A stretch of 64,000 nucleotides of DNA, from contig JADINA010000007.1 in NCBI GenBank assembly GCA_017694295.1, positions 5,754-69,753 of the forward strand, read 5' to 3'. Positions 1 to 64,000 of the stretch are shown piece by piece. The notes below the pieces were generated by a model, which saw only the letters and a list, made by a program, of their open reading frames with translations, was not told where the DNA came from and did no database searches. How positions within the stretch are numbered: the first letter of the stretch is position 1; each line of letters starts with the position of its first letter. Made by a program: the position numbers and the translations under genes. The stretch comes from Candidatus Alloenteromonas pullistercoris (GTDB lineage Bacteria; Bacillota_I; Bacilli_A; RFN20; CAG-826).

Positions 1-1
1 T

Positions 2-1606
2 TCATGCCGCCCCTCCTTCAAATGACAGGAAAGCCCTCTCGGATTTGGCCTCGAATAGGATGACGGCGGGCACGAATAGGCATAGGCTAAGCCCAAGCAA
101 GAGGATATATGGGGAAATCCCGGAGAAGCCATCGAGGAGGGTGAGCAAAGCCGGGATGCCGGCGAAAAGGAACGGGAGGAGGAAGAAAAGCGATTTGAGG
201 TAGGCCATCTTGCTTTGCCTAAGCCCGGAAAGCCCGGTGAGGGCGGAAAATAGGTAAATCGAGGAAAGGAAGAAGGCGCCGGAAAGCAAAAGGAAGGGGA
301 AGGCGGGCCAAGAGACGTCGCCGAGGATGGAAAGGGAAAGAAGCGAGGCGGCATAGGCTAAAAAGCCCCAGAAAAGGGGAAGGGCGATTTTAGCCCGAAG
401 CTGGGCTTTGGGGGAGATGGGGAAGGTCTTAAGCAAGCTTAGGCGCCTCCCCTCCTTCTCTAGGCTTAGCCCCCCGGCCCCGTTTATGACGAAAAGGAAG
501 AGGAAGATGGTCGCCACCTGGATGAAGAAGCTCCAGCCCGGGAAGAGGTTGGAGATGAAGTTCAGGTTCCCGGTATGGAAGATGACCCCGATGGCGTGGA
601 CGACCGAGACGCTTAGGAAGGGGCTAGCCAAGACGAGGGAAAAGAAGGAAAGGACGCCGTCGCTATTGGAGGAGAGGACGAGGAACTCCTTCGAAAGAAG
701 AGCGTGCATCGGGGAGCGGAGGCCTTTGAAATAGCTTCTTTTCCTTTTTCCCTTGGGCTTCTCCCCCATTATGTAGAAGCGGAAAAAGAAGAAATACAGC
801 AGCGGCGAGAAGAAGGCGAAGCAGGCGATCGGGACGATGGCGCTTAAGCTGAAGAGGTAGAAGGGGTTGGCGATGTGGGCTAGTTTAAGAAACGGGGCGA
901 ACGGATAAAGGGCGTTCCCAATCGCGTTAAGCCTTCCGATGAACTCGGTGGTCAGCGAATAGGAAAGCGAGTTGCCCAAAACCAGATCGATGAAGAGGTT
1001 AAGCAAAAGGGAATACAAATACCCCAAGCCGATCATGAGCAAAAAGGAAAACACCAGCAAAACCCACATATTTTTCTGGATCGCCTTGGAAAGAAACCGA
1101 TATAGCGGCGCGAAAAGGAAGGAAAGGCCGAGGATCAGGAGGGGGAAGATGAAACAGAAAACCCCGCAATAAAGGTAATAAGGGAAATAGGCTTCCGCCA
1201 AGGCCCCATAGCAAATGGCGATGGGGAAGATTAGGAGAAGGACATAGGCGAAAGCGAGGCAATAGAAGAAGGCGGCTTTGGCGAGGAAGACATCGACTGG
1301 CCTAACCGGGACGGGCCCCAATATCCGCCTTTCCCGGGAGTCGAAGAAGGAGGAGGCGACCCGGGGCAAGATGGCAATCGCCCCGGCAAGGGAAAGCAGG
1401 CATAAGAGGATGGCGGTAAGGGAAAGGCTGGCCCCTTGATATGGGGAAAGGAGATTGAAGGCCTCGCGGTAAGCGAAGACCTCGATGCCGACGCATAGGG
1501 CGGCGGAAATCAAAACCAAGACGAGATAAAGCCATTTCGCGGTCCTGCTCCCTTTTGAGAAAATGGGCAAGGAGGAGAATTCGCGGTAAAACAAGACGGT
1601 GATCAT
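2..1606 (-). CDS. ABC-2-type exporter permease (multi-TM); C-terminus truncated by window edge
   Basis: 534-aa ORF of hydrophobic helices; 4-nt overlap (1603..1606) with the ABC ATPase gene upstream indicates translational coupling. Confidence 0.55.
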   Translation of the reverse strand: MITVLFYREFSSLPIFSKGSRTAKWLYLVLVLISAALCVGIEVFAYREAFNLLSPYQGASLSLTAILLCLLSLAGAIAILPRVASSFFDSRERRILGPVPVRPVDVFLAKAAFFYCLAFAYVLLLIFPIAICYGALAEAYFPYYLYCGVFCFIFPLLILGLSFLFAPLYRFLSKAIQKNMWVLLVFSFLLMIGLGYLYSLLLNLFIDLVLGNSLSYSLTTEFIGRLNAIGNALYPFAPFLKLAHIANPFYLFSLSAIVPIACFAFFSPLLYFFFFRFYIMGEKPKGKRKRSYFKGLRSPMHALLSKEFLVLSSNSDGVLSFFSLVLASPFLSVSVVHAIGVIFHTGNLNFISNLFPGWSFFIQVATIFLFLFVINGAGGLSLEKEGRRLSLLKTFPISPKAQLRAKIALPLFWGFLAYAASLLSLSILGDVSWPAFPFLLLSGAFFLSSIYLFSALTGLSGLRQSKMAYLKSLFFLLPFLFAGIPALLTLLDGFSGISPYILLLGLSLCLFVPAVILFEAKSERAFLSFEGGAA

Positions 1607-2370
1607 CTTGGCTTCTCCATCTTCGAAAGCGAAAGGAAATAGGGGGTTACCTCATAACGGAGGGAAGGGTCCTCCCGCAGGTCGAACACCCGGTTGATGA
1701 CCCCGTCGTAGATAATCGCGATGCGGTCGGCGATGGAGGATACCATCTCGATGTTATGCGAGGCGACGAAGACGGTCCGCCCATGCTCGGAGAACTCCTT
1801 CATCATGAGGGTGAGCTCGTGGCTGGTGACGGCGTCTAGCCCCACCGTCGGCTCGTCCATTACCCAAATATGGGGGTTATGGATAAGCGAGGCGATTAGG
1901 CCAAGCTTCTGCTGCATGCCATGGCTATATTCCTTTATCGGGCGGGAAAGGTCCTCGGGGCTTAGGTCAAGCCGCTTGCTTAGGTAATCGAGGTTCTTCT
2001 CGAAAACAGCGTCCTCGACTTTGTAGATCGATCCGATGAACTCAAGGTAGCGGAGGCCCGACATCTGATCATACGAAAGCGGCTCGGAGGGGACGTAGCC
2101 GATAATCTTTTTGGCGGCGATGGCGTCTTCGACGATCGAATGTCCCTCGACGGCTATCTCTCCCTCATCAAAGGTCTTTATGCCGATAAGGGAATCGATG
2201 GTCGTCGATTTGCCAGCCCCGTTGCTGCCGATAAAGGCAAAAAGCTCGCCTTCGCGGACCTCTAGGTCAAGGCCTTTTAGCACCTCATGGGATCCATAGG
2301 ATTTGCGGAGGCCTTTTATGGAGATGGAAACATTCCCTACCATTGGCTTACCTGCCCCGTTATCGTCCAT
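1603..2370 (-). CDS. ABC transporter ATP-binding protein
   Basis: Walker A GSNGAGKST, ABC signature YSHGMQQKLGL, Walker B IWVMDEPTVGLD; true start probably the internal M (MVGNVSI). Confidence 0.9.
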   Translation of the reverse strand: MDDNGAGKPMVGNVSISIKGLRKSYGSHEVLKGLDLEVREGELFAFIGSNGAGKSTTIDSLIGIKTFDEGEIAVEGHSIVEDAIAAKKIIGYVPSEPLSYDQMSGLRYLEFIGSIYKVEDAVFEKNLDYLSKRLDLSPEDLSRPIKEYSHGMQQKLGLIASLIHNPHIWVMDEPTVGLDAVTSHELTLMMKEFSEHGRTVFVASHNIEMVSSIADRIAIIYDGVINRVFDLREDPSLRYEVTPYFLSLSKMEKPR

Positions 2371-4991
2371 CCGGAACTTGAATTATAGCTAACCGACCTG
2401 CAAAGATGGTCATAGTACGTATACACTATGAAGCCGGTGCGAGTCTGAGAATTATTAAAACCGGCAAATTTAAACAATTTAATCGAGGAATCGGAAGCTC
2501 GATAGGGCATAAATCCCCCTTGGTAGAAGGCGTAAGTGGAGCCGTTATAAGTGGCAATATTATTTGAATATGTGACCTGGCGCCACTGCCCGGAAAGCGA
2601 ATTGGTTGTCCCTCCCGACTTGCCATTATAGGAATAATAAACATGCTCAGCCTTCCCGGAGGGGTCATCGTAAATAAAGGCGTAATAGACGTTGTTGCTG
2701 CCGTTTCTGGCATTGATGAGGCCGGTTTTGCGGTCGTAATAGGTGTTTGTTAGGCCGCTTCCGTTTTCCAAAGTCATCCAAATCTCGCCATTGGAAATAA
2801 GCGGGCAGCTATAAAGCGAGGCGACGTTTATCTGATGCATTTCTACGAGTGTACCTAGTTTGGCGGTAGAAGGCCCAGACATAGCCACCGATCCCCAAAG
2901 CTGGACGGAAGAGCCGTTTATATACGAGTCGAAGGCCGACTTGGATGGGAAGTTGATCTCCCCGCCCAAAACGTAGGGAACCGCGTTGCCGGAAGTGAAT
3001 TGGAGTTTTGCATAGCAATCGAAACGGGCCGGTATCTCGGCGTAATAATTCCAAAAACGGCTTCGACTACCCCATGTCCAGGTGCCGTGGCCTTCGTTGC
3101 TGTTGCCATAGGACTTCCTGGTGTCGTACCACCCTTTCCGCTCCTTGGAATCCGGATAAATATCAACGTCATCCGTTTCCTCTGTTATATGTATATTACT
3201 TGCATTCCCGATGTCCGAATTGTAATAGTTTTGGACCAATACCAACCCGGCGGCGCAATTAGTTTTTTGATCATCGGCATAATTCATATAAACGGCATTG
3301 ATGTAATCTCCGATAGACGCGGAACCATGGTCAAAATAAATCGTAGAGGCCGCATCTGCATAAAGATAGCACCCTGGCATGAAGGCGTACTCCTGATGTA
3401 GGCGGATTTTCGAACCGTACGAATAGAAATCGTAATACGGCGGGATCCATTTTTGATAACGGTAGGACGTAATAGATATATCAATACCCAAACCAAAATC
3501 TATATGCATATTGACGGCGAGGGCACATATTTCGATTTCGGCATTGACGAAATAGTATTTTATCTTTTGATAGGTGACGTCCTTATAGGCGCGGTCGTTG
3601 GTCAAAGCTGTGTAATTGGTCCCATGGGCTTTAACGATGGTGTCATAAAGTTCCTTGTTATATTCCATCTTTCGGATGATGGAACCGCTGGAGAGGCGAA
3701 TCCAAGCCGAGGAAGATGGGGACCCGATAATATAAAGATCTGTATAAACGCTTCCTTGGCTTTTGCCAAAGGAGACATATAGCTTCCCATAGAAATTGCA
3801 CCCGGCCTCAAAGACGATTTCGCAATCGAGGTAGGGGCAGCGGAACATCTGCATCCAATCCATGCCCCCGGCGTAAATCTCGGGAATCGAATTCTCGCGC
3901 CACATATCCTCAAAGACGAAAGTCGAATACAAAGTCGCCCCGCTTTTGAGGATGAGGCGGCCATCCCTTTCAGAAGAGGAATCGGTTATCGACCCAAAAG
4001 CATCGATCATCGAACCAGATTCGAGGATGAGGTCATATCCGTTCAGATCCAATTCGGAATAGGGCCCGCAGATGAATCCTTGCGCATTCAGCTGCGTCCA
4101 TTGCAGGTTCATCGAAGTGTCCTCAACGTCTTGCCTTGCAAATCCGGTTAAAGCGCCCAAAGTGAAATTTCCCGACAGAATAACGTCGTTTTGCAGGGTA
4201 AACCGGGCAAAGCAATACTCGCTTTGGTTATTGGCGGCTATCGACCCCCCATTGCTTATATCGGTCCTTTTGCTTAAATCGACTGGCTTGTAGTAATGGT
4301 TGTAAGCCGTATTCGTATTGGCTCCATTCGGATAATCCGCCGGGTGCGTCTCCAAGCCAATTGAGCTTTTGGAATTGGCGAAAGGCCCGTTGGGGACGGA
4401 GGATCCGTTGCGGACCAAATAAGGTTGGGTGCCGTTTTGGTTGCTATGGGCATACCATCTGTCCGAGTTTGTATCCTCCTTATACTGGGCTTGCGTGCCA
4501 GAACTGCTGTTGTAGCAATTGACCAATGGGACCGAGAAATCGATGGCTATGTCGAGCCCGCCGTTGGCATTGCCGATATTGCCGGATCCGCTGGTGTTTA
4601 TCGACGTATTGACCTGCTCCGGGTTTCCCTTTGTATAGGTTTCCAAATACCAATTGTCTAGGGTGACCGACTGAGGGCTTTCAGTCCTAAACGTCAGCTT
4701 CGCCTCCCCAACCGTCACGTGTTTATGGAGGTATTCGCCGGAATCGGATTTCCAAGTATAGAAGGCATTGTTGTATTTGACTCCCGGGGCATCCCCAAGC
4801 GACAAAACGTCGCCGGGGTTGAAATACTCAGTCGTGGTAACCCCGTTGGGGTCGATAAAATCGACTTGGGTCAATCCTTCCTCGCTAAGGTCGGCCTCGC
4901 CGTTTTTCATATCGAGCATCCCGAAAGAGGGGACGGCTAGGCAAAGAAAGGAAACCGCGCCGATTATAAAGGAAGCCGATGCTTTCCTCAT
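2337..4991 (-). CDS. Large secreted Tyr/Asn/Ser/Gly-rich surface protein (884 aa), function unknown
   Basis: N-terminal signal peptide (FIIGAVSFLCLAVPSFG); aromatic/Asn-rich beta-type composition, no recognisable catalytic motif; noticeably lower GC than neighbours. Confidence 0.6.
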   Translation of the reverse strand: MRKASASFIIGAVSFLCLAVPSFGMLDMKNGEADLSEEGLTQVDFIDPNGVTTTEYFNPGDVLSLGDAPGVKYNNAFYTWKSDSGEYLHKHVTVGEAKLTFRTESPQSVTLDNWYLETYTKGNPEQVNTSINTSGSGNIGNANGGLDIAIDFSVPLVNCYNSSSGTQAQYKEDTNSDRWYAHSNQNGTQPYLVRNGSSVPNGPFANSKSSIGLETHPADYPNGANTNTAYNHYYKPVDLSKRTDISNGGSIAANNQSEYCFARFTLQNDVILSGNFTLGALTGFARQDVEDTSMNLQWTQLNAQGFICGPYSELDLNGYDLILESGSMIDAFGSITDSSSERDGRLILKSGATLYSTFVFEDMWRENSIPEIYAGGMDWMQMFRCPYLDCEIVFEAGCNFYGKLYVSFGKSQGSVYTDLYIIGSPSSSAWIRLSSGSIIRKMEYNKELYDTIVKAHGTNYTALTNDRAYKDVTYQKIKYYFVNAEIEICALAVNMHIDFGLGIDISITSYRYQKWIPPYYDFYSYGSKIRLHQEYAFMPGCYLYADAASTIYFDHGSASIGDYINAVYMNYADDQKTNCAAGLVLVQNYYNSDIGNASNIHITEETDDVDIYPDSKERKGWYDTRKSYGNSNEGHGTWTWGSRSRFWNYYAEIPARFDCYAKLQFTSGNAVPYVLGGEINFPSKSAFDSYINGSSVQLWGSVAMSGPSTAKLGTLVEMHQINVASLYSCPLISNGEIWMTLENGSGLTNTYYDRKTGLINARNGSNNVYYAFIYDDPSGKAEHVYYSYNGKSGGTTNSLSGQWRQVTYSNNIATYNGSTYAFYQGGFMPYRASDSSIKLFKFAGFNNSQTRTGFIVYTYYDHLCRSVSYNSSSGWTITGQVSQW

Positions 4992-5623
4992 ATCGCCTCC
5001 TTAAACGAAATGCCAAAGGACGAAAATGACAATCCCGGGTTGGTCGGAGAGCTGACCGGAACCTCGATGGAGCAAGTGAAGTTAAAGGCGTTGATGGTGT
5101 TATTGACCCCCGATTCGCCATATAGGCCCTCGATGCTATCGTGTTCGAAATCGGATGCAAGGTTTTGATCCAAGACGTAATAGGAAATCGCGGCCTGCCC
5201 ATTTGCCGAGGACCGCGAATACGGATTGAAATAGCGGCTCCCTTCGTAATCGGCCAAAAGATAGCAATGGGCGGCATACGCGTCGAAGGTGCCCGAATAG
5301 GCGAAAAGGAAATCGACGGCTTCGAATTCCTTCACCCCGGAGGAGCTATACCAATATTTGCTTATCGATCCGCGGGGGATGGTAAGCGAGGCCGAGGCGA
5401 CGAGGGTATAGCCCCGCGCATCCCTGACTATCCTTTGCGTCGCCGAGTTGATGACGATTATCTCCGGGTCGAAATCGCGGTTTATCGCGACTTCGCCTAG
5501 CCTAACCTGCTCTTTGGCCTCGAAGGCGCCGCTGAGGGAAAGGGCGCCATAGGTCGCGACCGCGCTTGTAAGCGGGAGGCAAAGGGCGAAAGCCATTATG
5601 GAAAGGCGGTTCCCCCACTTCAT
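4988..5623 (-). CDS. Secreted TasA/camelysin-like protein (paralog 2)
   Basis: Signal peptide ending AVATYGALSLSGAFEA, resembling the SipW-dependent TasA N-terminus (GGT[FWY]A.F.D) and the N-terminus of ORF 10534..11181; 4-nt overlaps with both neighbouring genes. Confidence 0.45.
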   Translation of the reverse strand: MKWGNRLSIMAFALCLPLTSAVATYGALSLSGAFEAKEQVRLGEVAINRDFDPEIIVINSATQRIVRDARGYTLVASASLTIPRGSISKYWYSSSGVKEFEAVDFLFAYSGTFDAYAAHCYLLADYEGSRYFNPYSRSSANGQAAISYYVLDQNLASDFEHDSIEGLYGESGVNNTINAFNFTCSIEVPVSSPTNPGLSFSSFGISFKEAI

Positions 5624-6723
5624 GAAGCGTCCTCCGCAAAGCAGGCGTAGGCGGTGAAGTCCTTGGTCACCGGCGTCAAATCAGTGATCTTGGTCGCCGA
5701 AAAGGATTCCTCGCCATAGGGGTTGGTATACCATCCGAGGAAAGTCGACCCCTCCTTCTCGGCCCGAGGCAAAACCGGAAGCGGGCTTCCGGCCTTAACC
5801 CGCTGGGTTGGGCTGAAGGAGGCGGGCACGACGATGCGGCCCCCGTTGGTCTCGGCGTCGAATTTGACGGTGTAATACACCGCTTCGCCCATGGCGAACT
5901 GCAAAACCCAGGCGCCGTCATCATAACGCCAAACGGCCCCGTTGAGGGAATCGAAGTAGAAATCGCCCTCCTTGGCCTCGCGGATGTTGTAGGGATCGCC
6001 GGAATTGGTGAACCACTTGGTCCCGTCCTCAACTTGGGGAAGCGGGAAGGTGAGGGTCTGCGGCTCATCGGTTTGGGTGAAATGGATTATGAGGTAGTAG
6101 TTTTCCTCATCGGAGAAGCTTTCGATGTAGGCGATGCCATTGCCGTCTTTCCCGCTTTGGGAGGGAAGGCGGATCTCGGTGTTGGGGACGGATTCGTCGG
6201 TGTATTCGATGGTGATGAGGACATCCCCGTTTTCCAGGGTTTCCTGCGACACCGAGGCAATTCCGTTGCCGTCTTTCCCCTTTGGCAAATCGAAGGTATG
6301 GTCCTCCCCGTCGTTGGTCGAGATGGTGACGGTCGTCATCCCGGTTTCGGGGTCGTAGGCGCTTTCGATGTCCTCGATCGAGGTGGCGTTTGGGATACTC
6401 CAGACCGAGGGCTCAAGCGAGGCGTCGGTGTAGGTCATGGTGATGATGAGGCTGCTCCCGTCCTCGCTTAGAACCGAATCGACCGAAGCGATGCCGGTCC
6501 CCATCGGGCCCTGCTCGCCCGTCTCCCCTTGGGGGACGTAGAAGACGACGGGGGGTATGTCCTCGTCGGTGAAGGTGATGGTGACCTTGGTTGAGCCATC
6601 TGGCTGCTCTTCGGCCAAAACCGATTCGATGAAAAGCGATTCCTCGCTGCCAAGGAGCATGTTGCAGGAGGATAGGGCGAAAAGCCCGGCGGCCCCCAAA
6701 AGAAGTTTCCTAAGCAGCTTCAT
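5620..6723 (-). CDS. Lipoprotein with collagen-like G-x-x triplet repeats and C-terminal Listeria-Bacteroides (Flg_new) repeat
   Basis: Start moved to in-frame ATG at 6723 (MKLLRKLLLGAAGLFALSSC lipobox) with AAAGGAGA RBS; three ~40-aa repeats (GETGEQGPMGTGIASV / GKDGNGIASV / GKDGNGIAYI); C-terminal YTVKFDAETNGG...GSTFLGWYTNPYGEE...FTAYACF. Confidence 0.6.
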   Translation of the reverse strand: MKLLRKLLLGAAGLFALSSCNMLLGSEESLFIESVLAEEQPDGSTKVTITFTDEDIPPVVFYVPQGETGEQGPMGTGIASVDSVLSEDGSSLIITMTYTDASLEPSVWSIPNATSIEDIESAYDPETGMTTVTISTNDGEDHTFDLPKGKDGNGIASVSQETLENGDVLITIEYTDESVPNTEIRLPSQSGKDGNGIAYIESFSDEENYYLIIHFTQTDEPQTLTFPLPQVEDGTKWFTNSGDPYNIREAKEGDFYFDSLNGAVWRYDDGAWVLQFAMGEAVYYTVKFDAETNGGRIVVPASFSPTQRVKAGSPLPVLPRAEKEGSTFLGWYTNPYGEESFSATKITDLTPVTKDFTAYACFAEDAS

Positions 6724-7831
6724 AGCCATTCTCCTTTCCCCTGAACGGGAGGTCGTAAACCCAAAGGAACCGCTCGCCGTTGCGGTCGTATTCGCCAAAG
6801 AGGGCACCGCATTCGTGACAGCGCCCACCTTCGCGGAGCCCGCCGCAGATCGGGCAATAACGCGGATAGGCGGGGAGAGTAAGGAAAAGCAACTTCAGGG
6901 GCAACGAGGAGTCGATGGCCCCAAAAAGCGAGGCGCTTGCCTTTTTCCCGTCTTCGGAAAGCAATTCGTAACGCGGGTAGAAGAAAGAGGGCCGAGGCAA
7001 AAGGAAATACGACTTAGAAGAGGAATCGAAGGCGTTTTCCCCCTTAACGAGGAGCCCCTCGCCTTTTTTCTCGATGACGATGGAGAAATCCGAATAGGCA
7101 AAGCGGATCCCCGATTTCGTCTTGCTTGGCCGCCTGCCGGAGGAGAAATCGCCGACGATCCTATTCAAATCGGCTTCGGGGTTATAGGAACGGCGGGAGG
7201 AGGCATAAGCCTTATAAAGCGTCCCATAGAGGGGATCGTAGGCCAAGGCGTTGGTCAGATGGACGTCTTGCTCCCTTATCGGCTCTACCGAAAGGAAGAA
7301 GCCGGTTTGCAGCAACCCGGAGGCTTCGGCTCTAAGCGAAAGCAGCTCCTCGAGCATGGAAAGCTTTTCCCTTTGCTTGCCCCGATAGGCGTCTTCGGCG
7401 TAATCGATGATCGGGAGGGCGTTACCGAATTTGGAATAGTCAAGCCCCTCCCCAAGTATCGGGAGGAGCGAGGAATCGCGCCTAAAGGCGGAAGAGGCGG
7501 CGTTAAGCTCGGCGAAAAGCTCGGTTAGGATGAATTTGGCGAAGCGGTTCTCGTAGGTCGAGAAATCGTCCTCGACCTCCGGGCAAAGCACCTCTTTGGG
7601 GGTAAGCCTCCCGTTTAGGTAGCCGAAATGCTTGCTCTTCCTCGCCGTCAAAGCGAAAAGTCGCCTTGAGAAGGAGGAGGCTTGGCTAAGCTTGCGGAGG
7701 GTCTCCTCCTGCCTTAAGCCCTTCCTGGAGAAGCGGACGATGTTCTCAAGGCAATCCAAAATGACGCGGCATGAGGAAGGCGAGGGGGCGAGGGCCCGTT
7801 CGCGGGTATAGGAGGCGAAAGAGAGGCTCAT
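6710..7831 (-). CDS. Cytoplasmic protein with C-terminal zinc ribbon (CPICG...CHECG); candidate partner/effector of the upstream AAA ATPase
   Basis: 373-aa ORF, 4-nt overlap with the ATPase gene; CxxC...CxxC ribbon; a D...E.K-like stretch (SDFSIVIEKK) could be a PD-(D/E)xK nuclease motif but is unverified. Confidence 0.5.
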   Translation of the reverse strand: MSLSFASYTRERALAPSPSSCRVILDCLENIVRFSRKGLRQEETLRKLSQASSFSRRLFALTARKSKHFGYLNGRLTPKEVLCPEVEDDFSTYENRFAKFILTELFAELNAASSAFRRDSSLLPILGEGLDYSKFGNALPIIDYAEDAYRGKQREKLSMLEELLSLRAEASGLLQTGFFLSVEPIREQDVHLTNALAYDPLYGTLYKAYASSRRSYNPEADLNRIVGDFSSGRRPSKTKSGIRFAYSDFSIVIEKKGEGLLVKGENAFDSSSKSYFLLPRPSFFYPRYELLSEDGKKASASLFGAIDSSLPLKLLFLTLPAYPRYCPICGGLREGGRCHECGALFGEYDRNGERFLWVYDLPFRGKENGYEAA

Positions 7832-9609
7832 CCAAGCCTCCTTATCTCGTAATCGATGGAGGAAAGGCTCCTCTTGAAGGAGTCACCATAGGTCTTCTTT
7901 ATATAGCTGGAAAGCTCATGGAGCCCGCCCCGATAGGAGGCGTCGACCCTTCCTTTGGCCTTGCGGAGGACCTTGAAGGCGAATAGGTAATCGAGGGCCC
8001 CCTCCTTCTCGCCGGTCATGGCGGCGTAGCAGGGGGTAAGGTCCTTGGCTTGGTTGAGGAAGCGGTTGCCGGTTTTCACGTCAAGCAGTTCCCCGGCTTT
8101 CCTAAGCAAGTCGGAAAGCTTCTTCATCTCGGCGGAGGAAAGGGAAAGCTTCCTGTCCTTCCTCGCCTCAAGGGCCAATGAATTGAGCTCTTGGTAGGAA
8201 AGGGGCGTTGGCTTGGCCTTGGTTTCGAATTCGATGGGCTCATGGAATTCGTCGAAGTCGAGAACGACCGCCCTATCGATGACCTTGTCGGTGATGGCGA
8301 AGGTCGAGTCGTCGGTGTTGGCGGTCCCGACGAAGCGGGTATTCGGGGTTAAGGCGAGATCGCCCTCGCCTAGGTGGGCCGGAGCCTCGCCGGGGATGTT
8401 ATAAAGGTGGATCTTCCTTTCGCCCTCGGGGAACTCAAGCACCGAGAGGAAGTCGGCGAAATAGTACTCGATGCGGGAGATGTTCATCTCGTCGAGGACC
8501 ATGATGTTGAGGTGGCTTAGCCGGTACGTCGACTCGTAAAGCCGCTTAAGGAACTCGGTCTCGGAGTAAACCCCGGTGAAGTCGTTGTAATAGCCCAGGA
8601 TATCATCGCGGTCCTTATAGGTCATCTGGACGGATTCGAAATAGGCCGTCTCGCCGATGAATTTGGCGAAGTAGCGCGGCAAGCTCGATTTGCCAGTGCC
8701 CGAAACGCCCTCGAGGATGGTGATCGGGGCGGTGAGCAAGGAGGATGCGAACATCGCGAGGTCCTCAAGCGAATAGTAAAGCGAGCAGCTGGTGGCTAGG
8801 TAGTTTTGCAGCTCGGCTACGATCCTCTTTAGGCTAAGGTCTTGCTTGGGCAAGGCGAGGCTTTGCTCGCCAAGGACGAAGCGCGAATCGATTTTGCTTA
8901 GCTCGGGGAACACCCTTTCCCGGTCATAGGATACCGGGGCGGACGCGCCCCCGGAAACAAGGGCCCCGCCGATGGCAACGGTTCCACCCTCCCCCTTCTT
9001 CGAATCGAAGGAGGCGGTGACGTCGTCCTCGCTTGGATCCTTTTTCTCCTCCGTTTCCTCGCCCTTTGGGGCGGCGGCCCCGGAGGCGGGGAGGCTGGGC
9101 CTAGAGGCGAAGGGGAGGGAGAGGATAAGCAAATAGATGGCGAAGACGATGGCGTAGATGCAGGCGAAAGCCAAAAGGCTGATAAGCAGCGACTGCCCGA
9201 CGAATTGGAGGTGGAGGGCAACCCCCTCGGCCCCGTTGGGGATGGAGAAAAGCATGCCGACGCCGATGAAGACGATGAACCCGGCCACCCCGATTAGGAT
9301 CATGTAAAGGAGCAACCCGGAGTCGCGGAGCGTCTTCCCGTCCTCCTTCACCTTGTTGATGACGGCGAAAAGGGCGATCGACCCGGCGATGAGGTAAAGT
9401 CCGAGGAAAAGGAGGATGATGTATCCCCCGATGGCCGGCTCGATCTTCGGGAAGCCAAACAGCTCCCCGATGGAAGCGATGATGTTGTTCTTGTTGAAGA
9501 CGACGTAGCTCGCGTCGAGCCCGCCGGCGACGAAGAAGCTTAGCAAAACGAAGAAAATAACCGAGGCCACGATGGCCTTTTGCCTTGGCGAGAAACGCAA
9601 TATCCTCAT
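7828..9609 (-). CDS. Membrane-anchored McrB/AAA_5-family ATPase (GTPase-like)
   Basis: Four N-terminal TM helices, acidic linker, then Walker A GVSGTGKSS, Walker B MVLDEMN, and NTRFVGTANTDD...VIDRAVVLDF typical of the McrB/dynein-related AAA_5 family. Confidence 0.7.
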   Translation of the reverse strand: MRILRFSPRQKAIVASVIFFVLLSFFVAGGLDASYVVFNKNNIIASIGELFGFPKIEPAIGGYIILLFLGLYLIAGSIALFAVINKVKEDGKTLRDSGLLLYMILIGVAGFIVFIGVGMLFSIPNGAEGVALHLQFVGQSLLISLLAFACIYAIVFAIYLLILSLPFASRPSLPASGAAAPKGEETEEKKDPSEDDVTASFDSKKGEGGTVAIGGALVSGGASAPVSYDRERVFPELSKIDSRFVLGEQSLALPKQDLSLKRIVAELQNYLATSCSLYYSLEDLAMFASSLLTAPITILEGVSGTGKSSLPRYFAKFIGETAYFESVQMTYKDRDDILGYYNDFTGVYSETEFLKRLYESTYRLSHLNIMVLDEMNISRIEYYFADFLSVLEFPEGERKIHLYNIPGEAPAHLGEGDLALTPNTRFVGTANTDDSTFAITDKVIDRAVVLDFDEFHEPIEFETKAKPTPLSYQELNSLALEARKDRKLSLSSAEMKKLSDLLRKAGELLDVKTGNRFLNQAKDLTPCYAAMTGEKEGALDYLFAFKVLRKAKGRVDASYRGGLHELSSYIKKTYGDSFKRSLSSIDYEIRRLG

Positions 9610-9622
9610 TTTGCTTAGCTCC

Positions 9623-10513
9623 TTACTTGCGATAGCTTATGTCTATTTTATCGGACTTGACCTTTTTGTCGACGGTCCCGACGTAGGATGAATCGAATCT
9701 GATGGTGCCTTCCGGGCAGCTGTAGATGACTTCTTTCGCCCCTTTGGCGAAAAGCCCGTCATAGGCTTTCAGCCTTTCCTCCTTCCGCTTGTCGGAGAGG
9801 CCGAAATATATCTCGGCCGCGATGATGCAATAGGCCAGCGAGGACATCCCGAGTATCCCGTAGTCGTCTTGGAGGTAGATGGTTATCGAGCCAAGCACCG
9901 GTATCCTTATCCCGGCGTAGCGGCCGTTGACCATCTCCAGGGTGACGCGGACGTTGTCCGGGGTCGAGTTGGCGTCGCCTTGGGTGAGGAGAGAGCCGTC
10001 GTCGTAGAAGCCGACGACCCGGTGGATGACGTTTATGCCCTCGGGATGGGCGTAGCTCACGATGTCGTAAAGCTTGATGGCCTCTAGGGAATCGACCCTT
10101 TCGATGACGACGATGTCGTCGACCTGCAGCCTTTCATCGTGCCCTTGCAGCTCCTGCGCCCTTTCCGGGGCGAGAGTGGACATCGACGGGGTCAAGACGA
10201 CTCCCAGCGAATAAGGGATCCCCAAGCCCGGCATTGCGCGCGTGAAGATCAAAACCGCGCACACGCCAAGCACCAAGAAGAAGAAGCAGTTGCCCAAAAT
10301 GGCTGCCGCTTTGCGGGCCCCGCGGGCCTTTTTCGAGCGCGAGCAGCTCACCACCTTCTCCTCAAGTATCTCGAAATCGAGCTTCCCCTCGCCCGTTTCC
10401 TTCTTGTCGACGCGAAGCATCCAAATCAAGAAGGCGGTGAGGGCGAGGAGAAGGACGATGACCGATACCAGGACGATGGTGAAGACGATTGAAAGGCAAA
10501 CCGGGAAAGCCAT
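9623..10513 (-). CDS. sipW: SipW-type (ER/archaeal-type) signal peptidase I with extra N-terminal TM and C-terminal extension
   Basis: Box B LTPSMSTL (Ser nucleophile), box C VDDIVVIE, box D NVIHRVVG (His rather than Lys), box E TQGDANSTPD; 296 aa versus ~190 aa for B. subtilis SipW. Confidence 0.7.
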   Translation of the reverse strand: MAFPVCLSIVFTIVLVSVIVLLLALTAFLIWMLRVDKKETGEGKLDFEILEEKVVSCSRSKKARGARKAAAILGNCFFFLVLGVCAVLIFTRAMPGLGIPYSLGVVLTPSMSTLAPERAQELQGHDERLQVDDIVVIERVDSLEAIKLYDIVSYAHPEGINVIHRVVGFYDDGSLLTQGDANSTPDNVRVTLEMVNGRYAGIRIPVLGSITIYLQDDYGILGMSSLAYCIIAAEIYFGLSDKRKEERLKAYDGLFAKGAKEVIYSCPEGTIRFDSSYVGTVDKKVKSDKIDISYRK

Positions 10514-10533
10514 CCCCTATATTATATAAGGAA

Positions 10534-11181
10534 TTAGGCGCCGGCTCCCGAGGCTAGCTGAACCGTGACGGTGCAGGTGATGGTCGTGGAGTTGATGGCG
10601 GTTTGGAAAGCTTCCATCGCATCCCAGGCGCCGTTCCCATCGGGATAGGTGGTGTTGACCCACTTGAGGAAGCCGCCTTGATATTTCGAAGCCCACTCAA
10701 GGGTGATGGGGAGGGTGCAGGTCTTGACGGTGTCGACGCCCTCGCCCTCGCCTTCTTGCGCCCAAGCGGGATCAAGGCTTTCTTTCGCGACGGTGATGGT
10801 TTTGTTAGAAAGAGTCAGATAGGTCTCGTCGCTGATCTTGACGGTGACGGTGACGCTGGCCCAGGATTCGGGATTTCCGGTGACGGAAAGGCCAAGGGAG
10901 AACGTGCGGTCGTTTTTCGCGTCGCCATCGACCTGGCCAATATTGTTGTCGGTCAGGTCCTCGTATCCATCGACATCAAGGACACCTTCTTTGACGGAGG
11001 CGGCGAGGTTAACGACGTTGTTCTGGATGACGACGTCGCTGATGTTGATGCCGTCATTCACGTCTTGCGTCTTGTTCCCGCCGGAGAGGGTGAGGGCGGC
11101 GTAGGTGCCGCCGATCGTCGCAACCGCGCCTAGGACTAGTGCGCTGGTGACGACGAGCTTTATTTTGCTTGTTTTGGTCAT
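10534..11181 (-). CDS. Secreted TasA/camelysin-like protein (paralog 1)
   Basis: Start re-assigned to ATG at 11181 (MTKTSKIKLVVTSALVLGAVATIGGTYAALTLSGG) with GGAGG RBS 8 nt upstream; N-terminus matches the TasA/camelysin signal (GGTFAYFSD-like); lies directly upstream of the SipW-like gene as in tapA-sipW-tasA. Confidence 0.55.
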   Translation of the reverse strand: MTKTSKIKLVVTSALVLGAVATIGGTYAALTLSGGNKTQDVNDGINISDVVIQNNVVNLAASVKEGVLDVDGYEDLTDNNIGQVDGDAKNDRTFSLGLSVTGNPESWASVTVTVKISDETYLTLSNKTITVAKESLDPAWAQEGEGEGVDTVKTCTLPITLEWASKYQGGFLKWVNTTYPDGNGAWDAMEAFQTAINSTTITCTVTVQLASGAGA

Positions 11182-11289
11182 CAAAGTGACCTCCTTGTGA
11201 TTGAAAGATAAGGAGCGATGGAAAGACCTTACAAGCAAAAATTCGAAAAAGTTTGCAATTTGTTTTTTCATTGACGTCCCTTTTAACAT

Positions 11290-11498
11290 ACTTTTGCGGG
11301 TAATTGTGTTGCTTTGCGCCTTTTTCCGACTGCCTCTAAGACGGTTTACAAAGTTGATAGTTTCATTCTAATAAAGTTAGTTTTCGAACTTTTTCCTTAT
11401 TTTGTTTTGAAAATTCGAGGATTTTTCGCAATTTATATATAAGAAAATATGCATGTGGATATTCCAAAACGAGGAAAAAAGACATAAAATACGTATAT
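11290..11498. promoter_or_regulatory. AT-rich divergent intergenic region; probable promoters for the minus-strand TasA/SipW operon and the plus-strand Fic-like gene
   Basis: ~210 bp of markedly AT-rich sequence between divergently oriented genes; contains TTGACG, TTGAAA and TATATAT elements; exact -35/-10 not assigned. Confidence 0.35.
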
Positions 11499-12458
11499 AT
11501 GGATAGGATTTCTTCGCCCTACCGGGCCTCATTCTCCACATCCAACGCGGTGGTCATGGCCTTGACCTCGCTTGCCTTCAAAGCCGGGCGCCTTTCCTCT
11601 TTGGCTTATAAACAAGACATTGACGAAGCCTCCTTGGAGGAATCCAAGGCGTATTTGAGGTCGGTCGGCGTGAAGCTCACGCCCTCCCAGGCCCGCGGCC
11701 TAGGGTTAGGGGAAAACGTGAAATCCGCCCCGATCGCCAAGCCGACGACAGAGCTTTTCAAAGCCGTCAACAGGCAAGGGCCATTGGGGAAGGAGTTCGT
11801 CGAACGCTTTGCCAAAATTCTTTGGGGGGAAGACGTGCCGGTTAGGCTATCCCGCCGGGTCAAGGGCTTCGATTACCCGATCCCGCCCCACGCCAAGGTG
11901 GACGGCCTCCTTGACAAGACCTTTGCCTTCCTCGCCCAGGCCGATGGCAAGGTAAGCCCCCTACTTCTTTCCGGGCTTTGCCTATACATGGTGATGGCGA
12001 TCATGCCCTTTAGCGAGCATACCCTTCTTCTCGCGATACTTTTCGCCAAGGGTGAGCTCATCAGCTTCCGGCGGGAGTTCGTCGGAGTCAATCTGACCAA
12101 GCACCTTTTGGAAAACGAACAGACCCTATCCGAGGCTTACGCGAAAGCAAACGAGAAAAGCGACATGGCCCCCTACCTCATCGCCTATATGGGCGTGGTC
12201 GAGGAGGCGATCGAGGAGGCGATCCGCCGAGGTGTGAGCAAACGGGGCGGTCTCACCCCGATGGCCAAACGGATGGTCGAGTTAATGGAGGATGGCCGCT
12301 ACTACAGCGCCGCCGAGCTGCTTGGCATTTTGGGGTTGAAGTCGAGGCTCGGTTTGCAGAAGAATTACCTTCAGCCGGCCTTAAAGGCCCGGCTCATCGA
12401 GATGAGCAACCCGCTCTCCCCCACCGACAGGAACCAGCGTTACCGCCTCAAGAAATAG
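11499..12458 (+). CDS. Fic/DOC-family-like protein with degenerate active-site motif and C-terminal wHTH
   Basis: Fic-like helical core with MPFSEHTLLLA in place of canonical HPFx(D/E)GNGR; C-terminal SAAELLGILGLKSR...RYRLKK typical of Fic-associated winged helix. Confidence 0.45.
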   Translation: MDRISSPYRASFSTSNAVVMALTSLAFKAGRLSSLAYKQDIDEASLEESKAYLRSVGVKLTPSQARGLGLGENVKSAPIAKPTTELFKAVNRQGPLGKEFVERFAKILWGEDVPVRLSRRVKGFDYPIPPHAKVDGLLDKTFAFLAQADGKVSPLLLSGLCLYMVMAIMPFSEHTLLLAILFAKGELISFRREFVGVNLTKHLLENEQTLSEAYAKANEKSDMAPYLIAYMGVVEEAIEEAIRRGVSKRGGLTPMAKRMVELMEDGRYYSAAELLGILGLKSRLGLQKNYLQPALKARLIEMSNPLSPTDRNQRYRLKK

Positions 12459-12462
12459 AAAA

Positions 12463-12891
12463 ATGGTCTTCGCATCGATATTCTTATTCGCCTTTGTCGC
12501 CTTCATCATCGCCTCCTGCGTCTGTTTTGCGAAAAAAAAGGAAACGGAATGGACTCTTTTGTCCTTGGTCGCGGTCTTCGCCATCGTCTCCGGGATATGC
12601 GCCATCGTCTTTTTTGCTAAAGAACCCAAGCAAATGGACCAGACCGCGAGGAACTGGGCCGGGGCTTCATATTTCCTCTGCGCCCTTTTCCTTTGCGCCA
12701 ACTCTTTTTCCAAGCGCCTCCCCAAATACGGGAAGCCGATCGGCATCGCCTCGCTTTCCCTTTTCCTTATATTCGGATGCGTTTTGCTTGGCCTTCTTTT
12801 CTTTTATGGCCGGGATTGGATCGACAACGAGACCGTCATCTCCTCCTCCAAGCCCTCCTCCCTATTGGCCATTTTGCAAATTGCCTATTGA
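12463..12891 (+). CDS. Small 4-TM membrane protein, unknown function
   Basis: 142-aa hydrophobic ORF immediately downstream of the Fic-like gene. Confidence 0.5.
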   Translation: MVFASIFLFAFVAFIIASCVCFAKKKETEWTLLSLVAVFAIVSGICAIVFFAKEPKQMDQTARNWAGASYFLCALFLCANSFSKRLPKYGKPIGIASLSLFLIFGCVLLGLLFFYGRDWIDNETVISSSKPSSLLAILQIAY

Positions 12892-13012
12892 ATAGCTTCC
12901 CGAAAAGGGTATCATAGCCACGTCGAAAGACGTAGAAAGCAGTCGCGCCGGCGACTCGCCAGATCCCCAACGGGGGTTGGCAACCTGCTACAAAGGAAGA
13001 AAAAGCAGATTC

Positions 13013-13045
13013 AGCCGGAAGATTGCCTTCCGGCTTATTTCGATT
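13013..13045 (+). terminator. Leader hairpin + U-tract upstream of infC (candidate L20-responsive attenuator)
   Basis: Perfect 9-bp stem AGCCGGAAG-attgc-CTTCCGGCT followed by TATTTCGATT, ending just before the infC RBS. Confidence 0.4.
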
Positions 13046-13062
13046 AATGGAGGAAAAACAAC

Positions 13063-13617
13063 ATCGCCTACTTCGACAGACAAGACACGCGCCGCCCCCA
13101 AAAGCGCCTCGACCCCATCAATGAGCATATCCGCTACCCGGAAGTCATGGTCATTGGTCCAGACGGAAACAACCTCGGGAGGATGAGCAGCCGCGCCGCC
13201 AATGAGCTCGCCGCCTCCTACTCCCTCGATTTGTTCTGCGTCGCCCCCAACGCCAACCCCCCGGTGTGCAAGATACTCAACTACGGGAAATACCGTTTCG
13301 AGAAGCAGAAGTCGGAAAGGGCCCAGCGGAAAAACGCCAAGGCCACCCAGCTTAAGGAAATCCAGCTCCACATCTCGATCGGCGAGCACGATCTCCGGAC
13401 CAAAGCCAAGCAATCGGTCAAGTTCCTGGAGGACGGGGACAAAGTCAACATCCGCGTCGTCTTGAAAGGCCGCGAGATGGCCCACCAGGACCTCGGCGAG
13501 GAGCTGCTTAAGCGCTTCGTCGGTGTGTTGGCGGAGTCAACCCCCATCAGCATCGAAAGGCCGCCCTTCTGGGAAGGCAAGGTCTACTCGTCGATCGTCA
13601 GCAAGAAGAAGAAATAG
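13063..13617 (+). CDS. infC: Translation initiation factor IF-3, probably initiated at non-AUG codon (AUC at 13063)
   Basis: Annotated ATG at 13147 removes the conserved N-domain. The in-frame upstream reading (…INEHIRYPEVMVIGPDGNNLG) aligns with the IF3 N-terminus. No ATG/GTG/TTG lies between the in-frame stop at 13045 and 13147. GGAGG at 13049..13053 sits 9 nt before ATC 13063. Confidence 0.85.
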   Translation: MAYFDRQDTRRPQKRLDPINEHIRYPEVMVIGPDGNNLGRMSSRAANELAASYSLDLFCVAPNANPPVCKILNYGKYRFEKQKSERAQRKNAKATQLKEIQLHISIGEHDLRTKAKQSVKFLEDGDKVNIRVVLKGREMAHQDLGEELLKRFVGVLAESTPISIERPPFWEGKVYSSIVSKKKK

Positions 13618-13628
13618 GAGGAACAACC

Positions 13629-13823
13629 ATGCCGAAGATGAAATCCAACCGCTCGTTGATGAAGCGCATCAAGGTCACGGGCAACGGCAAAATCAAATTC
13701 ATTCACGCTTACAAAGGGCACCACGCCCCCTACAAAACCCCGAAGCAGTGCCGCCAATTGCGCCGCTCGGGCATGATGGACAAGACCGACTACAGCCGCG
13801 TCAAGTTCATGATCATCAAGTAA
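13629..13823 (+). CDS. rpmI: 50S ribosomal protein L35
   Basis: [21 protein letters not shown]... basic 64-aa protein in infC-rpmI-rplT order; AGGAGG RBS. Confidence 0.9.
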
Positions 13824-13839
13824 GAGGAGGAAGAAGACA

Positions 13840-14196
13840 ATGGCAAGAGTCAAAGGCGGAACCGTCACCCGCGCCCGCCGCAAGAAGATATTGAAGGCCG
13901 CCGAGGGCTATTTCGGCTCCAAGCACCTTCTGTTCAAAACCGCCAAAGAGCAGGTTTGCCACTCGCTTAAGTACGCTTATGAGTCCCGCCGGCTCATCAA
14001 GCGCGACTTCCGCAAGCTCTGGATCAAGCGCATCAACGCCGCCTGCCACCAAAACGGCCTCTCCTATTCGAAATTCATGAGCGGCTTGAAGAAGAGCGGC
14101 ATCGCCCTCAACCGGAAGATGCTCTCCGAGCTCGCCATCAACGACCCCAAGGCCTTCGCCTCGCTCGCCGAGACCGCCAAAAAGGCCATCGCCTAA
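13840..14196 (+). CDS. rplT: 50S ribosomal protein L20
   Basis: [19 protein letters not shown]... canonical L20. Confidence 0.95.
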
Positions 14197-14210
14197 TCGC
14201 GATTCATATT

Positions 14211-14233
14211 GCCCCGGAGACGGGGCTTTTCTT
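14211..14233 (+). terminator. Rho-independent terminator after rplT
   Basis: GCCCCG-gaga-CGGGGC followed by TTTTCTT. Confidence 0.6.
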
Positions 14234-14261
14234 ATAATTGACAAAAGAAAGGATAAAACAA

Positions 14262-15263
14262 ATGAACAAAAACCTCCTTCTCATCCCCGCTTCCGCCCTA
14301 TTGCTTATCGCCTGCGGCGGAAACGGCCCCTCCGCCGAATTCGACGGCGACCCCGTCACCGACCCCAACGAGGTCGTAAACGCCCTCAACTCCGCCCTTT
14401 CCAACATCGACTTGGCCAAAGGCCTTTCCGTCTCGCTTGAAACCGATGGCCAAAGCGTGGCCAAGACCACCGATACCACGGTGAGCATGCAAATCGAAAG
14501 CACCACCACCGTCGAATACGACGTCAAGCTTGACGCCAAAGTCGCCGGGCTTAAGCAAAACGAGTCCTTCCCGACCAGCGACATCTACGTCGAGGCCGGA
14601 CTTACCGGCTCGGCGAGCCTCTCGGTGGATATGTCGAGCGCTGGCGAATCGCTTATGAACACCGCCTTCGACATCCCCTCCCTCGATGAGCAGCTCCACA
14701 TCAAGGACAACGTCCTTTACGTTGACATAAGCGATGGCGCCGCCGATGCCATCGCCGAGCTGATGGTCGCGGTTTCTGGCTCTACGGGCACGGAAGTGCA
14801 AGTGCCGCAGAAGATATCGATGGATCTCGGCGCCGACACGATCGATGCGATCATGATCCCCGATAGCCTTGGGGAATACGAGGAAACGATAAGGCAGATG
14901 CTTGAGCCCAACGCCGTGAGCTTCGCCACCATCGAAGTCGAGAAGAAGGACGGGGTTTACAACATCAAGATGGACATCGACGCAGACGAGTACAACGCCT
15001 TCATGGAAGAGATGAACGGAGGCGGCGTCTCCACCGGCACCGAGGTCCCGACCTTGGCCAAAGACTGCTCCGCCACCCTCCGCTTCAACGAGGAAGGCAC
15101 CGAGCTGTATTACTTCATGGACGGCTATGACGTGTCCGTCGGGGATGAAACCCGCAGCGTCGTCAACTCGCTTGTCCTCTCCATCGCCGTTGAGGACGTC
15201 TCCACCTCCTGGACGCCAGGGGATGGATACCTCCCGGTTTCCGAAAGCGGGCCGACCGCCTAA
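14262..15263 (+). CDS. Lipoprotein, unknown function
   Basis: Start re-assigned from TTG 14238 to ATG 14262 (MNKNLLLIPASALLLIACGG lipobox) with AAAGGA RBS. Confidence 0.6.
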   Translation: MNKNLLLIPASALLLIACGGNGPSAEFDGDPVTDPNEVVNALNSALSNIDLAKGLSVSLETDGQSVAKTTDTTVSMQIESTTTVEYDVKLDAKVAGLKQNESFPTSDIYVEAGLTGSASLSVDMSSAGESLMNTAFDIPSLDEQLHIKDNVLYVDISDGAADAIAELMVAVSGSTGTEVQVPQKISMDLGADTIDAIMIPDSLGEYEETIRQMLEPNAVSFATIEVEKKDGVYNIKMDIDADEYNAFMEEMNGGGVSTGTEVPTLAKDCSATLRFNEEGTELYYFMDGYDVSVGDETRSVVNSLVLSIAVEDVSTSWTPGDGYLPVSESGPTA

Positions 15264-15275
15264 ATTGGAAAAGAG

Positions 15276-15312
15276 CCGGTTGCCAATTGGCGATCGGCTT
15301 TTTCCTTTGGCG
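15276..15312. terminator. Convergent (bidirectional) terminator between the lipoprotein gene and thiI
   Basis: AGCCG/CGGCT stem around the palindrome GCCAATTGGC, followed by TTTTTCC. Confidence 0.35.
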
Positions 15313-15318
15313 AAACGA

Positions 15319-16482
15319 TTACCTGGAAACGAAGATGGGCGAAATCCCGTTTATGGCCTCCTCGATCATCTTCTCATAATCGAAAAGCGCTTCATAACGG
15401 AGGCAATGGGCCAAATCGGGTTTGGTCTTGGGGTGGCGCGGCTTGAAGATGGTGCAGCAATCCTCAAACGGGCGGATGGAGATGTCGAAGGTTCCGATTT
15501 CCTTGGCCTTGTCGATGACGTCGACTTTGTCACTCACGCATAATGGGCGCAGGAAAGGGAAGGAGGTGACCTCGTTGATGACCTGCATCGACTCAAGGGT
15601 CTGCGAGGCGACTTGCCCGATCGATTCGCCGCTGGCGATGGCCAATGACCCCCTGGAGGCGGCAAGTTTCGCCGCGATGCGGACCATCATGCGGCGCATT
15701 ATGGTGATGCAATATGGCTCGGGGACGTGCTCGTAAATCGCCTCCTGGATCTTGGTGAAGGGGACGACGTCGAGGCGGATGTCGCTTTGATAGGGGGTCA
15801 ATAGATAAAGGATGTCCTTAAGCTTATCGATGACGGCTTCGCTGGTATACGGGGGTGAGGCGAAATGGACGCATTCGATCTTGATGCCGCGCCGAAGCAG
15901 GCTATAGGCGGCGACCGGGGAATCGATCCCCCCGCTTAATAGCATCGTCGCCTTGCCGATGCTCCCTAGCGGATACCCGCCTAATCCCTTTATCGAGCCG
16001 GTGGAAAGATAGCAGCAGCCCTCCCTCACCTGGACTCGCAATGTTAGCTCAGGATGGTGGAGGTCGACGGATAGTCCCTTCCCTTCCTTTAACGCCCTAT
16101 CGGCGATCAGGCGGCAAACCCCATAGGAATCAAGCGGATATCCCTTATCGGCCCTACTGGCCTCGACCTTGAAGGTCTTTTTGCCGGAATCGAGGATAAG
16201 CTTGGCTCCGAATTCGGCAAGCTCCTCGACGTCCTTCCCGCATTCATAGCCCGGGGATATCTTGATGATGCCGGGGACGCAAAGGAGGCGTTTGACGGCC
16301 TCCTCGCCCTCTTTTTGCCCGTTGAGTTTGACGTATATGTGGTCCCTTCTTCCGTTTACCTCGACCGAAAGCCCGGAAAGGGCCCTTTTGACGTTGCGGG
16401 TCAAAATGGAGATGAACTCCCTTCTGTTGTTGCCTTTCGTCGAAAGCTCGCCATAGTGGATAAGCAGGTAATCGCAGTTCAT
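15319..16482 (-). CDS. thiI: tRNA 4-thiouridine synthase / sulfurtransferase ThiI
   Basis: Start re-assigned to ATG 16482 (MNCDYLLIHYGELSTKGNNR, THUMP N-terminus) with AGGAGG RBS; PP-loop SGGIDSPVAA. Confidence 0.85.
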   Translation of the reverse strand: MNCDYLLIHYGELSTKGNNRREFISILTRNVKRALSGLSVEVNGRRDHIYVKLNGQKEGEEAVKRLLCVPGIIKISPGYECGKDVEELAEFGAKLILDSGKKTFKVEASRADKGYPLDSYGVCRLIADRALKEGKGLSVDLHHPELTLRVQVREGCCYLSTGSIKGLGGYPLGSIGKATMLLSGGIDSPVAAYSLLRRGIKIECVHFASPPYTSEAVIDKLKDILYLLTPYQSDIRLDVVPFTKIQEAIYEHVPEPYCITIMRRMMVRIAAKLAASRGSLAIASGESIGQVASQTLESMQVINEVTSFPFLRPLCVSDKVDVIDKAKEIGTFDISIRPFEDCCTIFKPRHPKTKPDLAHCLRYEALFDYEKMIEEAINGISPIFVSR

Positions 16483-17609
16483 AATGGCCTGACCTCCTTG
16501 AATAAAACCGTTAACGCCTCCAATAGCCCATCGACCTCCTCGGGGGTGGAGAAGGCGGAGAAGGAGACGCGGATCGGGTTGGCGCATTCCCTTTCCTCCC
16601 GCCCCATCGCCTTCAAGACGTAGGAGGAATTTTCCCTTTTCGAGGAGCAGGCCGAGACGGAGGAGACGCAATAGCCCATGTTCGAAAGCCCCTCGACGAT
16701 GACCGAGGCCTTGTGGCGGAGGGTGGAGAAGGAAAGGATGAAGGGGGATTGTCGGGGGGATTCGTGTAGCTTTACTAGCCCGGTAAAGGCAGTTAGTCCT
16801 TCCTTAAGGCGGGCGTAAAGCAATGTGGCCCTCTCCTTTGCCGCCTCCTGTTCCTTAACCGATAGCTCAAGGGCGACGGCAAGGGCGGAAGCGGAGGCCA
16901 CGTCGACCGTCCCGGCCCGTAGGCCCAACTCCTGCTCGCCACCATCGATAAGCGGCTTGATCCTAAGCCCTTTGCGGATAACCAAGGCCCCAACTCCCTT
17001 GGGAGCCCCGATTTTATGTCCGGAAAAGGAGATGAAATCGGCTTTTGAGTAATCGAAATCCTCTTTGCCGACGGCTTGGGTGGCGTCGACTAAAAGCAAG
17101 GTCTTCGGGTTATCGCGGCGAAGCGAATAAAACGCATCCAAATCGGAGATGGCCCCGGTTTCGTTGTTGACGGCCATAACGGCGCATAGAATGGCGCCGC
17201 TTATCATCTTTCCGGCCTCCATCGGATCGGGGGCCCCATCGCGGAGGGGAATGGGGAGGGCGGATATCCCAAGGCGGGAAAGAGAGGCGCAGGATTCGAT
17301 GACCGAAGGGTGCTCGCCAGCCCCGTAGATTACCTTGTCGCCGCGGCTATTGAAGGCAAGAGACGTCCCCTTGATGGCGAGGTTGTTGGCCTCGCTGGCC
17401 CCGCTTAGGAAAAGGCAATCGTGCGTTTTGGTTAGCTTAAGGGAGGAAAGGACGCTTTCCCTTGCCTTTGCCAAAACGCGGGCCGCCTTATACCCGGCTT
17501 CGTGGATCGAGGATGGGTTGCCCCAGGATTGGGAATTGACTTCCAGATAGGCCTCAAGGGCCTCTTTCCTTATGAAGCAGGTGGCGGCGAAATCGAGGTA
17601 GGCTTTCAT
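16479..17609 (-). CDS. Cysteine desulfurase (NifS/IscS class V aminotransferase; NifZ-like, paired with ThiI)
   Basis: PLP-lysine motif SFSGHKIGAPKGVGALVIRKG; 4-nt overlap with thiI as in the B. subtilis nifZ-thiI operon. Confidence 0.85.
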   Translation of the reverse strand: MKAYLDFAATCFIRKEALEAYLEVNSQSWGNPSSIHEAGYKAARVLAKARESVLSSLKLTKTHDCLFLSGASEANNLAIKGTSLAFNSRGDKVIYGAGEHPSVIESCASLSRLGISALPIPLRDGAPDPMEAGKMISGAILCAVMAVNNETGAISDLDAFYSLRRDNPKTLLLVDATQAVGKEDFDYSKADFISFSGHKIGAPKGVGALVIRKGLRIKPLIDGGEQELGLRAGTVDVASASALAVALELSVKEQEAAKERATLLYARLKEGLTAFTGLVKLHESPRQSPFILSFSTLRHKASVIVEGLSNMGYCVSSVSACSSKRENSSYVLKAMGREERECANPIRVSFSAFSTPEEVDGLLEALTVLFKEVRPL

Positions 17610-19324
17610 TCTCCGCGAAGCCGCCTTAGCGAGGCGGTAACGTCCTCATAGGCCTTGTCGAATTCCCCTTTGCGGTAAAACTCCTCGGCCTGCTTAAGCT
17701 GGGCGTCGAGGTCGGAGAGGCGGAAGCGGTCGCGGTTGGCGTAGGTGATGGCGGCGTCGGTCGAGACCATCCCCTCGTAATCCCTTTTTATGCCGGAAAG
17801 GGCCTCGTCGCCGACTTTGGTCAAGTCGAAGGCGGCTTCGTTGACCTTGGCCACGTCGATCGGGGTGGTGTGGAGGGTCGAGTAGATCGAATCGATGTCC
17901 TTTAGGCAGGACTCGAGGTTCTTTTCGTATTTCTCGGTCAATGCGGGCAATCCCATCTCGCGGAGGGTGAACTCGGCGTCGAGGATGGCCTTGTGGTATT
18001 TGACGACCTTGGAGAGGGCGGCTTCGCTGTCGGTTTTAAGCGAGACCAGGTAGCGGTTGAAATCCTCGATCCCGGCCTCGTTTTCCTTCGCCTCCTCCTC
18101 AAGCTCGTTCATCTTCTCGACCAAGGCGGAATAGGGTTGCTTGGTGAGAGAATGGATGAGGTTATCGAGGAAGCGCTTGGTGGCCCCCATCTTGTTGATG
18201 GTGCTTTTTATCCGGTTGACGTTCTCGTTTTGCTCAGCGGCGATGACGTAGATCCTCTCGACGTTGGGGAGGGCGTTGCAAAGGCGGGTGAACTTCTTCT
18301 CGACCGAGGTGGAGTAGTCGTAAACCTGGTCGCAGCGCGATTCGAAGGCGACCCGGCAGTCCTTCTCCTTCTCAAAGCCCTCGAGGTAGCCGTCGATGGC
18401 GGCCTGGATGGCGTCGAGGCGGGTTTGGGCCTTGCCGTAATGGAAGGATTTGACGTCGTGGGCGATGGAGTCGAGCTCGTTTTGCAAGTCGTCGATGGCC
18501 CCTTTGCTAAGCAGATGCTGCAGCGGGTACCCCGAGGAGCGCATCTCCTCGTAATGGGCTTGCAGGGAAAGCAGCTTATCGGGGATGACGTGCTCGATGG
18601 AAACGCAGATGTTGGGGAGCTCGGAAAGGGCGCGGGAAAGCTCGGAGAGGACCTTCTCGACGTTGGGGATGAGCTGCCTCGCCTCCTCGTATTGGGCCGA
18701 ATCGACAAGCGAGGCGAATTTGTCGAAGAGGTCGTCGAGCTTGGCGAAGACGGTTTGGAAGGAATCGCGGCAAAGGGAAAGATCGCCCTGCTTCAATGCG
18801 TAATCCTGCTTGATGGCCCTGAATTGCTCCTTCATGTGCAGCGACTTCTCGTTGCATTCCTCCTCCGGGAGTATGAGCTCGTGGAGGTCGTTGTGGAGGG
18901 AGTTGGCGGCGGCGTCGAACTCGTCGATGACTCGCTTCGCCTCAGGAAGGGCGGCTTTTAGCTGCTTGTAGCTATGCTCCTCAAGCATGTCCTTGAGGTC
19001 ATTTATCGCCTTTTGGGCGGCGGCGTCGCCTTTGTCGCGGATGTCCTTGAAGCGCTTCTCGAAGCTTTGGTGGCGGGCGACGAAAAGGAGGTTGGTCGAG
19101 GCGATCCGCTCCAATTGCTTCACCCAATGCGCGTCTTGCCCGATAAGCAGGCTATGGAGGTATTCGAAGCGGCGGATGAGCTCCTTGGCCTGAGCTTTCG
19201 AGCGCATGTGCTGGAAGAAGAAGAAATAGAGCAGGATGGCGATACCGACGAGGGCCAAGAGCACGCCCCCGACGATCAGCCCGATGGCAAGGCCGGAAAG
19301 GTTGATAAGCAAGTAGGTTTCCAT
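17606..19324 (-). CDS. ezrA: Septation ring formation regulator EzrA
   Basis: N-terminal TM (LIVGGVLLALVGIAILLYFFFF) followed by ~540 aa of coiled-coil; length and position (upstream of nifZ-thiI) match B. subtilis ezrA. Confidence 0.8.
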   Translation of the reverse strand: METYLLINLSGLAIGLIVGGVLLALVGIAILLYFFFFQHMRSKAQAKELIRRFEYLHSLLIGQDAHWVKQLERIASTNLLFVARHQSFEKRFKDIRDKGDAAAQKAINDLKDMLEEHSYKQLKAALPEAKRVIDEFDAAANSLHNDLHELILPEEECNEKSLHMKEQFRAIKQDYALKQGDLSLCRDSFQTVFAKLDDLFDKFASLVDSAQYEEARQLIPNVEKVLSELSRALSELPNICVSIEHVIPDKLLSLQAHYEEMRSSGYPLQHLLSKGAIDDLQNELDSIAHDVKSFHYGKAQTRLDAIQAAIDGYLEGFEKEKDCRVAFESRCDQVYDYSTSVEKKFTRLCNALPNVERIYVIAAEQNENVNRIKSTINKMGATKRFLDNLIHSLTKQPYSALVEKMNELEEEAKENEAGIEDFNRYLVSLKTDSEAALSKVVKYHKAILDAEFTLREMGLPALTEKYEKNLESCLKDIDSIYSTLHTTPIDVAKVNEAAFDLTKVGDEALSGIKRDYEGMVSTDAAITYANRDRFRLSDLDAQLKQAEEFYRKGEFDKAYEDVTASLRRLRGE

Positions 19325-19412
19325 AACGTGAATAGTTTAGCACCCATGGGGGCGCGCCCGCGATAGCGAATTTGGCGTTTCGTTTTCTTGAAGGCGGAAT
19401 TGAAGGCGTTTT

Positions 19413-19442
19413 GGGAAAAAGAAAAGCCCTTTTGCGGGCTTT
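19413..19442 (-). terminator. Rho-independent terminator after the amidohydrolase gene
   Basis: AAAGCCC-ttttgc-GGGCTTT; minus-strand T-tract TTTTCTTTTTCCC. Confidence 0.5.
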
Positions 19443-19458
19443 TGCGGTTGTTTTCTCC

Positions 19459-20742
19459 TTACCGGGATTCGAATTCCTTCTTGAGCCGGGAGGTCACTTC
19501 CTCGGCCTCGGCGATGATCGAGTCGACGCTTTGGGGTAGGTTGAAGCCTCCGTCTAGGTAAAGCGGGCGGCCCTCGACCATCGTCATCTTGACGTCGTCT
19601 TTGGCCCCGGAATAGACGAGGTTGTTGGGCAGATCGTTGAATGGGCGCATGTTGGGCCGATTCAAATCGATTAAAAGCAAATCGGCCCGCTGACCGACCT
19701 TTACGTAAAGTGAATCGGATAGCCCCATCGCCTTCGCGCTTCCAACGGTCGCGGCCTTAAGGGCGCTTATGCCCTTGAAGGCGGAGGTGTCGTTTAGGCG
19801 AAGCTTCTGCAAGACGCAGGCAAGGCGCATCTCGTAAAACATGTCGAGGCCGTTGTTGCTCCCGGGCCCATCGGTCCCTAATCCCAAATTGATGCCTTTC
19901 TCCTCCATTTCGACTAACGGCGCGATCCCCGAGGCCAACTTGGCGTTGCTGCCTGGGCAGGAGACGAGGGAAGCGCCCCTAGAGGCGTAGATCTCCATAT
20001 CGCGTTTGGAGAAGGCGACGCCATGGAAACCCCCGCCGCCATAATCCAATAGGCCGAGGCTATCGGCGTATTCGACCGGGCTTAGGCCGTTATGGCGCTT
20101 TTTGCATTCCTCCACCTCGCGAGGCGTCTCCGAGGTATGGGAATAAACCGGGCATTTAAGCAGGTGGCTCGCCTTGGATAGCTCAACGAGTATCTCTTCT
20201 TTGCAGGTGTATTCGGCGTGGAAGCCAAGCTCGTAGCGGATAAGCGGGTTCTTCCCGTTTATGGTCTTGTAGTAATCGACCATCTCCGCGACCGATTCGC
20301 GGTTGTCGTTGACCGTCCCAAGAAGCACGGTTTTGAAGCCAAGTTCCTCGCTGGCCTTGGCCATCTCCAAGGGGGAGTAGTACATGTCGAAGCAGGCGGT
20401 CATGCCGGAGCTTAGGTATTCGAGGATGGCGAGTTTGCAAAGGTGATATTGGTCACCGGGCTTTATAAGATCCTCGAGGGGGAAGATGCGGTTGAAAAGC
20501 CATTCGTGGAGGGGCAGGTCGTCGCTATAGCTCCTTGAGAAGGTCATCGGCGAGTGGGTATGGGCGTTTTTAAAGCCGGGGAGGAGCAGGTTCCCTTGGC
20601 AATCGTAGACGAAATCGGCCTTCCTCTCGATGCCTTGGGCGATCTGCTTGATCTCGCCTTCTTCGATGTAGACGTCGGCTTGGTAAATGTCGCGCCCCGG
20701 CTCCATGGAAAGGATGCTGGCGTCTTTTAGCAATGAGGTCAT
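19459..20742 (-). CDS. Metal-dependent amidohydrolase (MtaD/SsnA-like nucleoside or base deaminase family)
   Basis: Start re-assigned to ATG 20742 (MTSLLKDASIL) with GGGGGA RBS; HxH metal motif (FKNAHTHSPMTF); amidohydrolase_1 fold length. Confidence 0.75.
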   Translation of the reverse strand: MTSLLKDASILSMEPGRDIYQADVYIEEGEIKQIAQGIERKADFVYDCQGNLLLPGFKNAHTHSPMTFSRSYSDDLPLHEWLFNRIFPLEDLIKPGDQYHLCKLAILEYLSSGMTACFDMYYSPLEMAKASEELGFKTVLLGTVNDNRESVAEMVDYYKTINGKNPLIRYELGFHAEYTCKEEILVELSKASHLLKCPVYSHTSETPREVEECKKRHNGLSPVEYADSLGLLDYGGGGFHGVAFSKRDMEIYASRGASLVSCPGSNAKLASGIAPLVEMEEKGINLGLGTDGPGSNNGLDMFYEMRLACVLQKLRLNDTSAFKGISALKAATVGSAKAMGLSDSLYVKVGQRADLLLIDLNRPNMRPFNDLPNNLVYSGAKDDVKMTMVEGRPLYLDGGFNLPQSVDSIIAEAEEVTSRLKKEFESR

Positions 20743-20804
20743 GGGTCTTCCCCCTTTCGCGAACAGGATAAAGTATAGGCCAAATGCCGGCATTCAGAAA
20801 GTGT

Positions 20805-20833
20805 TTGCATCGCGCGGGCGGATGGTCTACAAT
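20805..20833 (+). promoter_or_regulatory. Sigma-A-type promoter of rpsD
   Basis: TTGCAT-17 nt-TACAAT. Confidence 0.45.
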
Positions 20834-20839
20834 TCCGCC

Positions 20840-20981
20840 TGCGTATGAAGCAGCACGGGACCACTCTCCCGCCTGACGTCGCGACAGACAAGTAAGCCAG
20901 AGCTACCTGGCCGAACTCACGACACCCGGGGAGAAGGGGGGACCGCTCACGACTTCGTTCGCGAGAAAGGAGACATGGAAA
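20840..20981 (+). promoter_or_regulatory. rpsD 5' leader (candidate S4 autoregulatory leader)
   Basis: ~140-nt untranslated GC-rich leader between promoter and the rpsD start; structure not modelled. Confidence 0.3.
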
Positions 20982-21587
20982 ATGTCTAGATACACTGACA
21001 GCGTGTGGAAGAAATCACGCCACCTCGGTTTCTCGGTGCTTGAGACCGGGGAAGAGCTCAAGAAGCGCCCCTATGGCCCTGGGCAGCATGGCCAGGACAG
21101 GAAGCGGAAGCCCTCCGAATACGGCGTCCAGCTCCTTGAGAAGCAGAAGCTTCGCAACCTCTACGGGGTCAACGAGAGGCAGTTCCGCCGCCTCTTCGTC
21201 CTCGCCAAGAAGGAACCGACCGTCACCGGCCTCGCCTTCTTCCGGATCCTCGAGTCCAGGCTCGACAACCTCGTCTACCGGATGGGCTTCGCCAGGACCC
21301 GCGCCGCCGCCAGGCAGCTCGTCAATCACGGCCACATCCTCGTCAACGGCAAGAAGTGCGACATCCCCTCCGCCCTTTGCAAGGTCGGGGACAAGATCTC
21401 GATCAAAGGCGAGAAGCAGCTTAAGGTCGTCAAGGAAGCCCTTGACTCCCGCCCCGCCTCCGTCGGCTACGTCGAGGTCAACGCCGAGAAGTTCGAAGGC
21501 GTCTTCACCCGTCAGCCCGAGCGCAACGAGCTCCCGAGCGACATCAACGAGTCGGCCATCATCGAGTACTACAACCGCAAGCTTTAA
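20982..21587 (+). CDS. rpsD: 30S ribosomal protein S4
   Basis: MSRYTDSVWKKSRHLGF...; S4 domain; 201 aa. Confidence 0.95.
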   Translation: MSRYTDSVWKKSRHLGFSVLETGEELKKRPYGPGQHGQDRKRKPSEYGVQLLEKQKLRNLYGVNERQFRRLFVLAKKEPTVTGLAFFRILESRLDNLVYRMGFARTRAAARQLVNHGHILVNGKKCDIPSALCKVGDKISIKGEKQLKVVKEALDSRPASVGYVEVNAEKFEGVFTRQPERNELPSDINESAIIEYYNRKL

Positions 21588-21604
21588 TCCAAAAGCCAAG
21601 CTTA

Positions 21605-21632
21605 GCCTCAGCCAACCGCTGGGGCTTTTTTT
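21605..21632 (+). terminator. rpsD terminator
   Basis: GCCUCAGC-caacc-GCUGGGGC (8 bp with one G-U) then TTTTTTT. Confidence 0.55.
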
Positions 21633-21643
21633 GCTTTCAATGC

Positions 21644-21677
21644 AAAAGAAAAGCCGCATCGCTGCGGCCTTTTTTTG
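21644..21677. terminator. Bidirectional terminator between rpsD and tyrS
   Basis: AAAAGAAAA GCCGCA-tcgc-TGCGGC CTTTTTTT (A-tract 5', T-tract 3'). Confidence 0.6.
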
Positions 21678-21688
21678 GTTAAAGCAAA

Positions 21689-22933
21689 CTAGAATTCGGC
21701 GAGGTAGTAGTTTTTCTTGCCCCGCTTCACCACCACATAACGGCCATGGAGCAAATAGGAGGAATCGACCATCGCCTTCGGGTCGGTGACCTTGGTCCCG
21801 TTAAGCGAGACCGAGTTCCCGGTTATGAAGGTCCTAGCCTCCCTTTTCGAGGTGGCGGCGCCAAGCTCAATCAAAAGATCCTCAAGCATCATCGGGGAGG
21901 CTTTGACCTTGAATTCCCCGAATATCTCCTCGATCTCCTTTTCCGAAAGCGAGGCGACTTCGCCCGAGAAGAGCGCTTCGCTCATCCTGATGGCCTCTTT
22001 GGCCGCCTCCTCGCCATGGATGTCCTTGGTGACCTCGTAGGCGACCCTCTTTTGGCCAATCCGCGCCCCGGGGGCGGCGAAATGCTCCTTGGCGACCTCT
22101 TCGATCTCCTCCTTGCCAAGGAAGGAAAACACCTTGAGGAAGCGGATGGCGTCCTCGTCGGTGACGTTCATGAAGTACTGGTAAAGGGCGTATGGGGAGG
22201 TAAGGGCCGAATCGAGGAAGAGGGCCCCTTTCTCCGATTTGCCGAACTTCTTGCCGTCGCTTCTAAGGATGAGGTGGGCGGTCATGGCCCCGACGGGGGC
22301 GTCATCGCCCTCGATCTTCCTTATAAGCTCAAGGCCCGAGGTCAAATTGCCCCACTGGTCGTTGCCGCCTAGCTGAAGCTTCACGCCCTTTTCCCTATAT
22401 AGATGGAGGAAGTCGGCGGCTTGGAGTATCTGATAGGCGAACTCGGTGAAGGAGATGCCCGACTCCAAACGCGATTTGACTATTTCCTTCGAGAGCATGT
22501 AGTTGATGGGGAAGTATTTGCCATAGTCGCGGAGGAACTCGATGACGGTCATCCCTCCGAGCCAATCGTAGTTGGAGATGACCTCGCCTTTGTCGGGATC
22601 GCTTAAATCGATGTAGCGCTCAAGCTGCGATTTTATCGAGGCGGTGTTCCTTTCAAGCTGCTCAAGGCTTTGGAGGTTGCGTTCCTTGCTCTTCCCCGAA
22701 GGGTCGCCGATCATCCCGGTCGCCCCGCCTACGAGGGCGATGACCTTGTGCCCGGCCATCTGGAAGCGCCGCAAAAGGGAGATCATGACGTAATTGCCTA
22801 AATGCATCGATGAGGCAGAGGGGTCAAACCCGCAGTAGACGGGGGCCTTCTGCTTCAGCAACTCGGCGATCCGCTCCTTGTCGGAGAACTGCTCAATAAG
22901 ATCGCGGTAAGTCAAATCTTCCAATAAATCCAT
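21689..22933 (-). CDS. tyrS: Tyrosine--tRNA ligase
   Basis: HIGH motif (HLGNYV), KMSKS motif (KFGKS), C-terminal S4-like domain; 414 aa. Confidence 0.95.
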   Translation of the reverse strand: MDLLEDLTYRDLIEQFSDKERIAELLKQKAPVYCGFDPSASSMHLGNYVMISLLRRFQMAGHKVIALVGGATGMIGDPSGKSKERNLQSLEQLERNTASIKSQLERYIDLSDPDKGEVISNYDWLGGMTVIEFLRDYGKYFPINYMLSKEIVKSRLESGISFTEFAYQILQAADFLHLYREKGVKLQLGGNDQWGNLTSGLELIRKIEGDDAPVGAMTAHLILRSDGKKFGKSEKGALFLDSALTSPYALYQYFMNVTDEDAIRFLKVFSFLGKEEIEEVAKEHFAAPGARIGQKRVAYEVTKDIHGEEAAKEAIRMSEALFSGEVASLSEKEIEEIFGEFKVKASPMMLEDLLIELGAATSKREARTFITGNSVSLNGTKVTDPKAMVDSSYLLHGRYVVVKRGKKNYYLAEF

Positions 22934-23020
22934 AAAAACACCTCGGACGTCCGCTTTAGCGGAACCGAGGCTATTCTACCCTAAAGGGTATTTAAAACAA
23001 GGAGGAAGAGGGGCTTTCCC

Positions 23021-23557
23021 TCATCTAACCCTAAGCGAAAGTATCGAATCGACGAACTCCGACTTGCCCGCGGTGTAGTTTTTCCTTTCGTTTGGAAAGC
23101 GCTTGGCGAGGCTTTCCTTGAGCTCTTCGTATTCCTTGGCCTTCTCGAGGTGGGAGGAGAGAAAGTCGCGGAAGAAAAGGTAATCCTCGAAGCGGCCATC
23201 ACCTTTTTGGCAGAAATGGACAAAGGCGATGGATTCCCCCTTTTCGTTTTCCATTGCGTAAAGGATCTGATTGGGGACGTCCTCGCCGCGTAAAATAAGT
23301 CCTAGTAGCTCAAGTTCGTCCCTTTTCGCCTTGGCTTGCGAAATATCGGTTAGGCAAACCGCGATATCGGCGATCGGCTTGGCTTTGATGCTTTGGATCG
23401 CCGTGCTCCCAACATGGGCGAACTCGGCGCCAGGAAAAACCGGTTTGAGTCTTTCGATGACCTTGTTGGCTAGTTCCTTTGCCTGCAGATGGCATTCACC
23501 TAGCGCCACCTTTCCCTTTGCAAGTCCAAGTTCCATAACCCAGTTCCAAAAAATCAT
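23021..23557 (-). CDS. GrpB-family (nucleotidyltransferase-fold) protein
   Basis: ~178 aa with HVGSTAI nucleotidyltransferase-like motif characteristic of GrpB/DUF. Confidence 0.6.
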   Translation of the reverse strand: MIFWNWVMELGLAKGKVALGECHLQAKELANKVIERLKPVFPGAEFAHVGSTAIQSIKAKPIADIAVCLTDISQAKAKRDELELLGLILRGEDVPNQILYAMENEKGESIAFVHFCQKGDGRFEDYLFFRDFLSSHLEKAKEYEELKESLAKRFPNERKNYTAGKSEFVDSILSLRVR

Positions 23558-23639
23558 ATCCCCGAGGAAAGAGACAAAGTAAATAGGAAGGCATTTCGAA
23601 TTGTTGAAAAACGCCGATCAGATCTTGATATAATCCGGT

Positions 23640-24944
23640 TTGTTGATTATGGAAAGCAAACCAAAGGCGAAAAACAGGCGGGCCAAGCAGCTGCCACGCG
23701 CGATTGAGCTATTTGCCGGAGTAGGCGGCTTTCGGGTCGGCTTAAACCGCATTCGCTCCCTTGAGAACACGCTAAGAGAGAGAGAGAGAGAGAGATTTAA
23801 TTTCGTCTTCGCCAACCAATTTGAGCCGTCGACCAAAAGGCAAGACGCCTTCATCTGCTACCAAACCCATTTCCCCGACGGCGAGAACTCAAACCTCGAC
23901 ATCGCCAAAGTCGACAAAGCGTCAATCCCCGATTTCGACTTGCTGACGGCCGGCTTCCCCTGCCAAGACTATTCGGTCGCCAGAAGCCTGGCCAACGAGA
24001 AAGGAATCGAGGGGAAGAAAGGCGTCCTTTGGTGGGAGATAAACGATATCCTGCTGACCAAGAAGCCGAAGTTCGCCCTTTTGGAAAACGTCGACCGCCT
24101 CATTAAGGCCCCCTCTAAGCAAAGGGGCCGCGATTTCGGAATTATCCTCCATTGCCTAAACCAAGCCGGATACGGGGTTTTGTATAAGGTGATCAACGCC
24201 GCCGATTACGGTTTCCCTCAAAGGAGGCGTCGCGTTTACATATTCGCCTTCCGCCTCGACACCGCCTATGGGAAAAAGATGTCCTCGATTCCGGCTAAGC
24301 AAGCCATCGAGGAAAAGGGGATATTCGGCAAGAAGTTCCCAATAAAGCCCGAAGGGAAACTCAAGGAAGCTGACTTGACTGCCTATGGTGGTCTATTGGC
24401 TTTGCAAGAGGGGTTCGCGTTTCGCTTCGAGGATGCGGGGATGATGGCAAATGGCCATATATATACGGAAAAGACGACGCCGATTCAGGAAAAGCCGATT
24501 GCCCTTGGGGAGATTCTCGAAGACCTCGTTGATGACCAAAGTCTTTTCCTAAACGAAAGGCAAATCAGAAAATTCGCTTACCTTAAAGGGGCAAAGAAAA
24601 TAAGGCGAAAGGCGAAAAACGGTCATGAATACGTCTATTCGGAAGGGCCGATCGCCAACCCGGACTACCTCGACCGCCCATCGCGGACGATGCTGACAAG
24701 CGAAGGGACCATAAACCGCTCAACCCACGTCGTCCTCGATAAGCAGACGGGAAGGCCCCGCTTGCTTAGCCCGCGGGAATGCGAACGGCTCAACACCTTC
24801 CCCGACGACTGGACCGCGACCATGCCGAAAAATCGCCGCTACTTCATGATGGGCAACGCTTTGGTATGCGGGCTTATAGAGAGAATCGGCGATGAGATAG
24901 AGCTCATTTTCAAGGAGGAGGGGAAAGATGGAACGGGGGATTGA
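23640..24944 (+). CDS. DNA (cytosine-5)-methyltransferase (type II R-M M subunit)
   Basis: Motif I FAGVGGF, motif IV GFPCQDYS, motif VI ENV, motif X-like MGNALV; contains an in-frame (AG)10 tract. Confidence 0.85.
   Translation: MLIMESKPKAKNRRAKQLPRAIELFAGVGGFRVGLNRIRSLENTLRERERERFNFVFANQFEPSTKRQDAFICYQTHFPDGENSNLDIAKVDKASIPDFDLLTAGFPCQDYSVARSLANEKGIEGKKGVLWWEINDILLTKKPKFALLENVDRLIKAPSKQRGRDFGIILHCLNQAGYGVLYKVINAADYGFPQRRRRVYIFAFRLDTAYGKKMSSIPAKQAIEEKGIFGKKFPIKPEGKLKEADLTAYGGLLALQEGFAFRFEDAGMMANGHIYTEKTTPIQEKPIALGEILEDLVDDQSLFLNERQIRKFAYLKGAKKIRRKAKNGHEYVYSEGPIANPDYLDRPSRTMLTSEGTINRSTHVVLDKQTGRPRLLSPRECERLNTFPDDWTATMPKNRRYFMMGNALVCGLIERIGDEIELIFKEEGKDGTGD
23775..23795. repeat. (AG)10A dinucleotide simple-sequence repeat inside the C5-methyltransferase ORF
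   Basis: agagagagagagagagagaga read in frame as RERERER between MTase motifs I and IV. Confidence 0.9.
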
Positions 24945-25602
24945 GGAGATACTCGCTTACCTCAACGGTTTTGCCGGGAAAAGCATCGAAGAGCTCTTTT
25001 CCTACGTCAATCTGGCCACAAAGGCAAAAAACAGGAACCGAATGCTGGCCGAAAAGCTTTTGGAAGCCTATTTGGGACATGGATTTTCGGTTTCAAATGC
25101 CCCATGGCAGTTAAAAACGATAAGGCTAGACAAAAACAACCGGCCCAAGGAATCTTGCGCCTTCCCGACCTTCCGCTGCGCCGATATTGCGAATAACGAC
25201 TTCGCCCATTCGGAAATCAGGAAAACCCTCGATGGGGATTTCCTTTTCTTCGCCACCAAAGATAGCGGGCGCGAGGTATTCGTCGGCGCTTTCATCTACC
25301 GCCTCCCGAAAGCCTACTTGGACGGGGAGGTAAAGGAGGTTTACGAGAAAACCCGGAAGGTCATTCGAAGCGGGGACGTAGTCAAATGCCGAAAGGACAA
25401 CCGCCTCATCCTCAACTTCCCGCGCGAAAGCGAGCAGCGGATCGCCCATGTCCGCCCCCATGGCCGCAACCAATTCGACGTCGACCATTTGCCGGTAAGG
25501 GACATCAAAACCGGCATAACCGACATACCAAAGCATTGCTTTTGGCTTAACAAAGGCTTCATCGAGGAAATCGCAAAAGCCAATCTAAATTTGGAGGCAT
25601 GA
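24928..25602 (+). CDS. MutH/Sau3AI-family endonuclease-like protein (probable cognate REase of the C5 MTase)
   Basis: 224 aa (MutH is 229 aa); C-terminal RIAHVRPHGRNQFD...CFWLNKGFIEEIA resembles MutH LQIRPKAANAKA...GFYLKKNFTSALL; central QLKT where MutH has ELKT; 17-nt overlap with the MTase gene. Confidence 0.55.
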   Translation: MERGIEEILAYLNGFAGKSIEELFSYVNLATKAKNRNRMLAEKLLEAYLGHGFSVSNAPWQLKTIRLDKNNRPKESCAFPTFRCADIANNDFAHSEIRKTLDGDFLFFATKDSGREVFVGAFIYRLPKAYLDGEVKEVYEKTRKVIRSGDVVKCRKDNRLILNFPRESEQRIAHVRPHGRNQFDVDHLPVRDIKTGITDIPKHCFWLNKGFIEEIAKANLNLEA

Positions 25603-25608
25603 TATACA

Positions 25609-26838
25609 ATGATTGACGTCAATTCCGGGCTATTCAAAAAAGGGATAAAGAAAAGGCTACCCCTAAATGGGAGAACCGAGGAAGTAGATACGTATCTCAT
25701 TCCCGTTGAGAAGCTATTCTTCAATGACTTGAATTCCCGCATCGCCACCTATTCGGAAAGCTACAGAAAAGAATACGGGGAGTCGCTTTCCTCACTTTTG
25801 GGAAGGGACAAGGAGAGATACAACGACGTCGTATCCGGCTACATAAAGGAATCCGCGGCCGACGGGGGCGCCTCCTTCCGCGCCACCAAGGAAGACATAA
25901 GGGAAAAAGGGCAAAGGGAGCCCGGCGTCATCCTTACAGACGGGAGGATAGTCGACGGCAACCGCCGCTTCACCTGCATTAGGGAGCTGTTCAAGGAAAC
26001 CGGGAAGGCGGACTTCGGATATTTCGAAGCCGCCGTGCTGGACGCAAGCAAGGTCGACGCCAAGACAATCAAGCGGCTTGAGTTAGCCCTCACCTTCATC
26101 GATCCCCCGAAGGAATACAACAAGGTCGAGCAATGCGCCGGCTTTTACCTTGACGTCATGAAAAACCACATCATCTCCGAAGCCGAATACCAGTATGCCA
26201 CCAACCGCACCGACCCCGAGATGAAAAATCTAAAGAACCTCGTCGAGACGATGCTTGAATACCTAACCTGGCTTAATCAGCCGGAGGCCTTTTACATTAT
26301 TAAGCAAAACCGCCTCGACGGTCCTTTCGAGGAGCTTTACAAATTTAGGTCAAGTATCGGGTCAAACGCCTGGAACGAGAAGAAATTCGCCTTCTTCTCA
26401 TATCTCAAATTCCACAGTAAAGGGGACACGACCAGGGAAATGCGCGAGCTAATAAAATCCGCCAAGGATAGCGGGACGTTATTCAATCGGGTTGAAAAAA
26501 CCGCCAAGGAGAAAAGGGCGGATATCATAAACGCCATTTCGGGAATCGGGGAAAAAGACGAAACCAGGAAAAGGGAAACGCAAAGGATAAGCGACGCCAT
26601 CGTCGCAGACATTAAGAAGTCTTTCGACGCCGGATCGATGGTCGAGAAGCAGGAGAAAACCGCGCTTGAACCGCTTCAGGCAATCGAAAACAGCCGCAAA
26701 AGCCTGCATAAAATCAATACAGCCGCCGTTTCCAGCTTAGATGAGCAAACCAAGGAAAAAGCCCGCAAAGAGCTTTTGGAATTGGAGAAAGTACTGCAAA
26801 AGGTCAAAGATGCCTTCGCTTCGGGAACTGACGCTTAA
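25609..26838 (+). CDS. ParB/Srx-domain (ParB-like nuclease/NTPase N-terminal domain) protein
   Basis: GQREPGVILTDGRIVDGNRRFTCIRE resembles the ParB GERRxRA box; the remaining ~270 aa are alpha-helical with no recognised domain. Confidence 0.55.
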   Translation: MIDVNSGLFKKGIKKRLPLNGRTEEVDTYLIPVEKLFFNDLNSRIATYSESYRKEYGESLSSLLGRDKERYNDVVSGYIKESAADGGASFRATKEDIREKGQREPGVILTDGRIVDGNRRFTCIRELFKETGKADFGYFEAAVLDASKVDAKTIKRLELALTFIDPPKEYNKVEQCAGFYLDVMKNHIISEAEYQYATNRTDPEMKNLKNLVETMLEYLTWLNQPEAFYIIKQNRLDGPFEELYKFRSSIGSNAWNEKKFAFFSYLKFHSKGDTTREMRELIKSAKDSGTLFNRVEKTAKEKRADIINAISGIGEKDETRKRETQRISDAIVADIKKSFDAGSMVEKQEKTALEPLQAIENSRKSLHKINTAAVSSLDEQTKEKARKELLELEKVLQKVKDAFASGTDA

Positions 26839-29413
26839 AGCGACATACGACCCGGCAAGAGACGGGCAAAACACGGTGGATGGTTTTCTTCTGCCCTGCC
26901 TAAAGCGCTCCGTTTCCTATGACCGCCTAAGCGCCTATTTCTCCTCAGCCGCCTTAAAGGTCGCCTCCAAAGGGATAAAGGAGCTAATTGGCAACGGCGG
27001 AAAGATCCGCTTCATCTTCTCCTCGCAGATCGAGGAAAGCGAGATGCGGCAAATCCGCGAGGCCTACCATCGCAAAATGGACGGGATGGCCGAAGAACTA
27101 AAAAACGATCCTTCGCTAAACGACGACTTTGAGGTCGCCAACCTCTCCTATCTTATCGAGTCTGGGCTCGCGGAAGTCAAAATAGCCTTCATGCTCAACA
27201 CCGCCTCCTCCATCTGCCATACGAAACTTGGGGTTTTCAAAGACAATTGTGGCGGCATCATCGCCTTCACCGGATCCGGAAACGAAACCGAGGCCGGTTT
27301 GCTGCGCAATGCCGAGATCTTCTCCGTCTTCAACAACTTCGAAGGCGTTGACCCACACCTTGAAGACGCCGTGAGGATGTTCGAAAGCATATGGGACAAC
27401 ACCTATAGCCCCGCCACCATGGTGGCAGTCTACCCGGATGGCAGATTATTCGACACGTTGATGTCTTATTCCAGGCACCGGGTTGTCGAATCGGAGGAAG
27501 ATTTATGCGAGCAAGACGACTCAGTGCTCATAGACGTCGACAAAGGGAGGGTGCTATTGACCGATAGAACGTCAAGGCGGCAATTGCGGATAAGCGCCGT
27601 TCTTTCCTCCTACTTATCCCATTTCGAGGCCGTTGGGCCCGATGCGTATGACTGCGGGAAGGCGAACGCGCATCTTATCCGCGACGTCATAATCGGAAAT
27701 CTAAAAGACTCAGGCGTCAACTTCCATCTAAGCCTGCGGGCAAGGCTGTTCCTCGAACAATACGATTACAAGTTAAGGCAGCGTGTCAAGTTGGCCTCAG
27801 CCATCAAATCCAATCAAGGGCAAGACCTTTGGCTAAGGCAATACATTGACTTTAAAGAAATCGTCAACAGCAGAACTTCGCCAAAATATCCACTTAAAGA
27901 AAGGCAAATGCATAACGCCTTCTTCCATTCCGTCATGAAAAGCTCGGCGGACTTCTCGGTTCCGGGAACCGGCAAAACCTTCATTTCCTATGGCCTATAC
28001 GCATATTTGCAACATTGCCGTCTAGCCAATCGAATCGTCGTATTCGGCCCTCTCAATTGCTTTTTGGCTTGGAAGGAGGAAGCAAACAAAATATACGAGG
28101 GTAAGCAAACCCTCTCCTTCTTCGACATCAGCGAACACCAAGCCAACTGGCAAAACGAGATTAAGCAAAGGGTATGCGACTGCTATCTGTTCAATTACGA
28201 ATGGCTAAATAGTCCTGCTAAATGTGAGCTTCTCTCCAAATATGTCCTAACCAAGAGAACCCTTTTGGTATTTGACGAAATCCATAAGCTAAAGGCCATC
28301 GACGGTTTTCGATCGAATATGTTTCTAAGTTTCCTCAAGGAAGTAGATGATCCGCCGATATATCGATTGGCTCTTACCGGTACCCCATTGCCGAATTCCT
28401 ACTCCGATCTCTCCAATTGCCTAAACTACCTTTTCCCTGATGACATGGAAGGCGATTTGGCCGGCCTCTCGCCCCTTTCGCTTAAGCAGGCCGACAAAGA
28501 CGGGGAGGCTGCAACCAAGGTTCGGGAAGCCTTATATCCTTTATTTGTCAGGACGACGAAATCCGATCTTCGCGTCCCGCCTCCTGAGCCCGATGATTGC
28601 AACTCCCTTTCCTGCGTCCCAAGCGGAAAGGAGGCAAACCTATATAAGGCCATTTGGAATAGCGGACTTGACCCGCTCGCCAAATACATCCGTCTCATCC
28701 AGGCGAGTTCGAATCCGCCTTTGCTTAAGAAATCCTTATCCCTCGACGACTTCTCGGGGATAGTCGATGACCCGCTCGAAATCAACTTTTCCGAGCTTGA
28801 GGCCAAATCGGAAATAGCCGAAATAGCCTCCGCCATCCCGTTATCCGGCAAAATGCGAAAGACGATCGACTTCCTCGTTTCCGAAATTGGCATCGGGAAA
28901 AAGATAATCGTTTGGTGCCTGTTCATCGATACGATTGATCTGGCGGCAAGGCTATTGCGGGAAAGGGGAATAGAGGCAATCACCATCTGCGGCCGCGACA
29001 CTCAGGCGGATAGACAAGCAAAAATCAACCGATTCAAGCATGGCGGGCCGATGGTTTTGCTCACCAACCCAAACACACTGGCGGAGTCGGTATCCCTCCA
29101 TACCGTCTGCCACGAGGCGGTCTATCTCGAATACGGCTTCAACCTTACCTACCTCCTTCAATCCAAAGACCGCATAAACAGGGTCGGTTTGAAAGACGGG
29201 GAAAAGACCTTCTATTATTTCGCCATCTCCGGAAAGAGGGAATGCGGCGCCGCGTCGCTGGATGCCTTCATTCTCAAACGTCTAAAGGAGAAGGAAATCC
29301 GCATGCTAAGCGCCATCGAATCCGATGACCTGCCCGCCCCGGTCAACATGCCATCCGATATCGATGACATCAAGCGGATCATCGCCGATTACCAATCGGC
29401 TTTGGAAAAATAG
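26810..29413 (+). CDS. PLD-family nuclease / SNF2-family helicase fusion protein
   Basis: Start re-assigned to ATG 26810 (MPSLRELTLK). Single HKD motif HTKLGVFKDNCGGIIAFTGSGNETEAG. Walker A VPGTGKTFIS. Motif II VFDEIHKLK. SNF2 motif III LALTGTPLPNSYSDLSNCLNYLF. Helicase-C motifs (LLTNPNTLAESVSLH...QSKDRINRVG). Confidence 0.75.
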   Translation: MPSLRELTLKATYDPARDGQNTVDGFLLPCLKRSVSYDRLSAYFSSAALKVASKGIKELIGNGGKIRFIFSSQIEESEMRQIREAYHRKMDGMAEELKNDPSLNDDFEVANLSYLIESGLAEVKIAFMLNTASSICHTKLGVFKDNCGGIIAFTGSGNETEAGLLRNAEIFSVFNNFEGVDPHLEDAVRMFESIWDNTYSPATMVAVYPDGRLFDTLMSYSRHRVVESEEDLCEQDDSVLIDVDKGRVLLTDRTSRRQLRISAVLSSYLSHFEAVGPDAYDCGKANAHLIRDVIIGNLKDSGVNFHLSLRARLFLEQYDYKLRQRVKLASAIKSNQGQDLWLRQYIDFKEIVNSRTSPKYPLKERQMHNAFFHSVMKSSADFSVPGTGKTFISYGLYAYLQHCRLANRIVVFGPLNCFLAWKEEANKIYEGKQTLSFFDISEHQANWQNEIKQRVCDCYLFNYEWLNSPAKCELLSKYVLTKRTLLVFDEIHKLKAIDGFRSNMFLSFLKEVDDPPIYRLALTGTPLPNSYSDLSNCLNYLFPDDMEGDLAGLSPLSLKQADKDGEAATKVREALYPLFVRTTKSDLRVPPPEPDDCNSLSCVPSGKEANLYKAIWNSGLDPLAKYIRLIQASSNPPLLKKSLSLDDFSGIVDDPLEINFSELEAKSEIAEIASAIPLSGKMRKTIDFLVSEIGIGKKIIVWCLFIDTIDLAARLLRERGIEAITICGRDTQADRQAKINRFKHGGPMVLLTNPNTLAESVSLHTVCHEAVYLEYGFNLTYLLQSKDRINRVGLKDGEKTFYYFAISGKRECGAASLDAFILKRLKEKEIRMLSAIESDDLPAPVNMPSDIDDIKRIIADYQSALEK

Positions 29414-29495
29414 GCATCGCCTCTGCAAAACGGGACAGGCCAGGTTGTCAACCGATAAGAGGGGTTTTATAATTATTCCAAGGAGGTTTCCGAAA

Positions 29496-30734
29496 ATGGA
29501 AGCTCAGGAAAACAAACGACTTTGCCCCAACTGCAACGCCGAATGCGGTTTAGACGCCGCCTTTTGTCCTAGTTGCGGCGCCCGGATCGATGGGATGAGG
29601 GTGTGCCGCAAATGCAAGAAGAAGACCCCGGAGGGAAGCGAATACTGCATCCATTGCGGAGCCAAAAAGGAAAGCGGCGCGGAAAAGAAGGAAAAAGCCG
29701 CCGCAAGGCTAAGTGCCGTTTCCTCTTTACTCGCGCTCATCTCCGCCTTCTCCTCGATCATCTTCGCCTTCTTCATCGGCGCCGACCAATTAATCGAAAG
29801 CGAATCCTCCACCTCGCAAATAGCCATCTGCGACCTCTATTTCTTCTTCGGCGAGGCCTATGAGTCGATGGCCGCATCAGACAAGTTTGCGATTGGCCTA
29901 GGCACGGCCATCTCCGCCTTGACGTTATTGGGAATCGCGGCAATCGCCGTTTATCTATGCAAAACCCTGCTCGATTGGCTGAATAAAAAGGAGACGAACT
30001 TCCTTAAGCCCGCAATATGGGCCTATGTCTTCTACGGCGCCGCGATGACGCTATTCATGTGGCTGATCGGCCAAAGTGTCTATGATGATGGCATGACCGC
30101 TCTTTTGATCCCCAGCGGCCCAAGCATCGCCGGGCTCGCCATCGCCGGGGTATCGCTATTGGCCTCGCTTGCCTGCTTTAAGGCCAAGGAGGCATTGGAA
30201 ATCGGGGTGGGGTCAATGTTGCGCCATCTTATCCCCGCGCTCTTACTTTGCGTCGCCTTGTTCGCTCCCCTATTCATCTTCTCCAGCGGATTGTGCAAAG
30301 TCAGCCTAGACAGCGGCAGCGTCGCCGAAGGCGGCTTTGCCGCCATTTGGGGGGATGTCGCGATCTTCGAAGGGCGAAGAGGCTACGAGACCGCCTATTG
30401 GACTTCGGTGGCCTTGGTTTCGCTTTTAATACCTTTGCTTCTCGCTTACCTCGTCTTATGCGGGTATATAGCCGGAAGGCTCTTCTTCGATGATGGCCTT
30501 GCGGGCAAGACCCCCTATTTCGGCTTTGCCGCCGCCAGCGTCTTAGCCGCCTACGCCGTCGTTAACATCGTCTTCGTCTCCGTGCCCTACTCCTACTTCG
30601 CGGACGAGGCGCCCATCTTCACCTATATAAACCAAATCGGGTTGTTGGTGCTTTCTGCCATCATCGCCGCCATAAACGCCCTTCCCCTGATTCGGGGCAA
30701 AATAAAAGGCGAAAAGGCGGCTGATTTGCAATAA
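29496..30734 (+). CDS. Double zinc-ribbon (DZR) N-terminal domain fused to a polytopic (~8 TM) membrane protein
   Basis: Start re-assigned to ATG 29496 with AGGAGG RBS (ORF-track start 29325 overlaps the upstream gene). CPNCNAECG...CPSCGA...CRKC...CIHCGA, then multiple hydrophobic helices. Confidence 0.6.
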   Translation: MEAQENKRLCPNCNAECGLDAAFCPSCGARIDGMRVCRKCKKKTPEGSEYCIHCGAKKESGAEKKEKAAARLSAVSSLLALISAFSSIIFAFFIGADQLIESESSTSQIAICDLYFFFGEAYESMAASDKFAIGLGTAISALTLLGIAAIAVYLCKTLLDWLNKKETNFLKPAIWAYVFYGAAMTLFMWLIGQSVYDDGMTALLIPSGPSIAGLAIAGVSLLASLACFKAKEALEIGVGSMLRHLIPALLLCVALFAPLFIFSSGLCKVSLDSGSVAEGGFAAIWGDVAIFEGRRGYETAYWTSVALVSLLIPLLLAYLVLCGYIAGRLFFDDGLAGKTPYFGFAAASVLAAYAVVNIVFVSVPYSYFADEAPIFTYINQIGLLVLSAIIAAINALPLIRGKIKGEKAADLQ

Positions 30735-30764
30735 GCCCACAGCAATAGTATCATTCCTCCGTTT

Positions 30765-31916
30765 ATGAACGTTCCTCTTGCCGAGACACTCGATCCTGAC
30801 TGTAGTAGCTATTTGCCCTTAAACATCCTAAACGGCGCCGACGCGCCTTTGACGGTATACGGGATGCCCCTATGGGGGGCGATCGTCCTAATCGCCGCCT
30901 TGCTTTTGATTTCCGGGTTGTTTTCGGCTTCGGAAAACGCCTTTTCCAACTGCGACAAATACCACTTCAAGATCGAAGCCGACAAAGGGAAGCTGACCTC
31001 GAAGATCATCGTCCGCCTCACCGAGAGGTTCGAGGACACTTTGGTCGCCGTATTGGTCGGCAACAACATCGTCCAGACCCTCATGTCCTCGATTTCGGCC
31101 GTCATCTTCTACGAGGTATGCACCGAGCTTGGCTTTGCCGGGCTTGACGCCATCCTCTCGACCGTCGTCATGGGCTTTTTGGTGTATTTGATAAGCGACA
31201 CCTGCCCCAAGATCCTCTCCAAAGCCATCCCCAATAGGATGGCCATCGTCTTGGCTTGGCCCGATTTCCTTGTCGGCATTCTCCTTTTCCCGCTTATATT
31301 CATCTTCCGCTTCCTTTTAAAGGGGGTCCACCGCATCTTCCGCATAAAAGACGAGAACATGCTCACCAAAGAGGATTTCCTAGAAAGGGCGAAGGAGGCG
31401 AAAAACGTCGAGGATTCCGAGGAGACCGGGGAAAAGGAGGAGGAGACCCTCTTCGAGGAAAACGAGCAGGCTCTCATCTCCAAGGCCTTCGTCTTCGACT
31501 CGATCCCGGTGAAGGACGTCTTCACCAAAAGGGAGGACATATCCTATATCGAGGGGAAGTCGCTTAGCATCGCCAAAGTCAACGCCCTCCTCCTCTCCTC
31601 CCCCTACTCCCGCTTCCCGGTTATGGGCGAAGACGGGGAATGCATCGGCATCCTCTCCTCCAACGTCTACTTCCAGGAATACAACAAAGACGAGCATCTC
31701 TCGATCCTTTCGACCTTGCTCCCGCCCGTCTACGTCGATGAGGAGGAAACCCTCGACGACTGCTTCGACATCCTAAACAACGAGCAAACCCATATGGCGT
31801 TGGTGAAAAACAAAGAAGGGGCCATCACCGGGCTTGTGACGATGGATGACATCCTTAGCGAACTCGTTGGCCACCTCGACGAGATCCCGCCCAAAAGGAG
31901 GGGCAAGGCCTTATGA
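30765..31916 (+). CDS. CNNM/CorC/HlyC-family transporter (DUF21 + CBS pair + CorC_HlyC domain)
   Basis: DUF21 TM region with GNNIVQTLMSS, CBS pair, C-terminal transporter-associated domain; alternative start at internal M (MPLWGAIVL) possible. Confidence 0.8.
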   Translation: MNVPLAETLDPDCSSYLPLNILNGADAPLTVYGMPLWGAIVLIAALLLISGLFSASENAFSNCDKYHFKIEADKGKLTSKIIVRLTERFEDTLVAVLVGNNIVQTLMSSISAVIFYEVCTELGFAGLDAILSTVVMGFLVYLISDTCPKILSKAIPNRMAIVLAWPDFLVGILLFPLIFIFRFLLKGVHRIFRIKDENMLTKEDFLERAKEAKNVEDSEETGEKEEETLFEENEQALISKAFVFDSIPVKDVFTKREDISYIEGKSLSIAKVNALLLSSPYSRFPVMGEDGECIGILSSNVYFQEYNKDEHLSILSTLLPPVYVDEEETLDDCFDILNNEQTHMALVKNKEGAITGLVTMDDILSELVGHLDEIPPKRRGKAL

Positions 31917-33202
31917 CCATCGCCGTGTATTCGATCATCCTGGTCCTGCTCATCGGCCTATCGATGTTCTTTAGTAGCGCCGACATGGCCTTCGGGTCGG
32001 TCTCGCTTTACCGGCTTGAAAGCGAGAAAAAGACCAAGAAACGCGACTTGGCCATCAAACTGTCGAGGGGATACGACAAGACGATTTCGACCATTTTGCT
32101 TTTCAACGACACCGTCAACGCCGCCCTCGACACCGTCTCAACCCTCTTAGGCATACTCATCGCCAAGGAATGGTTCAACGTCTTAAACCCCGACGTCCAG
32201 GAAACCTATGGCCTTATCTGCTCGCTCATCTTCCTCGTCTTGAAGATAATCTTCGGCGAGATAATCGCCAAATCGCTTGGGAAGGTCTATAACCGCGGGC
32301 TGGTCAAGGCCTACGCCTATATCATCGTGGCCTGCTACTACGTCACCTACCCCATCACCTTCCTCGTCGGGGGCTTTGGCTCACTTGCCACCTACCCCAT
32401 CACCAAAAGCGTCAAGGACTTCGCGACCTCCGACGACGAGCTCCATGAGATGACCGACGAGCTCGAGGAGAAGGGGGCCATCGACGAGCAGGCCGCCGAC
32501 TTGCTCCGGGGCACCATCGACTACGCGACCACCGAAGCCTACGAAATCATGACCCCGCGGGCCAAGGTATACGCGATTTGCCTTGAGGACACCTTGAAGG
32601 ACATCTTCGAGGACGAGGAGACCTTCCGGCATAGCCGCCTCCCGGTATACGAGGACGACTTCGACTCGATCCAGGGGTTCGTCAAAAGCAAGGACCTCAT
32701 CCGCCTCCACCTCGAGGGGAAGCAGCTTATCCCCGAACAATCGATCCTCCCGGTTTTGTTCATCCCCCGGACCGTTGAGATCAACGACCTCTTCCAGCGG
32801 ATGAAGAAGGAGAAAGCCCAAATGGCCGTCGTCATGGACGAATACGGGGCGGTCGAGGGCATCATCACGATGGAGGACATCGTCGAGGAGATCGTCGGCG
32901 AGATATGGGATGAGACCGATAAGGCCGACGAGCCGATTGAAGAGGCTGGGGAAAACACCTACATCGTCGACGGATCGGTCACCTTGCGTGAGTTCTGTGG
33001 CGAATTCGACCTCGATTTCGACTCAATCGACACCGAATACGACACCATCGGCGGGTTCTTGGTCGAGCTTTTGGGCGACCGCTTCGCCAAGCAAGGGGAT
33101 GAGATAAAATACAAAAACCTCCTCTTCCACGTCCTCCACGTCGAGGGCACGGCCATCGATAAGCTTGAGGTCAAGGTCCTTGACGAGGAAGAGCAGGATT
33201 AA
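31913..33202 (+). CDS. CNNM/CorC/HlyC-family transporter, tandem paralog
   Basis: Same DUF21-CBS-CorC_HlyC architecture (EIVGEIWDE...); 4-nt overlap with preceding paralog. Confidence 0.85.
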   Translation: MTIAVYSIILVLLIGLSMFFSSADMAFGSVSLYRLESEKKTKKRDLAIKLSRGYDKTISTILLFNDTVNAALDTVSTLLGILIAKEWFNVLNPDVQETYGLICSLIFLVLKIIFGEIIAKSLGKVYNRGLVKAYAYIIVACYYVTYPITFLVGGFGSLATYPITKSVKDFATSDDELHEMTDELEEKGAIDEQAADLLRGTIDYATTEAYEIMTPRAKVYAICLEDTLKDIFEDEETFRHSRLPVYEDDFDSIQGFVKSKDLIRLHLEGKQLIPEQSILPVLFIPRTVEINDLFQRMKKEKAQMAVVMDEYGAVEGIITMEDIVEEIVGEIWDETDKADEPIEEAGENTYIVDGSVTLREFCGEFDLDFDSIDTEYDTIGGFLVELLGDRFAKQGDEIKYKNLLFHVLHVEGTAIDKLEVKVLDEEEQD

Positions 33203-33203
33203 C

Positions 33204-33229
33204 CCCCGGGAACCCCCCGGGGTTTTCCT
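33204..33229 (+). terminator. Rho-independent terminator after the second corC-like gene
   Basis: CCCCGGG-aaccc-CCCGGGG followed by TTTTCC. Confidence 0.55.
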
Positions 33230-33502
33230 TTGCCTTGCCCCGCTTCAACCATTTTCGCGTTAGATAACGATAATTCTAATAGCCAAATGGAAAGCCTCCC
33301 CGCAGTCGCGGCAAAGCCAATACTCAATGTTGCCGGGCTCGGTGCAATTGGCTTCGACCGCCTCGACCATCTCCGGATCGTGGGTTTGGCTGGAGGAAGG
33401 GACGGTTGGGTTTTTTCCCCGCAGCCAAAAAGGAGAAAGAGAATGAGGATTGCTAGGAAAATCTTGGTGCTCACTCTAATAATCTACCCCAAGATTCCGT
33501 CA

Positions 33503-33536
33503 ACAAAAAAACCGCCCATCCGGCTGGGTTGGGCGG
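33503..33536 (-). terminator. groEL terminator
   Basis: CCGCCCA...TGGGCGG stem followed on the minus strand by TTTTTTTTG. Confidence 0.55.
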
Positions 33537-33554
33537 TTAAGGCTTCTTGGGCCA

Positions 33555-35186
<1,632 letters not shown>

Positions 35187-35465
35187 CTATTCGATGGTGG
35201 CGAGGATGTCCTCGTCTTTGAGCAGGATGTATTTCTTCCCCTCGTCCTCGACGTCGGTGCCGGAGTATTCGCGGTAGACGACTTTCTCGCCCACCTTGGC
35301 GTTGACCTCGACGAGGTTGCCCTTCTCGTCCTTCTTCCCGGGGCCGATGGCGACGACGGTGGCGACGTTGCCGGTTTTCTTCTCGGTTGTTAGGACGATC
35401 GAGCCGACTTTCTTTTCGCTTGGGACTTTCTCAAGCAAGACGTAATCATGCAGTGGTTTGATCAT
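35187..35465 (-). CDS. groES: Co-chaperonin GroES (10 kDa)
   Basis: MIKPLHDYVLLEKVPSEKKVGSIVLT...; 92 aa directly upstream of groEL. Confidence 0.95.
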   Translation of the reverse strand: MIKPLHDYVLLEKVPSEKKVGSIVLTTEKKTGNVATVVAIGPGKKDEKGNLVEVNAKVGEKVVYREYSGTDVEDEGKKYILLKDEDILATIE

Positions 35466-35498
35466 TTTTTTGTTTGCTCCTTTGCTTGACCGGCTTAA

Positions 35499-35526
35499 AT
35501 ATTAATAAGTATTTTGGCACTGTCAA
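35499..35526 (-). promoter_or_regulatory. groESL sigma-A-type promoter (-35 TTGACA inside CIRCE, 16-nt spacer, -10 TAATAT)
   Basis: Minus strand reads TTGACA gtgccaaaatacttat TAATAT; ~25-nt leader to a GGAG RBS. Confidence 0.5.
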
Positions 35527-35540
35527 GTGGAGAGTGCTAA
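35514..35540. promoter_or_regulatory. CIRCE operator (HrcA binding site)
   Basis: TTGGCACTG-N9-GAGTGCTAA versus consensus TTAGCACTC-N9-GAGTGCTAA (one arm perfect, other 2 mismatches). Confidence 0.8.
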
Positions 35541-35567
35541 AAAGAGGCGAAATAATGGAAACCGAAC

Positions 35568-35605
35568 GCTAAAAAAGCCCCGCCAAGGTTGCTGGAGGGG
35601 CTTTA
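35568..35605 (-). terminator. Terminator downstream of the LacI-family regulator gene
   Basis: Minus strand GCCCCtCCAgcaaccTTGGcGGGGC followed by TTTTTTAGCG. Confidence 0.45.
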
Positions 35606-35614
35606 AGGATGCCT

Positions 35615-36613
35615 TTATTTGGTGGAGGCGCCTTTGACGAAGGAGGCCTCAAACCTATAGGTTTTGTCGACCAGGTTCGAATTGAGAAGGTCGGTTAGCA
35701 TGTACATCGCCCTCTTCCCGACCTCGGACATGTCGATGTGGAAGCTAGAGAGGGTCGGGCGGACGATGGAGGCGTATTTGGTGCCGACGATGGAAACGAC
35801 CTGGACGTCGTCGGGGATCTTGAGCCCCGAATCGGTGGCGGCGTTCATGACCGCGGCCGCGATGGAGTCGCGGTAGCAGAGGAAGACGCCCTGCTTGACG
35901 GTTTTGAAGTATTTGATGAAGTCGGCGTAGGTCCTGTTGTAGGAGTCGTCGCAGTTGACGACGTTATAGGCTTTGCCGAGCTTATTGTGCATGTTGATGA
36001 ACGAGCGTTCGCACCGATCGAGGAGGCGGCCGCCGTTATGGACGTGGAGGAAGGTCATCTCCGGGGCGGATTGCCTTGCGTAATAGGCCTCGACGAGCCG
36101 CGAGACGTTGGAATCGTAATCGAGGAGGACGTCCCCGATCTTCTCGCCTTTGACTTTCGCGTCGATGACGACGCTTGGGACGTTGTAGGAAGCGATGCGG
36201 TCGACGTCTTCCTGGCCGAGCTGGTCGTCGAAGATGATGGCCCCGTCGACGTGGGAGGTGATGACCTTCTCCATCATCGACAAAGCCTCCTCGCGGGAAT
36301 GCGAGGTCGAGAAGAGGGTGAGGGTATAGCCCTTCTCCCTCCCCACCCCGGTAAGGCCGTTGAGGAAATTGGATATATATACGTAGTTGGCGCTTGGGAT
36401 GATGACGCCGACGTTGGTTGAGCGGTTGGTGGCGAGGGCCTGGGCCAAAGCGCTCGGCTTATAGCCAAGCGAGGCGATGGTCTCCTCGACTTTCCGCCTG
36501 GTCGATTCGGTGACGGAACCCGATTTGTTGATGACGCGGGAGACGGTCGCGAGCGACACCCCCGCCGCTTGGGCCACTTGGTAGATCGTGACCCGGTCTT
36601 TGAGATTTTTCAT
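35615..36613 (-). CDS. LacI-family transcriptional regulator
   Basis: Start re-assigned to ATG 36613 (MKNLKDRVTIYQVAQAAGVSLATVSRVIN HTH) followed by periplasmic-binding-fold sugar-sensor domain. Confidence 0.85.
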   Translation of the reverse strand: MKNLKDRVTIYQVAQAAGVSLATVSRVINKSGSVTESTRRKVEETIASLGYKPSALAQALATNRSTNVGVIIPSANYVYISNFLNGLTGVGREKGYTLTLFSTSHSREEALSMMEKVITSHVDGAIIFDDQLGQEDVDRIASYNVPSVVIDAKVKGEKIGDVLLDYDSNVSRLVEAYYARQSAPEMTFLHVHNGGRLLDRCERSFINMHNKLGKAYNVVNCDDSYNRTYADFIKYFKTVKQGVFLCYRDSIAAAVMNAATDSGLKIPDDVQVVSIVGTKYASIVRPTLSSFHIDMSEVGKRAMYMLTDLLNSNLVDKTYRFEASFVKGASTK

Positions 36614-36792
36614 TTTGGTACCCCCAAAGGGCAATCTTACATATCGACTCGTTTTTGTAAATGAAAATTTTCAATTTTTTTCATTTAATTTACACAATAT
36701 TTGTATTTGTATTTTAGCGAAAATCGATAGTTTGGTGGGAGAAATTCGTTCGACTCCGAAATAATTGGTAGCGGTGAAAATATTTTTCAATT

Positions 36793-37800
36793 TCAATACG
36801 GGTAATTGGCGAGCAGGGAATACAAATAGCCTAGCACGCAGGAAACCGATACGGCGATGCTTGGCATAACGCCGATGAATAGCCTCTTTTTCATGACTGC
36901 CGCGATTAAATAGCAGCCCGGGATTACCGCAAAAAGCCAAAGCGAGTTGAGGTATTGCCCAGGCAAGGGGAGAAGAGCGGAAAGGACCAGCCCAAGCAGG
37001 CAAGGGGGAAAGAGAAAAAGGAATGAGGGAACGGCTTTGATCTTCCCAAGCAGGGAAAGGGCGAAAAGGGCGCCGGAAAGTGCGCAAATAAGGCAATAAA
37101 AGACGATTGAGATGATATCCCCGGGGAATAGGGGAAGGGTGACGACGCCGTTTATCCCGCCATAAAGGGTGTGCTCCATAAGAGAAAAGGGCGTGAAAGG
37201 CGAAAGCCCGAAATACACTTGCGACGCCCCGCGGTAGGAAGGCGCCCACCTGACAAGAGGCAATTCGAGGAGGACGTAATAGGAAAGACTCGCGCCCACG
37301 ACCAAGGAAAGATAGGCAAGGAGGGCCGCGCTTCGCCTATCCGAAACCTCGGTTATGGCGGCGGAAATGGCGTATTGGGAGAAGATGAAAACGGAGGCGA
37401 ATGGGCCAAGGGCGAAATAGTAAAGGTCGCCCGCGGGATTGGTTGAGCATAGCCCCCCGATAAGCGGGAAGAAAAGCCAAAAGGCGACCAATAGCCCAAC
37501 TGCCATATTGAGGTGGCGGAAGAAAGAAAACCGCCTTGCCCCATCGCCTTCGAATTTGTCCTTTTCCTTTTTGAATAGCAAAGGCCATTTGGCGTAAAAG
37601 GGGGCAAACGAGGCAAGGAAGAGGATGGGCAAGCTGACCCATCCGGTGCTCATATATCCTTGGCTGGGTTGGAAGAGAAGGATGGATAAGACAAGGTAAA
37701 TCAAACAGGCGAAAGCCAAATACGGGGCGACCGACTTCAAAGCCGACTTAAAAGGGGATGGGATTGGGGGCTTTTCGCATTCGCTTTCGACCTTTTCCAT
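36793..37800 (-). CDS. Polytopic membrane protein, unknown function
   Basis: 335 aa, ~9 hydrophobic helices; no motif recognised. Confidence 0.5.
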   Translation of the reverse strand: MEKVESECEKPPIPSPFKSALKSVAPYLAFACLIYLVLSILLFQPSQGYMSTGWVSLPILFLASFAPFYAKWPLLFKKEKDKFEGDGARRFSFFRHLNMAVGLLVAFWLFFPLIGGLCSTNPAGDLYYFALGPFASVFIFSQYAISAAITEVSDRRSAALLAYLSLVVGASLSYYVLLELPLVRWAPSYRGASQVYFGLSPFTPFSLMEHTLYGGINGVVTLPLFPGDIISIVFYCLICALSGALFALSLLGKIKAVPSFLFLFPPCLLGLVLSALLPLPGQYLNSLWLFAVIPGCYLIAAVMKKRLFIGVMPSIAVSVSCVLGYLYSLLANYPY

Positions 37801-37937
37801 GGTTTGCTCCTTTCAATGACATTTACAATTCCATCGTCTCCCATCTTCGGAGAATGGCTTATCCAAGTTCAACAAAAGGCAAGGCCCTAAATCCGAGGGT
37901 GGAGGGTTGTTCAATTGGAAAAGCCTCTTCCATCCCG

Positions 37938-38477
37938 CTACCCCTTCGGCATGAACACCAATCGCGTATTTGAGTCTAGAAACCCCAGATCCACGCGCTT
38001 TTCCTTGGTGAACTTCCGCTGCAAAAAGTACATCTCAATGCTGGCGTCCCATGGGTCCCTCCCCTCATAGCCATAGAGGCAGAACACGAGGCTGCCTGCG
38101 ATTTGCCAAAAGGAATATGGCCCCCCGATGTCCGGCCCAAGAACGTTTATCAAGTAATAACCGGTCACCGAACCCTCGGGACTGCCATAGTATTTTTCGC
38201 CGATGAAAAGCTGATTGGCTCCAAGCTCAGACATGACCTCGTCGATAACGAACACGCCCTCGAATTTCTCGATGACGATGCTCGAGTCTGCCCAGGCCGC
38301 GTCATTAGCCGTGCAGTTCACGCCATTCCCTTCGCAGCCGACGTAGGCAAACGTGCCCTCAAATGGGCGGCTGAGCGGATCGTAGGCGACCGAAGGGGCG
38401 CTTAGACCATCGCAGCTTGCCAGGAATGTTCCGATAAGCACAAAGCTTAGCAATCGAAACAATAACCGCATCCGCAC
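37938..38477 (-). CDS. Lipoprotein, unknown function
   Basis: MRMRLLFRLLSFVLIGTFLASCDG lipobox; 179 aa. Confidence 0.5.
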   Translation of the reverse strand: MRMRLLFRLLSFVLIGTFLASCDGLSAPSVAYDPLSRPFEGTFAYVGCEGNGVNCTANDAAWADSSIVIEKFEGVFVIDEVMSELGANQLFIGEKYYGSPEGSVTGYYLINVLGPDIGGPYSFWQIAGSLVFCLYGYEGRDPWDASIEMYFLQRKFTKEKRVDLGFLDSNTRLVFMPKG

Positions 38478-38795
38478 ATCCTCCTAGAAACGCCGCCGGA
38501 ACATTGCCTATATTTGCCTTGCATCCATCCGACCAAATAACCGGAATTTGGCGTTTCGGCCTTATACATTGGCGATGTCTTTAAAGGAAAAAGGCTGAAA
38601 AGCATATTCGCCTACTCCTTTCTTGACTTTTTAAACTTACCAAAAATCACCTCCTAGTCAATAGCAATTCGCAAAAAAGCCTCAGCCGTTTCATAGTCAA
38701 TATACGTTGGCTAGTGCCAAAAACACTTGCAAAAGCCCAGCCACTATTTAAAACTCCCCTCACGCCTTCGCCCCACTATCCCAATTAAGAAGGAT

Positions 38796-38820
38796 AAAAG
38801 AAAACCCGCCGCAAGGCGGG
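38796..38820 (-). terminator. Rho-independent terminator 8 nt after the phosphoribosyltransferase gene
   Basis: Minus strand CCCGCC-ttgc-GGCGGG followed by TTTTCTTTTAT. Confidence 0.55.
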
Positions 38821-38827
38821 CTTCTAT

Positions 38828-39997
38828 TCAATTCATGTCGACCTTCTTCAGCCTGGAAGAGGGGATGTTATGCCTTCCTTCCTTGGCTTCGGGGCGGCCA
38901 TCAAGCTCGACGAGGTCGCCGGTGAAGCCGCAGGTGTCGTTTTTGGTGAGGAAAGTCCCGATGCCGTACATATCCACCGGCACCCCGAGCCTCGTCCATT
39001 CCTCGATCTTCTCCGGGGTAAAGCCGGAGCTCACGACGATCTCGACGTAATCGAAGCCATGGTCGTCAAGCGCCTTCCTAAGCGCAAAGATGAGCTCCTT
39101 GCAAACCCCGTGGGGATCGAATCCGCTGGTATCCTTATCGTCGAAATAATGGTCGATAAGCGATTTCGAGGTGTCGACCCGGATGGCCTTAAGCTTCCTT
39201 CCAAGGTGCTTGGCCAGCGTAATGGCGTCGACCGTGACGTTATTATGGTAATCGATGAGGCAGGTAACCGGGGCGTCGGGGTAGGCCTTTAAATACAAAT
39301 CGGCGGCTGCGCAGACATCGCCCCCGCACACCTCGATGAGGGCATGGGGCATGGTGCCCATCCCCTTTATACCGACCCAGGCCCCTTGGGCGTCGGTGGA
39401 GAAGGCCTTGATGCCCCCGACGTAGGTGGCGTAGCCGTCCCCGGGCTGGGTGAGGTAATCGTCTTGCCTATCGGCCATCGAGAAGGTTCTCGCCCCCCGG
39501 AGGGCCCTGACGGTCCGCATCGTGTTGGTCGCGACCGAGCTGCGCCTAGCCAAGACGGCGTCGATAAGCGACTCAAGGAACCCGAAGTCCTCATAACGCC
39601 CTTTGACCTTGAGCACCGGCTCGTTCGCGTCGATATGATCCCCGTCGTTGAGGGCGTACACCTCAAGTTTATCGGGGTTTACCGCAAACTTCTTCAATAT
39701 GGCGATGCATTCGTCGAGCCCGCACACCATCGCGTCATCGGTCCGCTGAAACCATTGCTCGGTGACGATGTGGCCGGGGGCGAACTTGGCGACGATCTCG
39801 CGCGATTTAAGGAAATAGTTGGCCGAGTAATACCCTTCCCCGATCCGCGGATCGAGCTTGAAGGTCTTGTCGGTGAGGCGGGCGATTTTGCCCTCCTCCT
39901 TCAGTTTTATCTCAAGTTCCTCTTCCATAGGCTCTCTAGGCGAAGTAATCCTCGCCTTCCTCCTTGCTGTTTTCGATATAGGCTTGCTTGCCCTCAT
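38828..39997 (-). CDS. Nicotinate phosphoribosyltransferase-family protein (short, archaeal-type type II PRTase)
   Basis: 389 aa with NAPRTase/quinolinate-PRTase-like core (GMGTMPHALIEV..., RVDTSKSL...); true start may be the internal M at ~39928 directly after the upstream stop. Confidence 0.6.
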   Translation of the reverse strand: MRASKPISKTARRKARITSPREPMEEELEIKLKEEGKIARLTDKTFKLDPRIGEGYYSANYFLKSREIVAKFAPGHIVTEQWFQRTDDAMVCGLDECIAILKKFAVNPDKLEVYALNDGDHIDANEPVLKVKGRYEDFGFLESLIDAVLARRSSVATNTMRTVRALRGARTFSMADRQDDYLTQPGDGYATYVGGIKAFSTDAQGAWVGIKGMGTMPHALIEVCGGDVCAAADLYLKAYPDAPVTCLIDYHNNVTVDAITLAKHLGRKLKAIRVDTSKSLIDHYFDDKDTSGFDPHGVCKELIFALRKALDDHGFDYVEIVVSSGFTPEKIEEWTRLGVPVDMYGIGTFLTKNDTCGFTGDLVELDGRPEAKEGRHNIPSSRLKKVDMN

Positions 39998-40526
39998 CCG
40001 ATGCCTTCAGCTCCAAAGGCGAGCATACTTCGCAGTCGATTGGGATGTTCTTCTCAACCCTAGCCTCGAAGACCGTCCCGTCAAAGCGGTACCCCTCCGT
40101 CTTCACCACGATCTTGTCGCCTACATGGCAATTGGCGTAACGGGTGACGGTCGAGAGGGTTTTGCCCCCAATCGACAAGGTCAATATCCGTGAGGATTCG
40201 AAAACGGGATGCTCCTCCTCCTTGACGATCTTGGCGACCAGGAAATGCGATGATTCGCCATATCCGAAGCCGGCATAGCCTTTGGAGGAAAGCAGCTTCT
40301 CCAACGCGGCTTTATTATCCCCTTTCAAAACGGGGTTAAGGCCCTCGGATAGCTCAAGCCCATGCTCCGAAGGATGCTTCAGGTTGAAGCCAATGGCTTT
40401 ATCGCCATCAAGCAAAGCAAATAGGCCATCGCCAAGGTCTTTGATTTCCTTAGGCTTAGTTAGGCTAAACGACGAATCGGCCAAGAAGGCCTCGTCAAGG
40501 GAAGAATTGTAGAACACGGATTTCAT
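39936..40526 (-). CDS. YtpR-like tRNA-binding protein (B3/B4-like + Myf/EMAP-type tRNA-binding domain)
   Basis: 196 aa; adjacent to trmB as ytpR-trmB(ytmQ) in B. subtilis; C-terminal OB-fold-like VGDKIVVKTEGYRFDG. Confidence 0.5.
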   Translation of the reverse strand: MKSVFYNSSLDEAFLADSSFSLTKPKEIKDLGDGLFALLDGDKAIGFNLKHPSEHGLELSEGLNPVLKGDNKAALEKLLSSKGYAGFGYGESSHFLVAKIVKEEEHPVFESSRILTLSIGGKTLSTVTRYANCHVGDKIVVKTEGYRFDGTVFEARVEKNIPIDCEVCSPLELKASDEGKQAYIENSKEEGEDYFA

Positions 40527-41149
40527 TTGCCTTCCTCCTTTTTAGGGGCGAACACCGCCTTCCTTATGGGGATCCCATAACGGCGGAAATTGGCTTCGTA
40601 TTCGCTTACGGCGTCTTCTTCGCCGACCTGGTAATCCAAGCAGACAAACGCCTCCTCCAGCCCGGCTTGCCTAGCTTGCTCGAGGCTGAATTCGAATAAA
40701 TCGGCGTTGTCGGTCTTAAAGGCGATGGCCCCGCCTTCAGAAAGCAAGGAAGCCATGGCCTTTAGCCTTGGGGCGAAGGTAAGGCGCCTTTTGTGATGCC
40801 TTTTCTTCGGCCAGGGGTCAGGGAAATTGACGAAGATGGTCTTAAACCTCAAGCCCTCCTCGGCGAACTTTGGGCCAAGGAAGTCGAAGTCGCCGGGGGC
40901 GAAGTAAATGCCCGTTGCTTTGGCGTCGAAAGCCTTCCTTCCAGCGGTCGCGAGGACCGAATGGTCGCGGTCGATGGCGAGGTAGCATCCAGGCAATTTG
41001 GAATGCATGGCTAAGGCGAAGTCGCCTTTGCCGCAGCCGATTTCAAGATACAAAGGGCTTTGGCCTTTTAAGAAGGCGAAATCGGCGGGGAAATATTCGG
41101 CGTGGGCCGCCATGAAGGGCTCGGCCCACTTCTTCTTCCGCGAGCGCAT
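40523..41149 (-). CDS. trmB: tRNA (guanine46-N7)-methyltransferase
   Basis: SAM motif LEIGCGKGDF, 208 aa, TrmB fold. Confidence 0.85.
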   Translation of the reverse strand: MRSRKKKWAEPFMAAHAEYFPADFAFLKGQSPLYLEIGCGKGDFALAMHSKLPGCYLAIDRDHSVLATAGRKAFDAKATGIYFAPGDFDFLGPKFAEEGLRFKTIFVNFPDPWPKKRHHKRRLTFAPRLKAMASLLSEGGAIAFKTDNADLFEFSLEQARQAGLEEAFVCLDYQVGEEDAVSEYEANFRRYGIPIRKAVFAPKKEEGK

Positions 41150-41150
41150 C

Positions 41151-42536
41151 TTACTTGCCCTTGTTCTCCTTTAGCTGCCCTAGGCGGTAGATCGCGTCGG
41201 CGTAGATGGCGATCTGGGCGAGGAAATCGCTTATGTAAATATATTCGTTGGGCGCGTGGATGTCGCCGGGATGGCCTTTAAAGGCCGAGCCGTAGGCGAC
41301 GGTGTTTTTCGCTTCCTTGGCATAAGTCCCGCCGCCGATGGCTAGCGGCTTATCGAAGTAGCGATGGGTCATGTGCTTATAGCTCTTCATTAGAGTTGAG
41401 ACAAGCGGCGACTTCTTGTCGAACAATAGGCAGTCGGCTTTCGAGGAGGATTTGAAATCCATGGTGGCGTAATCAGCGAGTTTCTTGGTCGAGGCCTCCC
41501 CATCGACCCCTTCGCCATAGCGGTAATCGACCGAGATGGAGAGATTTTGCTTTGAATCGTATTTGACGACCCCGAAGCAATACGTACCCTTCCCGAGTTC
41601 CTTCGAGCAGGAAGCGGCCCCCCAAAGCGACCCGTCATGGCAAGCGCAAAGCAACCCGAGCTTGCTAAGCAAGGGCTTATCGAGCGCTTCTCCCAAGGCC
41701 GTAAATGCCTTCGAAGCCGCCGAGACGCCAAGTTCCGGAGTTGAGGCGTGGGCGCTTTTGCCCTTGAAGCAGGCGATAGCGATGTCCCCAGCCTCCGAGT
41801 AGTCGCCAAGGGTTTTGTCGGCTTCGAACATCTTTTTGAGGCGGTCGGACTTCGGCAAGGTTACGTAAACCTTGTCGCAGACGGCGTTAAGGGCGCTCCC
41901 CCCTTCGATGGCGACGATCGGGGAAAGGTCGACTTTCTTTTCCAAATATCCGTGGATGATGGCCTTTTCGGCGTAGATGAGGGGGAAATCGGCGTCGGGG
42001 GTGAAGCCGTAATCGGCCTGCTCCTTCTTCCCTTTTGCGAAATAGCTTTCCAAACAGGAGGAGCCGCGCTCCTCATCCCCGCCGGCGACTAACCTCACCC
42101 GGTACCCGTCGATGAGCCCGGCGTCTTTGAGGAGCTTGATCGCGTAATAGGCGGCCACAAGCGGGCCTTTGTCGTCGCTGGCCCCACGTCCGTAAAGCTT
42201 CCTTTCCTTCCCCTCACCCTCTATTTTGGCCCCAAAAGGCGGGTAATCCCATTTCCCGGTGGCCGGGACGACGTCGAGGTGGGCGTAAACCCCGACTAGG
42301 GGGCCTTGCTCGCCAAAGCTCACCTCGGCGCAGCGGTTTAATGTCTTCTCGACTTTGAAGCCATGCTCCTTGGAAAGCTTAAGCAAGGCGTCAAGAGCCC
42401 TATCGACCCCTTTGCCATAGGGGGTATTGGGCGAAACGGTCTTTGGGTCGAAGGTTGAGTCGATCTTGACAAGCTCTTGGAGGGTGAGAATGGCGTTTTT
42501 TTCGTAATTCCTGGCTAACTTTTTGAAATTCGGCAT
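41151..42536 (-). CDS. M20-family dipeptidase (PepV/Sapep-like)
   Basis: 461 aa; M20 metal-ligand motifs (HLDVVP, GASDDKG, GGDEERG). Confidence 0.8.
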   Translation of the reverse strand: MPNFKKLARNYEKNAILTLQELVKIDSTFDPKTVSPNTPYGKGVDRALDALLKLSKEHGFKVEKTLNRCAEVSFGEQGPLVGVYAHLDVVPATGKWDYPPFGAKIEGEGKERKLYGRGASDDKGPLVAAYYAIKLLKDAGLIDGYRVRLVAGGDEERGSSCLESYFAKGKKEQADYGFTPDADFPLIYAEKAIIHGYLEKKVDLSPIVAIEGGSALNAVCDKVYVTLPKSDRLKKMFEADKTLGDYSEAGDIAIACFKGKSAHASTPELGVSAASKAFTALGEALDKPLLSKLGLLCACHDGSLWGAASCSKELGKGTYCFGVVKYDSKQNLSISVDYRYGEGVDGEASTKKLADYATMDFKSSSKADCLLFDKKSPLVSTLMKSYKHMTHRYFDKPLAIGGGTYAKEAKNTVAYGSAFKGHPGDIHAPNEYIYISDFLAQIAIYADAIYRLGQLKENKGK

Positions 42537-42548
42537 AAACGATGTCCT

Positions 42549-43262
42549 TTAGCGCGCGGCGCTTTCCTTCCTTCCCCCAGTAGCTTTGCTTATGGCGAGG
42601 CAAAGCGAGGGCGTGATGGCCCCAGCCAGCGCCATCTCCCCAAGCGCCCCCAAGCCGATGCAGGCGAGGAAGGTGAGGGCCGTCCCCTGGGCCACCGGGG
42701 AGGTGGAGGAGAGGAAGCCGGTTACCTCGTTGGGGTAGAAGATGTAGAGGGTGAGGAAGACGAGCAAGGTGTGGAACAGGGTGAGCCCGCACGATGCCAA
42801 GCCTAAGTATAGGCCTTTGGCCCGGCTTTTTGAAACTTTCCTTATAAAGGAAAAGGCGAGCCCGGCGAAAAAGCCGAAAAGGACCCGGGGCGGGATGGCG
42901 GTCCAGGGGACGGCGAAAAGGAGGTTGAACCCGCTTCCCTGCAGCAATGCCTGCAAATACGAGCATAGCCCGAACACCAAGCCATAGATGGCCCCGCGCT
43001 TGGCCCCGAATAGGCAAGCGCCCACGAGGACGGGGATGTGAAGCAGGGTGAAGGAGATGAAGGGGGTGACGAAGATGAAGCCCATGTTGGGCACGAAGGT
43101 CATGATGATGAGGAGAGCGATGATGACGGCATCGTAGGCCATTTGGCGGACAAAAGCGTGGCCCTCCCGCTTGGCGGGGAAGAAGGCGGAAAAGATGGCG
43201 AAGGTCGAAAGCAAAAGCAGGCAAAGCAAGACGAGCCCGGCGACTTCTAAGGCGTTATTCAC
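42549..43262 (-). CDS. ECF-transporter S-component-like membrane protein (possibly pantothenate-related, next to coaX)
   Basis: 237 aa, 6 TM, S-component-like helices; overlaps coaX by 8 nt. Confidence 0.4.
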   Translation of the reverse strand: MNNALEVAGLVLLCLLLLSTFAIFSAFFPAKREGHAFVRQMAYDAVIIALLIIMTFVPNMGFIFVTPFISFTLLHIPVLVGACLFGAKRGAIYGLVFGLCSYLQALLQGSGFNLLFAVPWTAIPPRVLFGFFAGLAFSFIRKVSKSRAKGLYLGLASCGLTLFHTLLVFLTLYIFYPNEVTGFLSSTSPVAQGTALTFLACIGLGALGEMALAGAITPSLCLAISKATGGRKESAAR

Positions 43263-44043
43263 CTTTGTTCCTCCTATATATCGAATAAAGGCCGGTTAAG
43301 ACAAGGTCGCGGTCGAAAAGATAATCGGGCAGAAGGCCATCGACCTTCTCCGCATATCCCCCGGTGAGAAGAAACAAAGGGTCTTGGAGGTGAGCCGCGA
43401 TCTTCGCGCCGATCTCCTTGATGGCGGCGGCGGTCCCATAAAGGATGCCGGAATCGATGGCGTCAACCGTATTGCGGCCAAGCGGATCGGGGGGGAGAGT
43501 AAGCCCGACTAGGGGCAAAGCGGCCGTCTGCAGGCTAAGCGACTCGGCCGACATCCCAACCCCGGGGAAGATCGATACCCCGATGAAGCCGCGCTGCAAA
43601 GAAAAGCCGATCACCTTGGTCGCGGTCCCCAAATCGGCGATGACGCAGTCGCGATCGTATTTGGCTTTGGCTCCGGCGCAGGAGGCGACTAAGTCGTTGC
43701 CGACCTCGCTTGGGACCGGGACGTCGATCCTGACCCCGGTTTTGAGCTTTTGCCCCATCACCAAAGGGCTCACCCCGAATAGGGCGGGGATGGCTTTGGA
43801 ATAAACCTCGGTTAGAGGCGGGACGACGGAGCAAAGGATGGCCCCGGTAATATCGGACTTTTCTATGCCTAACTGCCCAAGCAAAAGGGAGAGTGAGGCT
43901 TTGGCCTCGTCCTCCGTCCTCCCCTTTTCCTTGAACCGGGCGACTTTAAAAGGCTTCCCCGGTTCGTGGAAGCCCATGTCGGTGAGGGTGTTCCCCACGT
44001 CTAATGTCAAAATCATATGCGCTTTCTCCGGCTTCGGCCCCAT
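43255..44043 (-). CDS. coaX: Type III pantothenate kinase
   Basis: MILTLDVGNTLTDMGF N-terminus, ASKHA fold, 262 aa. Confidence 0.85.
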   Translation of the reverse strand: MGPKPEKAHMILTLDVGNTLTDMGFHEPGKPFKVARFKEKGRTEDEAKASLSLLLGQLGIEKSDITGAILCSVVPPLTEVYSKAIPALFGVSPLVMGQKLKTGVRIDVPVPSEVGNDLVASCAGAKAKYDRDCVIADLGTATKVIGFSLQRGFIGVSIFPGVGMSAESLSLQTAALPLVGLTLPPDPLGRNTVDAIDSGILYGTAAAIKEIGAKIAAHLQDPLFLLTGGYAEKVDGLLPDYLFDRDLVLTGLYSIYRRNKGE

Positions 44044-44092
44044 CGCTTTGGGTGCCTAGCGGGCAAAGCATAAACCAAGGGGAGGGAAAGGG

Positions 44093-46504
44093 TCAAGCGA
44101 GGACGAGGTTGAGGATCCGCCCCTTGACGTAGATGACCTTCTTTATGGATTTCCCCGTTAGATATGGGGCGATCTTGGAAGAGGAGGAAGCCAGTTTCAC
44201 CGCCTCTTCCTCGGTGGCGTCGACGGGCAAGACGATGACGTCGCGGGTCTTCCCGTTTATCGAGACGGCGACCTTCTTGGCCTTAACCTGAAGATTAGCC
44301 GGGTCAAAGGAAGGCCAGGGCTCGTAGGTCAATAGGCCCTCATGCCCAAGCCGATTCCACATCTCCTCGCCCACGAACGGGCAAAGGCAGGAGAATATCT
44401 TGACGAAGCCCTCGAAATAGGGCTTATAAACCTTCTCGGATTTATAGCATTCGTTGATGAAGACCATAAGGGCGCTTACGGCCGTGTTGAAGGCAAGGGA
44501 TTCGTAGTCCTCGGTGCATTTTTTGACCATCGCCGCGTAGGCAAAATCGAGCTTGCCGTCGTTTTCCTCGGCTAGCTTAGAGGAAAGCTCGGGGTCATCG
44601 ACGAAGCGGAAGCACCGCTCGATGAAGCGCTTGCTCCCGTCTAGCCCGGAGGTCGACCAGGGCTTGGCCTCCTCTAGCGGCCCGGCGAACATCTCGAAAA
44701 GGCGGAGCGAATCGGCCCCGTGGGACTTGACTATGTCGTCTGGGTTGACGACGTTGCCCCGCGACTTCGACATCTTCTCCCCGTTGGCCCCGAGTATCAT
44801 CCCCTGGTGGAAAAGACGCTTGAAGGGCTCAGGGCAATTGACTATTCCAAGGTCAAAGAGGAATTTGTGCCAGAAGCGGGCATAAAGAAGATGCAAGACG
44901 GCGTGCTCGGCCCCGCCGACGTAAAGATCGACGGGAAGCCAGTGGTCGAGCAATTCCTTGTCGCCTAGGCAGGAATCGTTATGGGGATCGATGTAGCGGA
45001 TGTAATACCAGCAAGAGCCGGCCCATTGGGGCATGGTGTTGGTTTCCCTTTCCCCGCGCCTTCCGTCTTTGGCGACGTAATCGAGCCATTCTTTCGGCGC
45101 TTTGCTTAGCGGCGGCTTGCCGTCTTTGCTTGGGGTATAGGAATCCAAGGCAGGGAGGGTGAGGGGGAGCTCATCCTCGGGAAGGGGGTATTCGGTCCCA
45201 TCCTCTAGCCTCACCACCGGGATCGGCTCGCCCCAATAACGCTGCCTGGAGAATATCCAGTCGCGCAGCTTGTAGTTGGTGACCTTCCTCCCTTTGCCAA
45301 GCTCCTCGAGCTTTTTGACGACCGCGGCTTTGGCCTGCTCATTGCTTAGCCCATCGGCAAAGGAGGAATTCATATGCCTCCCATCGCCTTCATAAGCCGA
45401 GGTGGAGATGTCGCCCTCGACGACTTGGATTAAGGGGAGGCCATGCTTTTTGGCGAATTCGTAATCGCGACTATCATGGGCCGGGACGGCCATGACAGCC
45501 CCCGAGCCATATCCGCCCAACACGTAATCGGCGACGTAGATTGGCACTTCCCTCCCGTTTATCGGGTTGATGGCGTAGGCCCCGGTGAAGACGCCGGTCT
45601 TCTCCTTTATGGCCTCCTTGCTCCTATTGAGGTCGCTTCTCGATTTGGCCTTTTCGATATAGGCGCTTACCGCCTCCTCCTCCTTTTCCCCGACTATGGA
45701 GGAAAGAAGGGGATGCTCGGGGGCGAGGCAGCAATAAGTGCAGCCGAAGAGGGTGTCGGCCCGGGTGGTGAAGACCTTGAAGGAGGCATCCGTCCCTTTG
45801 ACGGAGAATTCGATTTCGGCCCCGATCGACTTGCCGATCCAGTTTTTCTGCATGTCGAGGGTCGAGGCGGGCCAATCCAACAGCTTAAGGTCCTCCTCGA
45901 GGCGGTCGGCGTAGGCGGTGATTCTAAGCATCCATTGCCTCATCGGCATCCGGATGACCGGGTAGCCGCCCCGCTCGGAAAGCCCGTCTTTGACCTCCTC
46001 GTTGGCTAGTACGGTCCCAAGCTCGGGGCAATAGTTGACCGGGACGTCGGAGACGTAGGCCAGATCGCTTTCTAGCATCTTGGTGAATATCCACTGGGTC
46101 CACTTGTAATAGGAGGGGTCGATGGTGGCGAATTCCTTGCTCCAGTCGTAGGAAAAGCCAAGGTCCTGGATCTGCTTTTTGAAATGGGCGATGTTCTTCC
46201 TGGTGAACTCCTCGGGGTGGACGTTGTTTTTGATGGCGAATTGCTCCGCCGGCAGCCCAAAGGCGTCCCAGCCCATCGGGTGGAGGACGTTAAAGCCCTG
46301 CATCCTCTTCATCCTGGCGATGACGTCTGTCGCGGTGTAGCCCTCCGGGTGGCCGACGTGGAGCCCCTGCCCCGAGGGATAGGGAAACATGTCGAGGACG
46401 TAGTATTTGGGTTTGGAGAAGTCGCGGGTGTCGCAATGGAAGGCGTCCTTTTCCTCCCAAACCCGCTTCCACTTGTTCTCAATGGAGGCGAAATCGTAGC
46501 TCAT
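44093..46504 (-). CDS. leuS: Leucine--tRNA ligase
   Basis: HIGH-type [13 protein letters not shown] (KMSKSRGN), CP1 editing domain; 803 aa. Confidence 0.97.
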
Positions 46505-46512
46505 ACGTGGCG

Positions 46513-46540
46513 ATTATAGCCTTTAAGGCTAATTTGCTAA
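46513..46540 (-). promoter_or_regulatory. leuS promoter (-35 TTAGCA, 16-nt spacer, -10 TATAAT) only 8 nt from the start codon
   Basis: Minus strand reads TTAGCA aattagccttaaaggc TATAAT cgccacgt ATG; no Shine-Dalgarno. Confidence 0.45.
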
Positions 46541-46554
46541 AGGGGGAGTTAAGG

Positions 46555-46594
46555 CAAAAGACAAAAGCCCCCCGCCTAAGCAGGCGAAGGGGCC
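46555..46594 (-). terminator. glgA terminator
   Basis: Minus strand GCCCCttCGCCT-gctt-AGGCGgGGGGC followed by TTTTGTCTTTTG. Confidence 0.55.
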
Positions 46595-46603
46595 AATTGC
46601 CTT

Positions 46604-48037
46604 TTAGCGGCTATAGATGTCGAGGTACTCGGCGGCGGCCTTCTTCCATGAATGGTCGGCTTTCATGGCGTTGCGCCGCATCTTGAGCAGCTTCCCCTTG
46701 TCCTCATATACCTCATAGGCCCGGCTCACGCCGTATCGGAGCCCGCCGAGGTCGTAATCGTTGAAGATGAAGCCGGTCGGCTCCTTGGAGGAGGAGGGAT
46801 CCTCGACCGTGTCGGGCAGCCCGCCGACCCGCCTTACTATCGGCAGGGTCCCGTAGCGCATCGCGACCATCTGCCCGATGCCGCAAGGCTCGAACAGGCT
46901 CGGCATCAGGAAGAAATCGGCCCCGGAGTAGATGAGGTGGGCCCTTTCGTTGGAATAGCCGATGTAGATGCAAACCGATTCGGGATAGTCCCGCCTAAGG
47001 GCCTCAAGCCCCTGCTCCAAGCCGTATTCGCCAGAGCCAAGGACGAATAGATACCCCCCGGCTTCGGCAATCTCGCGGCCAAGGGAGAGCACGAGGTCGA
47101 TGCCCTTTTGGTAGGTGAGGCGGCTCACCAGCCCGAATACCGGGCCCCCGTTATCGGGGAAGAGGGCGACGTCGAATAGCCTCTTCCGGCATTCCCTTTT
47201 GCCCGAGGTGACGTTGGTATAGGAGAAGTTTTTGTATATAAGCGGGTCGCGGAGGGGATCCCATTCGTCGTAGTCGATGCCGTTAACGATCCCGGAGAAG
47301 GCCTCTCCCTTCATCCGCAACACGCCATCTAGGCCGAACCCGCCTTCGGGGGTCAAAAGCTCCTTGGCGTGGTTGGGGGAGACGGTCGTCACGTAATCGC
47401 TATAGACGATGCCGGTCTTAAGGGTCGAGACCATCCCCTCGAAGCGGACTTTGCCGTTAAAGTAAAGCTCGTCGGGGAGCTCGTAGAAATCGCGGAGGAA
47501 GTAACGGTCGATTATGCCCTTGAAGGCCGGGTTATGGATGGTGAAGACGAACTTGGCCTTCGAAAAAGTCGGGTCGAAGCCGTTTTGCTCCCTCACCAAG
47601 CAGGGGATCATCCCGGTTTGCCAGTCATGGCAATGGATGACGTCGGGGACAAAGCCGATGTAGCCGAATAGCCCCCTAGCGGCGGTTTGGAAGAAGGCGA
47701 AGCGCTCGCCATCGTCCATATAGCCGTAAAGCGAGCTGCGCCCAAAGTAGTAGCGGTTGTCCAATAAGTAATAGGAGATGCCGTCGATCTGGGTGGAGTA
47801 AACGTCGCAGTTGGCGTGGCGCCAGCTTAGGCTCACCCCGTAGGAGCCGCGGTAGGCGAACTTGCCGCCTTTGGCCCTTATCGACTGGTAGAAGGGGAGG
47901 ATGCAGATGACCTCGTGTCCGAGCTTGGAAAGCTCCTTGGAAAGGGAGTAGACGACGTCGGCCAGCCCCCCGGATTTGGCAAGCGGATTGATCTCGCTCG
48001 CGATCATGGCGATATTCATGTTTTGACCTCTACTCAC
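46604..48037 (-). CDS. glgA: Glycogen synthase
   Basis: N-terminal IASEINPLAKSGGLADVV (KTGGL-type motif), GT-B fold, 477 aa. Confidence 0.9.
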   Translation of the reverse strand: MSRGQNMNIAMIASEINPLAKSGGLADVVYSLSKELSKLGHEVICILPFYQSIRAKGGKFAYRGSYGVSLSWRHANCDVYSTQIDGISYYLLDNRYYFGRSSLYGYMDDGERFAFFQTAARGLFGYIGFVPDVIHCHDWQTGMIPCLVREQNGFDPTFSKAKFVFTIHNPAFKGIIDRYFLRDFYELPDELYFNGKVRFEGMVSTLKTGIVYSDYVTTVSPNHAKELLTPEGGFGLDGVLRMKGEAFSGIVNGIDYDEWDPLRDPLIYKNFSYTNVTSGKRECRKRLFDVALFPDNGGPVFGLVSRLTYQKGIDLVLSLGREIAEAGGYLFVLGSGEYGLEQGLEALRRDYPESVCIYIGYSNERAHLIYSGADFFLMPSLFEPCGIGQMVAMRYGTLPIVRRVGGLPDTVEDPSSSKEPTGFIFNDYDLGGLRYGVSRAYEVYEDKGKLLKMRRNAMKADHSWKKAAAEYLDIYSR

Positions 48038-49155
48038 AAAATGGCGCCCTGCTGGACGTAAACCGGGCTATTGGGGGTGCCGGTGACCTTGTGGGAGCGC
48101 GTTATGATCGAGTATTTGTCGATGAGGGCGTGGCTCACCACCGCCCCATCGCCGATCATCGAGGAGGAGAAGATTATCGAGTCCTTGACGACCGCGGTCT
48201 TGGCGACCCTGACGTTGCGGGCGACGATCGAGTTGATGACCGTCCCCTCGACGATGGCCCCGTTGGCCACGAAGGAGTTGGAGACGACCGCCTCCTTCCC
48301 ATACATCGCCGGCGGGGTGTCATGGGTGAGGGTGTAAATCGGCCAATCGGAACGGAAGAGCTCAGCGGATTTGCTCCGGTCGAAAAGCTCGAAGGAATAG
48401 TCCATGTAGTGCTTAAACGAATCGATGGAGCGGACGAAGCCGTCGTAGACGTAGACATGAGGCCTGGTCCCGCCTTCCCGCCCCACCGCGTAGATAAGCG
48501 AATCGAGGGAGAGGGTCGGGTTTTTCGGGGCATAGCGGTGGATCATGTCGGCGAGGACGGTCCTATTGACGATGTAGATGCCAAGGCTCACGAGGCTTGA
48601 GCCCTCGATCGTCCCGTCGTTGTCGCGGACGTCCTCGACGTATCCCCCGGCGCCGACGGAGAGGATGCTCTCGGTGAGGAACTCGCTTTTCGGGTCGCGG
48701 CATTTGGTGCCGACGACCGTCACCTTGTCCTTGCGCCTAATATGCTCGGCTAATATCGGCCTCACGTCGATCGAGCCGACGATGTGGGAGGGGGCGATGA
48801 CGATGTAGGAGGCGTCTGAGTCGTAGAGGACCCAGTCGTTCTCCCGGATGTTGTTGATGTCGGTGTTGGTCTCGGGCAGGCGATGGGCCGGCTCGTTGTA
48901 CATGACGATCATCTGCCCGATCTTGGTGTTGTTGACCCAGGCGTCCATCGAGCCTAAGTGCTTCATGACCGAGCGGAGATGGTCTTTGACCAGGATGCCG
49001 ACGGTCTCGATGCCGGCGTTGCAGAAGGCCGAGAGGGGGAAGTCGCAGAAGGCGTAGCGGCCCAAGAAGGAGAAGGTCCCAAGCGGCCGCGAATCGGTGA
49101 GCTGGGGGATCTCGGGGTCGGCGTGGAGGTTGACGATGCCGATGACGTTGTTCAT
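48034..49155 (-). CDS. glgD: Glucose-1-phosphate adenylyltransferase regulatory subunit GlgD
   Basis: ADP-Glc-PPase fold without the conserved catalytic N-terminus, between glgC and glgA as in Bacilli. Confidence 0.8.
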   Translation of the reverse strand: MNNVIGIVNLHADPEIPQLTDSRPLGTFSFLGRYAFCDFPLSAFCNAGIETVGILVKDHLRSVMKHLGSMDAWVNNTKIGQMIVMYNEPAHRLPETNTDINNIRENDWVLYDSDASYIVIAPSHIVGSIDVRPILAEHIRRKDKVTVVGTKCRDPKSEFLTESILSVGAGGYVEDVRDNDGTIEGSSLVSLGIYIVNRTVLADMIHRYAPKNPTLSLDSLIYAVGREGGTRPHVYVYDGFVRSIDSFKHYMDYSFELFDRSKSAELFRSDWPIYTLTHDTPPAMYGKEAVVSNSFVANGAIVEGTVINSIVARNVRVAKTAVVKDSIIFSSSMIGDGAVVSHALIDKYSIITRSHKVTGTPNSPVYVQQGAIL

Positions 49156-50288
49156 TTTATCTCTCCTTTCCCGGTGACGAGGGCGATTTCCTTCCTTTCG
49201 GCGTTAATCACGGTTGACTCGGGGACGACGGCCCCCTCGCCGACGATGGCGTCGAACACCCGCGCCCCCTTCTTTATTGCGGCCCCGTTCATGAGGACGC
49301 AGTTGACGGCCTTGGCCCCGTCTTCGATTAGGACGTCGCTAGAGATCACGCAGTGGTCGGCCTCCCCGCGGATGACGGCCCCTTGGTTGACTAGGCTATC
49401 CTTGACGGTCCCGATCGGGCCGATGTATTGGGGGGTGGCGTGGTTGTCCTCGGTGTAGATTTTGTTCTTCCCTTGGATTAGGAAAAGGTTGACGTTGGGG
49501 TCGCCGGAGAGGAGGAGGTCCATGTTGGCCTGGTGGAGGGAGGAAATGGTCCCGACGTCCTTCCAATAGCCCTTGTAGGTGTAGGCGACGAGCTTCTTGC
49601 CCCGCTCCATGAGCATCGGGATGATGTTCTTGCCGAAGTCGTGGTCGCTTTTCTCGTCCTTGCTATCCTCGACCAAGGCGGCGCGCAATGTTTTGTAGTT
49701 GAAGATGTAGATGCCCATCGAGGCGAGGTTGCTCTTGGGGACCTTGGGCTTCTCCTTGAAGGCGGTGATGACGCCTTCCTCGTCGGTTTCCAATATGCCA
49801 AAGCGGCTCGCCTCCTCCATCGGGACGGGGTAGACGGAGATCGTGCATTCGGCCGATGAGGAGACGTGGCGCTCAAGCATGGCGTCGTAGGTCGTGGCGT
49901 ATATGTGGTCGCCAGAGAGGATGAGGACGTATTCGGGGTCGAGGTTATCGAGCCAATCGATGTTCTGGAAGATGGCGTCGGCCGTCCCCTTATACCAGTT
50001 CGACCCCTCCTCGGTTTCCTTCGGGGTCAAGACGGCGGTAAGGCAGTTGACGCCGTTTAGGCCCCAGTTTTTGCCGTTTCCGACGTAGGTGTTGAGGTCG
50101 CCCGACTCGTATTGGGTCAAGACGGCGACGTGGTTGATGGCCGAATTGGCGCAGTTGGAAAGGGGAAAGTCGATTATCCGGTATTTCCCGCCATAGCTGA
50201 CGGCTGGCTTAGCCGTCTTGCGCGTCAAAGCCTTCAGCCGGGTGCCTTTGCCCCCGGCGAGGATCATCGCGGCGATTTTTATGCCCAT
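49152..50288 (-). CDS. glgC: Glucose-1-phosphate adenylyltransferase
   Basis: AMILAGGKGTRLKALT nucleotide-binding loop, LbH C-terminus. Confidence 0.9.
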   Translation of the reverse strand: MGIKIAAMILAGGKGTRLKALTRKTAKPAVSYGGKYRIIDFPLSNCANSAINHVAVLTQYESGDLNTYVGNGKNWGLNGVNCLTAVLTPKETEEGSNWYKGTADAIFQNIDWLDNLDPEYVLILSGDHIYATTYDAMLERHVSSSAECTISVYPVPMEEASRFGILETDEEGVITAFKEKPKVPKSNLASMGIYIFNYKTLRAALVEDSKDEKSDHDFGKNIIPMLMERGKKLVAYTYKGYWKDVGTISSLHQANMDLLLSGDPNVNLFLIQGKNKIYTEDNHATPQYIGPIGTVKDSLVNQGAVIRGEADHCVISSDVLIEDGAKAVNCVLMNGAAIKKGARVFDAIVGEGAVVPESTVINAERKEIALVTGKGEIK

Positions 50289-50495
50289 ATGCCCTCCTTG
50301 TAATTGTTGTTATGGGGATTTCCAACTCATTATAGGCGCGAGGCGCGCAAGTGGGAAAGGAAATCGTCATTTCGCCCCTTTTGGCCAAGGAAATGCGGGG
50401 AAACAGGGGAAGAACAAGGGGCCTAGAAGCGCACGCGGCAATAAAGTCAAACGCCCCCTTCCCCTTTCCATATTCCTCAATAGGCCAAAAAAACT

Positions 50496-50525
50496 TTGCC
50501 AGGTCGCTTTGGTTTATGCTATATT
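50496..50525 (+). promoter_or_regulatory. rpmB promoter (-35 TTGCCA, 18-nt spacer, extended -10 TGcTATATT)
   Basis: Sequence TTGCCAggtcgctttggtttaTGCTATATT ~35 nt upstream of ATG with GAGAGAGG RBS. Confidence 0.45.
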
Positions 50526-50559
50526 CACCCCTGCGCAATAGCGAGAGAGGTGATTTGAG

Positions 50560-50754
50560 ATGTCAAGATACTGCCCCATAACCGGCAAGGGACCGATGTC
50601 CGGGAACGCCAGGAGCCACTCGGAAAGGGCGACCCGCCGCCGCTGGAACGTCAATCTCCAGAAGTACAAGATCAACATCAACGGCCAAATCGTCGAGGTC
50701 AGGATGTCCGCCAGGGCCTTCCGCACCCTCAACAAGACCGTGAAGGGCAAATAA
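50560..50754 (+). CDS. rpmB: 50S ribosomal protein L28
   Basis: MSRYCPITGKGPMSGNARSHS...NLQKYKI...; 64 aa. Confidence 0.9.
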   Translation: MSRYCPITGKGPMSGNARSHSERATRRRWNVNLQKYKININGQIVEVRMSARAFRTLNKTVKGK

Positions 50755-50764
50755 GCCCCAAAGC

Positions 50765-50795
50765 AAAAAACTCCCCGGCGACGGGGATTTTTTTA
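50765..50795. terminator. Bidirectional terminator between rpmB and the minus-strand membrane-protein gene
   Basis: AAAAAA CTCCCCG-gcga-CGGGGAT TTTTTTA. Confidence 0.6.
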
Positions 50796-50803
50796 TATCC
50801 TTC

Positions 50804-51493
50804 TTAGTAGGTGAGCAGAAACGAGCCGATCGCGATGAGGGCGAAAGAGATGACCCCAGCGTAAAGCCCAAGCCACTCGCTGAAGGCCAAGACGAAAGGC
50901 CGAGGGCGGCAGGTTGAGATCGCCCCATCCTCATCCATGTAGGAGCTTAGCTCCGTCCAGCGGGAAAGCTTCGGGTTGAACAAAAGCGCGACTAAGAACA
51001 GGGCGAGGACAAAAAGCGCGATGGCGATGACCATGACCCAGATTGAGCCGGCAGAGGCCGAATAGGCGTTAAGCAAGACGATCCCCCCCACCGCGTCGAC
51101 CATGATCGAGGAGAAGAAGAAGACGACCGTGGAAAGCAGATGCGGCCCGAAATGGTAAGTCGGGATAAGCGACATCGAGATGGCGCTCGCGGATGAAAGG
51201 AAGGCGAGCACCCCAAGGAAGATGATTAGCCCCATGAAGGAGGAGAAGCCGCTTTCGAAAAGCAAGGAGAAGGAGCCGAAAACCCCGCCGACGAAATACA
51301 AAGAAAGGAACGTCCGCGAGGCGATCCCCAGCGTCGTCCCGGCGTCCCCGTATTCGAAGATGAAGCCGGAAAGGTAATCGTATTTCTTTTTCCTTTCCCG
51401 GCAATCGAGGGCCCCAAGGAGCATAAAGAAGGCAAAGCCGACGGCCATGACGGACAAACTGGCGATTAAGATGCTGATGGAATCCATATTCAA
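50804..51493 (-). CDS. Membrane protein, unknown function
   Basis: 229 aa, 6 hydrophobic helices; co-directional with and overlapping rpe by 4 nt. Confidence 0.5.
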   Translation of the reverse strand: MNMDSISILIASLSVMAVGFAFFMLLGALDCRERKKKYDYLSGFIFEYGDAGTTLGIASRTFLSLYFVGGVFGSFSLLFESGFSSFMGLIIFLGVLAFLSSASAISMSLIPTYHFGPHLLSTVVFFFSSIMVDAVGGIVLLNAYSASAGSIWVMVIAIALFVLALFLVALLFNPKLSRWTELSSYMDEDGAISTCRPRPFVLAFSEWLGLYAGVISFALIAIGSFLLTY

Positions 51494-52137
51494 TCCCCCA
51501 AAAGGGCCTTGATGCGCTCGCGGAAGTCGGGATGGCCGTAAATGTAACTTCCGGCGACCAAGACGTCGGCCCCGCTTTCACGGGCCAAGGCGCCGGTGAG
51601 GCCGTTTATCCCGCCGTCGACCGAAAGCAGGCAAGAATATCCTCCCGCATCGATCGCCTCCCTTAAAGCGCCGATTTTGCCGGTTGAGGAGGGGATGTAC
51701 CCCTGCCCCCCTTTCCCGGGCTCAACCGACATGACCAAAGCCAAGTCGATGTCGCCTAAATAGGGGAAAAGGGCGCTAGCTGGGGTATCGGGCTTAATCG
51801 AGATCCCAACCTTTACCCCTTTAGATCTGATATAGGCTATATCGCCCCTTACGTCATTAGAAGCCTCGAGGTGGAAGGTGAGGCAATCGCTATAGGGGGC
51901 GTAGACATCGACGTAGAATTTGATGTCGCGGACCATTATGTGGGTGTCGCGGAAAACCCTTAGATCCGAAATTAATGGCAGATATTCGATAAGGGAAGTC
52001 GAGTTTTGCACGAATTTCCCGTCCATGATGTCGAGGTGGATGAACTTGGCCCCGGCCTCGACGACCTTCTCTACCTCGCCGCGGAAATCCGATTTGTCGC
52101 AGCTAAGGACGCTTGGGGCGACGATGACCTTCCTCAT
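51490..52137 (-). CDS. rpe: Ribulose-phosphate 3-epimerase
   Basis: MRKVIVAPSVLSCDKSDF...HLDIMDG...; 215 aa. Confidence 0.9.
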   Translation of the reverse strand: MRKVIVAPSVLSCDKSDFRGEVEKVVEAGAKFIHLDIMDGKFVQNSTSLIEYLPLISDLRVFRDTHIMVRDIKFYVDVYAPYSDCLTFHLEASNDVRGDIAYIRSKGVKVGISIKPDTPASALFPYLGDIDLALVMSVEPGKGGQGYIPSSTGKIGALREAIDAGGYSCLLSVDGGINGLTGALARESGADVLVAGSYIYGHPDFRERIKALLGD

Positions 52138-53009
52138 TTGAAGCCGAAGATCCGCGAAAGCAGACCTTTCCTTTCCCCTTTCCAGGATTCCTTCTCCTTC
52201 ATGGCCTCGAGGATGGCCTCGTGCATGGAGGAGGAGGTGAGGTAACGCTCCTCAGGCCTTTTCCGGCACGCCGTGATGACGATCCGCTCAATCGATTTGG
52301 GCAAGGAGGGCACGAGCTTGCTTGGCTCGGGGAAGCGCTTCTTTATTTGCTTAAGCGCCACTTCCTCAAGGCTATTGCCCTCAAAGGGCAATTGGCCGGT
52401 GAGGCACTCATAGAATACGACCCCCATGGAGTAGACGTCATTGGCGATTGAGGCCGGGGCCCCGGTGAGGACCTCGGGGGCGCAATAGTAGATGGTCCCC
52501 TGGATCGAATCCCCGCTGGAGGAATAGCCGATCGGGGCGGCGATGCCGAAATCGGTTATCTTGATGGTGCCGTCGCTTAGGTAAAAGAGGTTGTCGGGCT
52601 TTATGTCGCGATGGATTATCCCGTGCCGGTGGATATAGTCGATCCCCGAGGTGAGCTGGAGCATGACATCGCAGCAGTCGGTGAGGGAAAGGGAAAGGGA
52701 GAAACTCAGCTTATCGCGAAGCGTCTGCCCCTTTATGTACTCATTGGCCATATAGGGCCGCCCATCGACCATCCCCCTTCCGTAAACTTTGACGATGTTG
52801 GGGTGGTTTAAAGAGGCCGCGGCCGCGGTTTCGTTGTTAAAACGGGCCAAATTGGCCGGGTTTTTGAGCAGCTCCTCCTTCATGACCTTGATTGAGACGA
52901 TCCGGCGGCTCACCAAATCGTTGGCTTCGTAGATGTCGGCCATGCCGCCGGAGGCGATCCGGGAGACGATCCGATAACGGGAATCGATGCGGTCGCCGAT
53001 CTTGATCAT
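52134..53009 (-). CDS. Hanks-type Ser/Thr protein kinase, kinase domain only (no TM/PASTA)
   Basis: Subdomain motifs VAIKVMK-like VSIKVMK, HRDIKPDN, DFGIA, APE; 291 aa. Confidence 0.85.
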   Translation of the reverse strand: MIKIGDRIDSRYRIVSRIASGGMADIYEANDLVSRRIVSIKVMKEELLKNPANLARFNNETAAAASLNHPNIVKVYGRGMVDGRPYMANEYIKGQTLRDKLSFSLSLSLTDCCDVMLQLTSGIDYIHRHGIIHRDIKPDNLFYLSDGTIKITDFGIAAPIGYSSSGDSIQGTIYYCAPEVLTGAPASIANDVYSMGVVFYECLTGQLPFEGNSLEEVALKQIKKRFPEPSKLVPSLPKSIERIVITACRKRPEERYLTSSSMHEAILEAMKEKESWKGERKGLLSRIFGFK

Positions 53010-53752
53010 GATCCGTAGGCCTCGAAATAGGCGACGGCGATGTTGTCCGACCCGCCGGAGGCGTTGGCCTCCTCGATGAGGGAGGCGACCTTCTCGTCAG
53101 GGCGCTCCTCGCCTAGGAGGATGGCGCGCATCTCCTCGATCTCCAAATTGTTGTAAAGCCCGTCGGAGCAAAGCAGCACCTTCTCCCCCTGGTAACGGTA
53201 TACGCGGATGTCGGAGGAGGAGGAAGGGTAGATGCCGAGGGCGTTAAGCAGGACGTGGCGGTCGGGCCGCTTGGCGGTTTCGTCCTTGCTTATCTTCCCG
53301 GTCCGGTAAAGATAATCGACGTAGGTTTGGTCTTGGGTTAGCTGGGAAAGCTCGCCGTCATGGAGCCAATAGGCCCGCGAATCCCCGACGTTGCAGACGT
53401 ATAGGCGCGATTTGGAGATGAGGGCGAGACAGCAGGTCGTGCCCATGTCCTTGTAGGTTGGGTTGGCGCTCCCCTGCTCATAGATGAGCTTATTGGCCTT
53501 CTTGACGGAACGCGATATCCAAAATGGCAAAAGGAAGGCGGGGACGCCCCGCTTGGACAAAAAGCTCTCGACTAGATAGTCGCGGGCGAGCTTGGAGGCG
53601 CAATCGCCCTTGTTTTGCCCGCCCATGCCGTCGCAAATAAGCAAAAACACCTCGCCTTCGGAATTGGTGAGGGCGGCCGCCTGGTCCTCGTTGGATATGC
53701 GGACCTTGCCGACGTCGGTAAGCGAGGCGAAGGCCCCTTTGTAGCTTTTCAT
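53006..53752 (-). CDS. PP2C-family Ser/Thr phosphatase (Stp/PrpC-like)
   Basis: DGMGG, metal-binding Asp motifs, 248 aa; 4-nt overlap with the kinase gene. Confidence 0.85.
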   Translation of the reverse strand: MKSYKGAFASLTDVGKVRISNEDQAAALTNSEGEVFLLICDGMGGQNKGDCASKLARDYLVESFLSKRGVPAFLLPFWISRSVKKANKLIYEQGSANPTYKDMGTTCCLALISKSRLYVCNVGDSRAYWLHDGELSQLTQDQTYVDYLYRTGKISKDETAKRPDRHVLLNALGIYPSSSSDIRVYRYQGEKVLLCSDGLYNNLEIEEMRAILLGEERPDEKVASLIEEANASGGSDNIAVAYFEAYGS

Positions 53753-54792
53753 CCACCATTGCCCCTTTCGACTTTGACCCGGAGCTGCCCGCAGGCGGCG
53801 TCGATCCCGCCGCCGAATTCCTTCCTGACGGTGGCGTTTATCCCTTTTCTTAGCAGGCGGTCATGGAATTGCTTGACCCGCTTGCTCCGCCTAAAGGGCA
53901 TCTCCTTGACCTCATTATATGGTATTAGGTTGACGTAGGCGAATAGGCCATTGTCCCGGATGAGCGAGGAAAGCTCGTCGGCGCATTCGTCGGAGTCGTT
54001 TAGCCCGTCGAGGAGGATGTATTCGAAGGTGACCCGCCTCCCGGAGGAGGAAAGGTAGTCTTTTATCGCGTCGATGAGTTTGTCGAGGGGGAAGGCGCGC
54101 GATATCGGCATTATCCTATTCCTTATCGCGTCGTTTGGGGCGTGGAGGGAGATGGCGAGGTTGGTTTGCAGCCCCTCCTTCCCATAACGCCTTATCCCAT
54201 CTGGCAACCCGCAGGTGGAGACGGTGATGTGGCGGGCCCCGATGGCAAGCCCCTCCTGGGCGTTGGCGATCCTTATGAAATCCATCACGGCCTCGTAGTT
54301 ATCAAAAGGCTCGCCCGTCCCCATGACGTTGATGTGGGTGGCACGCAGCCCATAGGGGGATAAAACCTGGTTCATGACGAGCAGCTCGCCCACCATCTCA
54401 GAGGCACTTAGGCCCCGCTTCTTCTTCAATAGCCCGGAGGCGCAGAAGGCGCAGCCCATCGAGCAGCCGACCTCGGAGGAGACGCAGATCGGGGAGCCGT
54501 AGTCATAAGGCATCATGACCTCCTCGACCTTCGATCCGTCATCCATCTGTAGAAGTAGCTTGATGGTCCCATCGTTCCCCTCCTGCTTGGCGAAAACGGT
54601 GGGGAGGGCAAGGCAAAAATCGCGCTTAAGCTCCTCGCGGAAGGCCTTCGAGACGTCGGTCATGGCGTCGAAGGAAAGGATGCCGCGCTGATAAATCCAA
54701 TTGAATACCTGCTTGGCGCGATATTGGCTTTGGCCCCTTTTGAGGAATTCCTCCCTCATCCTCTCCAGGGTGAAGCCGAGGAGGTTCTCCAC
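53749..54792 (-). CDS. rlmN: 23S rRNA m2A2503 / tRNA m2A37 radical-SAM methyltransferase RlmN
   Basis: CxxxCxxC cluster motif (GCSMGCAFCASG), C-terminal Cys (ACGQL). Confidence 0.9.
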   Translation of the reverse strand: MENLLGFTLERMREEFLKRGQSQYRAKQVFNWIYQRGILSFDAMTDVSKAFREELKRDFCLALPTVFAKQEGNDGTIKLLLQMDDGSKVEEVMMPYDYGSPICVSSEVGCSMGCAFCASGLLKKKRGLSASEMVGELLVMNQVLSPYGLRATHINVMGTGEPFDNYEAVMDFIRIANAQEGLAIGARHITVSTCGLPDGIRRYGKEGLQTNLAISLHAPNDAIRNRIMPISRAFPLDKLIDAIKDYLSSSGRRVTFEYILLDGLNDSDECADELSSLIRDNGLFAYVNLIPYNEVKEMPFRRSKRVKQFHDRLLRKGINATVRKEFGGGIDAACGQLRVKVERGNGG

Positions 54793-54807
54793 AGGAAGAG
54801 GCTCCTT

Positions 54808-56133
54808 TTATTGCTTGGCGCTCGCCAAATGGGCCTCGGGGGCCTGCATGGCCCCAAGCTCGGAGACCGGAACCTCAATGGTGGCGAGTTTGTTGCCTTT
54901 TTTGAGTTTGGCGAAATAGAAGGCGGTCCCAAGCTCCTCGAAGGGGAAGCACTGCTTCTCCTGCTCCAAGGTGAACTCGGGATGCTTTTTGAGGAATTCG
55001 GCGACGTTTTGCGCGCCTTCCTTCTTCGAGATGGTCAAAACGCCATATAGCAGCATCCCGCCGTCTTCGACGTATTCGGCGCAGGAATCAAGCGATTCCG
55101 CCTGCTCCTTGAGCCGCGCGTCCATCGCCTCCTTGTCGAAATGGAGGAAGAAATCCGGGGTCGTGGCGATGGAATCGAAGCCGGTGGAGGAGGGAAGGCA
55201 GATGACGAGGTCGCATTTGGAGGAGACGTTGGCCTCAAGCGAAACCTTGTCGTTGTAGTCGAATACCTTGAAATTGCGCAGATTCAGGTTCGAGATAAGC
55301 CGGTTGCATTCAAGCAGCTTCTCGGCTTTTGGGGTGGCGATGTAGCAGGAAACCTCGTTTCCGTATTCGGCGACGAGCTCGCAATCGGCCCCGCCGTTGC
55401 TCTCGCCTAAATATGCCAAGACGGTGCAGGGGGCGGAAACCTTGTTGTCGCTAAGCAACTGCTTGACGGCCGGGCGGACGTCGAATAGCTTCCTGTCGCG
55501 ATATTGGGGGAGGCGGCGGATGGCCTGCTTCCCGAGATAGGAATAGACGTCTTTGACCGGGGTTGGGAGGAAGTCGGGGGATTGGCGGAGCTCATCGAGC
55601 TCGGGGAGATCGCGGAAGCGGACGTATTGGACATAGGGCCGGATGAGCCGCTTGGCGGTCTTGAACATGTTCGAATACCCGTAATGGTGCATTATCTTGA
55701 GGGCGAAGACCGGGATGTTGTAGCGAAGCGATAGGTATTCAAGCTTCGAATGGTCGACGTCGGCGGGTATGTATTCCTCACTATGCCCCGCCTTCGCGGA
55801 AAGCTCGTCGTAGAAGGCGTGGTTGGCCGGATCGATGGCCTTTTTGACCTCCGAATCGAACTCGGAGCGGTCGAAATGGCGGAAATAGTAGGCATTGGCC
55901 AATCCCAAGCACATCGCCCGCTTCTCCGAGGCGGGGAGCTCAGGCAAAGGCGAAAGCAATTTGGTGAAAAGGAGGTCATGGCGCAAGGCACAGCCGACCA
56001 GCCCGGCGACCTCGCGCCGATAGGGCCTGATGTCGGGGTCTTTCTGGAACATGTCCTTGAGGGCGTCGGCGAAATAGACGTTTTCGCCCTCGATCCTCTC
56101 AAGGATCTGCATCGACAGTTCGAATTCCTTCAT
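54808..56133 (-). CDS. RsmB/Sun-family-like protein with NusB-like N-domain; catalytic cysteines not conserved
   Basis: Position (upstream of rlmN) and C-terminus (GTAFYFAKLKK) match RsmB. Motif IV reads CLPSSTG (not DAPCSGTG) and motif VI reads GVLTISKKE (not ATCSxxPEENE). Motif I is degenerate (GESNGGAD). Confidence 0.7.
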   Translation of the reverse strand: MKEFELSMQILERIEGENVYFADALKDMFQKDPDIRPYRREVAGLVGCALRHDLLFTKLLSPLPELPASEKRAMCLGLANAYYFRHFDRSEFDSEVKKAIDPANHAFYDELSAKAGHSEEYIPADVDHSKLEYLSLRYNIPVFALKIMHHYGYSNMFKTAKRLIRPYVQYVRFRDLPELDELRQSPDFLPTPVKDVYSYLGKQAIRRLPQYRDRKLFDVRPAVKQLLSDNKVSAPCTVLAYLGESNGGADCELVAEYGNEVSCYIATPKAEKLLECNRLISNLNLRNFKVFDYNDKVSLEANVSSKCDLVICLPSSTGFDSIATTPDFFLHFDKEAMDARLKEQAESLDSCAEYVEDGGMLLYGVLTISKKEGAQNVAEFLKKHPEFTLEQEKQCFPFEELGTAFYFAKLKKGNKLATIEVPVSELGAMQAPEAHLASAKQ

Positions 56134-56151
56134 GGTGAATCCTCCTCGGGC

Positions 56152-56745
56152 TTACTTGCCCTCTTTCTTCTTCAGCGCTTCCTCGAAGCCCTCGAAGGCG
56201 TTGCCGAGGAATATCTGATTTGGGTCATTGGGGTCGAGATCGGCCCGATCGGCTGGGTTGGGGGCGTCGTTGTCCTCGACCTCTTCCGCATCCTCGCCTT
56301 CGCCCTCCTCCTCGCCATAGGTGAAGGAGACGTCGGCTTCCTTGATGTTGTCCCCGCTTAGGTAGCGCGGGTATTGGGGGTTGATCCGCTCGTAATGGGA
56401 CCCGGGCTCGTAATACTCGAACTCGACTACGACGTGGATCGAGAAAAGGGAGAGGGTGTCCATTATGTAATCGGCGACCGCCTCTTCCCGGGCTTTTTCG
56501 GTGTTCGGGGCTTTGACGACCACGATCGTGTTCCAGCTTGTCTGCTCCGCCCCGGAATGGAAGACCATGGAGTTCGGGGCGTAGAAATTGACCGCGTCCT
56601 CGGGGACGCCGTAAAGCCCGGCGATCTTCGGGGTGTGGTCCTTCGAATAGTGGCCGACCACGAATTGGTCGAGGCCGAGGATGGAGATGGTGATCATCGA
56701 TATTGCCTTTCCGGAAAACAAATATACACCATTTGCCTTAGGCAA
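56152..56745 (-). CDS. Hypothetical protein with Asp/Glu-rich C-terminal tail
   Basis: 197-aa ORF; probable true start at internal M (MITISILGLDQ); no motif recognised. Confidence 0.4.
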   Translation of the reverse strand: MPKANGVYLFSGKAISMITISILGLDQFVVGHYSKDHTPKIAGLYGVPEDAVNFYAPNSMVFHSGAEQTSWNTIVVVKAPNTEKAREEAVADYIMDTLSLFSIHVVVEFEYYEPGSHYERINPQYPRYLSGDNIKEADVSFTYGEEEGEGEDAEEVEDNDAPNPADRADLDPNDPNQIFLGNAFEGFEEALKKKEGK

Positions 56746-56815
56746 GGCGAATAAAAATGCGATGGGGAACCATTTTATGGCCTATGCGCCCAGCAAAAGC
56801 GGGTTTTGAGGCGGA

Positions 56816-57283
56816 TTATGATATGGTTTGGAGGGATTCGGGCATATAGCCGAGGTTGTAATCGAGGGCGAAAGTTTCGCCAAAGCGGGCGTTTTCGCCC
56901 TCTTCCGAGGCGAAGCAGGCGTCGGTTTTGACTTCTAGCCGGAAGCTGAATGGATCGAAGCCGACCGCAATGGAAGGGTCAAGCTCATAAAGGGCATAGC
57001 AATCGAAGGCGAAACTCGCCTTCTCCGGGGAGTGGAGGAACTCTATGTTCCAGGAAAAGCCGTCGTTCCCCCGGGTCATCTGCGAAGAGAAGACCGGGTC
57101 CAAGGTATAGCAATACCCGTCTGGATAGCCGTGGCAGTAGGTCTTCTGAAACGAACTCGGCCCCCGATCAAGCCGCGTGACGCCCGGGGTCCGATAGCCG
57201 TTTAAGGGATCCATGGCATCCGGCATATAGGATTGGATGGCAAACCAGGAAAGCCCGTAATCACCATAACCATCCTCGGACAA
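56816..57283 (-). CDS. Hypothetical protein (155 aa)
   Basis: ORF immediately downstream of the GH81 terminator; Tyr/Asp/Gly-rich, no motif recognised. Confidence 0.35.
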   Translation of the reverse strand: MSEDGYGDYGLSWFAIQSYMPDAMDPLNGYRTPGVTRLDRGPSSFQKTYCHGYPDGYCYTLDPVFSSQMTRGNDGFSWNIEFLHSPEKASFAFDCYALYELDPSIAVGFDPFSFRLEVKTDACFASEEGENARFGETFALDYNLGYMPESLQTIS

Positions 57284-57310
57284 AGAGAGGGCCGCCCTGG
57301 GGGCGATTTG

Positions 57311-57345
57311 TCAAAAAAAGCAAAAGGCCTTCCAAAAGGAAGGCC
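57311..57345 (-). terminator. Rho-independent terminator of the GH81 gene
   Basis: Minus strand GGCCTTCC-tttt-GGAAGGCC followed by TTTTGCTTTTTTT. Confidence 0.6.
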
Positions 57346-57365
57346 GAGTTGGGGGTTTACATCAA

Positions 57366-60300
57366 TCAGAGGGCGTAGGTTTGGAAGCTATTGGCCGCGA
57401 CTTGGACCTCGGTTTCGGTCCCATCGTGGTGGACGGTAACCGTTTTGGCCTCGCCCGGATTCCAGATGACAGCGACCTTGCTTCCGCCATTCTCATACAC
57501 CATCCCGGCGACCATATCGCCGGATTCGACGTAATCAGAGGCGCTGCGGGAACCCAAGGTCTTGTTGGCGTGCACCATGTAGTAGGAGAGGCTAAGCTCG
57601 CTTGGGTATTGCTCGGACAAGATGGTGGAGGCGTCGAAGGAGGAGATGGCGGAATCGGGATCGAAGATCGACTCGATGGCCCAGAGGTAGGAATGCCACA
57701 CCCGCGGCGCCCCGGTCCCGGTGGCCTCGCACATCTGCTCGTAAATCCCCTCGAGGATCGTTAGCTCCTCCGAGCCGAGGGCGTAGGAATTCAGGTATTC
57801 CCCGGTCGGGAGCCAGTGGATGCCGTAGATGAACTCGGGGTTGGGCCCGAACCAGGTCTGGTATTCGTTTTTGGTCCCCCAGACGATGCCGACGGCCCCG
57901 ACGTTGTCCTCAAACGCGTCGATCCAGTTGTCGCCGTCGTAGTTGAACCAGTATTGCTTGATGGCCTCAAGCTCGGTGGTGAAGCCGTAAATCGCGGCGT
58001 CGATGGCCTGTTGGTCCTCCATGACGAGGCCCATCAAATAGCCGCCGACCCAGGAATTGAGCGCTTCGCCCGAGGACTCCTGGTTGTTGCCGTCGGACGC
58101 ATCGCCCTTCCCGTCGGCCCAGGAATGGCCAGCGTAGGGGTCGAAGGTCCTAAATAACGGGAACCTCCCATCCTCCTCGTCGTAATTCATGTAGTCCTTC
58201 ACCATGGTCATTGCCATCTCGCCATAACCTTCCTTGAAGGTCGGGTCGTAATAGGAGAGGACGGCCGAGGCGAAGGTTAAGTAGCCGCCGGTGAAGTGAT
58301 GGTCGGAAAGCCGCGAGGCGGTGGAGAAGTCGTCGTTGCTCCAAATGAGGGAGCCGGCGACCTCGTCGTAATACATGTAGCGCTCATCGGTCGTCCCGGA
58401 ATAGGTCCACCAGTCGACCAAATCACCGCGGAGGATGCCCATGATGTCGCTCTTAGCCTCCTCATCCCCGATCTGGTCGGCGATGATTAGACCCTGCGCC
58501 AGCGGGTAGATGGCTTTGGCGTTCCAATAGGGCCCGGGGGCGTCGATGAAGTTTTGGTTGGCCTCGGTGAAGGCCTCGTCGCTCGGGGTGTTGTGCTCAA
58601 GAAGCGAATCGAGGTATTCCCCCATCGTCGCCTCGTCGAAGGAGGCGTCGGAGGGCTTGGTGAAGCTAGGCAGCAAGCCGGCGAAGCTCATGGTGGTTCT
58701 GATCTCGCTACCCTCGGTCATCTTCATGGTGCCGCGGATGGTCGAAAGGGTATGCTCCTGCCCTATCGCCGAGTCGGAGTTTTTCCATTGGTGCGGGAGC
58801 AATCCGATGATCGGGTTGGCCTCGCCCTCTTTCTCCATGACGTGGACTTTGTAGCCGAGGGTCGTCTTGACCTCATTGGTCGAATGGTCGACCTCATAGG
58901 AATAATAGGTGGAGTCGATGAAGGTCCCCTTTGCTTTGGCGTAGAAGGCGGTTTCGCTGACCGAGGCGAGGGTGCCGACGCTCATGTAGTTGCCTTCCAA
59001 GGCGCCGGTTATCGTCCCGATGTGGCCCGGATCGGAGAAGTCGGGGGCGAAGGTGAATGAGGACCCCTCGGGGGCGAGGACGATGAAGTTCTGCTCCTCG
59101 TAGATTGGCTGGCCAACGCCGGGGTTAGGCCAATTGGGCTGATATCCGATGTGCTTTTTCGGGCAATGGAGGACGAAGCCGGTGGAGACGGAGGAGCTGC
59201 GCCAATCGATCTTGTTGCCGGAAAGGTCATAGACCTCGAATGGCTGGGTGACCCCGCCGCGGGCGAGGGCGATGCTAATTTGGTTGGTGTCGAACTCATA
59301 GAAGCCAAAAGGCGAACCCTGGACCATGGTCGCCACCATGTTGGCCTTGCCCGTGTTTTGGTCTACCATGGCGAGCTTAACCGAGTTCTCCGAGTAAGAG
59401 ACGACCTCGGTTTGGGGGGCGCTAGGCAAGGTGGAGGGCTTGATGGTCAAATCGGCGAAGGTCGGGGTGAAGTTGGACATGGTCGGGCCCTCCACACCAG
59501 TGACGGTGTCGATGGCCTTCTTGAACGACTCCGCCCCGCCGCGATTTATCTCGGTCATGGTGATGCCGTTGGCGTTGGCTCCAAAAACCAGCGGGTTGGC
59601 CGCCGCCCTGGTCTCCCCGCCGTAATTGCCGTAGAAGAAGCCCGAATACCAGGTGTTGGTCGGCACCGGGCCGTCGTTGAAGGCGGAATTGGAAAGGTTG
59701 GTGGCCTCCGGGGAGCGGGCTATCGGCTTGACGGAGCTTTGCCCGGTCTGGGGGTCGTTGTAGGCGACCGTCGGATTGGCCCCGCCCTGGAGGTAGGAGG
59801 CTTCGCCGAGGACGTTGGTCTTTTCCGCGCCATAGGCCCTATTGCGGGCCTCTTCCGCGGGGATGGGCCCGGATTCGACCAAGACGGTCCGCCTCGCGAT
59901 GGCGGGCTCGCCGGAGGTCGCTATCTCGTAAACGAGCTCATACGACCCGGGGACGCCGTAATCGACATGGCCTTTGCAGACGATCCTATCGGTCAAATCG
60001 GCCTCGTTGGTGTCATGGGCCGTCACGCCTTCGAAGACGTCGAAATACTGCCCCGCCTTAATCGTGGCGTTGCCTACCCCATCGAAGGTCACATCCCCCA
60101 CGACCACCGGCTCATCGGGCTCCTCGCTTGAGGAGGAGGTGGAGTCGGAGGAAGAGGAGGAGGAATCAGTCGAATCTTCCGAGGAGGAGTCGCTTGAGGA
60201 ATCGCTCGATTCGGTGGAATCGCCGCTTTCGACTTCGCTTTCCGATGAGGAGGAAGAGGAGGTTTGGCTATCCGAATCGGTTTCCGAGGACTCGATCGGG

Positions 60301-60458
60301 GAGCTTTCCGAGGACTCCGTGTCGCCTGAGGGGGTGGATTGGCTTGGCAAAGACGATTCGCTTTCTTCCGAATCGGGGACTTGGGAGGTCTTTTCACCGC
60401 AGCCCGCGAGGGCCAGCCCGGTCAAAGCCAAGGCTAAGACAAGGGATTTATTTTTCAT
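57366..60458 (-). CDS. GH81-family endo-beta-1,3-glucanase lipoprotein with Ser/Asp/Glu-rich linker and Ig-like (DUF5011-type) domain
   Basis: Start re-assigned to ATG 60458 (MKNKSLVLALALTGLALAGCG lipobox) with GGAAAGGAAAG RBS; GH81 signatures LSDHHFTGGY (cf. NDHHFHYGY) and NQESSGEALNSW (cf. ESTSEAVN catalytic Glu pair). Confidence 0.75.
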   Translation of the reverse strand: MKNKSLVLALALTGLALAGCGEKTSQVPDSEESESSLPSQSTPSGDTESSESSPIESSETDSDSQTSSSSSSESEVESGDSTESSDSSSDSSSEDSTDSSSSSSDSTSSSSEEPDEPVVVGDVTFDGVGNATIKAGQYFDVFEGVTAHDTNEADLTDRIVCKGHVDYGVPGSYELVYEIATSGEPAIARRTVLVESGPIPAEEARNRAYGAEKTNVLGEASYLQGGANPTVAYNDPQTGQSSVKPIARSPEATNLSNSAFNDGPVPTNTWYSGFFYGNYGGETRAAANPLVFGANANGITMTEINRGGAESFKKAIDTVTGVEGPTMSNFTPTFADLTIKPSTLPSAPQTEVVSYSENSVKLAMVDQNTGKANMVATMVQGSPFGFYEFDTNQISIALARGGVTQPFEVYDLSGNKIDWRSSSVSTGFVLHCPKKHIGYQPNWPNPGVGQPIYEEQNFIVLAPEGSSFTFAPDFSDPGHIGTITGALEGNYMSVGTLASVSETAFYAKAKGTFIDSTYYSYEVDHSTNEVKTTLGYKVHVMEKEGEANPIIGLLPHQWKNSDSAIGQEHTLSTIRGTMKMTEGSEIRTTMSFAGLLPSFTKPSDASFDEATMGEYLDSLLEHNTPSDEAFTEANQNFIDAPGPYWNAKAIYPLAQGLIIADQIGDEEAKSDIMGILRGDLVDWWTYSGTTDERYMYYDEVAGSLIWSNDDFSTASRLSDHHFTGGYLTFASAVLSYYDPTFKEGYGEMAMTMVKDYMNYDEEDGRFPLFRTFDPYAGHSWADGKGDASDGNNQESSGEALNSWVGGYLMGLVMEDQQAIDAAIYGFTTELEAIKQYWFNYDGDNWIDAFEDNVGAVGIVWGTKNEYQTWFGPNPEFIYGIHWLPTGEYLNSYALGSEELTILEGIYEQMCEATGTGAPRVWHSYLWAIESIFDPDSAISSFDASTILSEQYPSELSLSYYMVHANKTLGSRSASDYVESGDMVAGMVYENGGSKVAVIWNPGEAKTVTVHHDGTETEVQVAANSFQTYAL
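60108..60374. repeat. Low-complexity GA-rich coding tract encoding an ~89-aa Ser/Asp/Glu/Thr linker of the GH81 lipoprotein
   Basis: Plus strand is GAGGAGGAAGAGGA-type purine-rich; translates on minus strand to SEESESS...SSSSSSESEVESGDSTESSDSSSDSSSEDSTDSSSSSSDS. Confidence 0.8.
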
Positions 60459-60482
60459 CGCTTTCCTTTCCGGTTCAACTTG

Positions 60483-60626
60483 TGAAACCGCTTTCATAAG
60501 TATTGTATTGAGGGTCAAAGGAAAGGTCAAAACTATTAAGAAAGCGGTTTCTCAAATCGATTCGCCAAAAAAGCGAAACCCCGATGCCATCGCTAGGAAA
60601 GAAAAGGGAAACAAAGCGAAACCGGA
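60483..60626. promoter_or_regulatory. Cluster of GAAACCG(C/G)-type repeats upstream of the GH81 gene, including a cre-like site TGAAACCGCTTTCA
   Basis: GAAACCGCTTTC (60484..60495) and its exact reverse complement GAAAGCGGTTTC (60540..60551) 44 nt apart. Further GCGAAACC copies at ~60573 and ~60616. First site fits CcpA cre consensus TGNAANCGNWNNCW and lies ~25 nt upstream of the ATG. Confidence 0.35.
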
Positions 60627-60675
60627 AAAGGGCGTTTGCCTAAAAACCGGATTTTGCCCAAAAAATGGGGGTCGA

Positions 60676-62877
60676 TCAGTACTCAAGCGGGTTGACGTCG
60701 CAGCTTATCCTCACCCCGCCTTTGCCGGAAAGCGAGCCAAGCAAATCGCGGATATAGCTCTTCACCGGCTCATTTTGCCGGAACTTGATGAGCAATTCGC
60801 GGCGGTAGACGCCGTTAAGCGATTCGTAATAGGGGATGAGGGGCCCGAGGGCGTCGACCCCCTCATAGCGGCGCGAGCACAAATCGGCTTTGACCCCGGC
60901 GGCGGCCGCGTTGGCCTTCTCTGGGCTGGAGGCGGAGAAGATGAGGTTGGCCAAAAAGCTATAAGGGGGGTAGCCGGATAGGCGGCGGGATTGCATCTCG
61001 ACCCTAAAGAAGGCGTCGTAATCCTGCTTGGCCCCGAGGGTGATGGCCGGGTTGGTCGGGTTGAAGGTCTGGATGACGGCCTCCCCCTCGCGCTCGCCCC
61101 GGCCGGCCCGCCCCACCGCCTGGGCGATGAGGTCGAAGGTCGACTCTCCGCTTCGGTATGTCGGTATCGAAAGCCCGACGTCGGCTAAAAGGACGCCGAC
61201 CAAAGTCACCAAGGGGAAATCGTGCCCTTTGGCGATCATCTGCGTCCCGACGAGGATGTCGAAATCCCCCTGCTTGAAGGAGGCGGTTATCCTTTCCCCG
61301 TTTTCCTTTATTTTCGAGACGTCGGAGTCGAGCCTGGCGACTTTGGCCTCGGGGAAAAGCTCCTCGAGGGTCTTGCACACCCTCTCCGTCCCATACCCGG
61401 CCCTCGCGATCCTGTCCCCATGGCATTCGGGGCAGGTGCCGTCGAAGTCGTCGACGTAGCCGCAATGGTGGCATTTAAGCAGCATGTCGGCCTTATGGAG
61501 GGTGAGGTGGGCGCCGCAACTAGGGCAAACGAAGACGTGCCCGCAGGAGGTGCAGGTCGAATAGGAGGCATAGCCCCGCCGATTGAGCAGCAATACCGTC
61601 TGCTCCTTTTTCGCTAGGCGGTCTTTGATCTTCGTAAGCAATAGTTTGGAGAACATCGGGGCTTGGCTATAGACTGCACCGCGCCTTCCCAAATCAACGA
61701 TTTCCGTCTTCGGAAGCGGCTTTTTGTTGACCCGCTCGTCAAGCCGGCAGAAGCCATAGACTCCTTTTTCCGCCCTCGCCCGGGTCTCAAGGCTTGGGGT
61801 GGCCGAGCCCAAAACGACTTTGCAATGGTGGCTTTTTCCGCGGAAGATGGCGGCTTCCCGGGCGTGGTAGAAGGGGGAGACATCTTGCTTATAGGATTCG
61901 ACGTGCTCCTCGTCGAGGATGATGAGTCCGATGTCGCTTAGGGGGGCGAAGACGGCGCTTCTGGCCCCGACGACGACTTTGGCCTCGCCCCTGGCGATGC
62001 GGCGGTATTCGTCGTATTTCTCCCCGGGGGTGAGGGAGCTATGGAGGATGGCGACCTGCTCGCCGAAGCGCGAACGGAAATAGGCGACCATGGCCGGGGT
62101 GAGGGAGATCTCGGGGACGAGCATGAGGATGTTTTTCCCTTTGCTTAGGTAATAGGAGGATAGATGAAGGTAGACCTCGGTTTTCCCTGAGCCCGTCACC
62201 CCCTGGAGGAGATAAACCTCCTTGTCCCCCTCGATTATCGCCTCATAGACGCTTTGCTGGGCCGAGGTCAAAGGGAGGGGGGCGCTTGGCTTAATTGAGC
62301 CGAGGTCAAGGCGGTTGACCTCGACCAGCCGCTGCCGCAGATAGCCTTTCTCGATAAGCGATTTGACGACGCTTGGGCTCCCCGCCTCCTTCTTCTTGGC
62401 GGTCTTCGCCTCCTTAAGGAGCCTTACGGCCTCCTTTTGCTTCGGGGTAAGCCCCTCCTCGTCGAAGCGGATGAGGTCGACGTAGCGCTCATAGGCGATC
62501 TTCGGCCCCTTAAGCGAGGAGCGGCGCGGCTTTAGCGAGCTCGGGAGCATGGCCTGGAGCATTTGGATGCGGGGACATAGGTAATAGGAGGAAAGCGACT
62601 CGCTTAGGGCATAGAGGTCTTCGCTAAGCAGCCTTTCCCGGTCGATAACCTCCTCGACGTAGGAAATGGGATAGCCCCGGGCCTTGGAGAGTTCCTCTTG
62701 GCTTAGCGAGGTCTCGGACACCTTGGTCACGAAGCCCATCAGCGGCTTTGGGTTGGAGCCGAATTTGACCAGCACGCGGAAGCCGACCCCGACCTCGATT
62801 CCGTCTTTGACGAGATAGTCAAAGGGGCGGTCAAGGGCGGAGGAAGGCAATTCGATGAGGACCTCGACTAGTTTCAT
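60676..62877 (-). CDS. priA: Primosomal protein N' (replication restart helicase PriA)
   Basis: Start re-assigned from TTG to the in-frame ATG (MKLVEVLIELP); Walker A GVTGSGKT, DEEH box, zinc-binding Cys cluster (CTSCGHVFVCPSCG...CHHCG...CPECHG), helicase C. Confidence 0.85.
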   Translation of the reverse strand: MKLVEVLIELPSSALDRPFDYLVKDGIEVGVGFRVLVKFGSNPKPLMGFVTKVSETSLSQEELSKARGYPISYVEEVIDRERLLSEDLYALSESLSSYYLCPRIQMLQAMLPSSLKPRRSSLKGPKIAYERYVDLIRFDEEGLTPKQKEAVRLLKEAKTAKKKEAGSPSVVKSLIEKGYLRQRLVEVNRLDLGSIKPSAPLPLTSAQQSVYEAIIEGDKEVYLLQGVTGSGKTEVYLHLSSYYLSKGKNILMLVPEISLTPAMVAYFRSRFGEQVAILHSSLTPGEKYDEYRRIARGEAKVVVGARSAVFAPLSDIGLIILDEEHVESYKQDVSPFYHAREAAIFRGKSHHCKVVLGSATPSLETRARAEKGVYGFCRLDERVNKKPLPKTEIVDLGRRGAVYSQAPMFSKLLLTKIKDRLAKKEQTVLLLNRRGYASYSTCTSCGHVFVCPSCGAHLTLHKADMLLKCHHCGYVDDFDGTCPECHGDRIARAGYGTERVCKTLEELFPEAKVARLDSDVSKIKENGERITASFKQGDFDILVGTQMIAKGHDFPLVTLVGVLLADVGLSIPTYRSGESTFDLIAQAVGRAGRGEREGEAVIQTFNPTNPAITLGAKQDYDAFFRVEMQSRRLSGYPPYSFLANLIFSASSPEKANAAAAGVKADLCSRRYEGVDALGPLIPYYESLNGVYRRELLIKFRQNEPVKSYIRDLLGSLSGKGGVRISCDVNPLEY

Positions 62878-62929
62878 GGCCAAATTGTAAAACAAAAGCC
62901 CCCGTCTTTTTTAGAGGGGGCGCGCATTC

Positions 62930-63493
62930 CTATTGGGCTTTTTTGATGATCTGCTCGATCTCGTCGGCGGCCCGGGTGACGGAATCGTTTAAGACGACGT
63001 ATCTATAAAAATGGGACATGGTGAGCTCGCTTCTGGCTTTCGCAAGCCTTTCGGCGATCGCCTCCTCGCTTTCGGTCTTCCTTCCCCTTATCCGCTCCTC
63101 GAGTTCCTGAATCGAAGGGGGCATTAGGAATATCGAGACCGCGTCGGGGCATTGCTTAAGGACCTTCAAGGTGCCGGAAACCTCGATTTCGAGCAAGACG
63201 TTTTTACCCTCCTCGAGCATCTTGGCGACCTTGTCCTTCGGGGTGCCGTAATAGTTGCCGACGAACTCGGCATACTCGAGCAGGTTGCCTTTGGCGATGT
63301 TGTCCTTGAATTGCTCGCGGGTGACGAAATAGTATTCGCGGCCGCTAACCTCGCCTTGGCGCATCGGGCGGGTGGTCATCGATATGGAATAGAAAAGGTT
63401 GAGGCCCGGCCGCTTCATCAATTCGGCGCGCACCGTCCCCTTGCCGACGCCAGATGGGCCGGAGAGGATTATGAGCAAGCCTTTTCTTTCCAT
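62930..63493 (-). CDS. gmk: Guanylate kinase
   Basis: P-loop LSGPSGVGKGT, 187 aa. Confidence 0.92.
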   Translation of the reverse strand: MERKGLLIILSGPSGVGKGTVRAELMKRPGLNLFYSISMTTRPMRQGEVSGREYYFVTREQFKDNIAKGNLLEYAEFVGNYYGTPKDKVAKMLEEGKNVLLEIEVSGTLKVLKQCPDAVSIFLMPPSIQELEERIRGRKTESEEAIAERLAKARSELTMSHFYRYVVLNDSVTRAADEIEQIIKKAQ

Positions 63494-63685
63494 TGTTTCC
63501 TTGGGTTATATGAAACAAATATTATTACCTATGGACAAAGATAATCAAGGGTTAGAGCCTTAAACCGGCCTTTGCCGGTAAATAAAAGGGGCGGTTACGA
63601 TATCATGACTCAAGAAGGCGATCACCCGATTGGCGCAGCATCCGCCCCTTTATCCATATCAAGCATCTTAAGCCGATGATCGCTT

Positions 63686-63994
63686 TCACTCCCCGAAATA
63701 TCTTGCCCTTAACCGTCTGGCCTGCTCAGCCGAAATCAAACCTTCGATTTCGGCGACGTTGATTGAGCTGTTCAATTGGTCGCTATAGCAATCGACCAAA
63801 GTGCTGCCATCGCGAACTGATTTTCTATAGTCGCAAATCGCATCATATAAGAATTGTGGAAGCGATCCTTTTGGCTCTTCATGTTCAAGCGCGAGCAATT
63901 CCTCTATCGAAATTTCCAAGGCTTTGGATATCGCCAAAAGGGTTCTGCCGGAGCATTCAAGCAAATCCGTCTTCGAATAGGCGATATCCGCCAA
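63686..63994 (-). CDS. XRE-family HTH protein (may extend beyond window end)
   Basis: N-terminal helix-turn-helix-like LLAISKALEISIEELLALE; ORF start lies 6 nt from the window edge. Confidence 0.45.
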   Translation of the reverse strand: MADIAYSKTDLLECSGRTLLAISKALEISIEELLALEHEEPKGSLPQFLYDAICDYRKSVRDGSTLVDCYSDQLNSSINVAEIEGLISAEQARRLRARYFGE

Positions 63995-64000
63995 AGTGGT

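Follow-up and report, generated by a model that had tools for sequence, protein, structure and literature searches.

The 64,000-nucleotide stretch of DNA analysed in this study (the window) carries a gene for a C5 DNA cytosine methyltransferase (MTase) with a perfect AG dinucleotide repeat in its 5' part. The MTase gene is the first of a tightly packed block, in which it is followed by genes for a Sau3AI-C-like protein, a ParB-fold protein and an HKD-SNF2 nuclease-helicase. The features of the MTase gene are:

23649..24944, + strand: C5 DNA cytosine methyltransferase CDS, 431 aa, M.Sau3AI-like family (PF00145, TIGR00675, PADLOC MTase_II)
23775..23795, + strand: (AG)10A simple sequence repeat, the proposed switch; 10 units = ON, encoding RERERER
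23798..23800, + strand: TAA stop in the OFF frame of 9 or 12 units, one codon after the tract; product of 49-51 aa
23944..23946, + strand: TGA stop in the OFF frame of 8 or 11 units, overlapping the TTG start at 23940-23942

The start of the MTase was taken as the ATG at 23649, in agreement with gene callers and homologues, whereas the ORF lister placed it at a TTG (23640). The protein matched Pfam PF00145 (1.8e-66, 225 bits; cut-off 22), NCBIfam TIGR00675 dcm (3.7e-73, 247 bits; cut-off 100.65) and PADLOC MTase_II (5.4e-157). Motifs I, IV, VI, VIII and X were all located (FAGVGG at aa 22, PCQ at 104, ENV at 146, QRR at 191 and GN at 402), and together with profile scores above threshold they identify the protein as a C5 DNA cytosine methyltransferase. 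It is equal or nearly equal to MBO8425828.1 of Candidatus Alloenteromonas (Enteromonas) pullistercoris (Bacillota incertae sedis), designated P0121 here; P0121 and a second protein of our set, P0122, are both 431 aa long. Judged from relatives that are paired with Sau3AI-type nucleases, the target of the enzyme is probably GAT(5mC). Avoidance of GATC was considered as a signal of this specificity and proved uninformative, as the site is mildly under-represented in the window (O/E 0.72), inside the range of other 4-mer palindromes.

Positions 23775-23795 read exactly AGAGAGAGAGAGAGAGAGAGA, that is, (AG)10A over 21 nt, for which Tandem Repeats Finder reported a period of 2, 10.5 copies and 100% matches. 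The tract is in frame within the ORF from the ATG at 23649 to 24944 and is translated as ...LENTL-RERERER-FNFVFANQFEP, with the RE repeat (aa 43-49) lying between FAGVGG of motif I and PCQ of motif IV. An earlier reading of the window from sequence only had described a perfect, in-frame repeat at this place and no other long dinucleotide tract, and all of this held: the second-longest dinucleotide run in the 64 kb has 4 units. In dinucleotide-preserving shuffles, even a 12-nt AG run is expected only 0.04 times per window. AGA makes up 5% of the Arg codons in long ORFs of the window, and the probability of writing RERERER with AGA and GAG alone, estimated from codon usage, is about 1.7e-6. Since AGA is so rare among Arg codons, the AG repeat is a feature of the DNA rather than of the protein.

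Tract length within the species and in related lineages

Metagenome contigs of the same species were found to carry 8, 9, 10 or 11 AG units (17, 19, 21 or 23 nt) between identical flanks. Contigs from different samples showed 100% identity across as much as 2800 bp before the tract and 4149 bp after it (up to 6.9 kb in all) and still differed in tract length; no further indels were present in the 4149 bp downstream among the compared contigs. Three haplotypes illustrate this. In haplotype 1, the tracts of L005, L006, L007 and L008 measure 23, 19, 19 and 17 nt, respectively; in haplotype 2, L010 and L011 have 21 nt and L021 has 23 nt; and in haplotype 3, L012-14, L017 and L018 have 21 nt, compared with 19 nt in L020 and L022. 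One haplotype was found in the ON, -1 and +1 states. The gene shows two features of simple sequence repeat (SSR)-mediated phase-variable DNA methyltransferases: a repeat inside the MTase ORF (codons 43-49), and a repeat number that differs between close relatives, with the reading frame kept at some lengths and lost at others.

Frame modelling showed that 10 units give the 431-aa protein and that, among the lengths seen in the species, only 10 keeps the frame; by arithmetic, 7 and 13 units would also be in frame. With 9 or 12 units translation ends at the TAA one codon past the tract, and a 49-aa ORF was called accordingly in the 19-nt loci L006 and L020. With 8 or 11 units it ends at codon ~98-100, ahead of PCQ. 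The TTG at 23940-23942 (codon 98) is the start chosen by gene callers for a 334-aa remnant ORF. The window's 90% protein cluster includes 431-aa members and many of 334 aa, the latter on long contigs. The 334-aa proteins P0123 and P0124 came from loci with 17, 19 or 23 nt and the 431-aa P0122 in every case from 21-nt loci, so that tract length accounts for all of the truncated gene calls. Among contigs of the listed members of the window's 90% cluster, about 19 were ON and 35 OFF (roughly two thirds OFF), counts that are biased because the loci were fetched by protein identity, and in which ENA and Logan assemblies may duplicate samples. In the OFF strains, neither the remainder of the MTase ORF nor the roughly 4.1 kb of genes behind it showed added lesions, and both were identical to their counterparts in ON strains.

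Among the best 120 MTase homologues, RERER occurred at the tract position only in the three closest lineages, which again write the motif as a pure AG tract of AGA and GAG codons. Homologues at 55-61% identity that match the motif pattern have a non-repetitive loop instead (e.g. NGxAIExGxW). Two outcomes that would have spoken against a switch, namely exactly 10 units in all strains and an RERERER conserved through non-repetitive codons, were therefore not observed: related contigs hold 8, 9, 10 and 11 units, and the RERER homologues use the repetitive codons.

In total, three further lineages, no more than 63% identical and with saturated synonymous sites, still have a pure AG tract at this loop. 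Lineage 2 corresponds to the GTDB representative 'uncultured Mollicutes bacterium UMGS237', and its loci came from gut-metagenome and sequencing-run assemblies. Its MTase shares about 63.6% protein and 60% DNA identity with that of the window, and identity at third positions is 0.34, i.e. saturation, while the tract codons are identical. Tracts of 14, 16, 18, 20 and 22 nt were found in this lineage at the same codons as in the window; the ON alleles are those of 16 nt (422 aa) and 22 nt (424 aa, with one extra RE), the latter an in-frame +3-unit allele (P0141/L033), and the rest are OFF. Of the listed contigs of this sister cluster about 12 were ON and 32 OFF, subject to the same bias. Lineage 3 has a 16-nt tract and is ON, and the more distant lineage 4 (L037, a JGI contig) has an 18-nt tract and is OFF, with a TAA directly past the tract. 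A scan of GTDB species representatives matched a single genome, UMGS237, and gave no match for the window's own species. Viral contigs scanned for the tract with its conserved flank gave no match, and a phage origin thus finds no support in these contigs.

Genes downstream of the methyltransferase

The promoter candidate and the three downstream genes are:

23626..23634, + strand: TGaTATAAT, extended -10-like element read from the sequence, putative single operon promoter; ends 14 nt upstream of the ATG
24928..25602, + strand: gene 2, MutH/Sau3AI-C-terminal-domain-like protein, 224 aa (NCBIfam Sau3AI family, PDB 2reu)
25609..26838, + strand: gene 3, ParB-fold protein, 409 aa (invariant DGNRR motif; fold model)
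26741..29413, + strand: gene 4, HKD(PLD) nuclease domain with SNF2/SF2 helicase, 890 aa (Pfam, PADLOC, motifs)

A TTGAAA at 23604-23609 precedes the putative -10 element with a 19-nt spacer, and a Shine-Dalgarno sequence is absent ahead of the MTase ATG. A consensus scan from the putative promoter (23626..23634) to 29189 found no other promoter-like site. The same four-gene cassette lies behind the MTase in lineages 2, 3 and 4.

Gene 2 shares its first 17 nt with the end of the MTase gene and has a strong Shine-Dalgarno sequence of its own. Its product matched the NCBIfam Sau3AI family at profile positions 245-474 of 475 only (1.5e-34) and the Sau3AI C-terminal domain in PDB 2reu (8.6e-12), and it aligned with residues 252-460 of a full-length, 465-aa REase (3e-28). 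At the position of the 'E' in the C-terminal ELKT of this relative, which we take to be the MutH motif bearing the catalytic Glu, the four lineages with the cassette have Q, W, K or L. The variability of the catalytic-Glu position and the match to the C-terminal half of Sau3AI only argue that gene 2 most likely encodes a non-catalytic DNA reader, which probably senses the methylation state of GATC. The MutH-like neighbour had initially been regarded as the endonuclease of the system; with only the Sau3AI C-terminal effector domain and this substituted position, it is probably not one.

Gene 3, which also has its own Shine-Dalgarno sequence, had no family match in Pfam, NCBIfam or PADLOC, and a profile search against PDB sequences returned chance-level matches only. 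Its AlphaFold2 model (pLDDT 92.6) found its best Foldseek matches in ParB/Noc N-terminal domains (E 7e-4). Calls of 409 and 384 aa for this gene were considered as a second variable site and rejected, being different start choices of gene callers on identical DNA. One ON strain, L019, carries a nonsense mutation in gene 3 (CAG>TAG, window position 26650).

For gene 4, the ATG at 26741 (890 aa) was used as the start, while gene callers prefer the ATG at 26810 (867 aa). The protein contains the Pfam domains PLDc_2, SNF2-rel_dom, ResIII and Helicase_C and the motifs HTKLGVFKD...GSGN, GTGKT and DEIH, and it matched the PADLOC PbeA N-terminal region (3.5e-54). The HKD(PLD)-SNF2 protein probably serves the cassette as its effector nuclease/translocase.

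Interpretation of the tract and tolerance of the OFF state

The population length data strongly support phase variation at this locus, and we consider it very probable that the AG tract is a slipped-strand contingency switch that turns the MTase ON and OFF. Such a switch had been suggested from the repeat itself, and the near-identical contigs with 8-11 units, in which lengths other than 10 truncate the protein before PCQ, agree with it. Slipped-strand mispairing in replication would add or remove AG units, and switching within a clonal population would be reversible and frequent, judging from the mutational symmetry of slippage and the ON, -1 and +1 states on one haplotype. Every OFF length would yield a protein without PCQ and everything downstream of it and, because the catalytic PCQ is missing, methylation would be off. 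Rescue of OFF alleles by programmed frameshifting or transcriptional slippage was set aside: to our knowledge, such slippage is described at homopolymeric runs, and it is not known from AG dinucleotide repeats.

Three other explanations of the data were weighed. The tract could be an unselected hypermutable site in a decaying gene, having expanded by chance in a tolerant surface loop, with pseudogenisation under way and no reversible switch being maintained. The ON share of about one third is the neutral, free-drift expectation for a dinucleotide tract and fits such a site as well as it does a maintained switch; the loop does vary in length and sequence across the family, and the nonsense mutation in gene 3 of L019 hints at relaxed constraint on the cassette. 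Decay is nevertheless unlikely, as a pure, uninterrupted AG tract has been kept in the same loop in four lineages with saturated synonymous sites, the roughly 45 sequenced tracts are without exception perfect repeats, OFF strains show no further lesion in the rest of the MTase ORF or in about 4.1 kb downstream, and the same haplotype exists in the ON, -1 and +1 states.

That the length differences are artefacts of sequencing or assembly (stutter in PCR, or misassembly of the dinucleotide repeat, at low metagenome coverage) is very improbable. Stutter does occur at dinucleotide repeats and some contigs have only 2-7x coverage according to their names, but identical, discrete lengths turn up repeatedly across independent samples and in assemblies of two origins (ENA and Logan), the differences amount to -2, -1, +1 and +3 units, the last including the in-frame alleles of P0141/L033, and 4.1 kb of adjoining sequence is without any other indel; moreover, OFF is the majority state, which consensus stutter cannot yield. 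Selection for a charged (Arg-Glu)n linker in the protein, with the DNA repeat being incidental, would account for the RERER common to the three closest lineages and for the in-frame +RE allele. It is scarcely credible in view of the frequent out-of-frame alleles, the non-random choice of the rare AGA (p about 1.7e-6) and the relatives at 55-61% identity that work with an unrelated loop sequence.

As the MTase heads the operon, a switch of the kind preferred here would most likely flip the whole methylation-based defence cassette between states, with presumed effects on defence or gene regulation. Loss of the MTase beside an intact endonuclease had been predicted to be lethal, a prediction that did not survive the comparison: OFF alleles are the majority among the listed assemblies and coexist with intact downstream genes that are 100% identical to those of ON strains, and the OFF state is tolerated. 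Two routes to a safe OFF state may be envisaged. The early stop may lower expression of the downstream genes by polarity, for which the lack of any promoter-like site inside the scanned part of the operon leaves room. Strict translational coupling as the cause is weakened by the Shine-Dalgarno sequences of genes 2 and 3; with the strong one of gene 2, such coupling is unneeded, so that polarity is no more than a candidate reason for a safe OFF state. Alternatively, the effector may require the MTase, a dependence also seen in systems of Type I and Type III and in BREX-like ones.

A broader model can be put forward tentatively, and we regard it as somewhat doubtful. In it, the AG tract would act as master switch for a four-gene GATC-5mC defence cassette that has not been described so far. 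Three proteins would stand in for the Sau3AI nuclease, namely the non-catalytic reader resembling the Sau3AI C-terminal domain, the ParB-fold protein and the HKD-SNF2 nuclease-helicase. Because this architecture, in contrast to a classical Type II pair, tolerates loss of the MTase, it would be the only one in which the repeat has evolved. If true, this would amount to population-level ON/OFF defence in uncultured gut commensals of birds and humans, and possibly to a 5mC-based phasevarion.

Comparison with known systems

An AG switch of an MTase is of a well-known type; what is new here is the host group, the unusual cassette behind the tract and the fact that both states can be viewed directly in metagenomes. 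The closest parallel in arrangement is the MmyCI mod gene of Mycoplasma mycoides subsp. capri, which is ON with AG10 and OFF with AG12, a TAA following immediately after the repeat (PMC3498834). As in the window, the AG tract lies in the 5' part of the MTase ORF, AG10 is the active form and a TAA stands just past the repeat; the MTase gene is likewise first in its operon and overlaps the next gene, and the length-variable tract is conserved among related species. MmyCI Mod is, in contrast, an N6-adenine Type III enzyme whose Res needs Mod, which explains the safe OFF state in that system, whereas the enzyme of the window is a C5 MTase from a Type II family, that of M.Sau3AI-like enzymes, and none of the three genes behind it is a Res gene.

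In enzyme type, the nearest case is H. pylori hpyAVIBM, a C5 MTase carrying AG repeats (PMC3411764). It too has an intragenic AG repeat in which a change by one unit leads to a truncated protein, and strains differ in repeat number. It has 4-5 units in a proteobacterial pathogen, and no cognate restriction partner is described in PMC3411764; the present gene, by contrast, has 7-11 units, comes from uncultured Bacillota of the gut and is the first of four genes in a cassette. M. agalactiae is reported to have poly(G) or poly(GA) tracts in Type II/III systems (PMC9465063), and surveys of N6-adenine systems of the Type III mod and Type I hsd kinds found SSR switches to be common (PMC5909438, PMC7383803). 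The locus resembles phasevarions in having an SSR in the MTase ORF and a predicted random ON/OFF pattern, while defined phasevarions have a demonstrated change of regulon.

SSR switching of methyltransferases is established in pathogens (Haemophilus, Neisseria, Helicobacter, Mycoplasma) and hardly documented in uncultured gut commensals or in Type II-family C5 enzymes. Public metagenomes contain the same strain in the ON state from some animals and in the OFF state from others, and thereby offer a ready test case for phase variation in situ. They also raise the question of how a methylation-based restriction cassette survives frequent loss of its MTase, the answer to which would reveal the control of the ParB-fold/HKD-SNF2 effector module.

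The relation to Sau3AI-type Type II R-M systems is one of shared parts. The tract-less MTase relatives P0013 and P0004 (59-61% identity) are each paired, in the classical Type II manner, with a full-length nuclease of the Sau3AI/MutH family (465-470 aa), and the product of gene 2 shows homology to the C-terminal domain of Sau3AI. These classical relatives are without an AG tract, and the cassette, unlike them, is without the catalytic N-terminal Sau3AI domain, the HKD-SNF2 and ParB-fold proteins apparently taking the nuclease role. With a gene 2 product of 224 aa that covers the C-terminal half only, the locus falls outside the classical Sau3AI-type pairs. It also falls outside Type III R-M (Mod/Res), having a C5 MTase and two extra genes, and a gene 4 product that has ResIII/SNF2 motifs but an HKD domain.

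PbeA joins an HKD endoDNase to an SF2 helicase (PMC6459918; re-annotated in PMC10853773), and for some PbeA-type systems a link to cytosine methylases is described (PMC10853773). Gene 4 shares this combination of HKD and SF2 helicase domains and matches PbeA in PADLOC. The operon differs from PbeA systems in having a ParB-fold protein and a MutH-like reader instead of the CxC ABC ATPase or DndE; with only gene 4 PbeA-like and no ABC ATPase or DndE in the four genes or the flanking genes, it is not a PbeABCD or CxC-ABC-DndE system. Assignment to DISARM is likewise unsuitable, as the matches were weak for the helicase region of DrmD/DrmA (E 5e-6 to 7e-3) and generic for the MTase (DrmMII), and DrmB (DUF1998), which belongs to the DISARM core with DrmA and DrmC, was absent. 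No complete known defence system in Pfam, NCBIfam or PADLOC matched the cassette, and a literature search for the combination of PLD, SNF2, MutH and cytosine methyltransferase found nothing relevant. The G+C content of the cassette is 0.48-0.53, compared with 0.55-0.59 in the housekeeping flanks, and in lineage 2 the cassette stands in a different genomic neighbourhood; both observations would fit a mobile cassette.

Composition and start signals of the four-gene block

The G+C content of the four-gene block (window 23600-29400) was 0.48-0.53, compared with 0.55-0.59 for the flanking housekeeping genes, and this lower value is consistent with horizontal acquisition of the block. It is flanked upstream by rpsD, tyrS and GrpB, and downstream by genes for a zinc-ribbon protein, CNNM transporters and GroEL. 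The called length of the adjoining GrpB gene (window 23021-23557, minus strand) varied by strain among the same-species loci L005-L022, being 171, 178, 186 or 193 aa; these differences may stem either from true variation around the start or from the start chosen by the gene caller.

Inspection of window 23604-23651 identified no Shine-Dalgarno sequence for the ATG of the C5 DNA methyltransferase (MTase) gene. An extended -10-like element (TGaTATAAT) is located 14 nt before this ATG, and from the sequence this spacing would imply a very short leader. Strong GGAGG-type sites precede genes 2 and 3.

The ParB-fold and PLD/SNF2 gene pair

Homologues of gene 3 (ParB-fold) and gene 4 (PLD/SNF2 helicase) were found paired again at four loci:

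L042, 4229-10778, gene 3/gene 4 homologue pair, Paenibacillus CP150228.1
L044, 1356-7904, gene 3/gene 4 homologue pair
L045, gene 3/gene 4 homologue pair
L046, gene 3/gene 4 homologue pair, E. faecalis plasmid pQZ076-2

At these four loci neither a methyltransferase nor a MutH-like gene lies beside the pair, and a protein of 865-919 aa precedes it in their place. In the Paenibacillus and Romboutsia-type copies this front protein contains domains of two kinds, RNA polymerase alpha-CTD-like and sigma-70 region 4; on the plasmid it bears the annotation sigma factor-like HTH protein. The recurrence of the pair behind a different front protein suggests that the ParB-fold protein and the PLD/SNF2 helicase form a modular effector pair whose front end can be exchanged. 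The pair was present in 66 plasmid records, 52 of them from Enterococcus.

Among the gene 3 homologues P0236-P0268, many of the longer ones, with lengths near 570 aa and in one case 710 aa, have an extra domain annotated as PF18731, which indicates that the ParB-fold family has fused variants. In L019, an MTase-ON strain, codon 348 of gene 3 is changed from CAG to TAG (window-equivalent position 26650), cutting the ParB-fold protein to 347 aa. Besides the AG tract itself (21 nt in L019 vs 23 nt in L021), this was the sole difference between the two strains across the 4149 bp downstream and 634 bp upstream of the tract that were compared.

Other sequence features of the window

GTAC was strongly under-represented and the most depleted 4-bp palindrome in the window (30 observed vs 70.7 expected, O/E 0.42); its shortage may be the trace of a further restriction system encoded elsewhere in the genome. 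At 60130-60164 lies an imperfect trinucleotide array, (GAG)n, with 11.7 copies and 75% matches, presumably the GA-rich linker of the GH81 gene mentioned in the sequence-only reading; because its period is 3, changes in its length would keep the frame.

Follow-up and report, generated by a model that had tools for sequence, protein, structure and literature searches.

A candidate NTP-dependent restriction-like operon that joins a ParB/Srx-fold protein and a PLD-SNF2 fusion to a Sau3AI C-domain homologue

Architecture of the locus

The window, a 64,000-nucleotide stretch of contig JADINA010000007.1 from Candidatus Alloenteromonas pullistercoris (assembly GCA_017694295.1), contains four co-directional and tightly packed genes at 23640-29413 of the forward strand. 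They encode a C5-cytosine DNA methyltransferase (MTase), a 224-aa protein related to Sau3AI that we call the reader, a ParB/Srx-fold protein (A), and a fusion of a nuclease with an ATPase motor (B). MTase and reader genes overlap by 17 nt, reader and A are separated by a 6-nt gap, and A and B overlap by 29 nt. The features are as follows.

23604-23634, + strand: promoter-like site before the operon, TTGAAA-19 nt-TGaTATAAT (extended -10), read from the sequence
23640-24944, + strand: C5-cytosine DNA methyltransferase, 434 aa (TTG start at 23640) or 431 aa (ATG start at 23649); PF00145, PADLOC MTase_II
[quoted passage not shown]
25609-26838, + strand: gene A, ParB/Srx-fold protein of 409 aa, an N-terminal nucleotide-binding-type domain followed by a long helical domain
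26810-27514, + strand: B residues 1-~235, N-terminal single-HKD PLD-family nuclease domain; PLDc_2 and PbeA profiles
27515-27934, + strand: B residues ~236-375, middle alpha/beta domain that varies between clades, folded in the predicted model
27935-29413, + strand: B residues ~376-867, SNF2-family ATPase motor; SNF2-rel_dom, ResIII, Helicase_C

A single promoter-like site lies upstream of the operon; its 19-nt spacer, which caused a consensus promoter scan to miss it, contains two GATC sites (23616-23619 and 23621-23624). The reader gene has a strong AGGAGG ribosome-binding site, the gene following the operon has its own near-consensus promoter, and a terminator scan gave nothing above background. 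GATC is rarer than expected in the window (271 sites, 394 +/- 19 expected). The locus is chromosomal, flanked by tyrS/GrpB and membrane-protein/groEL genes, and no plasmid or phage genes were found around it.

The N-terminal domain of A has the alpha+beta ParB/Srx fold and bears N39/N42/R44 as well as G112-R113..D116-G-N-R-R120 (25954-25968). G112, R113, D116, G117, N118, R119 and R120 are invariant among 33 homologues and constitute an arginine-containing nucleotide-binding motif of the GxxRxxA / DGxxR type, which we infer to be the equivalent of ParB box II from its position in the fold rather than from residue-by-residue superposition. The C-terminal part is a distinct helical domain of ~250 aa. 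Since A matched no Pfam profile (even at E <= 10, and with ParBc, DUF262 and DndB included), no NCBIfam profile and no PADLOC profile, it represents a distinct, unmodelled family inside the ParB/Srx superfamily. HEPN_Swt1, an HEPN RNase domain, is present at the N-terminus of some A proteins, and the one such context looked up had no SNF2 gene; the notion that PLD-less SNF2 proteins are paired with an A carrying a C-terminal HEPN domain was wrong and has been dropped.

Gene B (26810-29413, + strand, 867 aa) is the sole nuclease-bearing gene of the operon and combines a single-HKD PLD nuclease with an intact SNF2 ATPase. Its catalytic sites are H137 (27218-27220), K139 (27224-27226) and GSGN (27272-27283); across 51 homologues H137, K139, G155, S156 and N158 are invariant and D145 is nearly so, in keeping with the HxK(x)nD...GSxN pattern of the family, and the PLDc_2 score of 27.8 bits just exceeds the cutoff of 27. 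As each B carries one HKD motif, two B molecules would have to join to form an active site, for which there is precedent in the PLD family. The middle region had no family match in Pfam, PADLOC or NCBIfam, and tblastn detects it only in the clade of the window. The motor matches PF00176 and PF00271 and displays motifs I (GTGKT, 27965-27979), II (DEIH, 28274-28285), III (TGTP) and VI (QSKDRINRVG, 29159-29188), with GxGKT, DEIH, TGTP and QxxDRxxRxG invariant in the homologues. Its best Foldseek matches are SMARCAD1, SNF2h, ISW1, CSB and INO80 (E ~1e-20), with ZorD at E 1.6e-18, and in the predicted model the C-terminus of B consists of SNF2 lobe 2 and helices. The domains and coordinates thus confirm the preliminary description of a ParB/Srx-fold protein overlapping a PLD-SNF2 fusion by 29 nt.

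The Sau3AI-related reader and its methyltransferase

The neighbouring 224-aa protein had been regarded as the endonuclease of a restriction-modification pair, an assignment that closer comparison does not support. A restriction enzyme of the Sau3AI family is expected to contain two MutH-like domains; the reader has one, and the catalytic N-terminal domain is missing. NF040973 (Sau3AI) covers it only at profile positions 245-474 of 475, PADLOC REase_II aligns at 268-521 of 527, and the match to the Sau3AI C-domain structure 2REU (E 8.6e-12) is accompanied by a match to full-length 4PXG only at residues 323-458. The catalytic residues of MutH are D70, E77 and K79. When the reader was aligned with MutH and with both halves of full-length homologues, only the lysine (K63) of the PD-(D/E)xK residues was found to be retained, Q61-L-K63 (25108-25116) occupying the place of MutH E77-L-K79. 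In other short readers W, V, I, H, T or S occupies the E77 position and there is no conservation at the D70 position, whereas the N-domains of full-length Sau3AI relatives retain D..ExK with all three catalytic residues. The missing domain and absent acidic residues exclude the reader from being filed as a Sau3AI-type restriction enzyme, and it is probably not a nuclease at all, although catalysis could in principle be restored by an acidic residue from elsewhere, such as the invariant E75.

The reader does retain putative features of sequence recognition. Its R176-P-H178 motif (25453-25461) is invariant and aligns with MutH R184-P-K186, while the invariant E75...F79 aligns with MutH E91...F94; both MutH elements presumably function in reading GATC. 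The Sau3AI C-domain has been described as a non-catalytic, GATC-sensing effector (bioRxiv 10.64898/2026.04.21.719898). By homology, the reader may therefore be a sequence-specific DNA binder with GATC as its putative target. The MTase (PF00145, E 1.8e-66; MTase_II, E 5.5e-157) shares 49-58% identity along its entire length, variable region included, with the MTases beside full-length Sau3AI-like genes (L013, L029, L044, L084), and its target is probably likewise GATC, as for M.Sau3AI-type enzymes.

The A-SNF2 pair and its varying partners

Among the 83 loci with at least 2 kb of sequence downstream of A, an SNF2 gene follows A directly in 80 (38 with and 42 without a PLD domain), and the two genes overlap or abut at all nine junctions for which coordinates were read, which bears out the suggestion that A and B act as a unit. 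We found 670 A homologues and relatives in 308 GTDB genome stretches; A-SNF2 loci span Bacillota, Coriobacteriia, Spirochaetes, Endomicrobia and others, and copies also occur inside BREX loci. The pair had been proposed to be a two-gene module beside an independent restriction-modification system. It is mostly part of a triad, in which A is preceded by c2, a large DNA-binding protein of ~900 aa with RNAP alpha-CTD-like and sigma region-4-like domains and only short, HhH/HTH-level PADLOC matches to PglW and MzaA. In the clade of the window, the C5-MTase and the presumably nuclease-dead Sau3AI C-domain protein stand in place of c2. The setting is defence-like: neighbouring genes include restriction-modification, GmrSD and BREX genes, and plasmids, recombinases and a low-GC island also feature in it.

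Sixty-six plasmids, mostly conjugative or mobilizable, carry the triad, and 52 Enterococcus plasmids carry A-SNF2. These genes might accordingly serve a mobile element, for example by partitioning or maintaining a plasmid, countering restriction or processing DNA, and have no part in immunity. ParB and SNF2 domains are hub domains of the polyvalent proteins that phages and conjugative elements encode (PMC5512222), and NCBI annotates one A homologue as ParB/RepB/Spo0J. We consider such a function very unlikely. The window locus lies on a chromosome and has no ParA partner, only four weak matches were obtained among 50,697 phage records, and the PLD, HNH and HEPN nucleases together with the R-M, BREX and GmrSD neighbours indicate conflict systems. 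A PHROGs search gave generic helicase matches only.

About 70% of A-B loci lack both an MTase and a Sau3AI-like gene; the A-B core therefore does not need methylation-based discrimination. This is compatible with an infection-triggered abortive or toxic module, with or without c2, in which a phage cue or NTP signal is detected by the ParB-like protein, which then frees the PLD-SNF2 protein to act on any DNA, the MTase and reader being unrelated or regulatory. The N-terminal HEPN RNase of some A proteins is a typical suicide effector, and, more speculatively, the alpha-CTD-like and sigma-4-like domains of c2 could be decoys for phage proteins. However, the window clade always retains the MTase within one operon, which fits self-protection against a sequence-directed nuclease, and the reader domain would by homology bind DNA sequence-specifically. 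The preliminary description had offered NTP-dependent restriction or abortive infection; we favour the restriction-like reading and regard abortive infection as quite improbable, in particular for the MTase-linked version.

The company kept by the reader is consistent with its belonging to the module. A word-indexed search for reader homologues returned three matches, and we used a metagenome pattern scan and a full HMMER search instead. Besides the window, a short reader is accompanied by A in 14 of 14 genome or assembly loci (L001, L002, L005-L012, L019, L020, L076, L142) and at the seven closest metagenome matches (L085-L091). An SNF2 gene is present, in two gene orders, wherever the contig extends far enough; in L141, whose contig is not long enough to reveal A, it lies directly upstream of the reader. 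L142 has the order A, a short SNF2 gene, reader and an HNH protein, with an MTase alongside, placing the reader inside the module and a separate HNH in the position of the window's fused PLD. Proteins of the c23 group join a reader domain (E 1e-21) to the C-terminal ~260 aa of c2 (E 1e-30), and a protein of L016 combines a full-length Sau3AI with the c2 core (E 1e-110 and E 3e-41); both kinds of fusion are encoded immediately before A-B, and an MTase of the same family occurs nearby. In a neighbour-joining tree of A, window-type loci form one deep clade, with L076 alone just outside and Sau3AI-linked loci neighbouring, and four-gene synteny is retained down to ~36% identity in A.

The MTase gene was found in all window-type loci, even though its partner is predicted to be nuclease-dead. 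The assemblies of three loci (L012, L019, L020) show the 5' part of this gene in inverted orientation, on a segment bounded by 25-nt inverted repeats. A tyrosine recombinase gene lies directly upstream in L019 and L020 and just downstream of B in L012. The flanking repeats and the recombinase suggest on/off switching of the unit in these loci.

Several observations weigh against so close a bond. Distant marine stand-alone short readers (246-248 aa) have no A or B nearby; their neighbours are a gene resembling NurA and a possible GIY-YIG gene whose match is weak and below threshold (E 0.019). The short reader is thus not exclusive to the A-B system, and the stronger claim that it occurs only with A-B does not hold. 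In window-type systems, moreover, the C-terminal module of c2, in other loci a constant neighbour of A, is missing, which counts against a coupling of the reader to A and B. Full-length, presumably active Sau3AI genes adjoin c2-A-B in L013, L029, L044, L084 and L097, an arrangement equally compatible with a habitual defence-island neighbourhood. Defence genes often cluster: the Collinsella loci, which have a normal 403-aa A and a 650-aa SNF2 protein with no recognisable nuclease, are flanked by GmrSD and a Type IIG-like enzyme. The MTase and reader could on these grounds be a conventional Type II pair with a small homodimeric GATC endonuclease, lying beside an independent A-B module that usually occurs without an MTase. 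We judge this unlikely, because the 224-aa protein corresponds to the non-catalytic Sau3AI domain without catalytic Asp and Glu, because its close short homologues are found with A and/or SNF2 in every locus examined, and because of the reader-c2 fusions, the place of the reader between SNF2 and HNH in L142, and the conserved four-gene synteny.

Proposed mechanism and comparison with known systems

We propose that MTase, reader, A and B form one operon-encoded, NTP-dependent, restriction-modification-like defence system, an interpretation that we hold to be about evenly balanced between right and wrong. It is favoured by the c2 triads, the c2-reader fusions, the L142 gene order and the probable lack of nuclease activity in the supposed restriction enzyme. 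The C5-MTase would mark GATC sites of the host. On incoming DNA, unmethylated GATC might be recognised by the reader as specificity subunit, as its homology suggests. A could act as a switch or adaptor that binds NTP and links the recognition of DNA to the motor, a role suggested by strict synteny and the least certain of these steps. B would then translocate on double-stranded DNA by means of its SNF2 ATPase and cut with its HKD domain, cleavage possibly occurring once B molecules dimerise or collide, by analogy with other ATP-dependent restriction enzymes and in line with PLD-family precedent.

Viewed across loci, A plus SNF2 appears to be the unchanging core of a modular family that has no name, whose recognition partner (c2, Sau3AI-c2 fusions, the stand-alone reader) and nuclease (fused PLD, separate HNH, none recognisable) both vary. 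A wider reading, which we put forward tentatively and at somewhat less than even confidence, is that a ParB/Srx NTPase and an SNF2 motor are the core of a widespread unnamed defence family with interchangeable recognition (c2, Sau3AI-c2, dead Sau3AI domain) and nuclease modules (HKD, HNH, HEPN on A). The window would then represent a new ATP-dependent restriction-modification type that uses a fossilised restriction-enzyme effector domain as specificity subunit, and the first ParB-type nucleotide switch to license a restriction motor. If true, a Type II restriction enzyme has been dismantled, its catalytic domain dropped and its allosteric GATC-sensing domain reused in an ATP-driven PLD/SNF2 machine. 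ParB-fold nucleotide switches, familiar from chromosome segregation and KorB-type clamps, would gain a role in restriction. A-SNF2 loci would be an unannotated three- or four-gene family, invisible to PADLOC 2.0 and likely to impede the transfer of DNA in gut Bacillota and enterococcal plasmids.

Our literature search found no description of the gene set ParB-like plus SNF2 helicase plus PLD (or with HEPN or HIRAN) as a defence system. In a scan of PADLOC-DB 2.0 (2023), no single system was matched by both A and B, and neither A nor its Paenibacillus homologue had a match, in agreement with the earlier placement of the pair outside SauUSI and DISARM. The best match of B is PbeA (E 3.5e-54), confined to the HKD domain (profile positions 1-208 of 672). 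PbeA, too, is an SF2 helicase with an HKD endonuclease domain at its N-terminus (PMC10853773), but the helicase part of B comes from another family, and no CxC ABC ATPase (PbeC), DndE-like PbeD or small PbeB, as defined for PbeABCD in the same work, was found by Pfam and PADLOC among six neighbouring genes. Further weak partial matches were to DrmD, BrxHII, ZorD and DpdE. Assignments of B to Pbe, DISARM, Zorya ZorD, Dpd or SauUSI were rejected, the matches being partial and at domain level and the partner genes absent.

Type-2 BREX-related systems and DISARM (DrmC + DrmD) share with the operon an effector made of an HKD nuclease and a SWI2/SNF2 motor and linked to an MTase. In the former the HKD-SNF2 helicase comes with a DUF499 ATPase, a DUF1156 MTase and DUF3780 (PMC12839542), three partners that are absent from the operon and its flanks; of the DISARM core, DUF1998/DrmB and the DrmA partner are absent, and DrmA and DrmD gave weak partial matches (E 3e-3 to 5e-6, C-terminal lobe only). 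The window has instead a small C5 MTase, a ParB-like protein and a MutH-like reader. SauUSI (Type IV; PLD, SF2 helicase and DUF3427) resembles B in its single-HKD PLD domain fused N-terminally to an ATP-dependent motor and must dimerise to cleave (PMC7913695). B differs in its SNF2-type motor, and no DUF3427/SRA-like reader domain was found in it by Pfam profile search; the linkage to an MTase implies targeting of unmodified DNA, unlike the modified DNA attacked by SauUSI.

ParB/Srx domains in defence systems are NTPases, NTP-regulated DNases or regulators (PMC5512222, PMC10853773). A shares the fold and the conserved arginine-containing motif with DndB, DpdB, GmrS/DUF262 and Osa, but has other partners and its own helical C-terminal domain. 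The likeness to Sau3AI and MutH resides in the homology of the reader to the Sau3AI C-domain and in an MTase of the family found beside full-length Sau3AI-like genes. The best functional analogy is to CglI and NgoAVII (M + R + H/N subunits), which likewise bring together a C5-MTase, a PLD-family nuclease, a DNA-recognition domain and an SF2 helicase-like motor, separate or attached, and require ATP hydrolysis for cleavage (PMC4267653, PMC4267654, PMC5737866, PMC5861437); the putative system of the window would be made of different families.

The A-B pair and its modular family

The preliminary description read gene A (a ParB/Srx-fold protein) and gene B (a single-HKD PLD nuclease fused to an SNF2 ATPase) as a two-gene defense module beside an R-M pair. 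Its account of their content was correct: B contains PLDc_2, SNF2-related and Helicase_C domains, A is ParB-like, and the motifs described are conserved. The single HKD motif of B (H137, K139, D145 and GSxN at 155-158) and its SNF2 motifs I, II (DEIH), III and VI are invariant or nearly so among 51-86 full-length homologues, and its predicted structure (pLDDT 84.6) matches SNF2 remodelers and, lower in the list, ZorD. Gene A had no match in Pfam, NCBIfam, PADLOC, PHROGs or PDB sequences; 670 homologues were found, and the GR..DGNRR motif was invariant in the 33 compared.

The linkage of the two genes was borne out by a comparison of 80 genome loci carrying A homologues, plus other contexts (loci are given L numbers and homologous proteins P numbers). 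An SNF2 gene lies directly 3' of A in 80 of the 83 loci whose sequence continues for 2 kb or more past A, and the two genes overlap or abut in all nine loci whose exact coordinates were read. The pair thus co-occurs widely, and no single named system matching both proteins was found. Among the 80 A-SNF2 loci, 38 carry a PLD domain and 42 a shorter SNF2 protein (618-652 aa) lacking it; the arrangement is also present on 52 Enterococcus plasmids. In L001/L002 (9214-11897), B is broken into ORFs of 498/499 aa and 344 aa, likely by a frameshift, which may leave that strain without a working module.

In most loci A is adjoined upstream by c2, a protein of ~900 aa with two RNAP alpha-CTD-like HhH domains, a sigma-70 region-4 HTH and an uncharacterized C-terminal part of ~550 aa. 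This dyad also exists without an SNF2 gene, in BREX loci and with a HEPN-bearing A. Within BREX (L136/L137, 5048-9686; L138/L139, 4636-9644) the orders are PglZ-DUF2130-c2-A-BrxL and BrxL-AAA/trypsin-c2-A, with no SNF2 gene. A further effector combination of the family is seen around P0106 (GCA_016648615.1), where a 581-aa A with an N-terminal HEPN_Swt1 domain is followed by c2 (1057 aa) and a HIRAN protein of 168 aa. In Collinsella (L064, 3150-14880) and similar loci, a triad of short c2, A and a 650-aa SNF2 protein without PLD is bordered on one side by a Type IIG-like MTase/helicase set and on the other by a GmrSD Type IV enzyme; this triad has no recognizable nuclease domain. Judged from sequence, such modularity, together with the nuclease domains and the R-M, GmrSD, BREX and recombinase neighbors, is the signature of a conflict system. 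No functional test of the A-B/c2 family was found in the literature, and PADLOC 2.0 holds no model for A or c2; judged against that release, the A-centered family is apparently unnamed, and newer DefenseFinder/PADLOC releases may differ.

Operon structure and a candidate GATC reader

In the window, A and B are the last two of four closely packed ORFs.

Features of the operon and its 3' neighbor
23604-23634, + strand: promoter-like site TTGAAA-19-TGaTATAAT, immediately 5' of the MTase gene
23640-24944, + strand: C5-MTase gene, first ORF
24928-25602, + strand: 224-aa ORF (reader), second ORF, with a Shine-Dalgarno sequence in front
25609-26838, + strand: gene A (409 aa), third ORF, with a Shine-Dalgarno sequence in front
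26810-29413, + strand: gene B (867 aa), fourth ORF
29496-30734: gene for a double zinc-ribbon, multi-pass membrane protein, directly 3' of B

The MTase gene overlaps the 224-aa ORF by 17 nt, 6 nt separate the latter from A, and A overlaps B by 29 nt; the membrane protein gene has its own promoter (29445-29473, 11/12 consensus match). Because of these tight junctions, the upstream promoter-like site and the separate promoter of the next gene, the set looks like a four-gene operon. The membrane protein gene is not kept beside A-B in other loci. Housekeeping genes flank the operon (rpsD, tyrS, GrpB, CBS-domain proteins and groEL), and the GC content of the island is 0.51 vs 0.57 in the flanks. 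The spacer of the promoter-like site contains two GATC sites (23616 and 23621), and autoregulation through methylation or reader binding is possible.

The 224-aa protein, earlier called an REase, aligns with Sau3AI profiles over their C-terminal half only, and it matches the Sau3AI C-domain structure 2REU at E 8.6e-12. We aligned it to MutH and to each half of full-length Sau3AI-like proteins encoded in related loci. The N-halves of the latter retain the D...E-x-K catalytic triad. Only the Lys is left in the C-halves, in the short proteins and in c23 proteins, in which the reader domain is joined to the final ~260 aa of c2; the window protein reads A-P-W-Q61-L-K63 at this position. The Sau3AI C-domain has been described as a non-catalytic effector that senses the GATC site (bioRxiv 10.64898/2026.04.21.719898). 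Given this homology, the missing catalytic Asp/Glu and the described effector role, the 224-aa protein is predicted to be a GATC reader rather than an REase, with a slight chance that an acidic residue is recruited from elsewhere.

The reader domain seems to have other nuclease partners as well. On a marine contig (L123, 534-4511), a stand-alone Sau3AI-C-like reader of 248 aa, predicted to be dead, is encoded together with a C5-MTase, a NurA-like protein and a protein of 312 aa whose GIY-YIG match is weak and sub-threshold (E 0.019). The MutH/Sau3AI module also turns up in unusual fusions: P0297 (494 aa) carries the reader domain fused to a C-terminal HNH nuclease, and P0289 (630 aa) is a full Sau3AI-like protein fused to a C-terminal S24 (LexA-like) peptidase.

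Proposed membership of the reader and MTase

Besides the window, the short reader was found in 14 genome/assembly loci (L001, L002, L005-L012, L019, L020, L076 and L142), all of which contain A, as do the seven closest metagenome relatives (L085-L091), retrieved with the reader as the only query. The SNF2 gene is present in short-reader loci wherever the contig reaches far enough; in L141 it lies directly upstream of the reader, on a contig too short to show A. More distant reader matches are classical two-domain Sau3AI and MTase pairs without A or B. In L142, where A, short SNF2, reader and HNH protein follow one another next to the MTase, the reader lies within the module and a free-standing HNH nuclease occupies the place of the window's fused PLD. 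Genes for c23 proteins, and for the L016 fusion of a catalytically intact, full-length Sau3AI to the c2 core, are found immediately 5' of A-B, close to MTases of the same family; such fusions tie the components together. On a neighbor-joining tree of A, the loci with MTase and short reader group in a single deep clade, apart from L076, which branches just outside. Members of the clade retain the four-gene order while A diverges to ~36% identity, and Sau3AI- and c23-linked loci neighbor this clade. Weak, indirect backing comes from strong GATC under-representation in the window (1-64000), which holds 271 sites vs 394 +/- 19 expected from dinucleotide-preserving shuffles, every one of them higher.

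In L019 (8027-8444), L020 (6262-6679) and L012 (7708-8646), the 5' portion of the MTase gene is inverted, on a segment of 368 nt or 889 nt bounded by 25-nt inverted repeats. A gene for a tyrosine recombinase is found immediately upstream in L019 and L020 and, in L012, shortly after B. The arrangement is suggestive of a phase-variable switch of the whole unit; the window has no such 25-nt repeats.

Every window-type locus, with its short reader and A-B, has kept an MTase gene, although the partner of the MTase is predicted to be nuclease-dead. This retention is understandable if restriction of unmethylated DNA falls to another product of the operon, and the sole nuclease domain available in the operon is the HKD of B. 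Four observations nevertheless count against a single system of MTase, reader, A and B: MTase and Sau3AI-like genes are both absent from ~70% of A-B loci; the C-terminal module of c2, otherwise a constant neighbor of A, is missing from window-type loci; a distant marine short-reader group lacks A and B and adjoins a NurA-like gene and the sub-threshold GIY-YIG candidate; and full-length, presumably active Sau3AI genes also adjoin c2-A-B, which could be explained by habitual defense-island association. For these reasons we hold the single-system reading to be an even call, and a conventional R-M pair beside an independent A-B pair to be unlikely. The earlier observation is confirmed and its interpretation partly supported: the pairing of A and B stands, and the independent R-M neighbor gives way to an MTase and reader that seem to be part of the machine, which makes the finding more interesting than first described.

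Proposed mechanism and comparison with known systems

Domain content, conserved catalytic and ATPase motifs, operon structure and synteny are established here; the functional steps we infer from sequence. Host GATC sites would be protected by the MTase, and unmethylated GATC would be bound by the reader. At the weakest step of the model, A might act as an NTP-dependent switch or adaptor linking recognition to the motor; alternatively, it could act as a DNase or nickase under NTP control, or as a regulator resembling DndB (PMC10853773, PMC5512222). B would then translocate and cut once two single-HKD domains dimerize. We know of no ParB-fold subunit in any known ATP-dependent restriction enzyme.

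Membership in DISARM, SauUSI, Zorya, Dpd or Type-2 BREX-related systems fails in each case on defining partners or domains. With PbeABCD, the likeness is confined to the HKD domain that PbeA shares with B; PbeC (a CxC ABC ATPase) and PbeD (DndE-like) are absent from the window locus. The operon is best described as a putative NTP-dependent R-M-like system within an apparently unnamed modular family. The closest functional parallel is CglI/NgoAVII, a system made up of a C5-MTase, a PLD nuclease bearing a reader domain, and an SF2 motor needing ATP for cleavage (PMC4267653, PMC4267654, PMC5737866, PMC5861437), although the protein families and their wiring differ.
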